The notes beneath the pieces are model-generated. The model was not told the origin of the DNA. It saw nothing but the letters and a program-made list of their open reading frames with translations, and did not search any database. The position numbers were made by a program, and so were the translations under genes. Shown here in pieces: positions 1 to 64,000 of a stretch of 64,000 nt of DNA. Numbering within the stretch: the first letter of the stretch is position 1; the number at the start of each line of letters is the position of its first letter. Source of the DNA: Nitrososphaeraceae archaeon (GTDB taxonomy: Archaea > Thermoproteota > Nitrososphaeria > Nitrososphaerales > Nitrososphaeraceae); the NCBI GenBank assembly GCA_035250975.1, contig DATFEP010000004.1, positions 1 to 64,000 on the forward strand, written 5' to 3'.

Positions 1-61
1 TACGCAAATTGAAATAAAAAAGAAAATAAATTTAAAATAAATAAAATTATAGTTTATTGAA

Positions 62-1366
62 TTGTATCTGCGAACATCTGATGTTAAAAGTGATTATTAT
101 CTGGGAAAAGAAGTTTCTCTTAGAGGATGGATTCATAGAATAAGAAAGCAGAAAGAAAATTCTTTTTTGTTGTTACGTGATGATAGAGGGGGAGTCATTC
201 AAAGCATCTTTCCTTCATCCAAAACTAATAATTTAACAATTGAATCGTCAATAGAGATCAAGGGAATCGTGCACAAGGATACAAGAGCCCCAGAGGGAGG
301 ATACGAAATTAAGGGAACTACAATTTATGTGTATAGCCTTTCTAAACAAGACTATCCGCTGGGTGAATATACTAGCCCTGATCTGCTTTTAGAATACAGA
401 CATCTCACGAACAGGACAAGAAAAATGATAATGATGTCGAAAGTTCGTTCTTCGATTCTACGATATGCTCGAGACTGGTTTATTCATAATGATTGGTATG
501 AAGTAAGTGCCCCTGTCTTGGTAAAGGGATCAGTAGAGGGAGGATCTACTCTTTTTAAATTAAAATATTTTGACGATTATGCATTTCTTTCTCAAAGTGC
601 CCAATTATACCTCGAGGCAATGATTTTTTCATTGGGACCTGTGTGGTCACTAACTCCTTCTTTTAGAGCAGAAAGATCTAGAACTGTTAGGCATTTAGCT
701 GAATTTCTGCATTTAGAGGCAGAAGCTCCATGGGTTACATTAGAGGATTTAATGAAAATCCAAGAAAAGCTTGTCTTATTTATTATAAAGAATACGATTA
801 AGGAGAGAAGCGATGAATTCGATTTTTTGAAAAGAGATATCTCCTCACTGGAACAAATATCTATACCTTTCAAGAAAATGACGTATGAAAAAGCCATTGA
901 GTCATTACAAAAAAAAGATTATCATATTATAGATAATGATGTTTCTAGAATGATAGAATTTGGTGATGACCTTAATATCGAATCAGAAAGAATCATTACC
1001 GAAGATTCTATTACTCCAATTTTTATAACACATTATCCTTTAAAAATCAAACCTTTCTACGTCAAAGAAGATCCCACAACTGCTGATGTAGGACTTGCTG
1101 TCGATCTATTGGCACCCTACGGATTCGGAGAAATATCTAGTGGTGGAATACGAGAAGATAATCTCGAAAAATTAATTAGACAAATACACTCTGAAGGGTT
1201 AGATTCTACTGATTATGAGTGGTATTTGGATTTGAGACGATATGGTTCAATCCCACATGGTGGATTTGGAATTGGTATAGAACGGTTGATTAGGTGGATA
1301 CTCAATATCCAGGATATCAAGGATACTGTTCCTTTTCCAAGGACGATGTCTAGGATTAGTCCATAA
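62..1366 (+). CDS. asnS: Asparagine--tRNA ligase (class IIb)
   Basis: OB-fold N-terminus (LRGWIHRIR), RAPEGGYEI, LSQSAQLYLEA, motif 2 SFRAERSRTVRHLAEF, motif 3 PHGGFGIGIERL; resembles archaeal AsnRS more than AspRS; TTG start. Confidence 0.85.
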   Translation: MYLRTSDVKSDYYLGKEVSLRGWIHRIRKQKENSFLLLRDDRGGVIQSIFPSSKTNNLTIESSIEIKGIVHKDTRAPEGGYEIKGTTIYVYSLSKQDYPLGEYTSPDLLLEYRHLTNRTRKMIMMSKVRSSILRYARDWFIHNDWYEVSAPVLVKGSVEGGSTLFKLKYFDDYAFLSQSAQLYLEAMIFSLGPVWSLTPSFRAERSRTVRHLAEFLHLEAEAPWVTLEDLMKIQEKLVLFIIKNTIKERSDEFDFLKRDISSLEQISIPFKKMTYEKAIESLQKKDYHIIDNDVSRMIEFGDDLNIESERIITEDSITPIFITHYPLKIKPFYVKEDPTTADVGLAVDLLAPYGFGEISSGGIREDNLEKLIRQIHSEGLDSTDYEWYLDLRRYGSIPHGGFGIGIERLIRWILNIQDIKDTVPFPRTMSRISP

Positions 1367-1455
1367 TCCTATTTATTTTATCTATTAATTTTTTCATTTG
1401 AAATAACCATTCAAGTTTAAATCTTTGAAGCAAATTATATTATATTGCATTAAAA

Positions 1456-2262
1456 ATGGGTGACAATTTTCCAGAAAATACAGAGTCTTTATTTTTTGAG
1501 CTAGCTGGCGATTTAAGACTTTCGATGATTCTGAAGCTTTCGAAAAATAAATACAGATTGTCACAGCTTGCTAATGAATTGAAAGCCACAATGCAAGAAG
1601 CTCATCGAAATGTCACCAGGCTAATTGAGTCTGGATTGGTATTCAAAGATGGCGAAGGTGATCTATGTTTGACTTCTTATGGAAAATCTATCGTATGTCT
1701 TTTACCTGCATATGAATTTCTTTCAGCAAATAAACAGTATTTCTTGGAACATTCAATTGAAGATTTGCCGTTAAAATTCATTCAAAGAATAGGATCGTTA
1801 AAAAATTGTGAAATTGTTTTTGGAGTCATGGCAAATTTGCAACATTGGAAAAAGCTGTATTCTAATTCTCAAGTTTACATAAAGGAAATAATGTCTCAAG
1901 TTCCACTTGATTTAATTGAACCTGTAAGCAGTAAGATTCAAACAGGAATAAAATTTTCATATATCCTTTCAAAAGATACTGTAATACCGCAAGGAAGAAC
2001 TGAAATTCTTGAAAAAATAGGTTGGCATAATATGATTTCAAAAGGATTGGTCGAAAGAAAGATGCTTGCGAAGGTGCGAATAATGACAATTTTTAATGAA
2101 AAAGAAGCATGTTTATTATTTCCGACCCTAAAGGGAGAACCTGATTTGAATATAATGTTTTATAGTAAAGACAGTGATTTCCATGAATGGTGTGAAGATT
2201 TTTTCAATTACCAATGGGAAATAGCAGGTCCTTTTGATGAAAAAAAATTGTTAGAAACATGA
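1456..2262 (+). CDS. ArsR-like wHTH transcriptional regulator with DUF1724/FilR1-like C-terminal region
   Basis: N-terminal wHTH (LFFELAGDLRLSMIL...HRNVTRLIESGLV...LTSYG); C-terminal FHEWCEDFFNYQW typical of this archaeal family. Confidence 0.7.
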   Translation: MGDNFPENTESLFFELAGDLRLSMILKLSKNKYRLSQLANELKATMQEAHRNVTRLIESGLVFKDGEGDLCLTSYGKSIVCLLPAYEFLSANKQYFLEHSIEDLPLKFIQRIGSLKNCEIVFGVMANLQHWKKLYSNSQVYIKEIMSQVPLDLIEPVSSKIQTGIKFSYILSKDTVIPQGRTEILEKIGWHNMISKGLVERKMLAKVRIMTIFNEKEACLLFPTLKGEPDLNIMFYSKDSDFHEWCEDFFNYQWEIAGPFDEKKLLET

Positions 2263-2310
2263 TCCTTCCATTTCATCATGTTTTTATATATCATTTTAGT
2301 AAGAACTAAT

Positions 2311-2541
2311 ATGCCAAGCGCGTTTGTTTTATTAAATACTGAGTTAGGCAGTGAAGATTCTATAGTCCGGGATTTAAAAAGTCTTGAAGGTGTAAAAGAA
2401 GTTTTTCAAGTATATGGAGTTTATGATATTATAGCAAAAGTAGAATCCGACACTATGGACAAAGTGAAAGAGATAATAACATGGAAATTAAGGAAATTGA
2501 CAGGAGTAAAGTCTACTTTAACAATGATTGTAATGGAGTAA
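2311..2541 (+). CDS. Stand-alone Lrp/AsnC ligand-binding (RAM) domain protein
   Basis: MPSAFVLLNTELG...VYGVYDIIAKVE...IRKL-like...STLTMIV; ATG at 2311 preferred over ORF-track start 2278. Confidence 0.85.
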   Translation: MPSAFVLLNTELGSEDSIVRDLKSLEGVKEVFQVYGVYDIIAKVESDTMDKVKEIITWKLRKLTGVKSTLTMIVME

Positions 2542-2630
2542 TAGTAATCATTAATAAATTTTAATTTATTTATCTATTTTAACTCAGATATTGCAATAAT
2601 TTAAAAATAGTTTATTATCTTGATAATGAT

Positions 2631-2813
2631 ATGGGGTTATCTAATTTCTTACGTAGAAAAAAGGAAGATAGATCTATAAAATCTAATGATAAATTCAAAT
2701 GTAAACATTGTAATATTTTCTTTCAGGATAAAGAACATCTTTCTAGACACAATAAAAAGGCTCATGGAGGAAAGGATGATTTCATGCCGACCAGTAATCC
2801 TTTCCAAGTTTGA
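2631..2813 (+). CDS. Small C2H2 zinc-finger protein
   Basis: FKCKHCNIFFQDKEHLSRHNKKAH = C-x2-C-x12-H-x4-H. Confidence 0.7.
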   Translation: MGLSNFLRRKKEDRSIKSNDKFKCKHCNIFFQDKEHLSRHNKKAHGGKDDFMPTSNPFQV

Positions 2814-2838
2814 AAGAAAAGTAGTGATTAATTGATAG

Positions 2839-3819
2839 ATGTTTCCTATTCATGACGATAATCAACGTCTTCATGGCAGACCATTTGTAAATTATATCCT
2901 GATTGCTATAAACATAATTATTTTTATCTGGGAAGTGATAACGACTAACTTTTTCTCTAACTCTTATCAGGTAGGAGAATTTTTCTTAAATTTTGGCGCA
3001 GTTCCCAATTCTGTTTTAAATGGAGATGTTACATCTTTAGTAACTTCAATGTTTCTTCATGGGGGGATAGCCCATATTATAGGAAACATGGTATTCTTAT
3101 TTATTTTTGGTGACAATATAGAAGATAGATTTGGACACGTAAAATATTTCTTTTTTTATTTGTTATGTGGTATTGTTGCGGGTTTGGTACATAGCTTTTA
3201 CGCCGTCTCTGTGGGGTCAGGTGAAGTACCTTCTGTGGGTGCATCAGGTGCGATTTCTGGGGTATTGGGAGCCTATCTTGTGCTGTTTCCTAAAGCTAAA
3301 ATTTACACAATAATAACTGCTTTTATTATCACAACTGTGAGAATTCCTGCTCTAGCTTATATTCCATTTTGGTTTATTCTTCAGGTGATTTTTAACTTTA
3401 TAGATCCATTGGGAGGCGTAGCATATTTTGCCCATATCGGCGGCTTTCTAGCCGGCGCAGGAACTAGTTTTCTTATTAAAATCCTGTTGCCTTCTTTTTT
3501 TCAAGGACAGAGTTTTCGAGCTCCAATTAACTTCTCAAAAAGGTCGGAAACTAGAACTTTTTCTAATGCCAATTACCGACCGGATATCCTCGAAGGAAAT
3601 GACTTTTACGAAATATTGGTAGAAGTTAAAGGTCCAATAGTAAATTCAGAAATATCTGCTACATATGATCAAAATTATAGAATTCTAAAAATTTTTTCTT
3701 TGTCAGATCCATCAATTTTTCAAACATTTACTTTACCTAATAGTATTAAAGCAGATAGAGTTAGTTATGTATCGATTTTAAACGGAATTGCAAGAGTAAG
3801 AATATCTAAAACTATTTGA
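2839..3819 (+). CDS. Rhomboid intramembrane serine protease with C-terminal Hsp20-like extension
   Basis: SMFLHGGIAHIIGNM, GASGA (catalytic Ser), AHIGG (catalytic His); soluble C-terminal ~80 aa. Confidence 0.9.
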   Translation: MFPIHDDNQRLHGRPFVNYILIAINIIIFIWEVITTNFFSNSYQVGEFFLNFGAVPNSVLNGDVTSLVTSMFLHGGIAHIIGNMVFLFIFGDNIEDRFGHVKYFFFYLLCGIVAGLVHSFYAVSVGSGEVPSVGASGAISGVLGAYLVLFPKAKIYTIITAFIITTVRIPALAYIPFWFILQVIFNFIDPLGGVAYFAHIGGFLAGAGTSFLIKILLPSFFQGQSFRAPINFSKRSETRTFSNANYRPDILEGNDFYEILVEVKGPIVNSEISATYDQNYRILKIFSLSDPSIFQTFTLPNSIKADRVSYVSILNGIARVRISKTI

Positions 3820-4018
3820 TTTAAGATAATATAAAAGTCTACACGTACATCTACGAAATACCCTTTTTCCATTCCATCTTATATTATGAAAATATACACA
3901 CTTTTCCAATCGCTTGATGCTATCTCTATTGGATGATATTTAGCACGGAATGTCTATAAATAACATATCATATATCATATGTTTATTTTCTGCTTCAAAT
4001 ATATAGCTATTGTCATAT

Positions 4019-5242
4019 TTAATTAATTATTCTTGGAAAAGATATACTAGGTGGATATGATCCACAAACGCAGCCATCGAAATCAAACATTATTACAGTA
4101 ATCTCCAATTGTTTATCAACATGACTAAACATTTGTTTAAAAACATTTTCACAAATAACATCAAAAAATCTAGGGATATTATTTTTCATTATTATTTCAG
4201 ATACGTGTCTAGCTGTATTGGCATTTTGTATTTCATTAATTATTTTTTCAGATGTAGTACAAGTTGATGCTATTCTTGCCATAAAATCTAGACTAACGTG
4301 TGAACCTCGAACATGTGTCTGTTTTATCCCCATAGCTATTTTTGTTAATTTACCAATAAATCCCGCAATAATTACTTTTTTAATGCTTCTTTTCGTACAC
4401 TGTTTTATAGTATATCCTGAAAAATCCCCCATCTGTACAAATGCATAATCTGGAATATCTTGAAACAGACTCTTTGCAAAATCTTCGCTTCGTCCACCAG
4501 TCGTCAAAACTACGGTAAGGGTTCCAAGGGTAATAGCAACATCTAAACTCTGTCGAATTGATGCCGCAAAAGATGCAGTAGAATATGGAAAAACTATCCC
4601 AGTAGTTCCTAGAATAGAAATTCCTCCTATTATCCCCAACCTCAGATTATCGGTTTTTTTTGCAATTTCTGCTCCTTTTGGCACTGAAATAATTACAGTA
4701 ATTCCTTTTTCCTCAAGTATTTTTGCACCAACCTCTTTAATGGCATTTTCGAGCATTTTTTTTGGAACTGGGTTTATAGCGGCACTTCCTATCTCTAATC
4801 CTAACCCGGGCCTAGTAACTCGGCCAACCCCTTCACCGCCATTAATAGATATTTCTCCTTTATAAGAACTAAAAGAAACTGTAGAACATATTTCCATACC
4901 ATGCGTTACATCTGGATCGTCTCCTCCATCTTTTATTACTGCACATGTAACTGATCTTTTTGTTTCGTCAATTCGTGTCCATGCGATCTTTAATTTAACG
5001 ATTCTTCCTTTTGGCAGGATTACATCTGTTTCAAATACCTCTTCTGAATAGATTAATGTAAAGAGAGCAGCCTTAGTTGCAGCAGTAGCTGAAGTTCCTG
5101 TGGTATACCCGGTTTTTAATAGCCCTTTTTTTCTCTTCTCAATTATTTCTTGCGGAAGTTCTTGTTCGGCTTCTGTTTCCGCCAAAACTAGGTCTTTATC
5201 GACTACAACTTCCTCTGAAGGAAAAAGAGGGTCTTCAATCAT
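4019..5242 (-). CDS. cbiD: Cobalt-precorrin-5B C1-methyltransferase
   Basis: LKTGYTTGTSATAA, KDGGDDPDVTHG, AAINPVP, LGIIGGISILGTTG. Confidence 0.95.
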   Translation of the reverse strand: MIEDPLFPSEEVVVDKDLVLAETEAEQELPQEIIEKRKKGLLKTGYTTGTSATAATKAALFTLIYSEEVFETDVILPKGRIVKLKIAWTRIDETKRSVTCAVIKDGGDDPDVTHGMEICSTVSFSSYKGEISINGGEGVGRVTRPGLGLEIGSAAINPVPKKMLENAIKEVGAKILEEKGITVIISVPKGAEIAKKTDNLRLGIIGGISILGTTGIVFPYSTASFAASIRQSLDVAITLGTLTVVLTTGGRSEDFAKSLFQDIPDYAFVQMGDFSGYTIKQCTKRSIKKVIIAGFIGKLTKIAMGIKQTHVRGSHVSLDFMARIASTCTTSEKIINEIQNANTARHVSEIIMKNNIPRFFDVICENVFKQMFSHVDKQLEITVIMFDFDGCVCGSYPPSISFPRIIN

Positions 5243-5426
5243 TTATTTTTCTTCACTTATTCCATAAATAAATTTTAAGTTAATTATGTTTCAAACATCA
5301 CAATGATCATATTATGATTTCGGGGAAAAATATACCTTGATATCTTATCTAGTACGGTTAAATATAACAATTATAAAACAATATTATTCAGTCACCGCTG
5401 TTTTTAAGATTTTTCGAACCGATTTA

Positions 5427-5490
5427 GGGTCATTAGGGTATGTTTCTCTAGATTATTTGGGTCATTAGGGTATGTTTCTCTAGATTATTT
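5427..5490. repeat. Perfect 32-bp tandem duplication (gggtcattagggtatgtttctctagattattt x2)
   Basis: Two adjacent identical copies, 5427-5458 and 5459-5490, in the divergent cbiD/rio2 intergenic region. Confidence 0.9.
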
Positions 5491-5686
5491 GAATAGGAAA
5501 GACGATTAAAATATAACAAAAAAATTATGATAACAATATTTTAGTAAGTGTATGCAAGAAGAAAAACAATTCAAAATCGAAATTGAAAATTTTAATAATG
5601 AAATTTTTTCATCTAATTAGAAAGATATTAAAAACATTTTATATGATTAAAAAATATTTGAGGATTATTTTATGTGTGAATAGGAA

Positions 5687-6556
5687 TTGTCACTAGTTAA
5701 AAATACAGCTAGAATAGTTAAGGAACTGGATTCAGATCAATTTAGGATACTAAAGATATTTGCATCATCAATAAAACATCATGAGATCTTGGATAATAGG
5801 GAAATAATTTCTTACTCAAAATTACATAAAGACAGGACAGAATTTGGATTGAACAAGCTACTCAGGTATAAGCTAGTTTTGAAAAATGAAAAAGGCTATA
5901 GGCTTTTATCCTCAGGTCTGGATGCATACGCCCTAAAAATCTTAGTTGATTCAAATATCATTACTGGAATAGGAGAAAATATTGGTATAGGAAAGGAATC
6001 TGATGTAGTAGAAGCAATATCAGGATCAAATCAAAAAAGAGCAATAAAATTTTTTAGAATAGGTAGAATTTCTTTTACAGACACAAAAAGGAAAAGATCA
6101 TTTGAAAAGAATAAAAATCTTCATAGCTGGTTATTGGTAAATATTGAAGCTGCAAAAAAGGAATATGACATATTGTTAAAATTAAAAAATACCAAAATGA
6201 ACATAACTACTCCATATTACCGATCTATGCATGCTATTGTAATGTACAAAATTGAAGGAAAAAGGCTTTCAGAAACGATATTGTTGGAAGATCCATTGGA
6301 TATCTTGGAAAAAATTATCATCCAAGTAAAATTAGCTTATGATGAAAATATCATCAACGGTGATTTAAATGAATATAACACGATCATTGACAACAAAAAT
6401 AAAGTATGGATAATAGATTGGCCTCAAGCAGTTTCAAGAGACCACCCAAATGCGAGCTTTTTTATTGAGAGAGATATAAAGAATATTTCTAGATATTTTC
6501 AAAGAAAGTACAATATAAAATATGACCCAGTATCTCTTGATCAAATAATTGACTAG
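5687..6556 (+). CDS. rio2: RIO2-type serine/threonine kinase
   Basis: N-terminal wHTH, GIGKESDV, KFFRIGRISF, NGDLNEYN, IIDWPQ. Confidence 0.9.
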   Translation: MSLVKNTARIVKELDSDQFRILKIFASSIKHHEILDNREIISYSKLHKDRTEFGLNKLLRYKLVLKNEKGYRLLSSGLDAYALKILVDSNIITGIGENIGIGKESDVVEAISGSNQKRAIKFFRIGRISFTDTKRKRSFEKNKNLHSWLLVNIEAAKKEYDILLKLKNTKMNITTPYYRSMHAIVMYKIEGKRLSETILLEDPLDILEKIIIQVKLAYDENIINGDLNEYNTIIDNKNKVWIIDWPQAVSRDHPNASFFIERDIKNISRYFQRKYNIKYDPVSLDQIID

Positions 6557-6677
6557 AAATATTTACAGAAATGAAATGGATTATGCCAGGTGTTGGTATT
6601 TTGAAACTTTTTAGCAACCATTTTTGATAAAAATATATGTGTTCTTTTTTACAGGAATCATAACATATAAAAATTTA

Positions 6678-7826
6678 TTATTTACTGGCAAGTAAATGCA
6701 CTCTGTCTGTTTTTTCCCAAGAAAAGCTTGATTCGTTCCTTCCAAAGTGGCCATATGCTGCAGTCTTTTTATATATTGGTCGTTTAAGTAAGAGGGTTTC
6801 AATAATTTTAGAAGGTCTCATATCAAAGACTTTCCTTATTTTTGTTTCAATTTCTTCATGATCTATAGTTCCAGTATTAAAAGTATCCACCATTATAGAA
6901 ACTGGTTCGGACACACCAATGGCATATGCTATTTGAACTTCACATTTTTTCGCAAGATTGGCAGCTACTATATTTTTAGCTATATATCTAGCCATATAAC
7001 ATGCTGATCTGTCAACCTTAGACGGATCTTTTCCTGAAAATGCACCTCCACCGTGTCTTCCCATTCCACCGTAAGTATCAATAATAATTTTTCTGCCAGT
7101 CAATCCGGTATCAGCAGCAGGTCCTCCTAATACAAATCTGCCAGTAGGATTAATGAAAAACCTTGTTTTATCATCAATCCAATCATCACACGTTGGTTTA
7201 ATGACCTTTGCAATTAATTCTTCTCTCAACTGTTTTAGAGAAATATCCGGAGAATGCTGTGTAGATAATACTACTGTATCAATCCTCTTGGGTACAAAAT
7301 CCTCATAAACAACAGAAACTTGCGATTTGCCGTCTGGTCTGACCCAATCAAGTTCCTTTGATTTTCTGACTTGACTTAATTTGAAACATAGTTTATGTGC
7401 CATAAGAATGGGTAATGGCATTAATTCGGGCGTTTCGTTTGTGGCATAACCAAACATAAGACCTTGATCTCCAGCTCCTTGTTCTTTTTCTGCTGTAGCA
7501 GTAACACCAACAGAAATATCATCACTTTGTGAATGTATAGATGTCAACACTGCACAGCTATTACAATCGAAACCTAGATCGCTGTTAGTATAACCTATTT
7601 CCCTTATTGTATCTCTCACATTTCTTTGAATATCTATCGTTCCTTTAGAGGTAATTTCTCCTGCCACAAAAATTGTACCGGTGGTAGTTAAACATTCCAC
7701 TGCAACCCTAGAATCGGGATCTTGCGAGAGATATCCGTCTAATATAGAATCTGAGACTTGATCGCATATTTTATCTGGATGCCCCTCTGTAACACTTTCA
7801 GAGCTAAATAAATAACGAGAGGGCAT
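6678..7826 (-). CDS. metK: S-adenosylmethionine synthetase, bacterial/eukaryotic type
   Basis: [49 protein letters not shown]. Confidence 0.97.
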
Positions 7827-7851
7827 TTCTACATGAAATTTAGTCTTAAGG

Positions 7852-8127
7852 TTATAGATCTTTGATCAATCTAATGAAGAGAACATTGTTTCCTCTTATT
7901 ACAACCTTTCCGTAATTTGCAAGCAAATCTGAGCTTTGGTATTCTTCAGCGTCAACTAATATTAGATTCATGTAAGAATCAACGTTACTCATTATCCCCT
8001 TATATTCCATTTCACTTTTCAGTCGCACCGCAACACGTTGGTTTAATGACTTTTGTAAGGCGGTAAGAGGTCTTTTTGGTTGTTGTGAACTCGAATTGGC
8101 TGACAATATCAATATATCACTTAGCAA
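7852..8127 (-). CDS. Sm/Lsm (SmAP) RNA-binding protein
   Basis: Sm1 ([17 protein letters not shown]) and Sm2 (VVIRGNNV) motifs; true start may be a few codons downstream. Confidence 0.9.
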
Positions 8128-8210
8128 TTCAAGTTCAGATAGAGCAGAATAAAAAGGTTCCTTTGAACTAAAATAATTTATTAATTATTTATAATTGAAT
8201 ATATCAGTAA

Positions 8211-8918
8211 TTGAGAATATTAACAGGTTCATATGACATAGATAGGTTTCTAGGAGGAGGAATAAGTACTGGCTTGGTTTGGGATATTTTTGGTGAAAAC
8301 GGATCTGGAAAATCTCAATTTTGTTTCACCATTTGCGCCAATTTGTTAAAGACTACCAGTGAAAAGATAATCTTTATCGATACCACAGGTAATTTCAGGC
8401 CCGAACGAATAGTGGAAATATTAAATGTAAAAGATTCAAACGGATTTTTAGATAGGATAGAGTATATCAGAGTTTTCTCAATTTTTGCCCAATTTAATGC
8501 ACTTGAAAAGATTGATATACTGAATCCAAGGCTAGTAATAGTTGATACTGCAACTTCCGTAATTGCGTCTGAGAGTCAAGGAGCAGCAAGACATTTAATT
8601 TTAATGAAATTTCTTCATAAACTCGCACATCATGCTATTAGGAATAATTGTGCAGTCATTATAACGAATTCCATCAGAGAGAAAATTTCATCTCAAGTAC
8701 GTGAAATGAAAACAAGTATATTAGGTAATCCATCATATAAAACAGCAAGTCTAATAGAGTTTATGGATAAATCGACTTCAATTTCTGTTCACATAAAATT
8801 AAGATTTGAAATAATTAACTTCGACAAGAAAATTTATAGAATATCTTATGCTCAACCCTTCTTAAAACATAGTATTTTTTTTACTATCAATATCTCAGGC
8901 ATTTCTAGTTTGAATTGA
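8211..8918 (+). CDS. radB: RadB-like RecA-family paralogue
   Basis: LTGSYDIDRFLGGG, Walker A GENGSGKS, FIDTTGNFRPER, LVIVD; lacks the RadA N-terminal HhH domain. Confidence 0.7.
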   Translation: MRILTGSYDIDRFLGGGISTGLVWDIFGENGSGKSQFCFTICANLLKTTSEKIIFIDTTGNFRPERIVEILNVKDSNGFLDRIEYIRVFSIFAQFNALEKIDILNPRLVIVDTATSVIASESQGAARHLILMKFLHKLAHHAIRNNCAVIITNSIREKISSQVREMKTSILGNPSYKTASLIEFMDKSTSISVHIKLRFEIINFDKKIYRISYAQPFLKHSIFFTINISGISSLN

Positions 8919-8961
8919 ATAAGATGTCATAATATTCATTGATTCAATTGAAAATGGATAT

Positions 8962-9441
8962 TTAATTTAGTCTTATTTCCTTGTACAAATCCCAGAATTT
9001 ATCACCTACATAATGAAGGTTATTTATTATGTAACCTTTTGATAAAGATATTGCAGTTTTACTATCTTCAATAGCTATTCCAACTGCAAGGGGTTTACCA
9101 TGTTCTTCATCCTTTATTACTACAATATCATTTCTACTAAAAGATTCAAAATGAACTATCCCTGGTCGCATTAGTTTCGCACCATTACAAACGAATTTTA
9201 TAGCTCCCATATCCACTAGAACATAAGGAAAAAACTTGATCAGTCCTTGATTTCCTACAAATGGTAGAATAATTTTATTAATTTGAATCGCAGAAAAATC
9301 CTTGTATAATAGAAATTTCTTATCTTTTTCAATTTCATACATTTTTAGATTCTTTATTTTGGGTATGTTATTCTCTGGCCAATTTTTTATTTCATTAAGG
9401 AGTAAAGCAGTATCAGTTTTCGACAAAATTTTTACTTTCAA
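8962..9441 (-). CDS. PUA-domain RNA-binding protein (MCT-1/Tma20-like)
   Basis: VDMGAIKFVCNGAKLMRPGI...HYVGD. Confidence 0.9.
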   Translation of the reverse strand: MKVKILSKTDTALLLNEIKNWPENNIPKIKNLKMYEIEKDKKFLLYKDFSAIQINKIILPFVGNQGLIKFFPYVLVDMGAIKFVCNGAKLMRPGIVHFESFSRNDIVVIKDEEHGKPLAVGIAIEDSKTAISLSKGYIINNLHYVGDKFWDLYKEIRLN

Positions 9442-9541
9442 AATTTAAATTATATCAAATAAATAGATAATTTAATTTTTTAAATATTATTTAATTTGAA
9501 AGTCGTTAAAAAAGATTGATGAGTATCTTAGAAGATTAAAA

Positions 9542-10711
9542 TTATTTCTTCCTTTTTTCCATTGGAATAAACTCGCATCCCATTGGACCACAATATTTGC
9601 CTACGTATACTGCTTTTGGTCTATATAACGCAGGTTTTGGTGCTGCCTCAGCGAATTTTTCTTCAATCACATGGGAAGTCCATCCAGAAATTCGTGAAAT
9701 AGCAAAGATTGGCGTGTTAAGATCCATTTTAAATCCCATGCTGTAATAGAGAGAAGCACTATAAAGATCGACGTTAGAATAAATTGCTTGGTTTTTATAC
9801 TCAGACATATAAGATTTAGTATAATTCTCAATCCTTTTTGTGATTTCGTACCATTTACGATTTTCTTCTCTGCAAATAGATTTGGATAATCTTTCTAAAA
9901 TCTCTGCTCGAGGATCATTTGTATGATAAACCGCATGTCCCATACCCATTATCCTTTTTCCTTGTTTAATTTTTTCAGCTATCCATTCTTCTACCCTGTT
10001 TGGTTCATTAATTTCAATTAACATTTTCATAACTTGAATATTTGCTCCACCATGTAATTCGCCAGATAAGGCTCCTAATGCACCACATATACATGCATAC
10101 ATGTGTGCTCTAGTTGAAGCTATTTCTCGTGCTGCAAATGTAGAGGCATTGAAACTATGTTCTGCATGTAAAATTAGACATATATCAAACACTTTTGTTT
10201 CTTCCAATTCAGGTTTCCTCCCAGACAACATATAAAGAAAATTTGCAGAATGTGAAAGTTCAGGATCAGGCTTTACATACTCCAGACCCTTTCTTATTCG
10301 ATCCCAAGCAGCCACGATAGAAGGCATCTTTGCAATAAGAAGCATTGCTCTTCTTACGTTATCTTCTTTGGTATCAGAAGAAATGTCATTGTCATAATTT
10401 GAAAGATAGGAGACACATGACTGAAGAACGTCCATAGGATGAGCTGTCTTAGGTCTGTTATGTAGGTCTATAATAATTGAGTTGGGAATCTCTCTTGAAT
10501 TTTTCAGGGTATTAGAGAAGTCTTCTAATTGGGCGTCATTTGGAAGATCTCCAAATAAGAGTAGAAATGTGGTTTCTTCAAATGTGGATCGATTCACCAA
10601 GTCGAGAATATCATATCCACGATAAATTAATTTTCCATGTTCACCATCAATTGAACATATTTTAGTATCAGCAACTTCAATATTACGTAGCCCAATATTT
10701 CTTGCATCCAA
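9542..10711 (-). CDS. gltA: Citrate synthase
   Basis: LIYRGY, HAEHSFNASTF, GELHGGAN, GMGHAVY, NVDLYS, SRISGW. Confidence 0.95.
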   Translation of the reverse strand: MDARNIGLRNIEVADTKICSIDGEHGKLIYRGYDILDLVNRSTFEETTFLLLFGDLPNDAQLEDFSNTLKNSREIPNSIIIDLHNRPKTAHPMDVLQSCVSYLSNYDNDISSDTKEDNVRRAMLLIAKMPSIVAAWDRIRKGLEYVKPDPELSHSANFLYMLSGRKPELEETKVFDICLILHAEHSFNASTFAAREIASTRAHMYACICGALGALSGELHGGANIQVMKMLIEINEPNRVEEWIAEKIKQGKRIMGMGHAVYHTNDPRAEILERLSKSICREENRKWYEITKRIENYTKSYMSEYKNQAIYSNVDLYSASLYYSMGFKMDLNTPIFAISRISGWTSHVIEEKFAEAAPKPALYRPKAVYVGKYCGPMGCEFIPMEKRKK

Positions 10712-10792
10712 TATCTAACACTTTTTGATACAAGAATTAATTATATTAAAATATGTCTAAAAATGAAAAGATTTTTCATAATATTCTATTAC

Positions 10793-11389
10793 TTAAATCC
10801 TATGTGACTCTTCGTTACTTCCTTTATCGCCAATTGTTAAAATATCTATGCCATCCCCGCTTGATGCGTCTCGTTGAGCCGATGAGCGAATAGATTTAAT
10901 AGCAAGTTTCACAGCTTCGTCCTGATTTAGTTTGGGTTTATAGTCAGCATCTAAAATACCAAGTGCCAGTTCAGCTCCAGAACCTACGGCAGCATAATCA
11001 TCAGGCAACAAAGACCCTAAAGGATCTAAAGTATAAATCTTAGCCTTTGTATCAAATCCGCCCACTATCACTTGAGTCAACAGAGGAAAATATCGTCTTT
11101 CAAACATTATTACAGACATCAATTTTGCTACGGAATTAGTAGGGAGATCTCTTCTTATCTCTAATTTACGGATTTTTGCCAAAGCGCTTACTTGTCTTGA
11201 TAGTATGTTCATATCAGCAACCATCCCCGCACATGCAGCACCAACTTTATCAGTAATAATGAATGTTTTTTTGGTATTTTTATTTACTATAAAATTTCCA
11301 AAGGATATACGTCTTTCAGTTGCTAGTAATACCCCATTATCATAGGTTATACCAACTGCTGTTGCACCAGGAAAGTATTGATAAGCCAT
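10793..11389 (-). CDS. psmB: Proteasome beta subunit (probably non-catalytic paralogue)
   Basis: PGATAVGI, AGMVAD, LDPLGS, AVGSG, RDASSGDG; Ala at the Thr1 position. Confidence 0.9.
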   Translation of the reverse strand: MAYQYFPGATAVGITYDNGVLLATERRISFGNFIVNKNTKKTFIITDKVGAACAGMVADMNILSRQVSALAKIRKLEIRRDLPTNSVAKLMSVIMFERRYFPLLTQVIVGGFDTKAKIYTLDPLGSLLPDDYAAVGSGAELALGILDADYKPKLNQDEAVKLAIKSIRSSAQRDASSGDGIDILTIGDKGSNEESHRI

Positions 11390-11447
11390 TGTTGGTATAT
11401 CAAATATTAGCCAGATTTAGTCTTTTCTATTAGTTAAATAATGGATT

Positions 11448-13085
11448 TCATTTTTTTCTACTACTCAAATTATGAATCTTTATAGCCTCGGCTATTAATC
11501 TATTTTGCAATTCAAGTGCATCTTTTCCCTCAGGATGTTTTTCTTCAGCAATTGCTTCTGCAACAATTCTGATTATGTGTCTTAATAAAAATTCATCTCC
11601 ACGTTCAGATTCAGCTCTATAAGCTGAATTAGCCTTGTTTATAAAAACTATTGATTCATTTGTAAAACCATCCCTAGAGTCAGATCCATCCTCATAAGGA
11701 ATGACTTTGTAACCTATTTTTTTTAACGCGAAAGTTCTTTTTAGAGTTTTAATCTTTTTTATACTGAATGAGTTATTAGCAGATAATTCAGGCAAAGGTG
11801 AAAAAATCGTGTCAATTCTATCTTGATTTCCATCATCTGAATAGGAAATATCATAGGTTGTCTGATGTTCAACTATACTCATTTTATTGGTATTTTGACT
11901 TGCACTAGAAGTTGTTGTTGTCCCAACTGAAATGGAAGAATCTAGTTTAGATGTATCAACAATGCTTGAAGATTTTCTATCATCATAACCCTTCGACGTT
12001 AATGATGATTTATCATCAATTCTTTGTGTATTGGCTGTAGTAATAGTCTCATAATCCTCGACCTCAATAGATTCAAGATTTTCAACTACCGCTTGACCCA
12101 GAACTTTATCAATTTCTTTATATATACGAGACTCCTCTTTTGTGATTAACACGTCCTCATACTCTGCAAGTTTAGGAATTACCTCATCAACAATAAATTG
12201 CTTAACTATCTTGTAAAATTTACCGTAATAATCGTCTTCGATTATAGCAGATTTATCGGCAAATCTAGAAGTCAGATTATCACATCTTATTAAACCAGTT
12301 ATTCGATTTAATTTTGCTTCTAAGCCAAAATTACTTCTAACTACAATATGATTGCCAATCATTATTCCAATGCCTTTTTCCTCCTCTGTTAGCGGTCTCC
12401 TTGCAACTATAATTTCACCAATTATCTTTCCTTTGTCAAGATTAATTGGGATCCTATATCCTTGAATTTCTTGTGCTCTAACTGGTTCTGCATTGTCGAA
12501 CTCCCATTCATTAAAATCATCAGTTTGTTTTATAAACACTTGAAACATTGGTTGTCTTAAAATTGCCAATTTACGAATTTCTTTTGCTAATTTTATAGGA
12601 TCTATAGACATTTTTGCGTTATAGAGAGATAACTCTGTGCCATTTCTTGATAGATGTTTTTCTTTTATTTCATTCAAAATGGAATTACCTGTAAATAAAT
12701 TATTTAGAGAACCCTCGTCAAGAATTATAGACTTATTATAATTTCCCTTCCTCGTCTTGAGTTTCATTTTTTCAAAAGATGTCAAAAAAGACAGTCGACC
12801 AGTGCCGTATCTCCCAGTTCTTATTCTTTTGAACTTTGGAGAAATAGATTCTATTTTTTTATGTGGAGAACCGAGAAGAAGAAATTTTTCCATTCCGTCT
12901 TCGCTCATTCCAGCATCATCTTCAATACATATTGACCCATTCTTAAGGAGAGTAATCAGCACTTTAGTTGCATCTTCATCAAAGGAATTTTCTATTAATT
13001 CCTTAATAATTTCACTTGGAGATATCCAAGTCTTCGTTGCAAACTCCTTAAAGAAAGATGGATGTACTTTTAGCTCAATTGTCAT
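11448..13085 (-). CDS. GHKL (HATPase_c_3, MORC/MutL-like) ATPase
   Basis: N-box KELIENSFD, G1 IEDDAGMS, G2 GRYGTGRLS, GTEL motif; Ser/Thr-rich linker; C-terminal domain of unknown function. Confidence 0.8.
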   Translation of the reverse strand: MTIELKVHPSFFKEFATKTWISPSEIIKELIENSFDEDATKVLITLLKNGSICIEDDAGMSEDGMEKFLLLGSPHKKIESISPKFKRIRTGRYGTGRLSFLTSFEKMKLKTRKGNYNKSIILDEGSLNNLFTGNSILNEIKEKHLSRNGTELSLYNAKMSIDPIKLAKEIRKLAILRQPMFQVFIKQTDDFNEWEFDNAEPVRAQEIQGYRIPINLDKGKIIGEIIVARRPLTEEEKGIGIMIGNHIVVRSNFGLEAKLNRITGLIRCDNLTSRFADKSAIIEDDYYGKFYKIVKQFIVDEVIPKLAEYEDVLITKEESRIYKEIDKVLGQAVVENLESIEVEDYETITTANTQRIDDKSSLTSKGYDDRKSSSIVDTSKLDSSISVGTTTTSSASQNTNKMSIVEHQTTYDISYSDDGNQDRIDTIFSPLPELSANNSFSIKKIKTLKRTFALKKIGYKVIPYEDGSDSRDGFTNESIVFINKANSAYRAESERGDEFLLRHIIRIVAEAIAEEKHPEGKDALELQNRLIAEAIKIHNLSSRKK

Positions 13086-13192
13086 TATTGAATAATAAAA
13101 AGAATTTCTTTCCTTTATTTATTGTGTTCGTAAACAATATTTTATTAACCGCTAACTGCTGTAATAAATCCAAATTAGAATATGGAAATTTT

Positions 13193-14071
13193 TTATTGTG
13201 CATTATATCCATGTGATTTTAATTCGTTTAATAAACTAAAAGCCTTTGTTTGGGCTTTGAGCATTACCAGTTCTACAGTTTCTTTAGTAATGTAACCAGA
13301 TTCTGAAGCCAAATTCATAGATTGTTGTTGGGCCAAAGATAATATTGAATTGATTGTCTCACTGGTTACATAAGCTGATTTTATTGCAAGATTTAGAGCG
13401 GAAGAGAAGGACTGTTTAAGATCTTCAACATACTCATTGATATTTAGTTTAAGTTCAGATTCGCTAAACTGTAGTCCTTCTGAAATAGCATAATTGACTA
13501 CTATACCTGCCTCGATTGGTTTGATATTGAGTTTGGTTAATAAAGACGCTAATTTTTGTGATATAACCCCACCTGCTTTAACAGCTATTGTATCCTTTGT
13601 AACTGCTATACTGCCTTGGTCTATCTTTGTTGGTATATTTGCTTCTTTAAATTCAGATAATACTGGACCTGGAGGAATACCTGTATTTCCTGCTGGAACT
13701 ATTATTTCATTGGATGCTATGTCTCCTCCCTTTGCAGGTAGAAATACCTTATTTTGATCAAAGATGAGATTTAATTTGAAAGGACTAATATTGGTAAACA
13801 TCAAAGCGCATTGACCTTCAAGCTGTTTACTTAAATCTTGAATTCCTTTTATATTAGATAATTTTTCAAAAGCTTTTTGAGCTACCCTATTTTTTATAAT
13901 CTTTATATGTATTTGATCATGAAATTTTTTTCTAATGGGCATTAATTGACTAGCACGAACGTTAGTCATTCTTGATAGTGCAACTACCTCATATTTGGTA
14001 GGAAGCTCTTGCAAGTATTCATACAAAATTTGTTTCTTTTCTGGATATTTTTTATTTGCTATATTTGACAT
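13193..14071 (-). CDS. rplP0: 50S ribosomal protein L10/P0
   Basis: PAKGGDIA, VPAGNTGIPPGP, IPTKIDQGSI, LNIKPIEAG. Confidence 0.95.
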   Translation of the reverse strand: MSNIANKKYPEKKQILYEYLQELPTKYEVVALSRMTNVRASQLMPIRKKFHDQIHIKIIKNRVAQKAFEKLSNIKGIQDLSKQLEGQCALMFTNISPFKLNLIFDQNKVFLPAKGGDIASNEIIVPAGNTGIPPGPVLSEFKEANIPTKIDQGSIAVTKDTIAVKAGGVISQKLASLLTKLNIKPIEAGIVVNYAISEGLQFSESELKLNINEYVEDLKQSFSSALNLAIKSAYVTSETINSILSLAQQQSMNLASESGYITKETVELVMLKAQTKAFSLLNELKSHGYNAQ

Positions 14072-14086
14072 ATTAGTATATCACAC

Positions 14087-14743
14087 TCAACTCTTTTGTG
14101 AAGATAATAAATCTGCTGGTTTGCTCATAGTAAACTTTATCAACATATTACGAATGTTTTTGTCACCTTGTGGTAATTTTTTTTCAACAAGAGACAGTAT
14201 TGCATTAGCATTTTCAAGTAGTTGTTTGTCCTCCATTTTCTCATCACCTATCTTTGCAGATACATTAAGTTGATTTCTCACTCTAACTCTTACCGAACTT
14301 CTAAACCGATCCAATATATTTTCAATAGGAGCCCCGTATGGCATAGGTGTTGGCATTTTACCTTTGGGCCCAAGATATTGCCCCAGAGACCTACCTACAG
14401 TAGACATTAGTGCAGTATCCGATAAAAAGAAATCATATTTTTTTGCAACTTTTTTTGCCTCTTTCTTATTGGTGCCCAGCCTATCTAATTCTTCCTGCTC
14501 AATTATCTTTTCAGCAGCTACTTTTTTTGCTCTTGACCCCATTTCACCGGATGCAACTACGCATACCGTTGCCTGTTTACTAGGTCTGTTAGGTAAGTGA
14601 ACAACTTCATTGAAACTAAATCCTTTTTTAACATCAATATCTTTTAATATAATAGTTAAATCCACAGATTGATCAAAACTGTGTTTTTGATAATTCTTCC
14701 GAGCATTATTTAAGAGCTCCTTAAGCTCAACCTCGCTTGTCAT
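14087..14743 (-). CDS. rpl1: 50S ribosomal protein L1
   Basis: FDQSVDL, LGQYLGPKGKMP, KFTMS. Confidence 0.95.
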   Translation of the reverse strand: MTSEVELKELLNNARKNYQKHSFDQSVDLTIILKDIDVKKGFSFNEVVHLPNRPSKQATVCVVASGEMGSRAKKVAAEKIIEQEELDRLGTNKKEAKKVAKKYDFFLSDTALMSTVGRSLGQYLGPKGKMPTPMPYGAPIENILDRFRSSVRVRVRNQLNVSAKIGDEKMEDKQLLENANAILSLVEKKLPQGDKNIRNMLIKFTMSKPADLLSSQKS

Positions 14744-15179
14744 CTTAAATACACAAAGATTGGATAATTAGTTACTTAAAATCCTTTAGGAAAATATCCG
14801 CATTATCGATTTTTTTATCGAATTCTAGATCAATCATTTATTCTTGGTCAATTCGGAATATGAAATATTGTATAAAACTTATATACCTACAAGTAAATTC
14901 ACTTTTTGTAAATGGTTGAAAAAATGACTGCTCTGTGGTTGATAATACTGACCATTATTACTTGTGCATCAGTTCCAGTTTTCATGGTTATTTTAACTAG
15001 TCCACATCCAGCAAAATTCATACTAGTCACCGATGAATTGGGAATAAACTTAGAAACTATGAATTATTTGATATTAAATATTTCACTTTTCAAATAAATT
15101 AAAATTTTGATCCGGTTAAGGATTGATAGTAAGAGGACAACTAATTTGCATATTCGCAAAAGATTTTTTGTGTTGAAAA

Positions 15180-16214
15180 TTGACTGAAAATAATCTTCTG
15201 GGAATGATAATTTGGCTCGGTGAGTTAACTTTTTGTAGTTGGTTACTATCATATGGCGCCGAACATTTATCAGAAAGATATGGAGCGAAATTTGTTGGAA
15301 GGGTCCTTCTGAGTATAGCTACAACTTTACCTGAAATTGCAATAGTGATTTATGCTGCGGCGAGTGGTGCTTATGGAATAGCAATTGGGTCTGGATTAGG
15401 AAGCAATATTATGATGATGACTCTTGGATTAGCAATAATGCTCATTATTTCTACTACTCGATTATCAAAAGCCCCATTAAAGATGATAGATGTGAGTACT
15501 TTTAAAAACGACAAAATATTCTTACTCGCTAGTGCAGTTATAAGTCTAATTCTATTTTTAGATGGTTTTGATTATGTTGACGGAATAATCTTTATCGGGA
15601 TATTTATCGCTTATATATTCATAGCATTATATGAAATGAAATTGGAAATGAAAGAGAACGTTTTTAAAGATAACTCTAAAGAAATTGTAAACAAAAATAA
15701 CCTAGCAAAGCAGAATAATAAGAAAATGGTTATTGCCGTAGGAGTTTTTCTTGCGGGTGCACTGGGAATACTAATCGGAGCAGAACCCTTTATCCATTCA
15801 ATGCAAGGATTCTCAGTCGAAGTAGGTATTTCTGCGATAGTATTGGCTGTCATCCTTAGCCCTATAGCAGGAGAAATGCCTGAAAAAATATCTATGATGA
15901 TTCTTGCTAGAAAAGGAGCTGCTGGTGCATCCATAGCTATTGCCAATGTATTGGGTTCTAAGATTCTAAACAATAGCTTGCTATTAGCGGTAGCCATTTT
16001 TGCAGCGATGCTTTCGTTTGGATTCTACGAGAAGATAGAGATCACTGAAATATTGTTCTATCAGATAATATTAGCTACATTAGTGACTATAATTGCAGTC
16101 ATACCTATGTTTCGTAGAAAAATCGGTTTAAAATTCGGAATTATGTTACTATTTTTATATATAGTGAGCATTTTAATACAATTTATCTTACCACAAAGTA
16201 GTGAAATTCATTAA
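15180..16214 (+). CDS. Na+/Ca2+ (cation:Ca2+) exchanger family membrane protein
   Basis: Alpha repeats SIATTLPE...GLGSNI and PIAGEMPE...NVLGS; about 10 TM segments. Confidence 0.85.
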   Translation: MTENNLLGMIIWLGELTFCSWLLSYGAEHLSERYGAKFVGRVLLSIATTLPEIAIVIYAAASGAYGIAIGSGLGSNIMMMTLGLAIMLIISTTRLSKAPLKMIDVSTFKNDKIFLLASAVISLILFLDGFDYVDGIIFIGIFIAYIFIALYEMKLEMKENVFKDNSKEIVNKNNLAKQNNKKMVIAVGVFLAGALGILIGAEPFIHSMQGFSVEVGISAIVLAVILSPIAGEMPEKISMMILARKGAAGASIAIANVLGSKILNNSLLLAVAIFAAMLSFGFYEKIEITEILFYQIILATLVTIIAVIPMFRRKIGLKFGIMLLFLYIVSILIQFILPQSSEIH

Positions 16215-16283
16215 CAAAGAACCACGACCATTCATTTTTCCCTCATAAATAACTTTATAAATAAAATTGATAAAACAAAACTT

Positions 16284-16421
16284 CTAATCTAGAACATCGT
16301 ATTTACAATCATGTTCTTCGAGAGAACAAAGGTGGCACAGAAATTGTTCTTTACAAGCCAATGGAGTACAATATTTATATTTTTTTAATAATCGTCCACA
16401 TTTACATCTATTAGTTAGCAT
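16284..16421 (-). CDS. Small Cys-rich (B-box/AN1-like zinc finger) protein, not in ORF track
   Basis: Manual translation MLTNRCKCGRLLKKYKYCTPLACKEQFLCHLCSLEEHDCKYDVLD*; 7 Cys + 2 His in 45 aa; co-oriented downstream of rpl12. Confidence 0.5.
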   Translation of the reverse strand: MLTNRCKCGRLLKKYKYCTPLACKEQFLCHLCSLEEHDCKYDVLD

Positions 16422-16499
16422 TACAAAAAGATTCTGAAATAATCCGTATTTGAACTTTCGGCAATTGAAAAATTGAATTTAAATTGCCAAAAATACAGA

Positions 16500-16808
16500 T
16501 TATCCGAATAATGAAGATAATCCTTCTAAAGCTTCTTCTTCTTTCTTTTCTTCTTTCTTTTCTTCTTCGTGGACCTCTGTTTTTGCCTCTGGAGCAGGTC
16601 CACCCGATGTTGCAACTGGTGCAACAGCCATTGGAGCTGCCTTTAATGCTTCTTCAATATTTACATCACTTAATGCTGCAACGAGTGCCTTTATCCTAAC
16701 TGAATCAGGATTAGTACCTGTAGCCTTTATTACACTAGTAATATTATCTTCAGTAAGGTCCTGCTTCAATTTATGTAATAATAACGCCGCATAAACGTAT
16801 TCCATCAA
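16500..16808 (-). CDS. rpl12: 50S ribosomal stalk protein L12/P1
   Basis: MEYVYAALLLH...acidic hinge...EEALEGLSSLFG. Confidence 0.97.
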   Translation of the reverse strand: MMEYVYAALLLHKLKQDLTEDNITSVIKATGTNPDSVRIKALVAALSDVNIEEALKAAPMAVAPVATSGGPAPEAKTEVHEEEKKEEKKEEEALEGLSSLFG

Positions 16809-16857
16809 TTATCAAAATCGGATAATCGATTAACCATAATATAAAACTTTCAAATTA

Positions 16858-17361
16858 TCATAAAATCCTAGTGCTTCTCACAACGGCATATACATGATCC
16901 TTTAAATCTTTATCGTAAAGTGAATTCATTTTCTCTATCAACACTGATCTAAAATGATCACGTTCTTCCTCAGAGTACGAGGAGATTACATTGGCAAACA
17001 TCTCTGACAAGTTTTCTTTAATCCAACCATCCAAAATAAAATATCGCTTCTCATTTATCCATATTACCTTATCAGTTTCTTGATTTACTTGACCAGAAAA
17101 ATTCTCTGATTCAATTCTATTTATTAAAATAAAAATACAATTATCAGGATCAGGATCATTTAGAACCTCATTCGATCGTTTTCCTATTTTACCTTGTAAT
17201 TTGCGTTTTAGAAGTCCACTTGGTTTTATAGAAGATCCTATAACAGTTAAGATTTTTTTACTTGCATATTGAACTCTTCCAATAATTATTATATTAGAAT
17301 CCGTTTCTTTTCTCACTGTAAAAACATAATCGCCAGGTTTAATTCTCCCTATTCCAAACAT
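16858..17361 (-). CDS. Hypothetical protein
   Basis: 167-aa ORF co-oriented with rpl12; no recognised motif. Confidence 0.65.
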   Translation of the reverse strand: MFGIGRIKPGDYVFTVRKETDSNIIIIGRVQYASKKILTVIGSSIKPSGLLKRKLQGKIGKRSNEVLNDPDPDNCIFILINRIESENFSGQVNQETDKVIWINEKRYFILDGWIKENLSEMFANVISSYSEEERDHFRSVLIEKMNSLYDKDLKDHVYAVVRSTRIL

Positions 17362-17459
17362 TTGTTGGAAGTTAAGAATTAAATTATATATTATTTACTG
17401 CTTTTGATTTAAGCAGTAAAGGCAATACCCAACAACGTTCTATTTATGTATAACATGAA

Positions 17460-18060
17460 AATTAGATTTGAAAGAAGTAGAACATTCACTATTATTATAA
17501 TATAATATATCTGTAATTCTTGCTTTAAGTTTAGGTATGGGTCTAAAGCATTAATACTAATATAAACAAAGAAGATACTTCTCTGTGAAATTGGATAACA
17601 AAGCTTGGATCATATCAGATATATAAGAAAGGAAGAGCAACAGCCTTCATTGTAGAAGAAGCTGTCATTGAATATTTCTGGTCATGATTCTTTCTACGAC
17701 GAGTTCATAGTTCTGTGGTTTGGAATCCACATCTCTGGACAGAAAAACATAAGTCACAGTATTTTGTTAAATCGCATGTAACGAAGTATCGTAGACTTAG
17801 CGTATATACTCGGGTACAAGATGATATAAAGCATGAAGGATAATTGAATTGAAACACTATCATTCAGAGAAAAGTCTGATGGAAAAGGTCAATCAATATT
17901 TCACAGATAGAAAAGAAAATTTTGATGACTATTATCCATGTGTAAAAAGCAGATAAAGAGAACAAGAAGATTACAATTTATTACATATACATAACTGGAT
18001 ACTATTTTTTGTTTACATCTATTATTGCACAACAAGAGATAATAGATCTATGGCTAATTA
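17460..18060 (+). pseudogene. Decayed IS6-family (IS240-like DDE) transposase remnant
   Basis: Fragments WITKLGSYQIYKKGRATAFIVEE and EKSLMEKVNQYFTDRKENFDDYYPC...HIHNWI resemble thaumarchaeal IS6 transposases; multiple stops/frameshifts; boundaries approximate. Confidence 0.7.
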
Positions 18061-18243
18061 GTAACGATGTAAAATTTTATATGATTAAACCAAAGAGTAA
18101 GGAAGATAAAACTGCTAAATTCATAAATTTTCAGAAATTATTTAAATTTCTCGAATATTCCGATCTATGTCTAATTACGCAATAGATCTAATAAAGATGG
18201 CGAGTTAATGGAACAATACTGATTATCTTAATTAATATAGCAC

Positions 18244-18291
18244 TATTTACAATACTATAAAGTTAATTATTTACAATACTCTAAAGTTAAT
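18244..18291. repeat. 24-bp tandem direct repeat upstream of Lrp regulator (possible operator)
   Basis: tatttacaatactataaagttaat / tatttacaatactctaaagttaat, 1 mismatch. Confidence 0.75.
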
Positions 18292-18427
18292 AGAAAAAAT
18301 ATCAATTATTTCATTTTATTAATTAGACATTTGAAAAAACAAAAAAATATATAAAAAAATTATAATTAATTGCTAAAAATATAATTACATTTATTAATGC
18401 AGATTTGTAAGGTATTGCGGATGCAAT

Positions 18428-18889
18428 TTGCAACGATTTGATGAGCTTGATATGAAAATATTGACAGAGCTTACTAAAGATGCAAGTATTTCGGTACCGC
18501 AGCTTAGTAAGAAATTAAACATCAATTCCTCGGTACTTTACAGCAGAATTAAACGTTTATCCAAAAGAAGTCTGATAAAGAAATTTACGATTATTGTAAA
18601 TGAAAACATGCTAGGTCTAAATATTAAGGCTACTGTTGGAATAAATCGTGATCCTAAAAGAAAAGAACCAATTCACCAAGAATTACTTCTCATTCCAGAA
18701 GTAAGATCCCTTTCAGAGGTGACAGGCAGATTTGATATGATTGTAAATGTTAATGCCAGTACATTAGAGGAGCTGCATAATGTGGTAATAGAGAGAATTG
18801 GCAAAATTGAAGGGATCCAGAATACTGAAACTTTTGTAGAAATGCAAAGAACAGAAAAAGATGCAGAATATTCAAAGCAATCAGATTAA
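18428..18889 (+). CDS. Lrp/AsnC family transcriptional regulator
   Basis: DELDMKILTELTKDA...SRIKRL HTH; EVTGRFDM RAM domain. Confidence 0.92.
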   Translation: MQRFDELDMKILTELTKDASISVPQLSKKLNINSSVLYSRIKRLSKRSLIKKFTIIVNENMLGLNIKATVGINRDPKRKEPIHQELLLIPEVRSLSEVTGRFDMIVNVNASTLEELHNVVIERIGKIEGIQNTETFVEMQRTEKDAEYSKQSD

Positions 18890-18967
18890 TTGGAAATGGT
18901 TTTATCGATTATAAAATAGCAACAAGTAGTTAAATTCAAATAAAGCTAAAACTTAGATAGGAAGGTA

Positions 18968-19168
18968 TTGTTAAGTATAACTGAAATTTTTTCAATGTTG
19001 GAACGTAAAATTTTAGATATGTATCAGACATTATTGCTAGCAAAAAAAACATCAAAAGACGACTATTCTACTCACATGCGATTCATCCTTTTATCAATGG
19101 GTGTAGTAGGCACTTTGGGATTTGTTATAAAGTTAATCGGAGAATTTTTAACATCAGCTCCAAAGTAA
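18968..19168 (+). CDS. secE: Protein translocase subunit SecE/Sec61-gamma
   Basis: LLLAKKTSKDDY followed by TM GVVGTLGFVIKLI. Confidence 0.75.
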   Translation: MLSITEIFSMLERKILDMYQTLLLAKKTSKDDYSTHMRFILLSMGVVGTLGFVIKLIGEFLTSAPK

Positions 19169-19267
19169 AATTAAATTTATCAAAAGTTTTTGCTCATAAA
19201 GGCAAATTATCGCTCTAAATTATACATATTTGTTACCAATCAAGAATAAATGTCCGAAAATAATTAA

Positions 19268-19358
19268 CGGGCCCGGAGGGCTTCGATCCCTCGACTTCCG
19301 GCTATCTTCTTAGTATTATTAGAAGGCAGGCGCTCTATCCATGCTGAGCTACGAGCCC
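19268..19358 (-). tRNA. tRNA-Arg(TCT) with 16-nt intron at 37/38
   Basis: Reverse complement GGGCTCGTAGCTCAGCATGGATAGAGCGCCTGCCTTCTA[ATAATACTAAGAAGAT]AGCCGGAAGTCGAGGGATCGAAGCCCTCCGGGCCCG; cloverleaf and BHB (CUUC/GAAG) visible. Confidence 0.9.
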
Positions 19359-19458
19359 AATTCATTACAGACTATCTGAAACCTGCAAATTTAAAGATTA
19401 TCAATTATTTTATAAAAGTAAAAGTAATTAAGATTAACAAAATCAAATCTATGCAAAT

Positions 19459-19842
19459 ATGGATCAGAAGAGCGATATAAAACTACAGATATTTGAGCAG
19501 ATTATTTATCCAAATGAGGAGATTCATGGAAAGATCGAATTGAATTATGATGGCAGATTTGATTCAGTTGTAATAAATTCGCAAATTGAAAATTCAAATG
19601 ACATTTTTAATTATATCGAACTCAATGGAAAAAAAATTAATCATCCATATGCTAGACTTTCAATTTTTAGAAAAGAATTAGGAGATAGAAATACCATAGA
19701 ATTTACAGCAATAACCAAACACATCCCCTCCACATCATCAGGTTTTAGTAGAGTAAAATTCAGAACATCCATTATTCAAGAACATAAAGAAATTGCAAAT
19801 TATATATTTTTTCGAGATATAAAGAAAGAAAAAACGGTATAG
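19459..19842 (+). CDS. Hypothetical protein (beta-rich)
   Basis: 127-aa ORF with ATG; no recognised motif. Confidence 0.65.
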   Translation: MDQKSDIKLQIFEQIIYPNEEIHGKIELNYDGRFDSVVINSQIENSNDIFNYIELNGKKINHPYARLSIFRKELGDRNTIEFTAITKHIPSTSSGFSRVKFRTSIIQEHKEIANYIFFRDIKKEKTV

Positions 19843-19843
19843 G

Positions 19844-20317
19844 TTAGGAGTAGTTCTTTACAACTGTTACCATACCAGTCATCCAAGGATGTGGCTCACA
19901 GTGATATGGAAATTCACCGTCTTCAGTGAATACGAACTCAAAAGTTCCACCAGGTGGTACCAAACCTATTGTTTCCAATGAATCAAATTTTCCAGATAAC
20001 TTATCATGAAAATCGTTGTCTGTAGTGACTGTATGGGCAGTAGTATCGTGATTTGTCCATACTATTTTGTTATCAATTTCTAGAGTAGCTCTTGCGTCTT
20101 TTGGATCGTAAAATTTAGAATTACTTGGCATTGCGGCTCCTTCAACTATAGATACTCCAACTGATTGAGGAGGATTTGAAATTTCTTCTGAAACTTGTGG
20201 CTTAGCATTTAATTCATTTAGATAAATGAATTGATAAAAGGCAATACTAATTGTAATAGCAACAATAAAGAAAATAATAGCTAATCCGCCCACATTTGTT
20301 TGTTGTACTCTCTCCAT
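19844..20317 (-). CDS. Membrane-anchored plastocyanin-like cupredoxin (complex III cytochrome c1 substitute)
   Basis: N-terminal TM, WTNHDTTAHTVT, YHCEPHPWM type-1 Cu ligands; downstream of petB. Confidence 0.9.
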   Translation of the reverse strand: MERVQQTNVGGLAIIFFIVAITISIAFYQFIYLNELNAKPQVSEEISNPPQSVGVSIVEGAAMPSNSKFYDPKDARATLEIDNKIVWTNHDTTAHTVTTDNDFHDKLSGKFDSLETIGLVPPGGTFEFVFTEDGEFPYHCEPHPWMTGMVTVVKNYS

Positions 20318-20420
20318 TTTCTTAACGCCTATTTGTTATACCTTAGCTAACAATAGAACATAATTTAAATTTTAATATTTGCTGTATTAGTAAGGAAAAA
20401 GGATATTGAATATAAAGTAG

Positions 20421-21962
20421 TTATTCTCTATTCCACATCTTTTCAAAAGAGCTACGCGATTTCATTCCTTTCCCAAACAACGTATTTAGTAGCCCCTTAC
20501 TTTTAGTCTGATTTTCATATGATAATTGGTCCTTTGGAATTGAACCATCCTCTAAGGATTTTTGCTCATCTGACTTTATTTTCTCTCTAATAGGAATAGT
20601 TGGAGGAGGAGGATTGTTAGCATTAAATCTACCATGTCTATATATATGGAACATTCCTGCGAAGACCAACATGATAATGCCTATTAAAAATAGTGAGATA
20701 TTTTTCATACCATTTAGAAGAGCATAATATGCTGCAATATTTAGATAAATTTGGAAGCCAATGAGTGCAACGAACACATAATAGATCCATTTTTCCGGCA
20801 GGGTTATTGTTCCCTCTGATTTCTTTGGTTGTTTTTTAGCATTGGCCTCAGCATTTTTTACCAACTTTATCATCAAATATGTAAATCCAAAAGAGAGAGG
20901 AACCAAGGCGATCATTACACTATAAAGAAATATAGGATCTATAACCAATCTTTCAAGAAGAGATTTGGTTCTGTCCGGATCTATGTAAAATCCCCAATAA
21001 GTTGTAACAACTATTTGAGCAATACTTGTTATGCCTATTGCGGTAATAATAGGTCTATCTTTCCATGAAAATTTTTTGTACCTATCAATAAAAGGTATTA
21101 TCAATAGAGTAAATATAAACAACCCTGGCCAAGCAACCCCTGTAACGAATTTATCATATTGTGACCTTAGAAATGCATATAGGCCAGTTAGATACCACTC
21201 AGGAACAGTAATTCCTGGCGGGACGTTAGGATCGAACTTTAACCCCATATCAACAGGAAATACACCGCCTGTTATCATTACTGCCCCAGATAACGCCATC
21301 ACCATTGGAACATCAAACACCATAAAACGAGGAAAGTGAAGAGCCATAAGCCCGATCAACACAATAGGCAGAAAAAACACATGGAACGCATAAAAACGCA
21401 ATATAAAATCATGAAAGCCAGATCCAAAAAATGCAGCCCGCATGTCAGGACCAAGAATGGGGATAGAATTAGTCAAAGATGCAGCAATTGAAATAGCAAG
21501 TTCCGCTCTTTCGCTAAAAATTATATCGTAGCCTGTAAATGCTTCAAGAATAGTAAGAACACCAATGAGAATACCTGTTACCCATAAAATTTCGTTTCTA
21601 ATCTTATATCTTCCACTAAAGTATTGATAGTACATATGAAGAATTGCCATCATTACCATTGCATTAGAAGCATGATAGTGAATATTTCTCATATGAAAGC
21701 CATATGGAATTGTATCATTGATATTTTCAACACTATCCCACGCCCTATCCAGAATGGGTTCATACCATAGCATCAGAAATGCACCAGTAATACCCAATAT
21801 AATAAAAAGAACAAAAGTAAGCATACCAAGGAAACCAAGTGGACTCACAAACCGAGTTGGAATAGTAAATTTCATTCCCATGAATATTGTTCTGTCTAAT
21901 CCAGCATAAATCCATCTGAATAGTCGAACAAGACTATTTTCGTTATGTAATGAAGCGTCCAA
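20421..21962 (-). CDS. petB: Cytochrome b of the Rieske/cyt b complex
   Basis: Heme His pairs NIHYH...ILHM and FHVF...ALH; PEWY motif. Confidence 0.95.
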   Translation of the reverse strand: MDASLHNENSLVRLFRWIYAGLDRTIFMGMKFTIPTRFVSPLGFLGMLTFVLFIILGITGAFLMLWYEPILDRAWDSVENINDTIPYGFHMRNIHYHASNAMVMMAILHMYYQYFSGRYKIRNEILWVTGILIGVLTILEAFTGYDIIFSERAELAISIAASLTNSIPILGPDMRAAFFGSGFHDFILRFYAFHVFFLPIVLIGLMALHFPRFMVFDVPMVMALSGAVMITGGVFPVDMGLKFDPNVPPGITVPEWYLTGLYAFLRSQYDKFVTGVAWPGLFIFTLLIIPFIDRYKKFSWKDRPIITAIGITSIAQIVVTTYWGFYIDPDRTKSLLERLVIDPIFLYSVMIALVPLSFGFTYLMIKLVKNAEANAKKQPKKSEGTITLPEKWIYYVFVALIGFQIYLNIAAYYALLNGMKNISLFLIGIIMLVFAGMFHIYRHGRFNANNPPPPTIPIREKIKSDEQKSLEDGSIPKDQLSYENQTKSKGLLNTLFGKGMKSRSSFEKMWNRE

Positions 21963-22554
21963 ATCCTACTACCCCATTGCCATTAACACTCCAATTAGGA
22001 GGAAGAATCCAAAGATTTCCGTCTTTGTCTACTTCCAAATCCAAACTCGGAAGTACGTTTGAAGGAGGAGATTGTAAAGCAGCAGGACCCGCAAACGCCT
22101 TTCCAGTTAAAGGGTCATATAAGCTTCCGTGACAGGGACATTCTCCTCTTTTTCTTCCTTCACCTGGCCAGTATTTCCATAAACACCACAAATGTAAACA
22201 AACCATACTATAGACCCTAAATGCAGACGCGTCATTTTTGTCTCCTCCCAACTCAGATGGAAGGCGGATGAATTGCCATGTCCTAAAAGCTTCTTCATTT
22301 AATACTGGATCATCAGATTTTGGATAGATAATAGCTTCAGAATGGTTTACCTTAAAGCTTTTTACATTAGCTTGCGAACCATCAGGTAGCTCAACCTTTC
22401 CTCTTTCATTTGCTGAACCAGCGGGGTTAGGCAGAAACTTACCCCAATCAATAAATGGTGTAAAAGTCACGACAGTTCCCGCCGCAGCCAATAATTTCAA
22501 GAAATCTCTTCTTGAAACCTTATCACCACCGCTTGATGCGGGCTGTCCAGACAT
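21943..22554 (-). CDS. petC: Rieske 2Fe-2S protein with Tat signal
   Basis: SRRDFLK Tat motif; CLHLWC and CPCHGS boxes. Confidence 0.95.
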   Translation of the reverse strand: MSGQPASSGGDKVSRRDFLKLLAAAGTVVTFTPFIDWGKFLPNPAGSANERGKVELPDGSQANVKSFKVNHSEAIIYPKSDDPVLNEEAFRTWQFIRLPSELGGDKNDASAFRVYSMVCLHLWCLWKYWPGEGRKRGECPCHGSLYDPLTGKAFAGPAALQSPPSNVLPSLDLEVDKDGNLWILPPNWSVNGNGVVGFGRFIT

Positions 22555-23079
22555 TAATATAGCAGATGAAAAAATATTTTATAAACCTTTGTGCAATTAT
22601 CGTAATTTTATATACACCTATTCGCTGGTTATTTGAGAGGATGTAATAGTTTAATAAATAAAATTTGTCACTATTATATTATATCTTACGACTAAATTTT
22701 ATATGTATTTGATTGCCATGGGACTGTTCATTATTTTTACTGTCGTTATATTAGATATCTATTATAGCAACTTCTACGGCGCACTTATTAAAAACCCTTC
22801 TTCTAGGTGAATTTCATTGACTAAATTAACACTTTATATTTATAAAAAATTTATGACGAGATTTGTATTATTGGATATTCCATCAATAGTCGATTCAGTA
22901 GCAAATGAAAAAGTAATCACTCTAGATAACTATTACAAAGGATTCAATGTGAATAGTAATTTAAAATACGCAAGTTCTAACCAATATTTTTTTACAATTA
23001 TATTTTGTCATCTCATCATTTTCAACAAAGTTCAAAATTCTAATAATGATGGATATAGATCTCGAAATCCTAATAAATA

Positions 23080-23575
23080 TTAGGTATTTAATACCTGTTT
23101 CAAAGCTCACTGTTCCTAACACAATTAACAAACCTATTATAGACATATTATAAGGGACTCGTCAAGTGAAATGTTGAAAGAGGATATCTAAATATACATG
23201 TAATAGTTGAAATCAAAAAAAGATAATTCTATCGTTAAAAAAGACTAATAAGCAAGTACATGACGGAAAAGTAACACCAGAACTGATAAATGATATTACG
23301 AAAAAAGAATAACAAGATAATAATAGATACTGCCATTAAGGATGGCTCCTATGATAATAAAAGAATTTTCAATTTTCTATCATTTAACGGTATAAAACCA
23401 GCAATAATAGAGGTAAGAAAGAATTTGAGCGGTGGAATGACCAATTACTATCTAAGAAACAGGACTGCAAAGATGAGTAAAATGTGACCCTGATAAATGG
23501 AAGGATGGCGTTAGCTATGGTTAGAGATAAGTGTCGGAAACTATATTTTCGTCTATTAATAAAGCAAATAAATAA
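23080..23575 (+). pseudogene. Decayed IS5-family transposase remnant
   Basis: Fragments RGYLNIHV, VHDGKV, DGSYDNKRIFNFLSFNGIKPA, KWKDGVSYG*R*VSETIFSSI resemble archaeal IS5 transposases (DGAYD; YGxRWxxETxFS); stops and frameshifts. Confidence 0.75.
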
Positions 23576-23580
23576 TTCTA

Positions 23581-24681
23581 ATGTATCCAATTCATTCCAT
23601 ATTGAAAAAGCGAGATAAAATTGCGGTACTTGCTATTACAAAAAACGGTATTACGATTTCCAAATTGATAAAAAAAAATATTCCTGATGCTTCGATATAT
23701 GCACCTGAAAAATTTCATTCTGATAATAATCACACCAGTATTATATGGTTCAAGGAACCTGTATCTAAACTAATTGTAGATCTATTTAAATCCAATGAAG
23801 CATTGATATGTATTTTTTCACTAGGGGCTGTTATACGTCTGATATCGAATTTATTGGTAGATAAAAAAAGTGATCCTGCGGTACTTGTGATAGATGATAA
23901 ATCCAATTTCGTAATAAGTACCCTATCAGGTCATCTTGGAGGCGCAAATGCACTGACACGAAATATTGCATCTTTTCTAAATTGCACTCCTGTCATAACG
24001 ACTGCAGCAGATGTCAATAAAACAATATCTGTAGATCTGCTCGGAAAAGAGTTAGGATGGAATATAGAAAATTTTGAAAATGTAACGAAAATCAGTGCAT
24101 TAATGGTAAATAAAGAGAAAATAGCAATTTTCCAGAATTCTGGAGAAAGAAACTGGTGGGATATGAATAACCTTCCAGACAACGTAACCATTGTAGGTAG
24201 TCTTGAAGCCATTCATGATAATTCCTTCAAAGGAGGTCTGATTATTTCGGACAAAATAATTTCAGACACTAATATCTTATCAAAATCAGTGATATATAGA
24301 CCAAAAACTCTTGTGGTTGGAGTTGGGATTCATTGGAATATAACAAAAGATGAAATAATGGAAGGACTATCATATATACTTCAAGAAAATTCGTTAAGTT
24401 TTTCTTGTATCAAAGCAATTACCTCAATTAAGAAGAAAGTCGATGTTAAAGGTTTGAGAGAGTTCTGCGAAGAAAATAATATTCCACTTTATCTCTATTC
24501 TAAAGACGAACTAGCAAGGATTGATGTTCCAAATCCTTCCGAGATAGTACAAAAATATGAGGGAGTGGCAAGTGTTTCTGAGGCTTCATCTTTATTGTAT
24601 TCTCATGGAACGCTTGAAGTACAGAAGCAAAAATTTCCACCTAATTTGACTATAGCTATATCGAAACTGGGTTTTGAGTAA
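23581..24681 (+). CDS. cbiG: Cobalt-precorrin-5A hydrolase
   Basis: DKKSDPAVLVID, LSGHLGGAN, PVITTA, SVSEAS. Confidence 0.93.
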   Translation: MYPIHSILKKRDKIAVLAITKNGITISKLIKKNIPDASIYAPEKFHSDNNHTSIIWFKEPVSKLIVDLFKSNEALICIFSLGAVIRLISNLLVDKKSDPAVLVIDDKSNFVISTLSGHLGGANALTRNIASFLNCTPVITTAADVNKTISVDLLGKELGWNIENFENVTKISALMVNKEKIAIFQNSGERNWWDMNNLPDNVTIVGSLEAIHDNSFKGGLIISDKIISDTNILSKSVIYRPKTLVVGVGIHWNITKDEIMEGLSYILQENSLSFSCIKAITSIKKKVDVKGLREFCEENNIPLYLYSKDELARIDVPNPSEIVQKYEGVASVSEASSLLYSHGTLEVQKQKFPPNLTIAISKLGFE

Positions 24682-24683
24682 AA

Positions 24684-25442
24684 ATGCGTAAAGCTCTTTT
24701 AATAATTGACAGAGGAAGCAAGGAAAAGGAAGTAAGATTGGAGTTAGATCAGATATCTAAAATTGTAAAGGAGAAAGGGAATTATCATTATACGAATTAT
24801 TGTTTTTTAGAGGTTGTTCCACCTTTTATTGAAGAGGGCATCAGACGATGCGTAGATCAAAAAGTAGATTTTATCACCGTAATGCCTTATTTTTTATATC
24901 CTGGCATGAAACTAAAGGAATCTGTAAAACAAAGTGCCATTATATGTAAAAGGCTGCGATTAAAGCTCGTTATTACCAAACCCTTGAGTTATTCTGATAG
25001 GCTCTCTTCTATCATTGTCAATAGGATTGAGAAATTAAAACAGGATAAAAAAATTTTCCATATTAATTCTGACTGCGATGTTTTGGTAATAGGACACGGA
25101 AGTTCAGATAAACGAGCAAGAGAAGCTTTCATTTTCACGGTAGACAAAATAAAAAAAATTTATCGAAATGTAAAATTCTGTTTCTTAGAACTTGACCTGC
25201 CGAACATAGAACAGGCACTCTCATCACTGATTAAAACAAATCCTAAAGTTATTTTGGTAATGCCCTATTTTCTACATAAAGGAATACATATAAAAAGTGA
25301 TGTCAAAAAACAAATAAAAGAAGTGCTTAAGAAATATCCTTGTTTTGAAGTACATATTTCAGATCATATCGGTGTTGATGAAAATATGATAAACATTTTA
25401 TTAGAACGTGCAAGGGAGTCAGAAGATAGAAGAATTGTATGA
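24684..25442 (+). CDS. cbiX: Sirohydrochlorin cobaltochelatase (two-domain CbiX)
   Basis: Duplicated CbiX domains; GHGS, CFLE, MPYFLHKGIH. Confidence 0.88.
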   Translation: MRKALLIIDRGSKEKEVRLELDQISKIVKEKGNYHYTNYCFLEVVPPFIEEGIRRCVDQKVDFITVMPYFLYPGMKLKESVKQSAIICKRLRLKLVITKPLSYSDRLSSIIVNRIEKLKQDKKIFHINSDCDVLVIGHGSSDKRAREAFIFTVDKIKKIYRNVKFCFLELDLPNIEQALSSLIKTNPKVILVMPYFLHKGIHIKSDVKKQIKEVLKKYPCFEVHISDHIGVDENMINILLERARESEDRRIV

Positions 25443-26136
25443 AAGAAGAATAAGAACAGAATCCAAAAATCAGAATGAATCGGCGGAAAATAGGTTGATG
25501 TCCGTTAAATCCTTTGACATTGAAAAGACTAGTTTTAAAATAATAGATGATGAGATTGGAAATCATGGATATGATGAAAGATATGAATGGCCTATAGTTA
25601 GAAGAGTGATACATGCTACGGCTGATTTCGATTTTGCAGGACGAGAAAAATTAATATTCAGTTATAATCCTGTCGCATCTGCTTTTAATGCACTCAAGAA
25701 TGGTTGTAATATAGTCACTGACGTAGAGATGGTTAGATCAGGAATTTCAAAAAATTCCTTGACTCAACTAAATGTAAAATCTTTGTGTAAAATATCTGAT
25801 CCTACCATAATTGAAGAAGCAAAGAAATATAATAAAACTAGAGCAGAGGTGGCTATGAGGATTTCTGCATCAGCTATGAATGGTGGAATAGTTGTTATCG
25901 GCAACGCTCCAACATCATTATATGAAACTATAAAAATGGTCAATGAAGAGATAACAAAACCCAATTTGGTGATTGGAGTTCCAGTTGGTTTTGTTTCCGC
26001 TGTTGAATCAAAAACAGAGCTTTTAAAAACCACAGTTCCTAGTATCACTAATATCGGACGAAAAGGAGGAAGTGCTGTAGCCTCGTCGATTATCAATGCT
26101 TTGTTGCTTTTATATCTGCATAGAAAGAAAGGTTAA
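25408..26136 (+). CDS. cbiC: Cobalt-precorrin-8 methylmutase
   Basis: RRVIHATADF, IGNAPTSL, GVPVGFV, GRKGGS; true start likely downstream (~25498). Confidence 0.93.
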   Translation: MQGSQKIEELYERRIRTESKNQNESAENRLMSVKSFDIEKTSFKIIDDEIGNHGYDERYEWPIVRRVIHATADFDFAGREKLIFSYNPVASAFNALKNGCNIVTDVEMVRSGISKNSLTQLNVKSLCKISDPTIIEEAKKYNKTRAEVAMRISASAMNGGIVVIGNAPTSLYETIKMVNEEITKPNLVIGVPVGFVSAVESKTELLKTTVPSITNIGRKGGSAVASSIINALLLLYLHRKKG

Positions 26137-26715
26137 CACGACAATTACACAAGGAATATGGATGGTATTTTATAGATAATAGAATATTTTTCAGATGTTT
26201 TATGATTAACACTGAAAATAAAGGCATAAGCAATAGTGAAATAATGACGGGCTGGATTACAGCATGTCCTCTAGCTCGTATTCAATTACAACTTCTTATG
26301 CTTAGAGTTAGGCAATTCTTCTAAACAGAACATTTAGTTACCCTTGATTTGGTTGTTAAAATAATTCAAAAGTTCTTAATTGATTTTAAAATTCTATTGG
26401 TTTTTGAATCGACTAATAATCTATAGGATATTACGGAAAATGCAGAGCACAAAGATCATGAACATAAAGTTGTGACTTAAATTTTTTAATAGTAGACAAA
26501 TAGTATAAACAAGAATGCTAATATAACTCAAACAAGTAAAATTAGTTGTATATTATAAAATTAAGAAAAAATAATCCTAATTGGTTATCAAAACAAGCAT
26601 ATGAGTTGTTACAAAACTGTAATGATTTGTGGTAAAACAAGGGATGCACACCAAACCAAAAATTTATTTTTTATCAATCATATTTAATAATGATTAGTCA
26701 CAGATCAAGATTTAA

Positions 26716-27150
26716 TTGAAGGAGATAAAAGCTGAAATAAAAATTCTAGCTTCTGCAGAAAAAGTGTGGAATGTAATGTCAGATTTTCAAAATTATTCTC
26801 AATGGAATCCAATTATTAAAAAGATTACAGGAGAACCAAAGGTTGGAACAAAGATAGGTGTGCACTTGACCACAGTTGGAGGGAAAAATAGAGTATACCA
26901 TCCTAAAGTAATAAAAGTAGAGGCTCCCCACGAAATAAGATGGTATGGTAAGTTTTTTTCATCAGTAATCTTCAGTGGGGAACGGGTATTAACTATAGAT
27001 AAAATTTCAGAAACTGAAGTAAATTTTACTAACAAAGAGATCTTTTCTGGCCTTGGAGTTGAATTTACATCCAAAAAAATGGAGGAAGATATCCTTGCGA
27101 GCTTTGAATCGATGAATAATTCTCTCAAGAAAAAGATCGAATTAACATAA
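26716..27150 (+). CDS. SRPBCC/START-like (polyketide cyclase) family protein
   Basis: ASAEKVWNVMSDFQNYSQWNP...FESMNNSLKKKIE. Confidence 0.85.
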   Translation: MKEIKAEIKILASAEKVWNVMSDFQNYSQWNPIIKKITGEPKVGTKIGVHLTTVGGKNRVYHPKVIKVEAPHEIRWYGKFFSSVIFSGERVLTIDKISETEVNFTNKEIFSGLGVEFTSKKMEEDILASFESMNNSLKKKIELT

Positions 27151-27749
27151 ATAACTGAAATTGCAGTTTCAGATGAGATTTTTATACTGATCCATTGTAT
27201 CTTCTATTCTCAAGAAAATCTTCTATTATCAAGAAAAATTAATGAGATTTTTATTTTATAACTAATTTTTGTTTAACCAAAATGATATTTCATCATAATA
27301 AATATGCTATCCTATGCAACCAGTTTATACAATCTTTCTTATCCATCAAATTTACAACAATGTTACTCTCTTTACCAGCGAACCATTGTATTTCAAGTTT
27401 AACTTACAATATGTCTGTAATAGGTTGGCTAAATGTGTTGGGAATGATGATTAACACAACAAGAGACATGAATTACCCCTTTAGAAATATCTCAAAATTG
27501 ACTGTGATCATCAATCTTATCCTTTGGTGATTGATCTTCATATTAGGTTGAAAAATTATGTTATAATAAACTCGTAGAAAATTTTTTAAAATTAAGACTT
27601 CTACTATCCGGATACACTATAAGAAGCTTAAAACATAAACGGTCATGTCTCTTTTTGCAAAGGGATTGAAGTAAAGAAACAACAATAATCTTCAAATTGC
27701 TACCATTTATACTCATGTATGTAAATAAATTAGTTCTCTTTATTTGGAT

Positions 27750-28784
27750 TTATTTATCTGGATTTATTATCATCGTTTTCAATGTGTCTTTTTTCCGAAA
27801 TATCCGTTCGATGGCTTCTTTTGATTGTTTTATTAAAAATTTATGAGTCACTATTTTTTTCACATTTATTATTTTCTTATCAATCAGTTCGATTGCCTCT
27901 ATTATCTCTTTATTGGATGCTGCATATGTAGTGATGATACTAATTTCCTTGCAATAAATTTCATCAATGTTTAGATCCATTTTCATTTCCATTTGAGGTT
28001 CACCAAATATAAGAATAATACCGCCCTTTCTTATTATTTTGATCGAATCATTTAGGACACTCAAATCTGAAGTTGCGATTATTACCATATCTACAAACTC
28101 TTCACTGCTGGTAGGAATGTTGCTTGCTATTTTCACTTTTTTTGAATTGAAAGATTTTCCTAGATTCAATCTATCATTATATTCAAGTCTATAGTCGTTT
28201 ATATCAACACAGAATATTTTTCGAGCTCCCTTGATCTTAGCTAACATTGCATTTATCATTCCTATCGGACCAATACCGAAAATTAGAATTGTATCGCCTT
28301 CTAGTAAATTTACCTTTTTCCATCCCCTAATACAACATGCTAATGGTTCTATCATTATACCCTCTTCTGGACTTATAGATCCCGATAACCTAAATATGGA
28401 GTCACTTTTCACTATCCACTCTGGAATGACTATTTTTTCAGATATTCCGCAAGGATATAGAGAATCAGTAAATTTCTCGCACATTGTCTCATTTCCTTTA
28501 GTGCAAAAATAACATTCATTGCATGGAGCATGATGGTGGACAAATACTCTTTCTCCTATAGTAAAACCAGCTGTACTGGCATCACTGTCAAATTTTTCTA
28601 GAATTCCAACGACCTCATGTCCCAATTTTGAGGTAGGTTTACACGAATTTCCGAAAACATTTCCTATATCTGACCCACAAATACCACATCCCTCTATTCT
28701 CACTAGCATTTCTCCTTTTTTTGGTACAGGTTCCTCAATATCCTCTAGAAAGAGAGTAGATTCGGAGTAGTTTAGAAATCTCAA
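27750..28784 (-). CDS. Zn-dependent medium-chain alcohol/sugar dehydrogenase
   Basis: GICGSD, GHE, structural Zn CNECYFC...C, GIGPIG. Confidence 0.9.
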   Translation of the reverse strand: MRFLNYSESTLFLEDIEEPVPKKGEMLVRIEGCGICGSDIGNVFGNSCKPTSKLGHEVVGILEKFDSDASTAGFTIGERVFVHHHAPCNECYFCTKGNETMCEKFTDSLYPCGISEKIVIPEWIVKSDSIFRLSGSISPEEGIMIEPLACCIRGWKKVNLLEGDTILIFGIGPIGMINAMLAKIKGARKIFCVDINDYRLEYNDRLNLGKSFNSKKVKIASNIPTSSEEFVDMVIIATSDLSVLNDSIKIIRKGGIILIFGEPQMEMKMDLNIDEIYCKEISIITTYAASNKEIIEAIELIDKKIINVKKIVTHKFLIKQSKEAIERIFRKKDTLKTMIINPDK

Positions 28785-28919
28785 TCTTTTTATGTAAAAA
28801 GTACAAAAAATTTAATAAAAACTATTCTAATTTTTTTTATTGTTAAAGATCAATTCTTTCTAATATTCTTTAAATGACAATAATCAATTTAGCCTAAACT
28901 GTCGTATTATGTAGTTAAA

Positions 28920-30407
28920 TTATCTTTTCAAATAATACCTACATGCATTAACTATTCTCTCTGCATATCTGCTGTTCGAAAAATGTAAATGCATATAAGA
29001 AGCCAACGTATTGTACGTTAAAAGTCCATCCATGTTTGCATAAATGCCGTTACCCTTTGATAACTTGTATATGAATACAGAATCTTTTGGTATGTCTTGA
29101 ATTTTGGAAAAGTGAAATTCGTGTCCTTTAAAAAGTCCCCCTTTTCCATAAATTGATTCTGTTATTATCTCTGCTTTTGTATAATTTAACACAAGCCTTC
29201 TTGTCATCTCTGTTGTTGCATCTATGAGTCCAACCATCTCATATTTTTTGGCTTTTCTTGGATTGTCAGAGACTTCATCCAGATTTTTTTTGGGCTCTTT
29301 TTTATAGGTTTTATTTTTATTGGTTTTACCTCCTTTTTGTTCTAGGGAATTTAATTTTTCTGTTATGGTTTTTGTTAAATACATAAGTCCTCCACATTCT
29401 GCATATATTGGAATTTCTTTCTTTTCTCCTGCCTTCTTGATCTCCTTTAAAATTGAACGGTTTTCTGATAATTGTTTTGACAATATTTCAGGAAAGCCTC
29501 CTCCTATGATGATCCCTCCGATATTTTCAGGCAGTTTTTTATCCTTAATCGGGCTAAAAAAAACAATTTCTACATTGTTTTCCCTTAATCTGTCCAAATT
29601 CTCTCTGTAATAAAAATTAAAAGAACTATCTAAAGCAACTGCTACTTTCAGATCTGGTTTTTTAATATAAATTGGAACTTTATCTATTTGTTGATTATTT
29701 TTGGTAATGTTTAGTAAGTAGATGATTTCATCAATCTTAATACAATCTGCAATAATCTTTGCAGCATCGTATACCTTTTTTCTCTGTTCATCTTCGAGTT
29801 CCGGAACAGGAATTAAACCTAAATGTCGTTCGGACAAAACGAAATCATTATTTCTGTAAATTACTCCAATTATTGGTGCCTTTATTTTGTTGGCAAATGA
29901 ATCTTTAATGAAGGTATAATGTCTTTTACTTGCTACATTATTTAGGATGATCCCTGCGATTTTTATTTTCATATCAAATAGAATATATCCATAAGCCATC
30001 GCGGCAATAGATCTTGCGGCTTTACTGCAATCGATAACCAAAATTACTTGGGATTGCAATATCTTTACCATTTCTGAAGTACTTGCAATATCATTTTTTC
30101 CTCCTGCTCCATCGTACAATCCCATAACACCTTCAATTACAGCAATGTCCGCATTTTTTGTTACTCTCTCAAATGTATCTAAGACTCCTTTCTTTCCCAT
30201 CAACCACGTGTCAAGGTTATAGGAATAATTATCTGTAATTACAGAATGATAAGATGGATCGATAAAATCAGGACCTACCTTGAACGATTGAATTCTATAC
30301 CGCATTTTCTTCAATTTGTATAAAAATCCCAATGTAACAAAAGTCTTACCTACTCCACTTGTAGTTCCTGCCACTGTTATGCTAGGAATCATCAATAATA
30401 TTTGCAA
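28920..30407 (-). CDS. cbiA: Cobyrinate a,c-diamide synthase
   Basis: SGVGKT, FKVGPDFIDP, IEGVMGLYDG, ERHLGL, YAECGGLMYL, GHEFH. Confidence 0.95.
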   Translation of the reverse strand: MQILLMIPSITVAGTTSGVGKTFVTLGFLYKLKKMRYRIQSFKVGPDFIDPSYHSVITDNYSYNLDTWLMGKKGVLDTFERVTKNADIAVIEGVMGLYDGAGGKNDIASTSEMVKILQSQVILVIDCSKAARSIAAMAYGYILFDMKIKIAGIILNNVASKRHYTFIKDSFANKIKAPIIGVIYRNNDFVLSERHLGLIPVPELEDEQRKKVYDAAKIIADCIKIDEIIYLLNITKNNQQIDKVPIYIKKPDLKVAVALDSSFNFYYRENLDRLRENNVEIVFFSPIKDKKLPENIGGIIIGGGFPEILSKQLSENRSILKEIKKAGEKKEIPIYAECGGLMYLTKTITEKLNSLEQKGGKTNKNKTYKKEPKKNLDEVSDNPRKAKKYEMVGLIDATTEMTRRLVLNYTKAEIITESIYGKGGLFKGHEFHFSKIQDIPKDSVFIYKLSKGNGIYANMDGLLTYNTLASYMHLHFSNSRYAERIVNACRYYLKR

Positions 30408-30449
30408 TATTTGCTATTTCAATTTTGTTTTTGCAGTTCTAGGCTAAAA

Positions 30450-32246
30450 CTATTTTAATCGAGTTTTTCTGAGCATCTTGTTGTATGATAATCCAAATCT
30501 ATGTGCCTCATCTCTTATCGATTGAAGTAGATGCATCACAGGTTCTTTTTCTGATATTTTAAGTGATTCTCTCTCCCAAGGAAGGAATATTTCCTCATTT
30601 TGTTTTGCAAGAGCAATTGTATGAATACATAAATTTTTTTCAGTTAAAGCCTTGATAGCAGAATTCAGTTGAGCTCTCCCTCCATCAATTATAATGAGGT
30701 TGGGAAGAGAATCGATTAATCTTTTGTTATTTGTGTATTGAATTGGAAACAATTCTTCACAATTGGATTCCTGAATGATAACATTTTTGTTACTGTCTTC
30801 TTCAACGTCATTAATTTTATATTCTTTTTCAGAGGTTTTTTTTCGGTCCTTTTCATACCTTCTACCTACTATCTCATTTATCATTCTAACGTCATCTTGT
30901 GTGTCTTTTACTGTTTGTATCTTAAAGCGTCTATACCCACTTTTGAAACGAGATCCGTTAACAAATCTAACACAGGATCCGACGGCAAAAGATGTTCCAA
31001 AATTAGATATATCAAAACAATCTATTATTAATGGAGTTTCTTTTAAATTAATGAGATCTCTTAGGTTGCCCAAAACTGGATTGTATTTTTTCTCGATCCG
31101 GATAAAGATATTTTTCATGATTAACTTCATTAAATCGAATCCACCATTATCTTGATTTGATCTTTTTATTTTGTTAATATTAACAATATGTCCTGAAAGT
31201 TTTTTAAATGTTAATTCTAATAGATTTCTAGATTCTGGAATCTCGTTCACGTAGATAGTATCTGGTATGTTAGATACAGAAGAATAATACTGTAGTAAAA
31301 AAGATGAAAAATTATTATCCCCTAAAATGTGAAATTCAAATTGTTTTGTGTCGCTTATGACACCACAAGATCTTTTCAATATCAATACATAACCTGTCTG
31401 ATTTAATTTATCTACTTTGAATCCTACATATTCTTCATCATTCTTATAAATTAGATCGATTTTCTGTTTTATTTTTAAATTTTCTACTGTTTTTATTGTA
31501 TCTCTTATTTCTTTAGCACGCTCATAATCTTGTCTATTCGAAGCCTCAACCATGTCTTTATTCATTCTTGTCAAGAAATCTTGTATGCCATCTCTTTTTT
31601 TTAAAATCTGTTTTAGCGAATTAATATTTTCATGATATTTTTCCATTGTTATCTTTTGGATACAAGGGGCATCACAATTATTTATGAAATATTCTAAACA
31701 CGGTTTTTTAGGCAAACGATTGCATATTCTTACCTTGAATATTTTTCTTAAGGTTCCAATGGAGATGAATCTAGAACTTCCATACACAAATGGCCCGAAA
31801 ATCTCTCCTTGTGGCCCTGTGAAATCACTCCTCCTGTTCCTTCTCGCAACCAATAATCTGGGAAATGTTTCATCGGTGATATTTAGATATGTATATCTTT
31901 CTTGGTCTTTTAATTCGATATTGAAAATCGGTCTGTATTGTTTAATCAGATTGGCTTCAAGCAAAAAAGCTTCGACTTCATTATCGGTTATTATAAATTC
32001 AATTTCTGAAATTTTTTGCAACAATTTTTTAGTTTTCCATATAATTTTGTCATTTTCAATGTTTTTACGTTTCCATCTAAACCCATCTGTATTTATAATA
32101 CTAAAATAGCTGCAAATTCTTTTTTTGAGGTTTTTTGCCTTTCCTATGTATATTACTTTATCCGAATCATCTTTCATCAAATAGATTCCAGGGTCAGATG
32201 GAAAAGCCTTACAAGCCTTCTTTAATTCAGAATAAGGGTATGTCAT
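30450..32246 (-). CDS. uvrC: Excinuclease ABC subunit C
   Basis: GIY-YIG (PGIYLM...YIGKAKNL), CFDIS, IIDGG, RDEAHRF; no C-terminal HhH. Confidence 0.93.
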   Translation of the reverse strand: MTYPYSELKKACKAFPSDPGIYLMKDDSDKVIYIGKAKNLKKRICSYFSIINTDGFRWKRKNIENDKIIWKTKKLLQKISEIEFIITDNEVEAFLLEANLIKQYRPIFNIELKDQERYTYLNITDETFPRLLVARRNRRSDFTGPQGEIFGPFVYGSSRFISIGTLRKIFKVRICNRLPKKPCLEYFINNCDAPCIQKITMEKYHENINSLKQILKKRDGIQDFLTRMNKDMVEASNRQDYERAKEIRDTIKTVENLKIKQKIDLIYKNDEEYVGFKVDKLNQTGYVLILKRSCGVISDTKQFEFHILGDNNFSSFLLQYYSSVSNIPDTIYVNEIPESRNLLELTFKKLSGHIVNINKIKRSNQDNGGFDLMKLIMKNIFIRIEKKYNPVLGNLRDLINLKETPLIIDCFDISNFGTSFAVGSCVRFVNGSRFKSGYRRFKIQTVKDTQDDVRMINEIVGRRYEKDRKKTSEKEYKINDVEEDSNKNVIIQESNCEELFPIQYTNNKRLIDSLPNLIIIDGGRAQLNSAIKALTEKNLCIHTIALAKQNEEIFLPWERESLKISEKEPVMHLLQSIRDEAHRFGLSYNKMLRKTRLK

Positions 32247-32269
32247 TTTTTCATCTTTTTTTGCTGATT

Positions 32270-35200
32270 TTATTTTGATATCTGTTTTGAGAGATTTAAA
32301 ATTCTACTCATTTTGGTTTTCAAATATTTAACTGTGTAGCTTTTGTTGACGTCTTCTAATAATTCTTCAGGCGTTCCAGAGGTAACAAGGGTTCCGCCTT
32401 CGGTTCCGCCTTCGGGTCCTAAATCATTTATCCAATCTGCACTTACAATAACATCTAGATTATGTTCAATTACTATAACTGTATTTCCTAACTCTGTCAA
32501 TCTTTTTAACACTTTTAACAATTTTTTAACGTCAGAAAAATGAAGACCTGTTGTTGGTTCGTCTAATATGTAAAGCGTCTTTCCGGTATCTCTGCGTGAA
32601 AGTTCTGATGCAAGTTTTATTCTTTGTGCTTCTCCACCAGAAAAAGTAGTAGCAGATTGACCTAATTTGATATATCCTAATCCAACATCATATAACGTGC
32701 TCAGTTTCTTGTAGACTATGGGAATATTTCTGAAAAATTCCATTGCCTCTTCGACAGTAAAATTTAAAATATCGTATATCGTTTTCTCTTTATATTTTAC
32801 TAATAGCGTCTCTGAATTGTACCTTTTTCCAACACATTCATCACATTTAACGTACACATCAGGTAAAAATTGCATTTCTATTTTTTTTACTCCACATCCT
32901 TCGCATGCTTCACACCTCCCTCCCCTAACATTAAAAGAAAATCTTCCTTGGGAATATCCCATTTCTCTTGATCTTATAGTTTTCGAAAATAATTCTCTTA
33001 TAGGAGTAAATGCGTTGACATATGTAGCTGCATTAGACCTTGGTGTTCTTCCGATTGGAGATTGGTCAATTCCTATTACTTTGTCTATATATTCTATTCC
33101 TGTGATCTCATCGTATTTTCCTGGTTCTTCTTTCCCGCCAAAATGATTCATAATTGCTTTAAACAAGATATCATTTACTAATGTTGATTTTCCAGAACCT
33201 GATACTCCAGTTACAACTGTGAGAAAACCAATGGGGAATTTTACATTAATACTTTTCAAGTTATTTGAATTAGCTCCATATACCACCAGCCATTTGTCCA
33301 TTTTTCCTTTATCTTTTGAAAATATTGCAGCATTTTTTTCACCTCTTAGATATTTACCAGTTACAGAATTAACACTGTTCATAATATCTAAAATCGTTCC
33401 CTCTGCTACTATTTTTCCACCATGGGTTCCTGCTCCAGGACCAATATCAATAATCCAATCTGAATTTCGAATAACGTCTTCGTCATGTTCCACAATTATT
33501 AAAGTATTATCCAAACTACGTAGTCTTTTTAGGGTGTTTAATAATCTGTCATTGTCTCTTTGATGTAACCCTATCGTGGGTTCATCTAATACATAAAGAA
33601 CCCCAGTAAGATTAGATCCTATTTGCGTTGCAAGTCTTATTCTTTGCGATTCTCCGCCAGATAAAGAACCAGTTGTTCTATTCAAGGTCAAATAGTTCAA
33701 TCCCACGTTTTTCAAGAATTCTAATCGAGAAAGAATTTCCTTTAACACGTTTTTTGCGATCTCTCTTTCAATAGGTTTGAGATCCAATTCTTTAAAAAAT
33801 TGATAACAATCGTCTATTGAAAGGTCACATATTTCCATAATAGACTTATTTCTTATCTTTACGGATAATGATTCTTCATTTAACCTTCTTCCGTTGCATT
33901 TTTCGCACAGCCTTTCTTTCATAAATTTCGTTAATGTCTCTCTTTTGATATCTGATTCTGTAGTTTTGAATATCCTCTCTAAATTTGGAATAACTCCCTC
34001 AAAATTAGAATTATATTCCCATTTACTCTGCGAATATTTTGATTCGTATTTGAAATGAATATTTTCATTCGTACCGTATAAAATAACTCTGATTTGTTCA
34101 GAATTCAATTTGTATATCGGTATATTTAAATTAAATCCGTATTTTCTGCCAACATCTTTAAGCATAGATGCTCTAAAAGAAGCGAACTTTCCTGTCCAAG
34201 GAACGATGGCTCCATCTAGGATACTCTTACTTTTGTCAGGTATAATTAATTCAGGGTCGAATTCTATCTTTATTCCGAGACCATTACAACTGTGGCATGC
34301 ACCAAACGGGGAATTAAAAGAGAAAGATCTAGGTTCGAGATTTCCTACACTGATACTACAATACGGACAAGAGTTGTGTTGTGAAAATAGATAATTTTGA
34401 TTGTCTACAAAACAAATTATAATCCCATTTCCTAAATTCGCAGCCGACTGTATGTCTTCAAATAACCGGCTTCTCTCTTCCGGAATAGGCTTTAATCTAT
34501 CAATAACTATCTCAATATCATGTTTTTTTTGCTTTTCTAAATTTAATGTAGGATAATTCAAAATAGAGTTATTACTACTAGAATTTTGAAGATCTGAGTA
34601 ATTCTTGTTATGCATATTTTGCTCTATTTCATTATCAAGATTTACAACTTTACCATCCACTCTTAGTCTGGAATATCCTTTTTTTCTCAAATCTTCAAAT
34701 AGTCTGTCAAAAGTACCTTTTTTTCCTATTATTATTGGTGATAAAATCGTAATCACCTCTTTATCTTGTGATAATCTCAAAATTGATTCAGTGATAGAAT
34801 CAACTGTCTGACTAGTTATTTTTCTATGACATCTTGGACAAAATGGTATTCCAATTTTCGCAAACAATAGTCTCAAATAGTCATAAATTTCCGTAACAGT
34901 TCCAACAGTAGATCTAGGATTTTTGTTAGTAGTTTTCTGTTGTATCGAAATAGCTGGTGACAATCCTTCAATTGAATCCACATCTGGTTTTTCCATTAAT
35001 TCAAGAAACTGTCTTGCATATGCTGATAATGATTCGACGTACCTTCTTTGTCCTTCGGCATAAATAGTATCAAACGCAAGGGTCGATTTTCCTGATCCAG
35101 AAACACCAGTTAATACTATTATTTTCTTTTTGGGTATTTCAACATCAATATTTTTTAAATTATGTTGTTTTGCACCTTTTATTACAAGTTTATCTATCAT
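32270..35200 (-). CDS. uvrA: Excinuclease ABC subunit A
   Basis: Two GVSGSGKS Walker A motifs, EGQRRYVESLS, LSGGESQRIRLA, Zn fingers. Confidence 0.98.
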   Translation of the reverse strand: MIDKLVIKGAKQHNLKNIDVEIPKKKIIVLTGVSGSGKSTLAFDTIYAEGQRRYVESLSAYARQFLELMEKPDVDSIEGLSPAISIQQKTTNKNPRSTVGTVTEIYDYLRLLFAKIGIPFCPRCHRKITSQTVDSITESILRLSQDKEVITILSPIIIGKKGTFDRLFEDLRKKGYSRLRVDGKVVNLDNEIEQNMHNKNYSDLQNSSSNNSILNYPTLNLEKQKKHDIEIVIDRLKPIPEERSRLFEDIQSAANLGNGIIICFVDNQNYLFSQHNSCPYCSISVGNLEPRSFSFNSPFGACHSCNGLGIKIEFDPELIIPDKSKSILDGAIVPWTGKFASFRASMLKDVGRKYGFNLNIPIYKLNSEQIRVILYGTNENIHFKYESKYSQSKWEYNSNFEGVIPNLERIFKTTESDIKRETLTKFMKERLCEKCNGRRLNEESLSVKIRNKSIMEICDLSIDDCYQFFKELDLKPIEREIAKNVLKEILSRLEFLKNVGLNYLTLNRTTGSLSGGESQRIRLATQIGSNLTGVLYVLDEPTIGLHQRDNDRLLNTLKRLRSLDNTLIIVEHDEDVIRNSDWIIDIGPGAGTHGGKIVAEGTILDIMNSVNSVTGKYLRGEKNAAIFSKDKGKMDKWLVVYGANSNNLKSINVKFPIGFLTVVTGVSGSGKSTLVNDILFKAIMNHFGGKEEPGKYDEITGIEYIDKVIGIDQSPIGRTPRSNAATYVNAFTPIRELFSKTIRSREMGYSQGRFSFNVRGGRCEACEGCGVKKIEMQFLPDVYVKCDECVGKRYNSETLLVKYKEKTIYDILNFTVEEAMEFFRNIPIVYKKLSTLYDVGLGYIKLGQSATTFSGGEAQRIKLASELSRRDTGKTLYILDEPTTGLHFSDVKKLLKVLKRLTELGNTVIVIEHNLDVIVSADWINDLGPEGGTEGGTLVTSGTPEELLEDVNKSYTVKYLKTKMSRILNLSKQISK

Positions 35201-35202
35201 AA

Positions 35203-37173
35203 CTAGATGATCTCTATTATTCCAAGTTCATTGTTAATTTTTTTCAACTTATCTCTATATTCAATAGCCTTTTCAAATTCCAAGTCTTCTGCAAATTTTT
35301 TCATGATAGATTCAGTTTCTATAGATAATTTCAACAGATCTTTTCTGCTCATTGCTTTTAAAATCTCATAATCTTTTCTTGGATTATCTTGGGTTAAAAT
35401 AGGCTTGATTATGGATTTAGGCGTGATTTTGTTTTGGATATTATATTCCATCTGTTTTTTCCTTCTTCTATCTGTTTCATTTATGGCAGTTTTCATTGAT
35501 TTCGTAATTTTTTCACAATACATGATTACTTTACCTTCAATATTTCTAGCGGCCCTTCCAAAGGTTTGAATTAAACTGATTTCATTACGTAAAAACCCCT
35601 CTTTATCTGCATCCAATATTACAACTAACGCAACTTCTGGAATATCTAATCCTTCCCTCAGCAAATTAATACCAACTAGAACATCAAAATCTCCGAGTCT
35701 CAGCTGACGAATCAAATCTGTTCTTTCCAAACCTTGGATTTCAGAGTGTAAATATCTTACTTTGATATCTTTTTTTGAAAGAAATTCTGCAAGGTCTTCT
35801 GCCATCCTCTTTGTTATGGTTGTTATCAGAATTCGTTGATTTTTTTTAACTCTTTTTCTTATTTCTGAAATTAAATCAACAATCTGGTTACTAGTAGATC
35901 TCACTTCAACTTCAGGATCTAATAAACCGGTTGGTCTCACAAGTTGTTCAACCACATTAAGGCTAGAATCTAATTCATAAGATGATGGTGTAGCTGAAAC
36001 ATAAATGACTTTGTTCAAATATTTTTCAAATTCCTTAAAGTTTAGCGGTCTATTGTCAAAAGCGCTTGGTAATCTAAAACCGTATTCTACAAGTGTCTTT
36101 TTTCTTGTATGATCTCCATTATACATTGCTCTAAGTTGAGGCATAGTTACGTGCGACTCATCTATTACAATCAAAAAATCCTCACCAAAAAAATCTAATA
36201 GACAATAAGGCGGTTCACCTTTTTTTCTGTCATCAAAATGACGAGAGTAATTTTCAATTCCAGAACAATATCCTAATTCCTTTAACATTTCCAAATCATA
36301 TTTAGTTCTAGAACGTAATCTTTCCTTTTCTAGCTCGCCCTTCAAATTTGTGATCCATTCTTTTAATTCTGTTTCTATGGAACTTATTGCTTTATCCCTG
36401 ATCTTTTCGTCTATAACATAGTGTTTAGCAGGAAATATCTTTATTCTGGTAACATTCCTTATTTTCCTTAAAGTAATAGGGTCATGTATGCTTATATTTT
36501 CAATCTCATCTCCAAGTAACGCAATTCTAACTATATCGTTTGAATAGCCGGGAAAAATGTCAATTACATCTCCTTTTGCTCTAAAATTTCCTTGAATTAA
36601 TGAGGTGTCGTTTCTTTCATATCTTGACTCTATCAACTTGCGAATTATTTCTTTTCTATTTGTCATACTTCCAATACAGAGAGAAATAGAATTCTTCTCC
36701 CATTCTATTGGAGAACCTAAAGAGTAAATACATGAAACTGTAGCAACAATAATTGTTGGTTCGCCTGACATCAACATTGCAGTAGCTTCTAGTCTCATTT
36801 TCTCAATTATTTCGTTTACCTCTGTATCTTTTTCAATATATGTATCAGTTTGGGGAATATAACTTTCAGGCTGGTAATAATCGTAAAAACTAACAAAATA
36901 TCCAACATTATTTTCAGGAAAAAAATCTTTAAACTCTGAATAAAGTTGGCTAGCCAATGTCTTGTTTGGAGAAATAACAAGTGTATTCTTATTAACCCCT
37001 GCAATCACGTTAGCTATTGTAAAAGTTTTTCCACTTCCCGTCACACCCAACAATGTTTGAACTGATCTTTTTTTTGTTTCTAGTCCTTTCTTTAACTCAT
37101 CTATAGCTTTTTGTTGATCTCCTCCGGTAGAAAAAGATGTGTTCAGCTCAAAAATTGAAGAAATTTTTTGCAA
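35203..37173 (-). CDS. uvrB: Excinuclease ABC subunit B
   Basis: LGVTGSGKT, FVSFYDYYQPE, DESH, GINLLREGLD, GRAAR. Confidence 0.98.
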   Translation of the reverse strand: MQKISSIFELNTSFSTGGDQQKAIDELKKGLETKKRSVQTLLGVTGSGKTFTIANVIAGVNKNTLVISPNKTLASQLYSEFKDFFPENNVGYFVSFYDYYQPESYIPQTDTYIEKDTEVNEIIEKMRLEATAMLMSGEPTIIVATVSCIYSLGSPIEWEKNSISLCIGSMTNRKEIIRKLIESRYERNDTSLIQGNFRAKGDVIDIFPGYSNDIVRIALLGDEIENISIHDPITLRKIRNVTRIKIFPAKHYVIDEKIRDKAISSIETELKEWITNLKGELEKERLRSRTKYDLEMLKELGYCSGIENYSRHFDDRKKGEPPYCLLDFFGEDFLIVIDESHVTMPQLRAMYNGDHTRKKTLVEYGFRLPSAFDNRPLNFKEFEKYLNKVIYVSATPSSYELDSSLNVVEQLVRPTGLLDPEVEVRSTSNQIVDLISEIRKRVKKNQRILITTITKRMAEDLAEFLSKKDIKVRYLHSEIQGLERTDLIRQLRLGDFDVLVGINLLREGLDIPEVALVVILDADKEGFLRNEISLIQTFGRAARNIEGKVIMYCEKITKSMKTAINETDRRRKKQMEYNIQNKITPKSIIKPILTQDNPRKDYEILKAMSRKDLLKLSIETESIMKKFAEDLEFEKAIEYRDKLKKINNELGIIEII

Positions 37174-37204
37174 TTTAAGAAAAAATTAAATTTTTGTAAA
37201 AAAG

Positions 37205-37780
37205 TTATTCCTTCCACTTGATAGAACATCCTATAGAAGGATCGAAATCCTTTTCTATTCTTTCTACATTTAGTATTTTTTTTATGTTTTCATGCATTAT
37301 GTGTTTCTGTGGCTTCGATCCTGGCTCCATCGCATCATTTATTCTCCCATGAAAAACCAAAGTTTTATTCGAATCGAACAAAAATGGATCTGGAGTACAT
37401 ACAGCACCATATAACTTTGCAATCTCTTGTGTTTCATCTATAAGATATGGGAAATTCAAGTTATTTTGTTTTGCAAATTCCTTCATGTTATCAAAACCTT
37501 CATCTTGATAAGAAGGATCATTACTATTGATTGCGATTATTTGAAGGTCATCAGTATTAAATGTTGACTGCAAAACAACAATGTCATTTATTCTTGCTTT
37601 AACAAATGGGCAGTGGTTACAAATAAAAATAACCAACAAAGTCCTGCTGTTAAAATCATTTAATGAATAATTTTTTTCATCTATACCTTTTAGAGTAAAA
37701 TGAGGAGCTTTCTGACCTGTTACTAATTTCTGATTTGAGAAAGTTCTGACCATAAACCAAGAAATATTATTCAGGTACAT
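37205..37780 (-). CDS. AhpC/TSA-like thioredoxin family protein
   Basis: FICNHCPFV, YGAVCTPD, SIGCSIKW. Confidence 0.9.
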   Translation of the reverse strand: MYLNNISWFMVRTFSNQKLVTGQKAPHFTLKGIDEKNYSLNDFNSRTLLVIFICNHCPFVKARINDIVVLQSTFNTDDLQIIAINSNDPSYQDEGFDNMKEFAKQNNLNFPYLIDETQEIAKLYGAVCTPDPFLFDSNKTLVFHGRINDAMEPGSKPQKHIMHENIKKILNVERIEKDFDPSIGCSIKWKE

Positions 37781-37834
37781 ATATTTTCGTTTTCGATTAT
37801 ATGTTCGATTATTTAGAAAAGTGGATATGATAAG

Positions 37835-38056
37835 TTAATGAATGGTATTGTTTTTTGTAAATATGAATACAGATTCACCATTAGTGTCACCATAACAATA
37901 TTTGAACCTATATCCTCCACGTCTAATCAAACTTCCAACAGAATATGATAATATTGACTTATTTCTTACTACCAACAATGATCCGTATGGCATGCTCTGA
38001 ATTTCAGCATTGTATCCATTAGATAATATCTTTCCTAATAGGTCTATTGGTCTCAA
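37835..38056 (-). CDS. Small hypothetical protein
   Basis: 73-aa ORF co-oriented with neighbours. Confidence 0.5.
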   Translation of the reverse strand: MRPIDLLGKILSNGYNAEIQSMPYGSLLVVRNKSILSYSVGSLIRRGGYRFKYCYGDTNGESVFIFTKNNTIH

Positions 38057-38203
38057 TGTTATACTCGGTACAAATAAAATAGAGAAAATGATAAAATGTT
38101 CTGTCTATTTATACAAGCTAATAGGTATAAACAATTTTAATGAATAATTTTTTCCAATTCTTGCAAACTTTCTAAATTTTTTTTAAAAAAATACCACATA
38201 TTG

Positions 38204-38866
38204 TTATTCTGAATTTAATATTACAACTTCGCAAACTTTGACGAGTTCCTTAAATTTATTAGCATCTATCTCTGTCCCTACGATGGTCCCATAATGCATA
38301 GGAATAGCGGCCTTTGAAGGTTTTATCATGTTATTTATGGCATTAGCTGCTTCTTCTGCTGTCATTACGTATACTCCTGATACTGGAACTAATGCAATAT
38401 CAGGTTTAATCTCATTCATCTCGGGAATTGCATCTGTATCTCCGGAGTGATATATCCTTGTGCCGTTAGTTGTGATTATAAATCCTACCTTTTTATCTTC
38501 TTTTGGATGATAATTTTTATCTATGTTGTATGCAGGCACAACCTCAATATCGATACCATCTTGCAGTATTTTTTGACCTGGTTCTACTTCTTTTATATTT
38601 TTGAATCCTTCTTGTTTTAATTTTTCTACACATTCTGCTGCTGCAATAATCGATGTTTTTTCGTTATTGATTATACGTAGATCTTCTGGACTTAAATGAT
38701 CGAAATGATTATGTGAAATTAAAATTAGGTCTGCATCGTGTTCGTTATGTTTTTCCTTGAGTTTGTATGGATCAATATATACTATTTTGTCTTCATTATT
38801 TACTATTTTGTATCCATCATGACCAAGCCAATATATATTAATATTATTAAATTCCATATTTTTCAA
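38204..38866 (-). CDS. Metallo-beta-lactamase-fold hydrolase (UPF0173/UlaG-like)
   Basis: WLGHDG, SHNHFDH, YHSGDT, IPMHYG. Confidence 0.9.
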   Translation of the reverse strand: MKNMEFNNINIYWLGHDGYKIVNNEDKIVYIDPYKLKEKHNEHDADLILISHNHFDHLSPEDLRIINNEKTSIIAAAECVEKLKQEGFKNIKEVEPGQKILQDGIDIEVVPAYNIDKNYHPKEDKKVGFIITTNGTRIYHSGDTDAIPEMNEIKPDIALVPVSGVYVMTAEEAANAINNMIKPSKAAIPMHYGTIVGTEIDANKFKELVKVCEVVILNSE

Positions 38867-38898
38867 TATTCTATTTCAAATTTAAATTTGTCTATTGC

Positions 38899-39273
38899 TT
38901 AATTGTTCACTACTATCATCTTGTTTTTTCTCAATGATATTACTAAAGTGTTCTGAGAAATTAATCGTCTAATTAGATCCTTGTCAATAGTTGCGACAGC
39001 ACATTTATTAAAATAGGCATACTCCACTAAATTATCATCAATATGTTTAGTTCTTGATGTTTTTATCTTCTTAAATCTTTTAGAAATTTCTAAAGCTAGT
39101 TTAGCGTCTCTTGACCTTCGAGGATTAGAACTAACGAGTTTGATTAATTCTTCAATCACTACATCAGGTATCAAGAAATTAATCTTACCAAACATATTCT
39201 CAATGTTTTCCAATAATTTGGTTGGTTTTGTCACTAAGACTATAAAAAAACTTGTATCGCATATGACATCCAT
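38899..39273 (-). CDS. PIN-domain protein (Fcf1/Utp24-like)
   Basis: VICDTSF, VIEEL, DD, VATIDKDLIRR. Confidence 0.85.
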   Translation of the reverse strand: MDVICDTSFFIVLVTKPTKLLENIENMFGKINFLIPDVVIEELIKLVSSNPRRSRDAKLALEISKRFKKIKTSRTKHIDDNLVEYAYFNKCAVATIDKDLIRRLISQNTLVISLRKNKMIVVNN

Positions 39274-39340
39274 TATAAAGGCTTATTTTTTGATATTCAA
39301 ATAAAAATTTTGGAAAATAAAAAATTTTATTTGTCGATAA

Positions 39341-39730
39341 TTATTTTTCGTATCCTATTCTATCTGCTAGTTTAACTACTTCTCTTCCCTTATTTGTTAA
39401 GGCGTTGTATATTCTTGGTTTGCCTCTGCCTCTTGATTTTTCTTTTTTGATTTTCCTATCAATTAATGCTAGATTTGTTGCTCTTTTCATAAGAGATTGT
39501 CCATATCCCCAGCTTCCCATTGTTATCAATAACTCTCTTGTGTGTAATTCTTTGTTTGTCTTTAATACACGAAGTAGTGGTATTAACGGCCTTTCGTTAA
39601 TCAGTATTTTTAGGATGTCCAATTCTACTGTAATTGGTACAGATTTTACTGGTTTTACTTCCTTTGGTTTTACCTCTTTTGTTTCTTTTACAATATCCTT
39701 TTTAGGTTTTGAACCTTTTTTTGCTACCAT
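39341..39730 (-). CDS. Basic winged-helix DNA-binding protein (putative)
   Basis: Lys-rich N-terminus; RGRGKPRIYNALTNKGREV wing motif. Confidence 0.65.
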   Translation of the reverse strand: MVAKKGSKPKKDIVKETKEVKPKEVKPVKSVPITVELDILKILINERPLIPLLRVLKTNKELHTRELLITMGSWGYGQSLMKRATNLALIDRKIKKEKSRGRGKPRIYNALTNKGREVVKLADRIGYEK

Positions 39731-40401
39731 TTTTTCTACCGATGTGACTTTACAAAAGATAAATATTTAATCTTTTGTTTCTGTTATCAATTTTAATAGG
39801 AATATATTTAGAAAAAAGTTACAAAATGAAATATTAGAAACTTAAAATTTATATATGTCTCATTAGACGTAGTGAGGCTAATCAAAATCCTACTTATTCT
39901 CTATATGATAACTTAATTTAATAATGAATTTATTCAATTTGGACGTATTTTCATGTCTTTTACAAGATATTCAGTAATCAATCATTCTTCTTTCAAAAAT
40001 ATCAGAATTAGTGACTTTATACACAACTGATTTGAATTAAATAATTTTTTGCTGAATTATATAAGAATATTAGATGTTAAATCTGTTGTAAAAGTACAAA
40101 ATAAATAAAAGAGGGATTAATTCAAATAAAAAATCTTTGTAAAGAAAACACTATTATTGTTTATAGAAAGTTTTTTAATATATCCTTTAGTGCATGAAAC
40201 AGAGAGAAGAAATCAGTATTTTTCTGTTGCTGATAAAATAAAAATCATTGACCATTTTGATTGTTGCCTTGTACATAGGAGGTTATAAAATTAGTTACAT
40301 TAAATAAATAAGGACTAGTGTCTCGTATAGAAGTATAAACTATGTTAATTCCTTGTTTATATATATTTTTTATTTTCCTGTATTGATATTGTTTTTATAT
40401 G

Positions 40402-40539
40402 TCACCAAAAATTTCCTTTATCAGAGCAGGTTAATTCTGTACCACATTTGCTACACCTTAAATGGCAAGTTTGTAAATGGATCATTATATTCTCACATCT
40501 AGGACAATACACAGCCTCTTGAGGATATTTTTCTTCCAT
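40402..40539 (-). CDS. Small CPxC zinc-finger protein, not in ORF track
   Basis: Manual translation MEEKYPQEAVYCPRCENIMIHLQTCHLRCSKCGTELTCSDKGNFW* (45 aa, 6 Cys). Confidence 0.7.
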   Translation of the reverse strand: MEEKYPQEAVYCPRCENIMIHLQTCHLRCSKCGTELTCSDKGNFW

Positions 40540-40589
40540 AATAATCATCTATATTTTTTTGACTTTTAACCTTTTGCAAAGATTAATTA

Positions 40590-41015
40590 ATGATTAAATT
40601 GGTTGACTTTTTGTTGGTTAATTTCAAAGTAGTAGTTTCTGATAAAAAGGGTAAGAGTGTGTCACATGAACTTAAAGATAAAGAGGCGCAACCATTTCTT
40701 GGTGGAAAAATAGGCGACTCATTTGATTCCACCACTATTGGCGTCTCTGGTGGAAAATTAAAAGTCACTGGAGGTAGTGACAAATCTGGCACTCCGATGC
40801 GCTCAGATGTTCATGGAGGAGTAAAAAAATATGTATTGTTGAGCAAGGGGGTAGGGATGAATGATTCTAGCGACGGTAAAAGGATAAGAAAACTCGTTAG
40901 GGGAAATATGATCACTGAAGAAATATACCAATTAAATTGTATTTTAGAGGGAGTTAATCTAACACAACCTGAGAATTCAGAGGAAAGTAATGAATCAAAT
41001 AAACCAGTCACCTAG
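40590..41015 (+). CDS. rps6e: 30S ribosomal protein S6e
   Basis: FKVVVSD, VTGGSDKSGTPMR, RKLVRGN; start probably TTG at ~40611-40614. Confidence 0.93.
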   Translation: MIKLVDFLLVNFKVVVSDKKGKSVSHELKDKEAQPFLGGKIGDSFDSTTIGVSGGKLKVTGGSDKSGTPMRSDVHGGVKKYVLLSKGVGMNDSSDGKRIRKLVRGNMITEEIYQLNCILEGVNLTQPENSEESNESNKPVT

Positions 41016-41089
41016 TATCTTTGTTTTTTAGATATCGTTTTTTTCAAGAACCTCAATTACCTTAATATCCCTCAATAAAATAAAAGACG

Positions 41090-42352
41090 ATGTTGCACTG
41101 GAAAGAAACTCTGCCTGATTGGTACATTAAAGATTATGGTTATCAACCTAATATTAACATCGGAACTTCAGGACATGTGGACCATGGAAAAACAACACTT
41201 ATCGAAGCTATAACTGGAGTTTGGACTAGTGCTCATAGTGAGGAATTGAGGCGAGGAATTACAATAAAAGTCGGATATGCCGACGCAGCTTTTTATAAAT
41301 GTACGGACTGTCCTGCTCCAGAATGTTATTCAACACAACCAAAATGTAATAATTGTGGTAAAGAAAGCAATTTATTGCGGGTGGTAAGTTTTGTGGATTC
41401 TCCAGGACATGAAAGTTTGATGGCGAATATGTTATCCGGAGCAGGTTTGATGGATGGGGCTATCCTTGTAATCGCTGCCAATGAGTCTGTCCCCAAACCT
41501 CAGACGAGAGAACATATGCTTGCTCTTCAAGTACTAGGAATTAAACAGATTGTAATTGTCCAGAATAAGGTAGATTTAACCGAAAAAGATACCGCTTTGC
41601 AAAATTATGACCAGATTAAGGATTTTGTTAGTAGTTCCGTTGCCAAAGATGCACCTATAATTCCCATTTCTGCTCAACATAATGTCAATATTGATCTATT
41701 AATAGAATCAGTTGAAAATTATATCAAAACTCCTGAAAGAAATAAAAGTACTTTTCCAATAATGCATGTTTTAAGGTCATTTGACATAAATAAACCCGGA
41801 CTACGCATAGATGAAATAAATGGTGGAGCAATTGGCGGTGCTTTGATCCAAGGAGAATTTAATGTTGGAGATGATATAGAAATAAGGCCAGGATTATTAA
41901 ATAGTAAAGGAAAATACGAGGTAATTTACTCTAAAATTTCTGGTCTAGGAACAGGTGCAGGATTGGTAGAAAACGTCAAACCTGGTGGGTTGGTATCAAT
42001 TGGCACTACATTAGATCCCTCTTTTGTAAAGAGTGATTCTCTGATAGGATCGGTTGTTGGCAAACCGGGAACACTTCCTGAAGATGTATATGATATATCT
42101 GTGGAAACAAATCTTTTTGATACTGCTGTAGGAACTCAAGAATTGGTTAAAGTTGATCCAATAAAAAAGGGTGAACCTCTTAGAGTAAATATAGGTACAT
42201 CTGCTACTACCGCACTGGTGACTAATTCTAGAGATAAAAAAATAGAAATAAAATTAAAAAAACCAATTTGTCTTATACAAAACAGTCGTATAGCACTAAG
42301 CAGAAAGATTGGAGAAAGGTGGAGATTAATTGGAGCAGGTATTATAAAATAA
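41090..42352 (+). CDS. eif2g: Translation initiation factor 2 gamma subunit
   Basis: NIGTSGHVDHGKTT, RGITIKVGYA, DSPGHE, QNKVD, WRLIG. Confidence 0.97.
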   Translation: MLHWKETLPDWYIKDYGYQPNINIGTSGHVDHGKTTLIEAITGVWTSAHSEELRRGITIKVGYADAAFYKCTDCPAPECYSTQPKCNNCGKESNLLRVVSFVDSPGHESLMANMLSGAGLMDGAILVIAANESVPKPQTREHMLALQVLGIKQIVIVQNKVDLTEKDTALQNYDQIKDFVSSSVAKDAPIIPISAQHNVNIDLLIESVENYIKTPERNKSTFPIMHVLRSFDINKPGLRIDEINGGAIGGALIQGEFNVGDDIEIRPGLLNSKGKYEVIYSKISGLGTGAGLVENVKPGGLVSIGTTLDPSFVKSDSLIGSVVGKPGTLPEDVYDISVETNLFDTAVGTQELVKVDPIKKGEPLRVNIGTSATTALVTNSRDKKIEIKLKKPICLIQNSRIALSRKIGERWRLIGAGIIK

Positions 42353-42367
42353 ATTATAAATAGATAA

Positions 42368-42551
42368 TCAACTAAATTTATTCTTGTTAAAATTACCTTG
42401 GTAATCAAAACCCATATTTATTGCTCTGTCTTTCATTACTTCCAAGTATTCTTCGTAAGATATCTCTGACAAACAGTTGGGACAGCTGACCATAGTCATA
42501 TCGTCATTAACTTGTGCACTCTTATTACATTTATGGCATTTTGCTTCCAAC
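42368..42551 (-). CDS. Small zinc-ribbon protein
   Basis: MLEAKCHKC...VSCPNC...YEEYLEVM; start approximate (ORF track 42580, internal ATG more likely). Confidence 0.7.
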
Positions 42552-43391
42552 ATTCGATAGGATAATAGATCACATCTCATAATAAAAAGTTTATTTTATG
42601 TTAAAAACGGCGAGTACATTGGCTTTCGTGATATTTCTTCAAATCCAATAAATCCCGAAAAAAAACTGGCAAGTTATATTCTAATAAAAAGAACGAATAA
42701 TACGATTAATAGAATATTTTTGGTTTATTAATAACATACAAATAGTCAGCAGATTCGATAAATAAGGCTGAAAAAGGTATGGATTTTAGGAGAATTGACG
42801 AAATATTCAAAATTTCATTTTAAATTGAAATTGTTCTTTTATTTGATTAATATTATGGTAACCTGAAATCTTTATTTTCCGCCATTTCTTTTATTGGTTT
42901 AATTTTAACGTGTTTACCCCTTTTGATTCTAATTATTTAGTCGTATGTAGTTGGGATTGTTAATCTATTACATTAAAAACCTAAAAATTATTTTTAAAAA
43001 TGAACAGAAGTATTCTTGATTTGGAGTTTTTATATTCCAAGTTGACTAATTGTTGGATTGAAAACCTAAAACTAACATTAGATAAAATAAAAATTATCAT
43101 AACATAGTATAATATCAAAAATACAATTTGTTATATGATTACGTAACATATTTGATTTACAATAATAGGCTCTGTCAGGAGAGCACTGTCTTTATCTTTC
43201 TATTTTGAAGGATGTCTTTAAGCAGAGTATGACCATTATATTGTTTAAAGGGGTTAATTTTGGGATAGGCTCTAAATAATATTTGTTACCTTTGGACTAG
43301 ATAATTGACTAATTGAGAAATCGCAATATTTTACAACTAACAATTCCAAGTCTAGAGTTTGGTTGTCATAATGATCCTAAAATAATATTTG

Positions 43392-44507
43392 CTATATTAC
43401 TCCCGCTTCCGTTAATTTTCTTGGCAAATAAACTTCTGCCAAGTATTTAAAACCATGCTTAAAAAATGCGTCTAATTCGCATTTTTCCTTTCTCTTCAAA
43501 AAAATATTTAGTTGATTTTGCCACTGTTTTTCTTGTAACCATGGTTTTTTCTTCATATCATTAGCCCGATTTATGTCCTCTTGAGAAGCAGTTAATCTTG
43601 CTACCTCTGGAATGTTATAGTCATATATATCAGAAAACATCATTCCAAGTACTTTTGCATTTGGTGTCACCAATCTATCACTATCATAACTTAAAGATTC
43701 GCTTCCTATCTTGTATCTCAAAGCTATGCCCAGACCCCATGGGTCTGCATCGGCAAAAACTACAACGGGTTTATTCCATTTTTCACTAAGCATCTTGACC
43801 ATCATTCTTGTTGCCCTATCTGGCTCCCCTGAACCTGTCATAAGAATGGCATTATATTTCTGAATAAAACCCGATTTTCTTATGTTATTTAGTACAGTAT
43901 CTTTTTCTACAACCATCACAAAGTCTGCTGTAACATTAATTATTTCAACATCAAGTATATTGGTTGGTATCAGTTGCGAGGTAGCCCTACTTCCTAAATT
44001 GCAATCTATAATATCTCCGCCTACTCTCAAAGTTATTGGACCTGAGATCATTCCTTTTGGCTTGGAAGTAACAGAAAATTCTTCTCTAGGTATGCCTGTT
44101 ATTAATTCCACTGCTTTGATGGCATTGTCTGAATCATCCTGACCTTTCCAAAATTTTTCTTTATTTTTCTCATCACCTACCGAGCTCAAAGTTGCATAAT
44201 ACATTCCTCTAATTGTACTTTCCATTTCTTCGTCGAGTAATCTTCTAACTGCATTTGCCATGACAAGATATTGTGCAAAAGTTGGGATCTTTTTAATACT
44301 GTTTGGACTCACTACAACCTTCTTTTCTCCGATCGTAAGCATTCTCTTTTTTTCAGACCAAAAAGTATTATCATAACCTACCTTTGAAACTTCTAGTGAT
44401 GGCATTTTGTTTTCGACCAGAACATCGTCTGAAACCCTTTTCATTATCTGTTGTATTTTTTTTATTATCTCTTTGTGTCTTCTATTTCTGACTGGCAAAA
44501 TTCTCAC
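43392..44507 (-). CDS. top6A: DNA topoisomerase VI subunit A
   Basis: TIRGMYY (catalytic Tyr), VVEKD, DADPWG TOPRIM motif. Confidence 0.93.
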   Translation of the reverse strand: MRILPVRNRRHKEIIKKIQQIMKRVSDDVLVENKMPSLEVSKVGYDNTFWSEKKRMLTIGEKKVVVSPNSIKKIPTFAQYLVMANAVRRLLDEEMESTIRGMYYATLSSVGDEKNKEKFWKGQDDSDNAIKAVELITGIPREEFSVTSKPKGMISGPITLRVGGDIIDCNLGSRATSQLIPTNILDVEIINVTADFVMVVEKDTVLNNIRKSGFIQKYNAILMTGSGEPDRATRMMVKMLSEKWNKPVVVFADADPWGLGIALRYKIGSESLSYDSDRLVTPNAKVLGMMFSDIYDYNIPEVARLTASQEDINRANDMKKKPWLQEKQWQNQLNIFLKRKEKCELDAFFKHGFKYLAEVYLPRKLTEAGVI

Positions 44508-46471
44508 CTTAAATTAAAATCGTAAAGTGTCACTTTTTCGGAATTTTTTTGTTTATTCATTTTAGTTTCAAAAGCTATCTTTTTACCTCCCTTTTCTTTT
44601 CTTACATTACTCTTCTTATTCTCTATTTTAGACCTTTTGAATTTTTCTTTAGATCTCATATTTTTATTAGTATTATTATGTTTATCTTTAAATTCATCAT
44701 TTTTGCTTTGTTTGTTTTCTTTGGAAATTATTTCTCCATTAACGTGGCTTTCTGCAATATAATTAAACGCCTGTGTTAATTTCTCAACATCAATAGCTAT
44801 CGAATCAGATATTGCTTCAGTTATAAGTGGAATATAAAATTTGTAGAGTTTTAATCTGTTTTCTGCATCCTTTATTTTCAGATCCCTGCGGATTTGGGCA
44901 CTAACCTTTCTATAAAGATCGGAAAGACAAAATTTCATGTATCTTTTCATATCGCCTTCTGATGCAATACTTTCTTTTCCTGCGCTTTTATAGGGAATTT
45001 TTGTAGAACAAATATGGAAAAAAATGTGAATTGGTAGGAATTCTACTGCTCTTTCTGACTTTGTATTATTTTGTTCACTTCCAAAATGTTCTTTTGCTTC
45101 TTTTTTTGTTATTCCCATTTTGTTAATTCCAACTTCTGATACTACCTCCCTAGCAACGTCAGATCCCTCATCATATAACAACGGTATCTTATTAGCAAAT
45201 CTGTATAATTTGAAAGAACCTATATCGCCTCCATAAGCTATTCCACATTCGATAATAGTTGGTCTGTTGTTTATTACAGTAGAACGAGAGGAATATGAAG
45301 TGAGTGCAGGTTTTAGAATTGTTACTTTGAGGTTCTGCTGATTCATATGTCCATTTTGACCAGAATTTTGGTCCTTATTGTTTATTATAGAATATTCGGA
45401 TGTCATACCTGCTGTTAATATTTGTTCCCCTATGGGACTTAAATGCTCTGTGTTAGGAGATTGAAATTTTGTCTGTTTACATACATTGACTATCTTAATT
45501 AATTCTTGTTCTGAATATTGGTGTGACGGTTTATTATGTATCTCAGCAATATTTATTATTTCTTTTGCCTTCTCGTTAGACAGTTTTTGAAATGAGGTTG
45601 ATAATACCCCTTGTATTGTTGTTTTTTGGTTCATAAAGTTAAAAATTGCTTTTTTTAAAGTCTGCAAATCCATATCCGCTGGATGAGGAAGAACCTCCTT
45701 AGATGGCTCAGGCATTTTCTCGGTCCTTCTTTTAAATACTATTTTTCCTTCATGATTTTCAAATGTAATGTTCACATATGGATTTACTACACTAGTTTGA
45801 GTAACGTAATCATAGATCTTGTTCTTTGTAACCGGAGATAATCTAGCTCTTAGAGTTGCAGAAATATGAAATCCATGTTCTTTATTTATTATTGACTCCG
45901 ATTCAGATACAGTCCTTTTGGTTAATACAACTGGTTTATTTGTAGATATATCGGTCCTAAGTTCATGATAGTATTCTATCCCCTCTTCAAATGCTTTTGA
46001 CCATACCTGGAGTGGTCTGTCCGTATCTTTTGTAGAAAATGCAGCTATCATTTTCAGACCTACGCCAAATAATCCTCTCTGTTGTTTTTCCACATATTTT
46101 CCAGAAGTTAGGAAAGAACAAACAGCTACGGGAACTTTTTCTGCAGGTATCCCAATTCCGTTATCGCTGCATGAGATGGACCACAAATCATTTATCGGGT
46201 CAATTTGTTTTAATGATATCATTATCTCTGGTAGTATGTGATTTGCTTCGCAAGAGTCCAGTGCATTTTCTATCAGTTCTCTTATTGCCATATAAAGAAT
46301 ACGTTCTCCAGTAAATCCAGCTAAAGCAGAATTGTCTACGAAAAATTCAGATTCTGCTTTCCTGTGATATTTTACTTTAATTTTTTTAATATCATGATTA
46401 TTATTAGATATTTTGCGAATTTTCTTGTCTTTATTTTGATATTCTAATTCTAATTTAGCAAGAGATTTCAA
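44504..46471 (-). CDS. top6B: DNA topoisomerase VI subunit B
   Basis: RELIENALD, DNGIGI, QQRGLFGVG, RFANKIPL, IPYKSAGKE. Confidence 0.95.
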   Translation of the reverse strand: MKSLAKLELEYQNKDKKIRKISNNNHDIKKIKVKYHRKAESEFFVDNSALAGFTGERILYMAIRELIENALDSCEANHILPEIMISLKQIDPINDLWSISCSDNGIGIPAEKVPVAVCSFLTSGKYVEKQQRGLFGVGLKMIAAFSTKDTDRPLQVWSKAFEEGIEYYHELRTDISTNKPVVLTKRTVSESESIINKEHGFHISATLRARLSPVTKNKIYDYVTQTSVVNPYVNITFENHEGKIVFKRRTEKMPEPSKEVLPHPADMDLQTLKKAIFNFMNQKTTIQGVLSTSFQKLSNEKAKEIINIAEIHNKPSHQYSEQELIKIVNVCKQTKFQSPNTEHLSPIGEQILTAGMTSEYSIINNKDQNSGQNGHMNQQNLKVTILKPALTSYSSRSTVINNRPTIIECGIAYGGDIGSFKLYRFANKIPLLYDEGSDVAREVVSEVGINKMGITKKEAKEHFGSEQNNTKSERAVEFLPIHIFFHICSTKIPYKSAGKESIASEGDMKRYMKFCLSDLYRKVSAQIRRDLKIKDAENRLKLYKFYIPLITEAISDSIAIDVEKLTQAFNYIAESHVNGEIISKENKQSKNDEFKDKHNNTNKNMRSKEKFKRSKIENKKSNVRKEKGGKKIAFETKMNKQKNSEKVTLYDFNLR

Positions 46472-46541
46472 TAGATAAGGGTTTTATTTATTTGCTCAAT
46501 TTATCTTTTAGGATTTTAATAGTATTTCTGAAATTATGAAG

Positions 46542-46703
46542 CTAAACCTGTGATCCATATGGAGTCGTGGAATTCTTTAATTCTTTTAAAGTTTTGAAAT
46601 TAACTTCAATTAAATATCTTGTTTTTTCCTTTTCGATAACAATGAAATCAGATCCCGTTCCCACTATTTCCGCACCTACGAGTTCTTTATTTTTAACTGC
46701 CAA
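46542..46703 (-). CDS. Small hypothetical protein, not in ORF track
   Basis: TTG start; MAVKNKELVGAEIVGTGSDFIVIEKEKTRYLIEVNFKTLKELKNSTTPYGSQV*; GGGGTGA Shine-Dalgarno just upstream. Confidence 0.6.
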   Translation of the reverse strand: MAVKNKELVGAEIVGTGSDFIVIEKEKTRYLIEVNFKTLKELKNSTTPYGSQV

Positions 46704-46715
46704 TCATGTCACCCC

Positions 46716-47123
46716 TTATATTTGATCTATATTATGCGAGTTCTTGACAGCGGAGATTATTTTCCAATAGTCTTGTACTAAAAAGGAATCTACTATTCCT
46801 TGAACAACAAATTGGTTTCTATCTGACAGCGTTATATCCATTGCCACAGCACTATAAGGAATTTCAAATTTTTCAACTATTTCCTCTTCGCTTGTATCAA
46901 AAACCTTATTTATACTCTTGTCATTGTTGTATTCAAATCCCATTACTCGTGTTATTTTTCTGTGACCAGAGCCTCCTCCTCTCCCCCCTGCAGAGCCTTT
47001 AGATTCATCGACTATGAGAAGAAATAGTTTATTTTCGAAGTCTTCTGACAAATTAATATTTCTACTTGATACCACTAGCTTCCTCTGTGGTCTTAATAAA
47101 GTCTCTTCAAATTCATTTATCAT
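46716..47123 (-). CDS. Conserved-looking hypothetical protein
   Basis: DESKGSAGGRGGGSGHRKI glycine motif; 135 aa. Confidence 0.7.
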   Translation of the reverse strand: MINEFEETLLRPQRKLVVSSRNINLSEDFENKLFLLIVDESKGSAGGRGGGSGHRKITRVMGFEYNNDKSINKVFDTSEEEIVEKFEIPYSAVAMDITLSDRNQFVVQGIVDSFLVQDYWKIISAVKNSHNIDQI

Positions 47124-47215
47124 TTCCTTTTAATGATTTAACTTATTATAATATTCTTGGCATTAATAAGAAATAAGTTGAAAAGATAGTTTTTATATTT
47201 TTGGTTATTATCTCC

Positions 47216-50002
47216 TCATCTATTTTCAATTATTACCCGTTTTATTTTTGCATCTTCTAGATTAATTGGTTGGTTGTTTTGATTAGTTTTTTGGGATTCT
47301 ATCTTTTCAACTATATCTATTCCTTCAATTACTTTTCCAAAAACTGTATATTGATTGTCTAGAAATTGAGAATCTCTTGTAACTATGAAGAATTGGGAAC
47401 CCGCGCTATTGGGATCAGAAGTTCTTGCCATTGACAATATCCCTTTCTTATGAGGTATATCATTGAATTCGGCGTTTATCGTGAAGTTGGGTCCTCCTGT
47501 TCCCCATCTCTCTTTTTCTGTTTCATTATTCTTTGTGTTGGGATCTCCAGCTTGGATCACAAAATCCTTAACTATTCTGTGGAAAACAACGCCGTCGTAG
47601 AAGCCACTCTTTGAGAGCTTAATAAAATTTTCCACATGTTTTGGTGCTGCCTTAGGGAAAAATTCTAGCGTGATATTCCCCTGTGTTGTTTCAAGAATTG
47701 CAATATTTGCTGATGGTGTCATATCTGCCTTTATCATGTCCTCAGAATTTACTTTTGTATTATTTGATTCTTTGTCTGTTTTGTTTTTGGTAATGTTTGA
47801 CTGTTCGCTTGAGACTGGTTTTGGCATGTAATCTTTATTTATCTGATACAATAATACTCCAAAAACAATGTCATCCATGTTATTTTCAAAACTTGGTGAT
47901 GAATAAACAAGTGTTAATGGTTGATCATTTGTACCATCAATTGGATATTTAATATCCTTCACATTGATAGCAATTGTTCCTGACGAGTAATCTGGCTGTA
48001 AATTAGCTAACATACCATTATTAACAGAAGCATATTGAACAGGTGTGAATGGAGTAATTTTTCCTAGTAACGTATTATTCCAAAAGTTTGAATTTGGTGT
48101 GAAACCATCGTCTTGAACATAATCTCTCTCATTAAATCCACCTATTCTCATGAACCATTGTTTTTTGCTTTCGTCTCCACCGCTTCCAAGGGTATAGAAG
48201 GCATTACCATCAGGCCCTTGGTGTCTGTCTGCAACGATATATACTAATATATAATCCGCCTTGAGATCTTTAGCGATGGTCATTCCAGTTTCTGGGTCAC
48301 TCATAAGCATTTTTGCGATGGTCTGTATCCTTGTCTGATTAATAGTGGCATTATCTGCCAATGTTATTCTATTTCCAAGAGTCGTAATCCAATAACCGTA
48401 ATCCCACCACGAAGCAATGACTGAATCCTTAGGCGTGTTATTAGATATCCAATCCAACGCATCGGTCCAATCATCAACTTGAATCCTAAATCCTGTTGCG
48501 CCATTAGCGATAGAAGGCGGAATATCTGCTGAACTTATCCAGTTGAAATTTCTTGGATAAAGGATACCGCCAGTGTCTAGTAATGGAATGGAAACCAAAA
48601 AAATGAGTACTACTACATAGGATACCTTTACTAACGATTTTACTTGAGGTGAAATCTTTCCTTGTCTAACACTCTTTTTAAATTCCTTTTCGCTTAACCT
48701 TCCCTGGCTGGCTACTTTGTATTGAAGAATACCTCTTGTTATCTCATAAATTCCAATTGAACCAAGCATGACTATTGAAATAGAAGAATAAACCATTAAC
48801 CTTGCAAAAGTAGCACTTACATACAGTCCTGTAATACCTATTATCAGTGCAAATATCGTCATGTCATTTCTTTTGGAGAATGCAACTAGGACTCCAAACC
48901 CTGCAAAAAATAACAGAATAGAATAATCAGTAAAATAATCTACTACAGTGGGCGTGGAGTGTTCTGCAACAGATTCCACAAGGGGAATTTGAGATGATAA
49001 AAATGGATTTATTGCGTTTAGGTATCTAAATGACGATGGCTGATAAGCTCCAGCAGCAACAATGCCTATGGCTAGAGTTATGAATATTGCCAAGCTAGCA
49101 ATAAGATTCCGCGTAATTTTTGATTGTTTACTTTTTTCCCTGATTATAGATCCGATCACACAAAATAGAGCACCCCCAATTAATGCTATACCAGGGAGTC
49201 CTATAACAAAAGATAATCCCGGTCTAGGAAACGCTCCTGCTGCGATTAAAGTAACAATGGTAAATATTACCACTGCAGATACAATTGATTTTGAATCTTT
49301 TCTAATAAACGGTAACGCAAAGAAAAAGATAGCTAATGGTATGCTAAAATATTGTATTCCTCCCCATGAAGCATTAGCCAATCCCAAAATTAATCCAGCT
49401 CCTACTACCTTTACAATTGTTATTCGAAGATTCTTTTCCTTTATTGCAGAGAGAAAAAGATAAATCGATAGAATTCCGAGGAATAATCCCAAAGGTTCTG
49501 ATTTGAACCAGCCCAAATTCCCTCTCTGAATTATTGCGGGCATAAATGCAAATAACAAACTTGCAAACATTCCAGCTGTAGTACTACTGATAATTCTCAC
49601 GAATGCAAAAATAACTATTGTGGTAAGAGAACCGATCACTACCGGGAACATTATCACAAAATCAAGCAACGATGACCCAAAACCAAATATCTTGTATAGT
49701 ACTGCTGCTGTGAGGTGAAGTCCAACTTGTGAAGATTTTGGAACATCTCTACCTTCTGGATACCAAGACATGTTATCATGCCAATGAAGATATTCGGAAA
49801 AACCGTTGTCCACTATGTATTTTGTTGCTCTATAATCAAAATACGGATCAAATTCATTTAGCACGAAACCGTACTTGATTGGATACGATCTCATTATAAA
49901 AGCAGTCGAAAAAGCAATTATCAAAACTGCGATTACGAGTAAATGTTTAGTTCTAAAATCAAAAGAATTTACACTGAATAATATTTCATTTCCTTGTAAC
50001 AT
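47216..50002 (-). CDS. aglB: Oligosaccharyltransferase AglB/STT3 fused to a C-terminal cyclophilin-type PPIase
   Basis: NEFDPYF, SVAEH, WWDYG, ADNAT; C-terminal FYDGVVFHRIVKDFVIQAGDP, LSMARTSDPNSAGSQFFI, YTVFGKV. Confidence 0.92.
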   Translation of the reverse strand: MLQGNEILFSVNSFDFRTKHLLVIAVLIIAFSTAFIMRSYPIKYGFVLNEFDPYFDYRATKYIVDNGFSEYLHWHDNMSWYPEGRDVPKSSQVGLHLTAAVLYKIFGFGSSLLDFVIMFPVVIGSLTTIVIFAFVRIISSTTAGMFASLLFAFMPAIIQRGNLGWFKSEPLGLFLGILSIYLFLSAIKEKNLRITIVKVVGAGLILGLANASWGGIQYFSIPLAIFFFALPFIRKDSKSIVSAVVIFTIVTLIAAGAFPRPGLSFVIGLPGIALIGGALFCVIGSIIREKSKQSKITRNLIASLAIFITLAIGIVAAGAYQPSSFRYLNAINPFLSSQIPLVESVAEHSTPTVVDYFTDYSILLFFAGFGVLVAFSKRNDMTIFALIIGITGLYVSATFARLMVYSSISIVMLGSIGIYEITRGILQYKVASQGRLSEKEFKKSVRQGKISPQVKSLVKVSYVVVLIFLVSIPLLDTGGILYPRNFNWISSADIPPSIANGATGFRIQVDDWTDALDWISNNTPKDSVIASWWDYGYWITTLGNRITLADNATINQTRIQTIAKMLMSDPETGMTIAKDLKADYILVYIVADRHQGPDGNAFYTLGSGGDESKKQWFMRIGGFNERDYVQDDGFTPNSNFWNNTLLGKITPFTPVQYASVNNGMLANLQPDYSSGTIAINVKDIKYPIDGTNDQPLTLVYSSPSFENNMDDIVFGVLLYQINKDYMPKPVSSEQSNITKNKTDKESNNTKVNSEDMIKADMTPSANIAILETTQGNITLEFFPKAAPKHVENFIKLSKSGFYDGVVFHRIVKDFVIQAGDPNTKNNETEKERWGTGGPNFTINAEFNDIPHKKGILSMARTSDPNSAGSQFFIVTRDSQFLDNQYTVFGKVIEGIDIVEKIESQKTNQNNQPINLEDAKIKRVIIENR

Positions 50003-50103
50003 TGTATTAAAATACTGTTTTTAACTTCCTTTATAAGTTAATGTCTATAATAAGCAATTATAAGAATTTTCAATTCAATTTACGTTGTTAGTCATTTTGC
50101 TTA

Positions 50104-50493
50104 TTATCCACGATTACATGGTACGATGTATTTAAGTTTCATCTCTTTTCCTCCTTTATCAACCTTATAATCATTATTTTTATCATCTATAAAACGGAGT
50201 GTATATCCATCAAGATATAAATCCTCTACAATAGCATAATCATGAAATCCACCCGTGCTATTAGTGTTATAATAACTAAATGTGTCTAATACCTGTTTAG
50301 AGTTGATAAATTCCGAATACACGTTTCCATATGGGTTGAAACCATTAACTGTAATATTTAACCTATGATCATAGAATTTTCCGCAGCTTGGAGATATCTT
50401 AATTATTGGATCTAGAGCGTAGACATAAGAGAAATAGAAGTTACACAATATAAACAGAATCCCAATAGTAATGTGCACCCTAAAATTTTTCAT
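50104..50493 (-). CDS. Hypothetical secreted protein
   Basis: Signal-peptide-like N-terminus; two Cys in the mature part. Confidence 0.6.
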   Translation of the reverse strand: MKNFRVHITIGILFILCNFYFSYVYALDPIIKISPSCGKFYDHRLNITVNGFNPYGNVYSEFINSKQVLDTFSYYNTNSTGGFHDYAIVEDLYLDGYTLRFIDDKNNDYKVDKGGKEMKLKYIVPCNRG

Positions 50494-50570
50494 TCATTTG
50501 TATATTAAATATTGATATCTAAATTATTACTCGATTTTCGTATGGGAAAAAAGAATCAAATAGTTTGATA

Positions 50571-51560
50571 TTATCTATACAAGGATGCATATATGAAAGG
50601 TAGTAGAGTTGTAATTTCTCCATGTATCGTTACTTGTTTTGCATTTACGTTTACCTTGTTCCATGATATTGCTTCTCTCACTTCAGCTCCACTTAGACTT
50701 CCATCCCACTCATTTGCAGTGGTAACATATACAGCATAATCTAGACCATCCCTAAATTGGTTCCACCATAATGTATGGTGTTTTGATATTCCTCCACCTA
50801 GCATTAAAGCACCTGTTTTTTTTGCATCGAATACAAGATCCGAAATTCTTGATTGGTCTTTCAATAAATTTAGTACAAAATCCTTGTGTTGCTGATAAAA
50901 TAACCATATTTGGCTTCCAACCGCTCCGTCAACCAAACCAGGAACAATCACTGGAATCTTATTCTTATGTGCCCAATATAAAATGGAATTATCGTCTAAT
51001 TTGCTACCAATGTAATCCACAATTTCATGACCAGAAACTTCTTTATGTTTGTCATAATACTCCAAAAGAAAATGTTGAACTTTGTTTTCGATTAATGGTC
51101 CGTAATTTTTAGTTGGAATAAATACGTTTCCTAATCTATGTATATTTCGTTTCTTCAAATAACTATCATTAATATTAAATTCTCCTGCATAATATTTTCC
51201 AAATGTTTTAGCAACATCATGATCTAAAGCGCCGCATGTAGTTATTATACAATCAAACATCTTTCTTTTTATCATATCTTTTACGATACCTCTTGCTCCG
51301 GTGGAAATAATAGCGCCAACAAAGGATAAGAAACGTGTACATTGATTGTCATCTATCATATTCCTTGTAATATTTATCGCCTTCGTTAAATTTGTTGATT
51401 CAAATCCACCGGAATAAGACATTTGACTTATTATTTCCTTCAAATCATTTTTTTTAATTTCATAATCTATTATGTCATAATTTTTAATGCTTTTACTCTT
51501 ATCATTATTTATCATATCAAGAGTCTTATAAGTATCAATATAAAATATCTTCTGTCTCAT
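50571..51560 (-). CDS. dys: Deoxyhypusine synthase
   Basis: IHRLGNV, GGGISKHH, WDGSLSGA, EAISWNK (catalytic Lys); start probably downstream. Confidence 0.9.
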   Translation of the reverse strand: MRQKIFYIDTYKTLDMINNDKSKSIKNYDIIDYEIKKNDLKEIISQMSYSGGFESTNLTKAINITRNMIDDNQCTRFLSFVGAIISTGARGIVKDMIKRKMFDCIITTCGALDHDVAKTFGKYYAGEFNINDSYLKKRNIHRLGNVFIPTKNYGPLIENKVQHFLLEYYDKHKEVSGHEIVDYIGSKLDDNSILYWAHKNKIPVIVPGLVDGAVGSQIWLFYQQHKDFVLNLLKDQSRISDLVFDAKKTGALMLGGGISKHHTLWWNQFRDGLDYAVYVTTANEWDGSLSGAEVREAISWNKVNVNAKQVTIHGEITTLLPFIYASLYR

Positions 51561-51612
51561 TCTTGATATTGATATGGATTTTTATAAATGACCGTACTCT
51601 TAAAGAATTAAC

Positions 51613-52692
51613 TTGCATAATAAACATTCGTTTAAGGGTAAAAAAATAGACCCTCCAAAAGTTTCTCCAAACATGTCTATTTCAGATCTTATTTCTTTCT
51701 ACAGCTCTACTGGCTTTAATGCTAGGAGATTGGCTGAAGCAGCGGAAATGTTCAAGAAAATGATAGATTCTGATGCTACTGTCTGTCTGACAATTTCCGG
51801 AGCAATGTCCCCAATTGGTTTAGGAGGTTGTATTTCTACTCTTATAGAAAAAGGTTATGTAGATTGGATTATTACAACTGGAGCAAATGCGTATCACGAT
51901 CTCCACTTCGCTTATGGTCTCCCTGTTCGCCAAGGTCACTTTGATGTAGACGATGATATCTTGTATTCGAAGCAGATTGTTAGGATATATGATGTATACA
52001 TAAAAGAAATAGAAACACTTCAAAAGCAAGATGATATCATTCAAAATGAAATTGCAAAAATTAACGTAGGAGATTCTACTTCATCGTTGTCTTCATCTGA
52101 TATTTCTTTTTATTTAGGAAAAGCAGCCTCAAACAATTCTCATTTTCCAGAAAAGTCGTTTATGGTTTCAGCTTATAATAATAATGTTCCAGTGTACATT
52201 CCTGCAATAACTGATTCATCTATAGGAATGAATATGCTTCCATTACTATTTGAGTCAAAATTACCTAACTATAATCTTATTTCAGATATTGCCGAATCAG
52301 CAGCAATTTTGTGGAAAACCAAATTATCCGGAGGTATTGAATTAGGCGGAGGTGTCCCAAAAAATTTCTTCCAACAAACTGGTCCAACACTCTATCAAAT
52401 TTTAAAGATTAAAGAAGGTGGACACGATTATGTCATACAATTGACAGATGCGAGACCTGATACTGGGGGCCTTTCCGGAGCAACTATCCAAGAAGGAAAA
52501 AGCTGGGGAAAAATCAAGTCGTCTCACACGGGTAACGTAATAGTATATGGTGATTCTTCTGTGTATTTCCCAATACTCTGTTCATACGTTCTATCCGAAT
52601 GCCAACAAAGAAAACCAAAACAGCTCTACACTTTAAAAAATCAGTACGTAAGGGAAATGAAATCTGAATATCTTAAAAGAAAGTATGTATAA
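51613..52692 (+). CDS. Second deoxyhypusine-synthase-like protein (homospermidine synthase/SpeY-like)
   Basis: TTGANAYHD, RIYDV, GGGVPKNF, DTGGLSGAT, EGKSWGK. Confidence 0.85.
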   Translation: MHNKHSFKGKKIDPPKVSPNMSISDLISFYSSTGFNARRLAEAAEMFKKMIDSDATVCLTISGAMSPIGLGGCISTLIEKGYVDWIITTGANAYHDLHFAYGLPVRQGHFDVDDDILYSKQIVRIYDVYIKEIETLQKQDDIIQNEIAKINVGDSTSSLSSSDISFYLGKAASNNSHFPEKSFMVSAYNNNVPVYIPAITDSSIGMNMLPLLFESKLPNYNLISDIAESAAILWKTKLSGGIELGGGVPKNFFQQTGPTLYQILKIKEGGHDYVIQLTDARPDTGGLSGATIQEGKSWGKIKSSHTGNVIVYGDSSVYFPILCSYVLSECQQRKPKQLYTLKNQYVREMKSEYLKRKYV

Positions 52693-52719
52693 TATATAGA
52701 TGTGATATTGAAAATTGAT

Positions 52720-53313
52720 TTAGATAGTAAATCTCGAAACTTGCTTATTTTCTATTATATTTTTGAGTTTTGCTTTTATTATGTCGACATTGATTGTATA
52801 ATAAGTTCCACTACTGGAGAACAGTTTTGTCAAAGCTCTTTGAAGAATCGAAAGAGATATCTCCTTCTCATTTTTTTGGTCATGAACGAATGCTGCTGCG
52901 ACTAAGATCAACCCATTCAATAACTCCTTTTCAGACCCTGAAGCTATTTTCCAAATACCCTCCAATACTTCATGTGACCACCAATATTTTTCCTCGTTAA
53001 ATAGCTGAATTGATCTTTCTATCGCTTCTTTTTTTTTAAATACTCTTCCCTTCACTTCTACGAATTCCTTTAATGATGAAATTTCTTTCAACAAGTCAAT
53101 TATATTCTCAATTTTTTCTTCTTTAGATATAGTAATATCTAATTCAATAAAAAATCTAGAAACCCTGCAGTCTCTAACTATTACATCATGTGTTCCTACT
53201 GATTTACGAGCATTTTTTAGTATAGAATTCGCATCCAGTGAAGAAAATTGTTGATTATTCAGGTAAACCATAAATCTAATCATGCTTGATTTATTTATCA
53301 TATTTTGTTGCAA
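52720..53313 (-). CDS. DUF309-domain protein
   Basis: LFNEEKYWWSHEVLEGIW...GLILVAAAFVH. Confidence 0.8.
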   Translation of the reverse strand: MQQNMINKSSMIRFMVYLNNQQFSSLDANSILKNARKSVGTHDVIVRDCRVSRFFIELDITISKEEKIENIIDLLKEISSLKEFVEVKGRVFKKKEAIERSIQLFNEEKYWWSHEVLEGIWKIASGSEKELLNGLILVAAAFVHDQKNEKEISLSILQRALTKLFSSSGTYYTINVDIIKAKLKNIIENKQVSRFTI

Positions 53314-53396
53314 CCCGAAATCTTGTATAATCTTATTTATTTTGTAGGCATTTTTATAATCATCTTAAAATAAACGATCGAATTTACAAGATTGTC

Positions 53397-53681
53397 TTGG
53401 GTTTAAGTCTTTCAGATAAAAAAGAGTTAGAGTCAATTTTAAAGATTGATGCCCGTCAATTGGATAAAATGATTACTTTTTCGAGAAAAATAGTTCCTTC
53501 CCAGGGATCTCTTTATGATTTCATATATGGTTTGGTATTGGGAATGATTCTAGGTAACTATCTTGAAAAATTCTTTCTAAAATATAAACGTGATCCTGAT
53601 AACGATGAGTTAATTGATATCTACTTCACGTTATCTTTGCGTTCCCCTAAAATCAGAAAGCTGATTTTAAGTAATTTATAA
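53397..53681 (+). CDS. Hypothetical protein
   Basis: 94-aa ORF, TTG start. Confidence 0.6.
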   Translation: MGLSLSDKKELESILKIDARQLDKMITFSRKIVPSQGSLYDFIYGLVLGMILGNYLEKFFLKYKRDPDNDELIDIYFTLSLRSPKIRKLILSNL

Positions 53682-53947
53682 GAATTTTTTTTATTAATAT
53701 ATGCTTTGCATTATTGTGAAACTGCTAATTTCAAGCCAAATTTCGACTAGAAAAAAATTTTTTATGTTAAAATTTATTTATGAATTATTTAACGATGATC
53801 TGAAAAATGAAGTTATGCAAATGAACACGCAACAAATCATTAATCCATTCTTTTGATATATTTATTTAAAGATGCCCTAAGTGTTAAGATATATAGTCCG
53901 CAATATTTTTCAATTACATTTTTAACCAAGATTCACAATTTTTTTTT

Positions 53948-54172
53948 ATGGCCAATGATCCAGAATTTGGATTAGCTGTTATGAGCAGACTAATTAAGAA
54001 GGCAGGTGCTGATAGAGTTAGTGATGAAGCAGCAAATGAATTGAGGCTTATCTTAGAAGAAATTGCAATAGAAATTTCAAAGACTGCAATACTTTTGTCT
54101 AATCATGCAAGACGAAAAACTATAAAATCAGAAGACATATTGCTTGCGTACAAAAACACAATTAGAAGATGA
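53948..54172 (+). CDS. Archaeal histone (HMf-like)
   Basis: RLIKKAGADRVSDEA...HARRKTIKSEDI histone-fold motifs. Confidence 0.93.
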   Translation: MANDPEFGLAVMSRLIKKAGADRVSDEAANELRLILEEIAIEISKTAILLSNHARRKTIKSEDILLAYKNTIRR

Positions 54173-54292
54173 TTCTTATCAAATCCTTATACTTAATTAA
54201 TTTAGTATTGAAAAATAATATTTTGAAATTTTGAATCTCTTGTTCTTAATCTCGCTCAAATTTATATGACGCCATTTTATGGCTATTGTTAT

Positions 54293-54377
54293 GGTGGGGT
54301 GGCAGAGCGGCTATGCGTTCGCCTGCAGAAAAATCATAGAAAGCGAATTTATAAGGGTTCGAATCCCTTCCCCACCT
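54293..54377 (+). tRNA. tRNA-Cys(GCA) with ~13-nt intron at 37/38
   Basis: GGTGGGG acceptor / CCCCACC-T; TTCGC-CT-GCA-G[AAAAATCATAGAA]A-GCGAA; T-arm AAGGG-TTCGAAT-CCCTT. Confidence 0.9.
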
Positions 54378-54430
54378 TAAATAATTTTTATATGATGATA
54401 ATCATTTCTTTAGATATGGAAGTATATTCT

Positions 54431-54772
54431 TTACTTTGTATAGGTCTCTTTTAGCGCTTGACCATAGGTTAGAATTGCTCTCTTTCTTAGGTATGGGATA
54501 AGTCGATAATGTAGAGAATAAGTATTTTCTTCTTTTATAAGAATTCCCTTCACCACCAATGAAATGAGTCCTCCAGAAAGCTTAGAAGATGGTATGGGAT
54601 TATCTCTTGAAAAATTAATTCTCTTTAATTGATATTCATCTTTTGAAAAATATGGTTTATTTTTTTCTAGTATTAATGGCCATACAATCATTTCCCAAAT
54701 TAATCGTCTATATTCTGTTGAATGAGCATGTTTGCCTTTGGGATTCAAGTTGCTATTTTTACTAGAAGTCAT
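54431..54772 (-). CDS. Hypothetical protein (possible winged helix)
   Basis: GGLISLVVKGILIKEENTYSLHY wing-like segment. Confidence 0.65.
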   Translation of the reverse strand: MTSSKNSNLNPKGKHAHSTEYRRLIWEMIVWPLILEKNKPYFSKDEYQLKRINFSRDNPIPSSKLSGGLISLVVKGILIKEENTYSLHYRLIPYLRKRAILTYGQALKETYTK

Positions 54773-54979
54773 TTTTCATTAATGATATATTTTCATTATC
54801 CAACTTGGTTTTATAATCTAATACTTTAACGTGTAATTTTGGTTTTCTAGAGTATTATAATCTTTTTAATTTAACAATTACTTGTTATTTTGTAATCAAA
54901 TTAATATTCTGATAAAAAATTTAAACTATATAAAACAACATAAAAAACAATATAAAAACCTCATAAAATATATCTAATC

Positions 54980-55144
54980 ATGATAATTATGCTAGCGTTA
55001 TATATTTATGCAATTCTTCCTGAAGGGATGGTTGTAAATGAAACATTATTTTTTTCCTTTCTTGTTATTATGCTAATATTATTAGTTATTGCATTTATAC
55101 TAAGAAGGAGAAGAATTGGTCCAGATGAACCTCACTCGAATTAA
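54980..55144 (+). CDS. Small single-TM membrane protein, not in ORF track
   Basis: MIIMLALYIYAILPEGMVVNETLFFSFLVIMLILLVIAFILRRRRIGPDEPHSN*; TM followed by RRRR. Confidence 0.45.
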   Translation: MIIMLALYIYAILPEGMVVNETLFFSFLVIMLILLVIAFILRRRRIGPDEPHSN

Positions 55145-55190
55145 TATTAGATAATCTTAACAATTTTTACATAACCGTTGAAATAATCGT

Positions 55191-55901
55191 TTATTTACTA
55201 TACTCATGTAATGTATTGGTTATCATTAGGATATCCTCTTTAGTTTTGGCTAATTTTGCTATTTTTACGCTATCCCTTATGTCTCTGGATTTAAGTTTAT
55301 TCCAAACACTCTCTGAAATTGTATTGGCTAAATCATGGTTTGTTCCGTTATTTACTAGTATTTTATTTGAAATTTCAATGAATTTGTTTCGATTATATGG
55401 TTTCAGATGAAAAATCATGAATCTGGATAAAATAGGAGTTAATAATCTTTCTTTATTGTTACATGTGGCAAAAACCCATGTTTTTAGTTGGGTATTTCTA
55501 GTTTTTTGTGACTTCGTTTCAGATAATATACCAGTTTCCATAAGGCTCAAAAGAATTGTTTGATCCTTGTAAGGCATGTGCTCAATCTCATCAATTAACA
55601 AATACCTCGGTCGATTTTCAAATAAATAATCGATCATTCCAGCCTTTGTACTGTGGCTACCCAAGGTAAAGAAAGATCTTTCAAGTTTCATACATTCTAG
55701 CATGAATAATGTTTTAGCAGATGCAGGAGGTCCAACCAAAAGTATATGAACGGGTTTATCAGATTCTAAAGACATTTTAAAAATCTGTTTAATATCGTTA
55801 TAACCAACTATATCTTCAAAAAGGATCTCATTAATACAGGATGGATCGCAATTAGAAAAAACTTTTTTTGAATTTACACTCAGCGATTTGCTTTTGCTCA
55901 T
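55191..55901 (-). CDS. AAA+ ATPase (RuvB/MCM-like, stand-alone)
   Basis: Walker A GPPASAKT, Walker B LLIDEIE, LMETG, ATCN, Arg finger LSRF. Confidence 0.85.
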   Translation of the reverse strand: MSKSKSLSVNSKKVFSNCDPSCINEILFEDIVGYNDIKQIFKMSLESDKPVHILLVGPPASAKTLFMLECMKLERSFFTLGSHSTKAGMIDYLFENRPRYLLIDEIEHMPYKDQTILLSLMETGILSETKSQKTRNTQLKTWVFATCNNKERLLTPILSRFMIFHLKPYNRNKFIEISNKILVNNGTNHDLANTISESVWNKLKSRDIRDSVKIAKLAKTKEDILMITNTLHEYSK

Positions 55902-56088
55902 CAGAGGTAATAATCTATTTTAGCTTATAGATTTATTGATTTCTAAACATATTTTTCTCTGTTAACTCAATTTCTCTTATTTTATGACACTTGCATTTTG
56001 ATTAAATATCTCCATAATTAATATAAATTTTTTATTGTGAACCTATCTCGTTTTCAAAAAAAAGAAACAATTGAAAGAGGCTCATTTT

Positions 56089-56739
56089 TTATAGCTCTTC
56101 CCATTCACATGAATATTCTGGACTAATTTCCCATAATTTCAAGAACGATTTGTAATAAATATCAAAAATTTCATGGTTTTTCCTCTTGAGCAATTGAATA
56201 ATCTTTCTATTCTGAGATTTTATTCCGAATAAGAAATGCTCGACTAATATCGTACCATTAGATTCTATGTCCTGATCAATTGTGATGGTGTTATGAGTTA
56301 ATATCGTCTTGTAGCACCTTATCTCAAAGTTAGCTAATTCATTTGTTGAAAGTGATATTATTTTCATATTACAAAGTCTCGATAGACACGATGTTAAATT
56401 TTCTTCAATTTTGGGATAGACTGTTAAATACTTGATATGATCTAATAAATCTGATTTTGGATCGCAAATCAAGATTTTTATTTTTATATTATTTTTTAAA
56501 ATATTTTTGAAAACCTCGATGTAATTAAATGAGAAGATCTGATCCAAAGTAACACAGGCAATGCATATTTCTTTCTTGGCACTTACCAATATGTCAAAGA
56601 TCTTGACATTTTCCTTCGAAAATATGTCGATGGTATCCTCCTTACTTTCTTTTTTTAAAATGTCTTTAATCCTGGATGTCACAAAAGGTGAAAATGAAGA
56701 GATATTGGTTCCTTTTTCTATAATGTTTTTTACAGTCAA
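56089..56739 (-). CDS. Hypothetical protein (DUF5919/PLD-like fold, tentative)
   Basis: IKIKILICDP, EIRCY, GTILVEHF, SFLKLWE pattern. Confidence 0.55.
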   Translation of the reverse strand: MTVKNIIEKGTNISSFSPFVTSRIKDILKKESKEDTIDIFSKENVKIFDILVSAKKEICIACVTLDQIFSFNYIEVFKNILKNNIKIKILICDPKSDLLDHIKYLTVYPKIEENLTSCLSRLCNMKIISLSTNELANFEIRCYKTILTHNTITIDQDIESNGTILVEHFLFGIKSQNRKIIQLLKRKNHEIFDIYYKSFLKLWEISPEYSCEWEEL

Positions 56740-56984
56740 TTATACATTAATTGATAGAATTCAAATAAAAATACTTTTTTTTGTTTATACAATTTCAATT
56801 TTTATTTTTTAAACAATCTCTATTTATTAACAATATGTGTTTCTCTATCTAAAAACTGCAAATGCAATAATATTATCATAAATATATTTTTAGCTATAAA
56901 TACGATATTAATTTTTTTTAAGTTAAAGTCAGAGAAAACTAGCTTATATTCTTTTTAACGTTATTTTGATATAACATACAGGAT

Positions 56985-57194
56985 TTGACTACAACTCCCT
57001 CCAAATTAAAATTTAGACTAAATTACAAACCAATAAATTATGATCTTAAAACCGGTATGTTCGAGGTGAATTCTGAAAAATATTCTAGATATGAAGAAGC
57101 ACGTGCTAATCATTGGCGCTGTGATAAATGCGGAAACAGATTTTCAACTTTTAAGAAACTTCGTCAACATAAAAAAGAAATTCATGCCTATTGA
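56985..57194 (+). CDS. Small C2H2 zinc-finger protein
   Basis: WRCDKCGNRFSTFKKLRQHKKEIHAY. Confidence 0.75.
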   Translation: MTTTPSKLKFRLNYKPINYDLKTGMFEVNSEKYSRYEEARANHWRCDKCGNRFSTFKKLRQHKKEIHAY

Positions 57195-57295
57195 TTGTTA
57201 TTTATATTTATTTTGACCTCTATTCTGCCTTTTTCATGCTTAATTAGTGAAATTTTATATCAATATTTTTATTGTGGTCTATTTACTCAATAAGC

Positions 57296-57433
57296 ATGGA
57301 AGGATATTGCGTTAAATGTAAATCAAAGAGAGAAATGCTGAATGAAAAGAAAGTAACCATGAAAAATGGTAGACCAGCAACACAGGGAACTTGTGGCGTT
57401 TGTGGAACAAAGATGTTCAAGATTGGTAAATAA
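57296..57433 (+). CDS. DUF5679-like small zinc-ribbon protein, not in ORF track
   Basis: Manual translation MEGYCVKCKSKREMLNEKKVTMKNGRPATQGTCGVCGTKMFKIGK*. Confidence 0.8.
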   Translation: MEGYCVKCKSKREMLNEKKVTMKNGRPATQGTCGVCGTKMFKIGK

Positions 57434-57645
57434 ATTTAAAAATAAAACATTATAGAAGGATAATGTTTTATATTTACTTTTTTTAGATTTACATTTAAAT
57501 TATCTTTATCTCGAAAAATTATTTGAATATTCAATTTTAAAAATTATAAATAATTTTTTTTACTTATTTATTTCCTAAAATAATAGTAGAAAGTTATAAG
57601 AGAATTATTATTAATTTAAATATAGTGCTATGAGGATGATATTGT

Positions 57646-59055
57646 ATGAATTTTTCAGTCGTCTTTTTTTTGACAATCTTTATTGGATTGTTTATCATTC
57701 CTCATTTAGGTGAAATACAATTTGTTTATCCACAACAAATGAATGAAGATAATCCTGTAGATTCCTTTACTAGACCAGTATCAGTTAAAATTACATCTCA
57801 CTCGGAGGGGGAGAAAGTACCTGTTGGAAAGTTGACTATTTCAGGGATATCAAGTGACGATTCGGACAGAAATTGTTTGGTATATGTAGATTGGAATAAC
57901 AAGAAACCGTTTCAGCAAGTTAGAGCGTCTGGTCCTGGCGGAGTAGATGATTTTTCTGAATGGTTTTTTATTTATGATTCGAATTACCACCAAATAATGG
58001 AAGGAAACAATGACCTTACCTCCAAGATAATGTGCGTAGATGATAATGCTCAGTCCGGAACAAAATGGTACTCAATAAATTTGATAGGAATTTTGAACCC
58101 TTCTATGGTTGAATCCATCCAAAGGAATAACACTGTGAAAATGCCAGATGAACCCTTTCAAAATATTATTCCCGGTTTTAACTCCAATCCTGAAAACATA
58201 ATAGGAGAAAACAATTTACCAAATCCAAATCTTCCATCAGTCAAAGAACCTTCACAGAATATTATTCCCGGTTTTAACTCCAATCCTGAAAACATAATAG
58301 GAGAAAACAATTTACCAAATCCAAATCTTCCATCAGTCAAAGCAGGTTTAAAACCCTTGCCAAATTCAGATGGAAATGATGCTATTTATGAAGAAAATAG
58401 GGAAATCGAATCCATACCTCAAACCAATACTTCTATTCTGGAAACAAATATGACGAACTTCCAGAATATTCAAAACAACTTTACTAATGTCAATAATGAT
58501 TCTGGGATTGATATGATTGATGCCACTAATGATCAAATAACTGTTGAGGAAAATTCAAATAATTCCTCCATAAATACAAATAATCTCAATATTCCAATTT
58601 TTGATGAAAACACAATGAGGGATAATAATTTGAATTTAACTTCTGAAAAAAGAACAAATGAAGTGTTATCTGACAAATTCAACGTAATTCTTTCTTTACC
58701 TGATAACATTGCTTTAGGTAATACATATACCTTAGAAATTTCAGTAATTAATAATGGTTCCTTGCCAATACACGATGCCATTATATCTGGTGAGATATAC
58801 AACAGTGATAGCTTAACTTATGACAAAATAAAATTTTTTGGCAAGACAGATATTGACGGTTCCTACAAATTTCCATTAGAGATTAATAAAATTTTTCCAA
58901 CGGGAGAATATAGTATTAAAGTTTTAGCTACAAAACTTGGATCTCCAGACAGTGTTGTTTCTAAATCCTTTATGGTATCAGATAATTTTAAATCATCTAA
59001 CAGTCAAGACATACCTTTAGGAGGTAACGTTACAAATGAAGTTAAAAATAATTAA
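57646..59055 (+). CDS. Secreted/surface protein with Ig-like domains and Asn-rich repeat linker
   Basis: Signal peptide; VKITS...ISGISSD domain; 32-aa duplication; C-terminal GKTDIDGSYKF Ig-like domain. Confidence 0.75.
   Translation: MNFSVVFFLTIFIGLFIIPHLGEIQFVYPQQMNEDNPVDSFTRPVSVKITSHSEGEKVPVGKLTISGISSDDSDRNCLVYVDWNNKKPFQQVRASGPGGVDDFSEWFFIYDSNYHQIMEGNNDLTSKIMCVDDNAQSGTKWYSINLIGILNPSMVESIQRNNTVKMPDEPFQNIIPGFNSNPENIIGENNLPNPNLPSVKEPSQNIIPGFNSNPENIIGENNLPNPNLPSVKAGLKPLPNSDGNDAIYEENREIESIPQTNTSILETNMTNFQNIQNNFTNVNNDSGIDMIDATNDQITVEENSNNSSINTNNLNIPIFDENTMRDNNLNLTSEKRTNEVLSDKFNVILSLPDNIALGNTYTLEISVINNGSLPIHDAIISGEIYNSDSLTYDKIKFFGKTDIDGSYKFPLEINKIFPTGEYSIKVLATKLGSPDSVVSKSFMVSDNFKSSNSQDIPLGGNVTNEVKNN
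58150..58341 (+). repeat. 96-bp intragenic tandem duplication (EPxQNIIPGFNSNPENIIGENNLPNPNLPSVK x2)
   Basis: Near-identical nucleotide copies starting at 58150 and 58246. Confidence 0.9.
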
Positions 59056-59559
59056 TACTTCTATCGATTTATAACAACAATCGTAAAAATACTTAATGAT
59101 CAGGATAAAATGGATTTATTAAATAATTCTAGTGCAACTCTACCGTTTAAGTCGAGGAATTCTCCATCGACGGACAATTTCGAACAGCTGCCAACTTTTG
59201 AACAGCCACAAGAGGAGCAGAATCCCTCTTCATTTGTTGAAATGCCTTCGTTTAGTTTACTATCACTTTTTCTTTGAGTTTTTAATAGTAACGCAAATTA
59301 AGATTTAAATAAAATTCTTACAATCATGAATATTAAATGAACTTGGCTTGATTTGTTACATTTTTTCGGAAGTAAAATTTCACAATTCTACGATAAAACC
59401 GTTTCTAAAGGCTTTATCAATCCAATAGCAGACATATAAGATCTGAAGAGGTATCATTTATACAAAAAATAGATTAATTATACTTAAAGTATCTTTTATA
59501 AAAGAGGTATCTAAATAAGAAAAAAAGTACTAATAATTATGCTTTCATTGAAAGTTCAT

Positions 59560-60039
59560 TTATTTTCTAGTAAATTTTTCAATTATTTTTTTATGTTCTG
59601 GAAATAAAGAAAGTAGTTTATCCCTCTCTCCTAACTCATAATGCTCAAATTCAAATCCTGGAATGACTGTACATCCTACAAGTGAATATGACAATTTGTT
59701 ATTTACTTGTGCTGCTAGCCAATTATCACTCTCTATCACAATCTCCAAACTGTCTTTTTTCTTATAATTATTTCCTAATACTTTTCTAGTTAACCTAGAA
59801 TTTCTTTCATTAATGATAAATAAGGTTAAACTACTACCATAATAAAAATGCCATATCTCGTCAGCATCTATCTTGTGAAAAGAAGAAAAATCATTACCAT
59901 CTAGTAGGTAATATATGGATGTTACAAATGACCTGTTATTTCTACTCCCTTGGGATCGATAGGTCTCTCTAAAGTATCCTCCCTCGGGATGTTTTGAAAG
60001 GCATAATTCATTAATCCAATGTGATGAATTCAATATCAT
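59560..60039 (-). CDS. Cupin_5 (DUF985) family protein
   Basis: HPEGGYFRET, TSIYYLL, DEIWHFY, SLVGCTVIPGFEF. Confidence 0.92.
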   Translation of the reverse strand: MILNSSHWINELCLSKHPEGGYFRETYRSQGSRNNRSFVTSIYYLLDGNDFSSFHKIDADEIWHFYYGSSLTLFIINERNSRLTRKVLGNNYKKKDSLEIVIESDNWLAAQVNNKLSYSLVGCTVIPGFEFEHYELGERDKLLSLFPEHKKIIEKFTRK

Positions 60040-60061
60040 CTTGGATAATGAAATTTCTTGG

Positions 60062-60101
60062 TTGAGATATTAATATTTCCACATATTGAGATATTAATAT
60101 T
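60062..60101. promoter_or_regulatory. Direct repeat of a palindrome-containing 16-mer (ttgagATATTAATATt x2), candidate operator
   Basis: Copies at 60062-60077 and 60086-60101 in the divergent cupin/multicopper-oxidase intergenic region. Confidence 0.5.
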
Positions 60102-60344
60102 GTCACTGAATTTTTTTAAGTATCACAAATATTAATGTCAGCTCATTTGTTATTTAAAATTAGATTCAGATCCATTAATATTAAAATTCCTCCAAATTGG
60201 AGATTTGGAATTTTGGTTACTTAGGAATACGATAGAAAAAAATCACATATTTTTTATTTAAATCTTATATCTAAATTAACTCGTTAAATTTATTATTTGA
60301 ATATTAGGTGATAGGTACCTTGAACTTTTAATCCATCACATTAT

Positions 60345-61493
60345 ATGCATATTTCTGAAATTTTTTACATGAGGTATTATCTGTCATATTCCTTAATGTT
60401 GGTTGTTATTATGGTTTCGATAATAGGATTAGGCAATATTGGCTCGGCTATACCACCAGTCGTAGCACAATCTAATGAGAACGGAAATCCCGTTTATCCT
60501 TACCCTGTTCTTCACAAGATTGAGATGTCTGTGCAGAAAATTGAGAAACCGGGTGATGATTTGTTTGGTTACCAGCTTGATAAACATGAAATTTTCGATC
60601 CAAAAAGTGGTGAATTGTTGAATGATATTACAGATCGATATACAAAGGGACCTACCATCCCTGGACCAACATTAATGTTTGAAGAAGGTGATTCTGTTGA
60701 ATTAACTTTTACTAATCCTGGTAAGTCAATGAATGGAATATGTAACACTAATCCATCTCCAGAGAATACAGGTGCTCCAGGTAGGGTAAGTATTCACGTC
60801 CATGGGATTCATTATTCTATAGCAAGTGATGGGACTTTAGGAATTCTTAATGGCTTAAGAGACGAAGGTGTTTGCCCCGGAGAATCAATAAAATATCATT
60901 ACACCGCTGGTCCCGGAACAGCTGGTACATGGCCTTATCATGATCATGCGCTTGGTCTGAATCCTTCCGGAATTTATATTGATGGTTCAGAAACATTAGG
61001 ATTGTTTGGTAATCTTGTAATTGAGAGTCATACTGGAAAAACAGTGGCCTTGGTTAACGGAATACCAACTAAGGTGAACGTAGCCGATATTGCTAAGGAC
61101 GTCTTCTGTTATGTTACAGATGATGCTTTTTGGTGTGACGAAATAGATTACATCAATAACGCTATTCGCACAGCATTATGGGAAAATCCAACTATCGGTG
61201 CTAAGGATGGTGACTTGATAAGATTCCATTTATACGGAATGGGTACCGATTTTCATATCTTTTCATTAACAGGGTATGAATGGCTTGAACCTGGAACAGC
61301 GCAGATAATCAAAGATAAAAAATTCGGGGCTCTCGAAAACCATGTTTTTACTATTCAGGCCAAAAATGGTATTGCTGAATATAGGGACACAATAACATCG
61401 CATCTTTTATCTGGAATGAAAGGATCATTTATGGTAGATAGTGTTGGAAAAAGTGTTCCTGGAAAATCACCATTGGAGGGAGTTGTAAATTAA
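60345..61493 (+). CDS. Secreted two-domain multicopper-oxidase-like protein A (domain-1 Cu ligands intact, domain-2 ligands lost)
   Basis: Signal peptide; PTIPGPTL, SIHVHG, WPYHDH; domain 2 degenerate (FHIFSLTGYEW, EYRDTITSHLLSGM); ATG 60369 is a likely start. Confidence 0.85.
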   Translation: MHISEIFYMRYYLSYSLMLVVIMVSIIGLGNIGSAIPPVVAQSNENGNPVYPYPVLHKIEMSVQKIEKPGDDLFGYQLDKHEIFDPKSGELLNDITDRYTKGPTIPGPTLMFEEGDSVELTFTNPGKSMNGICNTNPSPENTGAPGRVSIHVHGIHYSIASDGTLGILNGLRDEGVCPGESIKYHYTAGPGTAGTWPYHDHALGLNPSGIYIDGSETLGLFGNLVIESHTGKTVALVNGIPTKVNVADIAKDVFCYVTDDAFWCDEIDYINNAIRTALWENPTIGAKDGDLIRFHLYGMGTDFHIFSLTGYEWLEPGTAQIIKDKKFGALENHVFTIQAKNGIAEYRDTITSHLLSGMKGSFMVDSVGKSVPGKSPLEGVVN

Positions 61494-61495
61494 AG

Positions 61496-64000
61496 ATGAA
61501 CAAATTAAAAAATAATATCATAATGATTTTATTTGCAGTAATATTGCTGTCCTCTACATTAACAATTGGGACACAAAATAATGTACACAAACCTGAGCTA
61601 GTGGATAGAAACGGAAACACTGGTCAAATAAAAATCGGTGGGACACATCCTATAATACAAATTGCTGAAGCAACTAGCGAAGAAAAGATGAAAAACGAAA
61701 TGAGAAACAATGTTCCTTACAAGAACACAAACCAAGATTCTGAAATAAACTACTACGCTGATAAAAAATCATTTCAAGATAATAGTCAATCTAATTCTGA
61801 CCTTGGCATAATTCATGAGGTAACTATCGAATCAAAGGAACTACCAAACGGACAATATGGTTATATTATGAAAAAGCATATAGTAAGAGATGAAGACTCA
61901 GAGACTGATTTAACATCTAGGTATCCTAATTTCCCTACTATCCCTGGTCCTACATTAGAAATTCATGAAGGGGATTTGCTGATCCTTACTTCGATAGATC
62001 AGAACGGATCCCAAAAAGTACAGCAAATAAAAGCAAAATCACCTGGAACTTTTGAATATTATGGTGAGAATTTTAGAACTTTAGGATTGTTTGGTGCTAT
62101 AATTGTTGATCCATATGATAATGTTCCTGCACAATTAAACGGCAAAGTCGTATCAGTTGATCTAAGAGATCTTGAGAAACAATATGTTCTGTTCATGGTG
62201 GGTTCTACTTTCTGGGGTCAAGAGATTGATTCAAAGCATAATCAAAAACCATTATGGACAAATCCTACATTAGGAGCAGATTTGAATCAGTTAGTCAGGT
62301 TCCATGTGTTAGGGGCCTTACATCAGCATACTTTCCATCTACACGCTCACAGATGGCTGGATCCGGGAACCACAAACATTATTGATACAAAATTGATTTT
62401 TCCATATCAGAGTCACTCCTTCATAGTTGAAGCAGGCGACAAAGTAGGAATTGGCAATTGGCAATATCATTGTCATGTATTTGCTCACATGGAAGCTGGA
62501 ATGATGGGTACGTTTAAGGTAGGGCCTGTTGGGAGTTTCACCAAAAGTATACCTGGTGCGTCTCCACTCGATGGAGGGCCAACTGAACAAGGGGACTTCA
62601 TAACATTTTCTATAACAGATGATCCAGGAAGATACTTTAAGAACGTAGGCGGAGAAATAAAAATAAAAGACGAAAGAGGAGAGCTTGTAGCATTAACAGA
62701 TACAACAGAATCATTTGGAGTAGTAGGTAAAGGAGGAACTGTACACTTCATAATGGACGATACAAATGCTGTACATACGATTACTAGTCTTTTATGGCCA
62801 TCAGAAGCAAACAATATGCCTATGCAAACTATAAGCAGCCATAATGAAAAAGTAAACTCTAACCAGAAGCTCAACCAGATATCATTACCCCCACATATGC
62901 CATTCGATCAAATTACCGCATATTCTGGAGGTGGCATAGTAAAACTTGAAACGCCTGGATTGTATGTTTTTACTTGCAAAATACATCCCTATATGTTTGC
63001 AGGAGTAATAGCAGATGACCCTGAAACGACTGGTTTTGACTTAGGTGATGAGCTTGAATTAAGCACGGGAGATAAAGTAGCCTCTAGTAATGACCTCTCA
63101 TTAGCTTTATTAAGGACATTCTTCATTGCGAATAATCCCTCTAACTGGAAGGATTATAGTACAGATATTCCTTCAGATTTGAAGGATTCTAGTGTTGCCA
63201 ATTCAGAATGGACACCTAAATTTCCTCATATTCCAGTAAAAACAGACCAAAAGGACGTATTCTATCTTGATGAAGCACTTATGACTTCTATGAAAGAAAC
63301 GACTATTCTCGGAAATACACAACAACAAATTACCGGACTAGACACAATTCAAAATCCATCTATCCCAGGAGTTGGCGAAGTGTGGATAGATACACAATTT
63401 GAGGAAACAGCTAACAAGACAAAACCAGGAACAGCAACCAAGGTGAATGTCGAGAATTGGAAGGTTGAAAGAAAGGTTTCATTGCCTCAAATAAATATGA
63501 ATCATCCACATAATATGTGGAGTGACTCCAATCAAGAAGTGATGTATCAAACTCAATGGTTTGATAATCGGTTGACTGCATTTGACAGAAATACTGGGAC
63601 ATTACTTGATGATATCAAGGTTGGGGATGCACCGTCACATGTTATGACAAACCCTACAAATGACCGACTCTATGTTGTGTTAAGCGGTGAACAAGGAGTC
63701 GCAGAACTTGATTTTGACAAACAAAATAATAAATTCAATATATTGAGAATAATGCCCATGCAAGATTCTGGTCAACTCCCAACACATCCTCACGCACATT
63801 GGATTACTCCAAATGGAGAGAAGATGATTACTCCAAATCATTTCACGAATGATGTAACTATCTTTGATTTCACCAAAAATCAAGGAAAAGGGGAAATCCA
63901 ATCCAGAGTAAATACAGGCATGATGCCCATTGCAACTGGCATGATGCCAGACGGAAAGAAAGCTTACGTCTCTAGCCTGCTTAATAGTACGGTTGATCTT
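61496..64000 (+). CDS. Large secreted multicopper oxidase B + cupredoxin + YVTN-like beta-propeller (partial, runs off the window; not in ORF track)
   Basis: Manual translation is open for 835 codons; HTFHLHAHRW (62327), WQYHCHVFAHMEAGM (~62459), VHTITS + CKIHPYM (62774, 62975), NHPHNMW, PSHVMT, THPHAHW. Confidence 0.88.
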   Translation, partial: MNKLKNNIIMILFAVILLSSTLTIGTQNNVHKPELVDRNGNTGQIKIGGTHPIIQIAEATSEEKMKNEMRNNVPYKNTNQDSEINYYADKKSFQDNSQSNSDLGIIHEVTIESKELPNGQYGYIMKKHIVRDEDSETDLTSRYPNFPTIPGPTLEIHEGDLLILTSIDQNGSQKVQQIKAKSPGTFEYYGENFRTLGLFGAIIVDPYDNVPAQLNGKVVSVDLRDLEKQYVLFMVGSTFWGQEIDSKHNQKPLWTNPTLGADLNQLVRFHVLGALHQHTFHLHAHRWLDPGTTNIIDTKLIFPYQSHSFIVEAGDKVGIGNWQYHCHVFAHMEAGMMGTFKVGPVGSFTKSIPGASPLDGGPTEQGDFITFSITDDPGRYFKNVGGEIKIKDERGELVALTDTTESFGVVGKGGTVHFIMDDTNAVHTITSLLWPSEANNMPMQTISSHNEKVNSNQKLNQISLPPHMPFDQITAYSGGGIVKLETPGLYVFTCKIHPYMFAGVIADDPETTGFDLGDELELSTGDKVASSNDLSLALLRTFFIANNPSNWKDYSTDIPSDLKDSSVANSEWTPKFPHIPVKTDQKDVFYLDEALMTSMKETTILGNTQQQITGLDTIQNPSIPGVGEVWIDTQFEETANKTKPGTATKVNVENWKVERKVSLPQINMNHPHNMWSDSNQEVMYQTQWFDNRLTAFDRNTGTLLDDIKVGDAPSHVMTNPTNDRLYVVLSGEQGVAELDFDKQNNKFNILRIMPMQDSGQLPTHPHAHWITPNGEKMITPNHFTNDVTIFDFTKNQGKGEIQSRVNTGMMPIATGMMPDGKKAYVSSLLNSTVDL

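Follow-up and report, generated by a model that had tools for sequence, protein, structure and literature searches.

In two-domain multicopper oxidases of the small laccase (SLAC) type, the trinuclear copper cluster lies at a subunit boundary, where domain 1 of each chain faces domain 2 of its neighbour. In the six-domain multicopper oxidases ceruloplasmin and hephaestin the cupredoxin domains are arranged in a ring, and a single inter-domain interface holds a complete trinuclear cluster. In all descriptions known to us, the cluster is formed by the product of a single gene or by identical subunits in contact. Nmar_1354 of the archaeal MCO4 lineage (PDB 9CCK), in which a two-domain oxidase carries a pendant type-1 cupredoxin, converts NH2OH to HNO with O2 (PMC11761707). 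Its alpha-alpha-alpha' 'heterotrimer' is reported to comprise three copies of one gene product, one of them without the 'dangler' (PMC11761707).

Here we analyze two genes, A and B, at the end of a 64,000-nucleotide stretch of a Nitrososphaeraceae contig (the window), over which the ligands of such a cluster are divided. As stated in a preliminary description of this DNA, the two ORFs are adjacent and co-oriented, B starting 2 bp after the stop codon of A; in N. europaea the genes overlap by 4 bp. Both proteins have hydrophobic N-termini that by eye look like signal peptides, in agreement with that description, and their proposed paralogy was borne out by BLASTP (29% identity between A and residues 1-400 of B over 327 columns, E 2e-34). 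The motifs quoted for A and B were all found in place, and phmmer searches against the PDB aligned the ligands to those of small laccases. Gene A matches Pfam PF07732 above cut-off (35.1 bits); its best PDB match is the small laccase 3t9w_A (E 1.5e-9), and both of its domains align to 4m3h_A. Gene B matches PF07731 above cut-off and finds 4uan_A as its best PDB match (E 4.2e-17), with HTFHLHAH and HCH..H..M aligned to small-laccase copper-ligand motifs.

The two proteins each retain four of the eight trinuclear-cluster histidines, A in domain 1 only and B in domain 2 only, and together they carry all eight. A has no type-1 copper site, Asp replacing Cys. The distal His and Met of its domain 2 (SHLLSGM) are retained, and the residues that replace the lost ligands differ from lineage to lineage in a MAFFT alignment. 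The type-1 site of B comprises His278, Cys326, His331 and Met336; domain 1 of B is ~46 residues shorter than that of A in the BLASTP alignment.

Table 1. Features of genes A and B (window positions; positions prefixed C16 are on the contig, past the window end)
Feature	Position	Strand	Basis or remark
Gene A	60345..61493	+	382-aa ORF; two-cupredoxin SLAC-like protein; hydrophobic N-terminus ~aa 1-42
A domain 1, trinuclear-cluster ligands kept	60795..60947	+	HVHG and YHDH
A HVHG (His151, His153)	60795-60806	+	aligns with SLAC HxHG (phmmer vs PDB)
A YHDH (His199, His201)	60936-60947	+	aligns with SLAC HDH (phmmer vs PDB)
A domain 2, ligands lost	61254..61418	+	motif positions and alignment
A HIFSLTGY where HxxHxH is expected	61254-61277	+	
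A YRDT where YHCH is expected; Asp at type-1 Cys position	61380-61391	+	
Gene B	61496..64000 in window, on to C16:64873	+	1125 aa; hydrophobic N-terminus aa 1-26
B domain 1	61808..62110 (~aa 105-205)	+	shortened cupredoxin, without HxH motifs
B FEYYGE where WxYHDH is expected	62051	+	domain 1
B domain 2, complete ligand set	62111..62575	+	HTFHLHAH and HCHVFAHMEAGM
B HTFHLHAH: His278 (type 1); His281, His283 (trinuclear cluster)	62327-62350	+	
B HCHVFAHMEAGM: His325, Cys326, His327, His331, Met336	62468-62503	+	
B third cupredoxin domain, amicyanin-like type-1 motif	62588..63025 (~aa 365-510)	+	invariant ligands; profile match; model strands
B type-1 His within AVHTITS	62768-62788	+	third cupredoxin
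B C-x2-H-x2-M within FTCKIHPYMF	62969-62998	+	third cupredoxin
B linker	63026..63340 (~aa 511-614)	+	partly helical, partly low-confidence
B seven-bladed YVTN/lactonase-type beta-propeller	63341..64000, on to ~C16:64525 (~aa 615-1010)	+	Pfam and model
B propeller conserved His motifs NHPHNMW; APSHVM; HPHAHW	63500; 63629; 63785	+	invariant residues
B propeller conserved His motif LPCDPGCHGVNFGAK	past window end	+	invariant residues

B had been described as a small-laccase-type gene ending at 62580. The assignment holds for its SLAC-like two-cupredoxin part, but the frame remains open to the window end (835 aa at that point) and meets its stop codon only on the contig beyond. To the oxidase part the complete protein adds a type-1 copper domain resembling amicyanin and a seven-bladed beta-propeller of the YVTN/lactonase type. 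The third cupredoxin region matches the pseudoazurin 2ux6_A in a profile search (E 5e-4), gives weak pseudoazurin and amicyanin matches, and forms strands in the predicted structure; 63/63 rows of alignment A1 have the His, Cys, His and Met of this pendant type-1 site. The linker is modelled with a helix at model residues 169-181 and falls below a pLDDT of 50 at 193-205. The propeller matches Pfam PF10282 (25.9 bits vs cut-off 21.7) and is predicted with a pLDDT of 92.3; VIA-align superimposes it on 1l0q_A with a Z of 38.8 (rmsd 2.0 over 296 residues) and on 6nau_A with a Z of 36.0. We found no specific likeness to copper propellers, the values for nitrous-oxide reductase NosZ (2iwf_A, Z 30.9) and thiocyanate dehydrogenase (5f75, Z 29.3) lying within the generic range of 29-39. 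Identity as a nitrous-oxide reductase, including the lactonase-type clade III, was rejected: the NCBIfam L-NosZ model NF052460 gives 37.1 bits (E 1.3e-9), far short of its cut-off of 700, and the cupredoxin has a single-Cys C-x2-H-x2-M motif, not a CuA motif. A catalytic metal site in the propeller is a conjecture.

The reciprocal loss is not a peculiarity of this locus. Conservation of the pair in other Nitrososphaerales and in bacteria, raised in the preliminary description, was confirmed at 51 loci from Nitrososphaeraceae, Nitrosomonas, Nitrosospira and Nitrosovibrio, including the bacterial ammonia oxidiser N. europaea. A MAFFT alignment of 137 oxidase segments was used to score the ligand pattern of the 53 A-type and 51 B-type genes of these loci. 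All A-type genes (53/53) have both HxH motifs of domain 1 and neither the HxH nor the HCH of domain 2, and all B-type genes (51/51) show the mirror image. Alignment A2 has no variation at His151, His153, His199 and His201 of A in any of its 53 rows, nor does alignment A3 at the domain 2 ligand residues of B (52/52 rows). A B or propeller ORF lies directly downstream in 50 of the 51 A-type loci, the remaining locus stopping at a contig edge, and 80 loci contained no A-type gene without B save one such contig-end case. A third paralogue, which the preliminary description proposed to look for beyond 64000, is absent downstream; a second complete A/B pair with the same reciprocal loss is present on another contig of this genome. 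The genome also holds other multicopper or NirK-like genes (C87, C68, C15 and C12:11740), which makes other partners for A or B possible.

In a 132-row tree, A-type sequences fall on one side of a branch with SH-aLRT support of 99 and B-type sequences on one side of a branch with support of 100. The two clades each span archaea and bacteria with parallel sub-structure, and their distribution across both domains of life fits one origin. Median dN/dS is 0.098 and 0.091 for domains 1 and 2 of A, and 0.081 and 0.047 for domains 1 and 2 of B, values that are approximate because dS is high (medians 0.8-1.3). By this codon-based measure the ligand-less domains, A domain 2 (0.09) and B domain 1 (0.08), are under purifying selection, which answers the earlier question of relaxation. 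RNA-library contigs from two studies span the A-B junction (X16, 60383-62855; X17, 61104-64000), and the stretch 59500-59950 upstream of A is uncovered in 4/4 RNA runs; these contigs are no proof of a single transcript, and DNA can occur in RNA libraries. Public records label the proteins only as 'multicopper oxidase domain-containing' or 'beta-propeller fold lactonase family' protein, and no description of this split-ligand pair was found in the literature searched.

A two-chain model of A and B reached an ipSAE of 0.85 (runs 0.87, 0.85 and 0.84), the best of three controls reaching 0.00; the mark used was passed by 58/80 solved complexes and 2/110 mismatched pairs, counts that are rough since our own alignments were supplied. 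The runs share at least 86% of contacts, with partner pLDDT of at least 89. As had been predicted for a productive interface, the modelled contacts include histidine pairs across the two chains, A His153 with B His281 and A His151 with B His283. The score may be a memory of solved SLAC homotrimers. A three-unit ring cannot alternate A and B, and any ring of A2B or AB2 composition would be left with a single half-site and an interface that is empty. Ligand pattern, linkage, clades, selection and the complex model support, without proving, the obligate A(d1)-B(d2) heteromer proposed in the preliminary description; A and B probably work only as a pair.

We consider it probable that A and B are two subunits of a heteromeric extracytoplasmic multicopper oxidase that works and evolved as follows. 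To a T2/T3 trinuclear cluster of the SLAC type, A would contribute its four histidines of domain 1 and nothing else, and B its four of domain 2; B would also provide the His-Cys-His-Met type-1 site. A complete O2-reducing cluster could then assemble solely at a contact of A domain 1 with B domain 2. With only one productive type of interface, an A/B assembly should contain fewer active clusters than the SLAC homotrimer, possibly one per ring. Electrons from a substrate oxidised at or near the propeller would pass by way of the pendant type-1 copper to the type-1 copper of B domain 2, and the Cys-His bridge would carry them on to the shared cluster for the reduction of O2 to water. The ancestor may have been a complete two-domain oxidase partnering a cupredoxin-propeller protein; after duplication of the oxidase, one copy would have fused to the propeller protein, opposite ligand halves would have been lost once, and the A/B pair would then have been passed jointly between archaeal and bacterial ammonia oxidisers.

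Unsplit versions of the system occur in related hosts. In methanotrophs, a complete two-domain oxidase is followed by a separate cupredoxin-propeller gene (~600-640 aa) in 24 of 29 complete-oxidase loci, and in three genomes of an archaeal ammonia-oxidiser family (f13) the complete oxidase is fused to the cupredoxin-propeller in a single protein of 1099-1218 aa. The occurrence of oxidase and propeller as adjacent genes or as a fusion provides Rosetta-stone support for their joint function. Among 301 genomes of the order of N. europaea, the propeller protein was found in 4 of the 8 with AMO, the other four AMO-bearing genomes lacking the system, vs 2 of 293 without AMO, an association with hosts of a copper monooxygenase; the system was not found in any of the 57 sampled genomes of another archaeal family (f10). 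It is not universal in ammonia oxidisers and is therefore not a core hydroxylamine or NO enzyme.

Tentatively, the substrate may be NH2OH, HNO or NO, a small nitrogen intermediate that ammonia and methane oxidisers share; Nmar_1354 offers a precedent for such a substrate as well as for electron transfer from one type-1 site to another (PMC11761707). The main alternative is oxidation of Cu(I) or Fe(II). The heteromer would then be real but serve metal homeostasis, through such oxidation or through copper acquisition for a copper monooxygenase, a role that we regard as somewhat doubtful yet deserving serious weight. It would suit an accessory, non-universal system in ammonia and methane oxidisers, all of them heavy copper users, and the archaeal MCO1 and MCO4 genes are induced under copper limitation, with Cu(I) oxidation proposed (PMC7785015). 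However, no copper-transport or copper-resistance genes are conserved beside the pair in 80 loci, and for the propeller module no function in cuprous oxidases is known. Rather unlikely, in our estimate, is the most far-reaching version of the nitrogen hypothesis, in which NH2OH, HNO or NO would be oxidised at a new catalytic site formed by the His-lined propeller, with a two-step type-1 relay to a single asymmetric cluster shared by A and B, in a new copper enzyme of nitrifiers and methanotrophs. If true, an accessory N-oxide oxidase that has been missing would be accounted for, and the assembly would represent a living intermediate linking two-domain oxidases that form homotrimers to six-domain ones with a single cluster, ceruloplasmin among them.

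A and B could also share no cluster at all, being adjacent by way of a common pathway and forming separate homo-oligomers with reduced copper sites: for example, a B homotrimer with type-1 copper and a one- or two-copper site from four one-sided histidines, loosely like the type-2 site of NirK, and a copper-binding A homotrimer. Two-domain oxidases and NirK are as a rule homotrimeric, and A2B and AB2 rings would hold half-sites anyway. The exact complementarity of the ligand sets in every gene of both types is nevertheless hard to explain unless the halves meet, the modelled interface joins the ligand-bearing faces, and, one contig-end case apart, A-type genes are not found without B in the 80 loci, which leads us to judge separate homo-oligomers unlikely. 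Quite unlikely, too, is that A acts without catalysis, as a scaffold, maturation factor or regulatory paralogue, and that B, with its two type-1 coppers, does no more than transfer electrons for the propeller, with neither a trinuclear cluster nor O2 reduction. Conservation of A domain 2 at modelled interface positions (alignment A2 residues 246-249, 261-264 and 272-278) fits a structural role, but the invariance of the eight histidines across ~40%-identical archaeal and bacterial sequences argues for metal binding, and the intact HCH motif of B is a hallmark of the wire from type-1 copper to trinuclear cluster. Ligand loss as seen within a single genome would also be explained by decay of a duplication, one or both copies turning into pseudogenes, but this reading is refuted to the point of deserving almost no credence by an identical loss pattern everywhere, dN/dS of 0.05-0.10 in all four cupredoxin domains, intact frames in dozens of genomes from two domains of life and RNA-library contigs over both genes.

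If the heteromeric reading is correct, the pair would be, to our knowledge and in the literature searched, the first natural obligate-heteromeric multicopper oxidase, and it would give the proposed evolution of asymmetric six-domain oxidases from two-domain trimers a concrete intermediate. Its hosts drive nitrification and methane oxidation, and cultured representatives include N. europaea, Nitrosospira multiformis, Ca. Nitrosocosmicus franklandus, Methylocystis and Methylotuvimicrobium. The pair is a conserved candidate, with RNA-library coverage, for the copper enzymes that handle NH2OH, HNO and NO and for the source of N2O in ammonia oxidisers.

Among the matches listed, SLAC-type (type B) two-domain multicopper oxidases (PDB 3cg8, 3t9w, 4m3h and others) are nearest to A and B by sequence, and they share two cupredoxin domains with type-1 copper in domain 2. 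In SLAC, however, one chain carries the eight cluster histidines and the type-1 site, and the homotrimer has three clusters, whereas here the ligands are divided over two genes; moreover, B carries ~760 residues (cupredoxin, linker, propeller and tail) beyond SLAC. The likeness to ceruloplasmin and hephaestin is an analogy of logic only: ceruloplasmin 5n0k matches B domain 2 weakly (E 0.045-0.049) and is a single eukaryotic polypeptide, whereas the asymmetry of A/B would come from separate subunits. Membership in the six-domain group was rejected, A having two cupredoxin domains and B three. The C-terminal module of B belongs to the same fold class as the YVTN/lactonase-type seven-bladed propellers of the S-layer protein 1l0q, YbhE (1ri6) and the hydrazine synthase beta subunit (5c2v), and as that of lactonase-type clade III NosZ, from which B differs in having no CuA motif. 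Nmar_1354 resembles B in its oxidase module followed by a 'dangling' C-terminal type-1 cupredoxin and in its ammonia-oxidising host; unlike B it is reported to have a full ligand set in one chain and no propeller (PMC11761707). Its structure 9CCK is not among the best 60 of 99 PDB matches (E up to 10) of B residues 1-533, a segment with an incomplete ligand set. The methanotroph and family-f13 versions, unlike the pair, have an unsplit ligand set and no A-type subunit, but they are built from homologous oxidase, cupredoxin and propeller modules, as in the A/B pair.

The genome that contains the window is a 2.49-Mb assembly of 91 contigs, in which the window corresponds to positions 1-64000 of contig C16, and it encodes an archaeal AmoA. 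Two adjoining genes, A and B, lie near the right end of the window. The preliminary description had placed the end of B near 62580; read in the contig, the frame proves to be far longer and continues beyond the window. The motif coordinates in that description were all correct on re-check, and its view of A and B as paralogues was borne out by a BLASTP comparison of A with the first 400 residues of B (29% identity, E 2e-34). The proteins nearest in sequence to both are the small two-domain laccases of the Streptomyces type.

Positions of the genes and stretches discussed in the text (C16 unless another contig is named)
Feature	Position	Strand	Size or extent
Asn-rich protein	57646-59055	+	469 aa
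Gene A (ORF)	60345..61493	+	382 aa
Lost type-1 Cys position in A	61380-61391
Gene B (ORF)	61496 (2 bp past A) to 64873	+	1125 aa (read in contig)
LPCDPGCHGVNFGAK stretch in the propeller of B	64202-64246 (beyond window)		B aa 903-917
C-terminal tail of B	64676-64732 (beyond window)
NHL-repeat protein (ORF)	downstream of B	-
Metallophosphoesterase-like ORF	downstream of B
Second pair, A' and B'	C12:68549-72539		370 aa and 957 aa
B-like propeller fragment	C59:2-1375 (contig edge)

When A was aligned to small laccases (best match 3t9w_A, E 1.5e-9), HVHG and YHDH fell on the domain-1 ligand motifs HxHG and HDH, and domain 2 was found to contain HIFSLTGY in place of HxxHxH and YRDT in place of YHCH. 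The ligand set of B (best match 4uan_A, E 4.2e-17) is complementary: its domain 1 is shorter by about 46 residues and has no HxH, and its domain 2 contains HTFHLHAH and HCHVFAHMEAGM. In the textbook scheme, these motifs would provide ligands of the T1, T2 and T3 coppers; in SLAC, the cluster is built where domain 1 of a chain meets domain 2 of its neighbour. The lost type-1 Cys of A is replaced in nearly all A-type proteins by Asp (archaea, Nitrosomonas) or Asn (Nitrosospira/Nitrosovibrio). The axial Met persists, the remaining lost positions vary freely, and this site may have kept some function.

The reciprocal loss, by which each protein is without the copper-ligand half that the other keeps, is conserved beyond this organism. 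When a single genome was scanned for each species, 170 stretches encoded relatives of A, and the best 80 loci were kept and all classified. A-type genes are present at 51 of these 80 (best 80 of 170) and number 53, with tandem pairs in two loci; they belong to Nitrososphaeraceae (16 loci), Nitrosomonas, Nitrosospira, Nitrosovibrio and a few unclassified proteobacterial MAGs, and N. europaea ATCC 25978 is among them. Within the genus of the window, A-type matches were obtained in 23 of 24 sampled genomes. Every A-type gene is devoid of the domain-2 HxH and HCH and retains all four domain-1 His (one truncated gene shows the second domain-1 His pair only), with lineage-dependent replacement residues at the lost ligand positions. 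All 51 B-type genes keep His-x2-His-x-His and His-Cys-His-x3-His-x4-Met, and the four domain-1 His occur in none. Linkage is tight: a B-type or propeller ORF follows directly downstream on the same strand at 50 of the 51 A-type loci, the exception (L021) ending at the contig edge; at one locus (L083) the downstream frame has no oxidase part. A third conserved gene common across lineages was not found beside the pair in these 80 loci (best of 170), where only lineage-specific regulators occur. In two Nitrosomonas MAGs (L076, L078), one contig carries a second A-B pair in tandem with the first, so that A and B were duplicated together there.

A third paralogue just past 64000, which had been proposed as a check, is not there; instead, a second full pair, A' and B', is located on contig C12. 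A' shares 42% identity with A, and B' 45% with B; they show the same pattern of reciprocal ligand loss and group in the tree with a Ca. Nitrosocosmicus franklandus-like pair (L105). A fragment on contig C59 has 84% protein identity to B' and is either a third copy or derived from a co-binned strain (genome contamination estimate 2.6%). Upstream of A, the window also encodes an Asn-rich protein that looks secreted and in which a stretch of about 29 residues is exactly repeated (QNIIPGFNSNPENIIGENNLPNPNLPSVK, two copies).

The history of the pair was analyzed with maximum-likelihood trees of the oxidase parts. In an unrooted tree of 132 rows with long branches, computed by IQ-TREE quick search with SH-aLRT values only (a quick method that overstates support), all 54 A-type rows fall on one side of a branch (SH-aLRT 99), a different branch (100) sets apart all 49 B-type rows, and the bacteria form one clade inside A (98) and one inside B (99). 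A Nitrososphaera locus (L034) is nearest to the bacteria in both the A and the B clade. The separation of A and B recurs in a tree of 53 rows, with matching sub-lineages in the two halves, indicative of co-inheritance. Since A and B are single clades with matching sub-lineages, the reciprocal loss is most simply explained as a single event, after which the pair was exchanged as a unit between archaea and bacteria. In the 53-row tree, fused complete archaeal oxidases lie on the B side and those of methanotrophs on the A side, with a support (SH-aLRT 91, branch 0.013) too weak to order events.

We checked the pair for decay using 13 orthologues. Median dN/dS, approximate here because dS is high, was 0.098 for A domain 1, 0.091 for A domain 2, 0.081 for B domain 1 and 0.047 for B domain 2; the domains that have lost their ligands are thus under purifying selection on par with the live ones. 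Both genes are covered by metatranscriptome contigs in the libraries of four studies. Two of the contigs run across the A-B junction, one of 2473 nt (60383-62855) and one of 3038 nt (61104 onward), both ∼96% identical, and no contig in these libraries covers the upstream stretch 59500-59950. This coverage is consistent with expression and co-transcription of the pair in soils, short of proof.

A two-chain model was computed from A residues 55-382 and B residues 100-365, with a separate alignment for each. It yielded an ipSAE of 0.85 (runs 0.87, 0.85 and 0.84) compared with a best value of 0.00 in three controls; according to the tool, 58 of 80 solved complexes attain this mark as against 2 of 110 mismatched pairs, counts that are a rough guide here since the alignments were custom. 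The runs agreed in at least 86% of contacts, with a partner pLDDT of at least 89. Confident contacts join A His153 to B His281 and A His151 to B His283, which is the productive interface between A domain 1 and B domain 2; B domain 2 is additionally in contact with part of A domain 2. Because SLAC homotrimers are solved, the high score may reflect a likeness to them that the predictor has learnt.

Beyond its oxidase part, B comprises a third cupredoxin domain, a partly helical linker, a propeller and a low-complexity tail. The third cupredoxin has an amicyanin-like type-1 copper motif, formed by the His of AVHTITS and a C-K-I-H-P-Y-M stretch; this pendant site is complete, its four ligands being invariant across all 63 rows of the alignment. 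The propeller is seven-bladed and of the YVTN/lactonase type (Pfam PF10282, above its cut-off). Its AlphaFold model (pLDDT 92.3) has 1l0q_A as top structural match (Z 38.8, rmsd 2.0 over 296 residues), and His residues in NPHNMW, PSHVM and PHGHW and in a CxxxCH stretch are invariant or nearly so. The last of these stretches, the near-invariant LPCDPGCHGVNFGAK (C-x3-C-H), bears a superficial likeness to a variant haem-c motif and could provide a disulfide plus a metal-binding His. A profile search of the PDB retrieved YVTN, lactonase and hydrazine-synthase-beta propellers only, Foldseek retrieved the same classes and cd1 NirS, and the ESM Atlas matches were all to generic clusters (YncE, lactonase and NHL). 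A copper propeller of the NosZ or thiocyanate-dehydrogenase type has no specific support, as the VIA-align scores lie inside the generic propeller background of 29-39 both for NosZ (Z 30.9 with 2iwf) and for thiocyanate dehydrogenase (Z 29.3 with 5f75) and the PDB profile and Foldseek matches are generic. The tail of B is rich in Q, K and E, contains the tandem repeat KIMLKQQEI (two copies) and ends in IPIPYP; it does not occur in the bacterial or C12 homologues and could serve as an anchor or spacer.

Relatives with unsplit ligands occupy the remaining 29 of the 80 loci (best 80 of 170), where a two-domain oxidase has all twelve ligand positions. At 24 of the 29, which all belong to methanotrophs or to unclassified proteobacterial MAGs, the gene that follows encodes a cupredoxin-propeller protein of ∼600-640 aa with no oxidase part; two others are Nitrosopumilaceae without this neighbour. 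An HMM search for the cupredoxin-propeller part in 251 genomes of the window's order gave strong matches in 20 of 56 genomes of its family and 9 of 57 of family f13, none in 57 genomes of family f10, and weak, propeller-only matches in families f4 and f9. In three f13 genomes, one polypeptide of 1099-1218 aa combines a complete oxidase with the cupredoxin-propeller part, and no A-type gene adjoins it. The occurrence of oxidase and propeller as separate proteins, as a fusion, and as a fusion with split ligands is Rosetta-stone evidence that the two act together.

Several further arrangements were observed. Two AMO-bearing genomes of the order of N. europaea (G289, G482) have fused B-type frames of 918-928 aa and, in addition, a second, unfused, methanotroph-like cupredoxin-propeller frame of 603-613 aa. 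Two loci of genus g21 in the window's family (L103, L104) encode an unfused cupredoxin-propeller protein of 626-633 aa with no oxidase gene within ∼4-5 kb on either side; any oxidase partner is encoded elsewhere. A fused oxidase-cupredoxin frame in f13 (L107, genome G106) reads PCY for HCH, has two cluster His replaced and the Cys kept, and is 713 aa long, ending inside the propeller part; decay or remodelling of this copy may account for these features. The weak f4 and f9 matches come from a distinct protein of ∼715 aa (E 1e-52 to 1e-64, 18 of 20 sampled genomes), which seems to represent a widespread propeller family of its own.

We infer that A and B form a hetero-oligomer whose only trinuclear cluster would lie between A domain 1 and B domain 2. 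Electrons would pass from the propeller side to the pendant type-1 copper, on to the type-1 copper of B domain 2, and finally to the cluster, where O2 would be reduced. That the substrate is NH2OH, HNO or NO is a rather doubtful guess. It is made because of the host range and because Nmar_1354, an oxidase that likewise carries a pendant type-1 cupredoxin, oxidises NH2OH to HNO (PMC11761707). Among 301 sampled genomes of the order of N. europaea, the propeller protein is found in 4 of 8 with AMO versus 2 of 293 without, the latter two matches being on high-numbered contigs (C41, C42). Against a core role, it is missing from half of the AMO-bearing genomes of this sample, and most of the sampled archaeal ammonia oxidisers do not have the cupredoxin-propeller protein (HMM search, 251 genomes). 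The main rival function is oxidation of Cu or Fe (PMC7785015).

Public records give these proteins generic names ('multicopper oxidase domain-containing protein', 'beta-propeller fold lactonase family protein', 'YVTN family beta-propeller'). Full-text literature searches yielded no account of a two-domain oxidase that is heteromeric or has split ligands and no description of the oxidase-cupredoxin-propeller protein of nitrifiers; A or B may nevertheless be listed earlier under another label (e.g. MCO2 or MCO3). Archaeal MCO lineages 1-4 were reportedly defined by Kerou et al. in 2016. We rate A/B as a multicopper oxidase in which the predicted quaternary logic and the combination of domains are both new. 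Three two-domain units close the SLAC-type ring; a ring of composition A2B or AB2 would have a complete cluster at one interface and a half-site at another, with the third interface empty, and the likeness to ceruloplasmin that the preliminary description drew for the hetero-oligomer is plausible.

Follow-up and report, generated by a model that had tools for sequence, protein, structure and literature searches.

A two-gene locus of a Nitrososphaeraceae archaeon encodes a divided multicopper oxidase joined to a type-1 cupredoxin and a propeller with conserved hub histidines

Results

Organization of the gene pair

Within the window, by which we mean the whole stretch of 64,000 nucleotides that was analysed, two adjacent genes lie on the + strand. 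Gene A (60345..61493, +) encodes a small multicopper oxidase (MCO) subunit of 382 amino acids with Pfam Cu-oxidase_3 at residues 147–227, and its TAA stop codon (61491-61493) is located 2 nt ahead of the ATG of gene B. The run GGAGGGAG at 61476..61483 (+), 13–20 nt 5' of this ATG, was read directly from the sequence and resembles a Shine-Dalgarno element, a function that is presumed here. The gene B open reading frame spans 61496..64000 (+), giving 835 amino acids, and is still open at the window's end, as the preliminary description had pointed out; the contig does continue, and the complete gene (C16:61496-64873 including the stop codon) encodes a protein of 1125 amino acids. Genes for an NHL propeller (a neighbor named for this contig only), a metallophosphoesterase, an alcohol dehydrogenase and purK/purE are found downstream.

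The gene B protein displayed the following order: an N-terminal signal or anchor, a two-domain MCO, a type-1 cupredoxin, a folded linker, a seven-bladed YVTN-type propeller and a low-complexity tail. The MCO, cupredoxin and propeller modules had been proposed in the preliminary description, and all three were borne out by Pfam, profile and PDB matches as well as by structure models. Judging from its sequence, the hydrophobic segment at residues 1–25 (61496..61570, +) is a signal peptide or membrane anchor without a twin-arginine, and the product is presumably exported. The propeller ends at residue 1012 (C16:64531, +) and is followed by a 113-residue low-complexity tail reaching 64870, with the stop codon at 64871-64873. 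This long tail, together with an insert in the cupredoxin, marks the separate clade of 19 rows to which gene B belongs.

Copper ligands of the MCO are divided between gene A and gene B

The MCO part of gene B begins with a degenerate domain 1 (residues 100–205; 61793..62110, +), which was delimited by alignment with gene A, a single-chain homologue from Nitrosopumilus and a gene pair from Nitrosomonas. It is followed by domain 2 (residues 206–345; 62111..62530, +), in which Pfam Cu-oxidase_2, matches to SLAC laccases and ligand conservation revealed a T1 site and half of a trinuclear site. Cu-oxidase_2 was matched at residues 255–344 with 28.2 bits (cut-off 20.4), and two-domain laccases in the PDB matched residues 248–357 at E 5.8e-16. 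The best MCO sequence matches were SLAC laccases such as 4uah, 3cg8 and 3tas (E about 6e-16), and in the PDB search the gene B motifs HTFHLHAHRW and YHCHVFAHMEAGMMG aligned with the HxFHxHxHRW and YHCHVxxHxxxGM motifs of these enzymes. Each of the ligands H278, H281, H283, H325, C326, H327, H331, and M336 is present in 121–122 of the 123 aligned family rows. As in SLAC-type enzymes, H278, C326, H331, and M336 make up the T1 set, and H281, H283, H325, and H327 form the domain's half of the trinuclear site, the assignment of individual residues to T1, T2 or T3 following what we take to be the SLAC numbering. A T1 site in domain 2, as in SLAC laccases, presumably corresponds to the type B arrangement of two-domain MCOs. 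Passages of another paper term the four two-domain MCOs of N. viennensis type C.

All copper ligands in the MCO part of gene B are confined to domain 2. Domain 1 has no HxH motif, and in the alignment some 44 residues are missing where gene A has its HVHGIH loop; among the histidines between positions 108 and 269, only H128 is conserved (120/123, against 3/123 for H157 and 43/123 for H248). The eight histidines of a trinuclear site are hence not found together in this chain, domain 1 contributing none. In gene A the situation is reversed: the domain 1 trinuclear-site histidines H151, H153, H199, and H201 are kept in 20 of 21 A-type rows, four bacterial rows included, and in domain 2 both the T1 Cys and the HxH/HCH histidines are gone. 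Gene A and the MCO part of gene B are paralogues (29% identity, E 1e-34), with the ligand loop deleted from domain 1 of the latter. Both conservation and alignments therefore upheld the proposal in the preliminary description that the trinuclear site is supplied jointly with subunit A. The same split, exactly as in A/B, was observed in the Nitrosomonas pair (L060), and in a Nitrosopumilus homologue of 1255 amino acids (L077) a single chain unites the cupredoxin and propeller with the T1 site and all eight histidines of the trinuclear site. From these sequences we infer that A and B associate, with a predicted trinuclear site at the A/B interface. Each chain of the homotrimeric SLAC laccases has the full set of ligands, whereas here the ligands are distributed over two paralogous chains, one of which has about 760 extra residues. 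A SLAC-type ring is a trimer that a 1:1 A:B complex cannot close, and any trimer of A and B would hold only one complete trinuclear site.

A type-1 cupredoxin is joined to the propeller by a folded linker

Ligand conservation and profile matches localized a type-1 (blue copper) cupredoxin to residues 365–512 (62588..63031, +). The stretch VHTITS...YVFTCKIHPYM, in which a type-1 cupredoxin had been recognized earlier, supplies H427, C494, H497, and M500, each in 122 of 123 family rows, so that this reading stands with a complete and conserved ligand set. The set is nearly invariant across a panel of 63 diverse rows and accompanies the propeller in every one of them; taken with the MCO, both T1 ligand sets are complete and conserved in 121–122/123 rows. 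The His...Cys-x2-His-x2-Met arrangement lies on a beta-sandwich, as in type-1 cupredoxins, modeled with pLDDT >90 outside the clade-specific insert at residues 443–463 (pLDDT <50). A Pfam search of the gene B protein did not name a cupredoxin domain, and a PDB search with the domain as a single sequence yielded two spurious matches only. A profile search was required: the family profile matched amicyanins, pseudoazurin and the C-terminal cupredoxins of 6hbe and 9cck (E 1e-8 to 8e-15).

The structure model showed residues 513–633 (63032..63394, +) as a linker folded into helices and strands, with pLDDT mostly >90 and dips to 59–67 at model positions 191–210 and to 77–60 at 231–250. At its end, two alignments show a conserved motif, PGVGEVW.DTQFE, from which the chain passes into the propeller. 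Cupredoxin, linker and propeller were predicted as one rigid body in a 648-residue model (pTM 0.91).

A known protein with part of this plan is Nmar_1354 (archaeal MCO4, PDB 9CCK), which according to the available passages of PMC11761707 oxidizes NH2OH to HNO with O2 and has a T1–T1 distance of 13.5 Å. As in gene B, its two-domain MCO is connected by a short linker to a T1 cupredoxin that has His2-Cys-Met ligands, and our family profile matched its cupredoxin at E 1.7e-14. Nmar_1354 ends after the cupredoxin and holds all trinuclear ligands in one chain, whereas gene B adds the linker and propeller and has its ligands completed by gene A. Gene B does not conform to the MCO4-type plan, in which nothing more follows the cupredoxin, and the homologous pair in print is MCO3, not MCO4.

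Conserved histidines line the propeller hub

Propeller blades 1–4 (residues 634–835; 63395..64000, +) lie inside the window, as judged by the model and a YVTN match. Pfam Lactonase (PF10282) matched residues 666–888 with 42.9 bits (cut-off 21.7), and the AlphaFold2 model of the propeller (pLDDT 92.5, pTM 0.91) showed seven blades of the YVTN/lactonase type. Conservation at the hub was scored over 63 diverse rows from archaea and five bacterial phyla. The preliminary description had placed histidines at equivalent loop positions in four motifs. This held for NHPHNMW (residues 669–675), with H672 (63509-63511, +) in 61/63 rows and H670 in 8/63; for DAPSHVMT (711–718), with H715 (63638-63640, +) in 62/63; and for THPHAHW (763–769), in which H766 (59/63) is flanked by H768 (48/63) and H764 (33/63) (63785-63799, +). 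It did not hold for MPIATG (810–815), which has no histidine and presents A813 (63932-63934, +; 58/63) at the equivalent position. A fourth near-invariant histidine, H910 (C16:64223-64225, +; 62/63), was found past the window's end next to a Cys-x3-Cys pair (C905 and C909, 52/63 each), and Q859 and D981/D982 likewise lie beyond the window. The near-invariant histidines hence occupy blades 1, 2, 3, and 6, blades 4 and 5 bearing Ala and Gln; the other conserved innermost-strand residues are H768/H764, the Cys-x3-Cys, one Gln and two Asp.

Of the propeller histidines emphasized at the outset, three (H672, H715, and H766) thus proved to be near-invariant (59–62 of 63 rows), and like H910 they persist at 27–31% identity. 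Among 34 relatives picked from the 150 listed, down to 27% identity, H672 was kept in 33, H715 in 32, H766 in 32 and H910 in 33, a retention that, as judged from the aligned sequences, is more than chance. One distant relative has an N-terminal cytochrome c. In the high-confidence model, H672, H715, H766, and H910 each occupy one of the three opening positions of strand A, which is the innermost in a blade. Because propeller A strands all run parallel along the axis, the four histidines should ring one mouth of the channel, and from this topology they are predicted to cluster in space.

Methionines M668, M674, M717, and M816 are also conserved at the hub. Such a His/Met-rich hub resembles cuprous-ion binding sites, and it is conceivable, although we regard it as unlikely, that Cu(I), Mn(II) or Fe(II) is the substrate bound there and is oxidized via the two T1 sites, in the service of copper acquisition, detoxification or mineral formation. 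Passages of PMC7785015 propose Cu(I) oxidation for uptake by MCOs of these archaea, several of which are induced by copper limitation; the same passages name MCO1 and MCO4 and not the gene B lineage, which N. viennensis does not have. No permease, CopC/D or chaperone gene recurs beside the pair. A further argument against a metallo-oxidase is that the cuprous and ferrous oxidases known to us bind the metal next to the T1 site of the MCO itself, without an extra redox domain.

Comparison of the propeller with NosZ, L-NosZ and other propeller enzymes

Fold searches with Foldseek and VIA-align identified a generic propeller, with no metalloenzyme standing out. The best structural match was 1l0q, a YVTN propeller from an archaeal S-layer protein, with Z 36.2 and an rmsd of 2.0 over 286 residues (sequence E 3.1e-15), and NosZ (e.g., 2iwf) ranked fifth with Z 30.9 over 308 residues, level with dozens of propellers at Z 28–33. 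An hhalign comparison with one partial clade II NosZ gave a probability of 97.5% (E 5e-12), placing HPHGHW on nPHGinvtpdgky and GCHGV on ePHDat. This NosZ fragment has His motifs in six blades, and only two of the four hub histidines aligned His-on-His with it; blades 3–6 were offset by one blade and blades 1–2 were out of register. Owing to this shifted register, a blade-by-blade correspondence of ligands with NosZ cannot be claimed.

The two proteins share a seven-bladed propeller, histidines at the starts of the inner strands and an electron-entry domain of the cupredoxin fold. NosZ has seven conserved histidines, which we take to be the CuZ ligands, whereas the hub of gene B has four near-invariant and two partly conserved ones; the CuA domain of NosZ follows its propeller, whereas the T1 domain of gene B precedes it and contains one Cys in place of CuA's two. 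The NosZ models TIGR04244 and TIGR04246 gave no match to the gene B protein at E <=0.01, and its neighborhood contains no nos accessory genes. Model NF052460 of L-NosZ, the clade III lactonase-type N2O reductase, was among the three best NCBIfam matches, with 37.1 bits at residues 646–878 against a cut-off of 700. Stand-alone relatives scored 27–144 bits, and in genomes 30–35 bits. A search for true L-NosZ in five genomes (four Nitrospiraceae and one Methanoperedens) found none above the cut-off. L-NosZ likewise has a lactonase/YVTN-type propeller, but the cupredoxin-like part of its model is C-terminal (positions 375–478), an order opposite to that of gene B. With scores under the cut-offs, four histidines, one Cys and a reversed domain order, gene B was rejected as a member of NosZ or L-NosZ. 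Of the CuZ parallel drawn in the preliminary description, the similar position of the histidines on the inner strands was retained; the correspondence with NosZ did not extend to their number, four and not seven, and both family tests failed.

A function of the NosZ type, in which the hub would reduce N2O, NO or another oxidant with electrons from the cupredoxin and the MCO would serve as electron entry or be vestigial, appears to us very unlikely. Its appeal lies in the shared plan of a cupredoxin with a His-lined seven-bladed propeller, in NosZ as a near-top structural neighbor and the L-NosZ model among the best three matches, and in stand-alone forms that could work in either direction. 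It is difficult to reconcile with an MCO that keeps every T1 and trinuclear ligand family-wide, such a site being an electron sink to O2, or with 37 bits where 700 are required and the differences in histidines, Cys and domain order listed above.

Least probable of all, in our estimation, is an oxidase of small sulfur compounds (methanethiol, thiocyanate or sulfide), which could be imagined by analogy with the copper propeller enzymes SBP56/MtoX and thiocyanate dehydrogenase. A selenium-binding-protein homologue, 2ece, is among the structural neighbors (Z 29.7), the MtoX model was weakly matched by one distant relative (E 0.0016), and members of the family are found in Acidobacteriota and Chloroflexota that do not nitrify. 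These SBP/MtoX matches are no better than those to any propeller, and the family is concentrated in nitrifiers (57 of the 79 best loci, in a query-biased list, and 100/151 Nitrosomonadaceae).

Distribution and gene neighborhoods

The gene B family was detected in 35 of 192 amoA-positive genomes of the host's order, leaving 157 without a match, and in 100/151 Nitrosomonadaceae and 20/151 Nitrospiraceae genomes; 32 of the 92 amoA-positive Nitrosomonadaceae genomes had no match. A core role in nitrification, for which patchiness had been named beforehand as the refuting outcome, is thereby contradicted. So patchy a distribution shows that the core enzyme still missing from archaeal ammonia oxidation is not to be sought in this family, and the 157/192 and 32/92 amoA-positive genomes without a match mean that any role in nitrogen-oxide metabolism is dispensable. 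Among the 79 best loci, a selection that favors the query, 57 belong to nitrifier lineages.

The A-then-B pair was observed in 13 Nitrososphaeraceae/Nitrososphaerales loci, in one more (L030) in which B is split into two frames, and in four loci of the Nitrosomonadaceae type. The cupredoxin-linker-propeller also stands alone, namely in Nitrospira, Acidobacteriota, Chloroflexota, many Nitrosomonadaceae and some archaea, and none of the loci from Nitrospira, Acidobacteriota and Chloroflexota has an MCO gene within 6 kb of it. At least four changes between the fused and alone labels were required on a quickly built tree of 80 propeller domains; truncation or a frameshift affects three of the genes labeled alone, and B', the B-type protein of a second pair in the window's genome, sits on a long branch, and we make no claim as to the number of fusion events. 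Neighbor clustering over 79 loci revealed lineage-specific synteny only, with metallophosphoesterase and cupin genes recurring in Nitrososphaeraceae and GT2, radical SAM/SPASM and DUF547 genes in Nitrospira. No copper chaperone, permease, CopC/D, nos accessory or other informative neighbor recurred across lineages.

Relation to a described gene pair and its expression

The same two-gene kit is present in Nitrosocosmicus franklandianus, in which an A-type gene (351 amino acids) lies directly upstream of a B-type gene (948 amino acids) that combines MCO, cupredoxin and propeller. The assignment of NFRAN_2029 as B-type and NFRAN_2030 as A-type was made from the gene order in a 2,836,447-bp record, with adjoining ferredoxin and ABM genes. 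With this B-type protein, gene B shares 45% identity over 82% of its length, and B' shares 59%. The MCO3 lineage was reportedly defined by phylogeny by Kerou and colleagues in 2016; NFRAN_2029 carries the MCO3 label, and to judge by these identities gene B and B' may belong to the same lineage. In the available passages of PMC12448741, the two genes are called "two copies of MCO3" and treated as copies of one MCO, with the cupredoxin and the ligand split unmentioned; the word "propeller" was not found in its full text, and only an arCOG label in a supplement, "Beta-propeller repeat", hints at this module.

The same supplement reports TPM values for NFRAN_2029 and NFRAN_2030 of 14,073 and 9,353 in biofilm and of 2,296 and 1,514 in planktonic cells (log2FC 3.16 and 3.17), with NFRAN_2029 fifth by TPM in biofilm. 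In soil, contigs from four metatranscriptome runs of four studies covered the gene A/B pair at >=95% identity, to which carried-over DNA may have contributed, and two contigs from soil RNA libraries bridged the A/B junction; gaps in contig cover in runs X1 and X8 are uninformative.

The authors reporting this biofilm induction suggest cell-surface modification (PMC12448741, passages available). In such a scheme, the MCO T1 site would oxidize envelope glycoproteins, phenolics or matrix polymers, with the propeller as a non-catalytic binding or scaffold module like the YVTN propellers of archaeal surface-layer proteins. The S-layer propeller 1l0q as top structural neighbor and the long low-complexity tail of gene B are in keeping with such a laccase. 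It leaves unexplained, however, why a second T1 domain is packed rigidly on the propeller, why four hub histidines are kept at 27% identity, and why stand-alone cupredoxin-propellers exist at loci with no MCO gene within 6 kb, and we consider it distinctly unlikely.

Discussion

We consider it somewhat more probable than an even chance that the gene B product is the large subunit of a small-molecule:O2 copper oxidoreductase that is exported and hetero-oligomeric and has a new metal site in its propeller. The histidine ring would bind mono- to trinuclear copper, or another metal, at the mouth of the central channel, where a small substrate would be oxidized. Electrons would then pass one by one from the cupredoxin T1 to the MCO T1 and, over the Cys-His bridge, reach the trinuclear copper between A and B for the reduction of O2 to water. 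The internal electron wire of the preliminary description, running from propeller to cupredoxin to MCO, can reasonably be inferred because three modules, conserved T1 sets, split trinuclear ligands and inner-strand histidines come together, the cupredoxin and propeller being predicted as one rigid body. By analogy, both T1-to-T1 transfer and a nitrogen substrate would have a precedent in Nmar_1354. The cupredoxin-linker-propeller may represent the conserved catalytic core, to which the MCO would be an add-on making a self-contained oxidase, and the T1 domain of the stand-alone form would trade electrons with soluble carriers. Such a protein would act as an accessory enzyme of soil nitrifiers, outside the core ammonia-oxidation pathway.

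As for the substrate of this oxidoreductase, on which the preliminary description had likewise offered no more than speculation, our preference, a tentative one that we would give about one chance in three, is for a reactive nitrogen intermediate (NO, NH2OH or HNO) that is removed in dense aggregates or biofilms. A more specific version, which we deem rather improbable, is that the hub is an undescribed copper centre (4–6 His, Cys-x3-Cys, Gln, Asp) oxidizing NO (or NH2OH/HNO) to nitrite, with the stand-alone form feeding the respiratory chain via its blue-copper domain and the fused A/B form wired through two T1 coppers to O2. Should this be true, the stand-alone form of Nitrosomonadaceae and Nitrospira would be a candidate for the long-sought NO-oxidizing enzyme of bacterial ammonia oxidizers, and soil archaea and some Nitrosomonas would have, in their split A/B form, a self-contained oxidase that detoxifies NO/NH2OH with O2 and is switched on in aggregates and biofilms.

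It was known before, from the passages of PMC12448741, that the NFRAN pair ranks as MCO3 copies among the top biofilm transcripts; within the searchable literature, the cupredoxin-propeller core and the ligand split are new. No paper was found there that describes an MCO-cupredoxin-propeller or cupredoxin-propeller family, or such a division of ligands between two chains, and the portions of PMC4084955, PMC8397731 and the preprint 10.64898/2026.08.31.748207 that were available held nothing relevant to the gene B family. A two-domain MCO whose trinuclear ligands are spread over two different chains is hence undescribed in that literature.

How ammonia oxidizers process hydroxylamine and NO is an open question, and in archaea copper proteins are the standing suspects. 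The pairing of a blue-copper domain with a histidine-lined propeller is common to archaeal and bacterial ammonia oxidizers and Nitrospira, and the gene B family offers what may be a new biological copper site. It also provides a defined candidate for the side reactions of nitrification by which NO, HNO, and N2O are made or removed in soils.

Gene pair and domain organization of gene B

By its gene content, the source organism is a soil-type ammonia-oxidizing archaeon (AOA), since the genome (2.49 Mb, G+C of ~32%, 94.6% complete, the window being the opening 64 kb of contig C16) contains an archaeal amoA gene (394 bits) and the named homologs of gene B come from Nitrososphaeraceae and Nitrosocosmicus. 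Gene B starts at position 61496 on the forward strand and remains open to position 64000 (835 aa); as had been noted in the preliminary description, it runs off the window, and on the contig it ends at 64873 with a length of 1125 aa. Gene A (60345–61493, forward strand, 382 aa) stops 2 nt before gene B, and a GGAGGGAG run lies 13–20 nt upstream of the ATG of B. Gene A may in fact start further downstream, at the ATG at 60369 or at 60396, and not at 60345. Two further genes were observed upstream of gene A. A divergent DUF985 cupin gene (59560–60039, reverse strand) recurs as a neighbor at seven related Nitrososphaeraceae loci, probably as synteny only; an exported Asn-rich protein of 469 aa (57646–59055, forward strand) contains a tandem duplication of ~31 residues (PFQNIIPGFNSNPENIIGENNLPNPNLPSVK, present twice) and a C-terminal domain weakly like MG2 (E 0.019).

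The proposed succession of a multicopper oxidase (MCO), a cupredoxin and a propeller was borne out as real and conserved by Pfam, sequence matches to PDB entries, alignments and models. A hydrophobic signal or anchor (residues 1–25) and a low-complexity spacer precede a two-domain MCO (residues 100–345) that is most like the SLAC small laccases; residues 248–357 match SLAC at E 5.8e-16, and HTFHLHAHRW and YHCHVFAHMEAGMMG align with SLAC motifs. These are followed by a type-1 cupredoxin (residues 365–512), a folded linker (residues 513–633), and a seven-bladed propeller of the YVTN/lactonase type (residues 634–1012; Pfam 42.9 bits), the model of which reached a pLDDT of 92.5 and a pTM of 0.91. 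The model of residues 365–1012 (pLDDT 89.7) predicts that cupredoxin, linker and propeller form one rigid body, because the pTM is 0.91 and confidence falls below 50 in short loops only, the longest being a cupredoxin insert at residues 443–463. This 21-residue insert (window 62822–62884) is characteristic of the clade of B and has low model confidence, as does the clade-specific, low-complexity tail formed by the last 113 residues (C16:64532–64870, beyond the window), which is rich in Q, K and E and has a direct repeat (KIMLKQQEIMLKQQEI). Insert and tail are absent from most relatives of B.

Trinuclear-site ligands divided between A and B

Conservation was assessed in a 123-row alignment composed of the query, the best 120 of 1221 matches, and two paralogs. 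The domain-2 ligands of the MCO in B (H278, H281, H283, H325, C326, H327, H331 and M336) are each present in 121–122 of the 123 rows, and the type-1 (T1) ligands of the cupredoxin (H427, C494, H497 and M500) in 122. Domain 1 of this MCO is devoid of ligand histidines and shows a deletion of ~44 residues at the position of the HVHGIH loop of A. Gene A, which is a paralog of the MCO part of B (29% identity, E 1e-34), displays the reciprocal arrangement: H151, H153, H199 and H201, forming two HxH motifs in domain 1, are found in 20/21 rows, and domain 2 lacks the Cys and the HxH/HCH histidines. Because the ligands are divided in this manner, a complete trinuclear site could be formed only between domain 1 of A and domain 2 of B. 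SLAC-type rings consist of three subunits, so any mixture of A and B in such a ring would yield one complete trinuclear site per ring.

An identical division of ligands was observed in a gene pair of Nitrosomonas halophila. In a Nitrosopumilus sp., a single chain of 1255 aa (locus L077, 3868–7632) contains the complete MCO ligand set together with the cupredoxin and the propeller; on sequence grounds it corresponds to the A/B pair in unsplit form, and it offers a simpler expression target than the pair. The genome under study harbors additional copies. A second full pair, A'/B', is located at C12:68549–72539 (positions 6550–10540 of locus L005) and encodes proteins of 370 and 957 aa, B' being 59% identical to the N. 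franklandus protein, and a third copy of B (C59:2–1375, locus L006) is truncated by the end of a 3.1-kb contig. The organism therefore keeps at least two, and probably three, versions of the enzyme.

Conserved histidines at the propeller hub

The innermost strands of the propeller were scored over 63 diverse rows comprising fused archaeal and bacterial forms (MCO, cupredoxin and propeller in one chain) and stand-alone forms (cupredoxin, linker and propeller) from Nitrospira, Nitrosomonadaceae, Acidobacteriota, Chloroflexota, Methanoperedens and others. Four histidines are close to invariant: H672 (61/63), H715 (62/63), H766 (59/63) and H910 (62/63). They belong to blades 1, 2, 3 and 6, and each occupies one of the first three residues of its innermost strand; given known propeller geometry, the model would place all four about the same opening of the central channel. 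In blades 4 and 5 the corresponding residues are A813 (58/63) and Q859 (60/63). H768 is less widely shared (48 rows), followed by H764 (33) and H670 (8); C905 and C909 occur in 52 rows each, and D981/D982 are also conserved. Of the four histidine motifs named in the preliminary description, three hold hub histidines, but MPIATG (residues 810–815) holds none; the fourth key histidine is H910, which lies beyond the window.

Relationship to nitrous-oxide reductase and MCO4

The parallel drawn earlier with nitrous-oxide reductase (NosZ) survives as a likeness of plan, namely a cupredoxin combined with histidines on the inner strands of a propeller. Fold searches returned propellers of all kinds, headed by the S-layer YVTN propeller 1l0q (Z 36.2); NosZ (2iwf) ranked fifth (Z 30.9, 308 residues, rmsd 3.0) and is one of a crowd of propellers at Z 28–33. 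A clade II NosZ fragment encoded in one of the genomes examined, with His motifs in six blades, aligns to the B family at 97.5% probability. In this alignment, the family motif HPHGHW is paired with NosZ nPHGinv, GCHGV with ePHDat, and MPIATG with gPLHtt, and the register is lost in the first blades. Identity with L-NosZ was rejected, as the score of 37.1 bits against an NCBIfam cut-off of 700 is no better than that of generic YVTN models; moreover, the L-NosZ model has its cupredoxin-like part at the C-terminus, whereas in B the cupredoxin lies ahead of the propeller. The B family thus resembles NosZ and is not a member of it.

For the N-terminal half of B, the closest studied enzyme is Nmar_1354 (MCO4, PDB 9CCK). 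This two-domain MCO carries a pendant cupredoxin whose T1 site lies 13.5 Å from that of the MCO, and it oxidizes NH2OH to HNO with O2 (PMC11761707).

Expression of the gene pair and its homologs

A 2025 study on AOA biofilms (PMC12448741) names NFRAN_2029 and NFRAN_2030 of N. franklandianus "two copies of type MCO3", counts them with the genes most upregulated in biofilm, and suggests that they act in cell-surface modification. In its supplement, the two genes have TPM values of 14,073 and 9,353 in biofilm against 2,296 and 1,514 in the planktonic state, and NFRAN_2029 bears the arCOG label "Beta-propeller repeat containing protein". Outside this study, the literature searched contained no mention of the two locus tags. 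The N. franklandus locus (L107, G014:C1:1793500–1803500) consists of a 351-aa A-type gene followed by a 948-aa B-type gene, beside divergent genes for a 4Fe-4S ferredoxin, an ABM monooxygenase, a hemerythrin and an FMN reductase, an order that matches the locus description in PMC12448741. All four neighbors are absent at the pair in the window; a hemerythrin is reported to adjoin MCO4 in N. maritimus too.

Thirteen RNA-labeled runs contained 29–40% of the words sampled from the window, among 20 matching entries from 10 studies overall. Contigs from four soil metatranscriptome runs, belonging to four studies, cover the A/B pair at ≥95% identity. The A/B junction is bridged by contigs of 2,473 nt (60383–62855) and 3,038 nt (61104–64000 and beyond), which is consistent with expression in soil and co-transcription of A and B, although RNA libraries may carry DNA. 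RNA-library contigs from two studies start within the longest reading frame of A, at 60383 and 60397, the latter abutting adapter sequence.

Distribution of the family

A search with the propeller alone identified 7582 representatives at E ≤0.001, of which 59 reached E ≤1e-30, the best matches being proteins of 400–1100 aa; the shorter ones carry a blue-copper domain, linker and propeller behind a signal peptide. When each species was represented by a single genome, relatives were encoded in 440 stretches. Among the best 79 loci, a list biased toward the query, 26 belong to AOA, 25 to Nitrospira/Nitrospiraceae, 12 to Acidobacteriota, 6 each to Nitrosomonadaceae and Chloroflexota, and 4 to other lineages. 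Within these 79, the order A-then-B is found at Nitrososphaeraceae-type loci and four Nitrosomonadaceae-type loci; elsewhere no MCO was detectable within 6 kb and the cupredoxin-propeller is stand-alone. The propeller tree mixes taxa (loci L046–L061 and L093–L096), with Nitrosospira and Nitrosomonas nested in Nitrospira and Acidobacteriota clades and Nitrosarchaeum and Methanoperedens copies among bacterial ones, which suggests that the gene has moved laterally more than once among nitrogen-cycle microbes of soil and groundwater.

Genome surveys with the propeller as query (E ≤1e-40) gave matches in 35/301 genomes of the order of the source organism (with the unpublished G242 and G249 counted): 9 of the 10 other genomes of its genus, 24/89 of its family, 10/89 of a second amoA-bearing family, and 0/18 of two further amoA-bearing families. 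When cross-read by hand, all 35 carriers fell among the 192 amoA-positive genomes, with no carrier among the 109 genomes of the order lacking amoA. Nitrosomonadaceae, the family of Nitrosomonas halophila, yielded matches in 100/151 genomes (by hand, 60/92 with bacterial amoA and 40/59 without an assembled amoA), and many of these genomes, e.g., G366, G387, G406, G416, G418 and G433, harbor both fused (~920–980-aa frame) and stand-alone (~600–650-aa frame) forms. In Nitrospiraceae, the family of a Nitrospira record, 20/151 genomes matched; 19 of the 20 carriers have full-length frames of stand-alone size (612–839 aa), and in G526 the match is no more than partial, within a frame of 408 aa. Among ammonia oxidizers, the enzyme is common in the bacteria and patchy in the archaea, and in neither group is it universal. 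A patchy occurrence among AOA had been named beforehand as evidence against a core role in nitrification, and with 35 carriers among 192 amoA-positive genomes, and non-universal occurrence in the bacteria, such a role for the B family is not supported.

Proposed function

The architecture is real, conserved and expressed. The best-supported reading, which we hold to be slightly more probable than its negation, is that electrons would pass from a metal site at the propeller hub to the cupredoxin T1, then to the MCO T1, and finally to a split trinuclear site reducing O2. Neither the cupredoxin-propeller nor the division of ligands between A and B was found described in the literature searched. 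B adds one more, somewhat divergent, member to an unstudied family of enzymes which, in a combination undescribed in that literature, unites the pendant-cupredoxin MCO design with the NosZ-like design of a cupredoxin and a His-bearing propeller.
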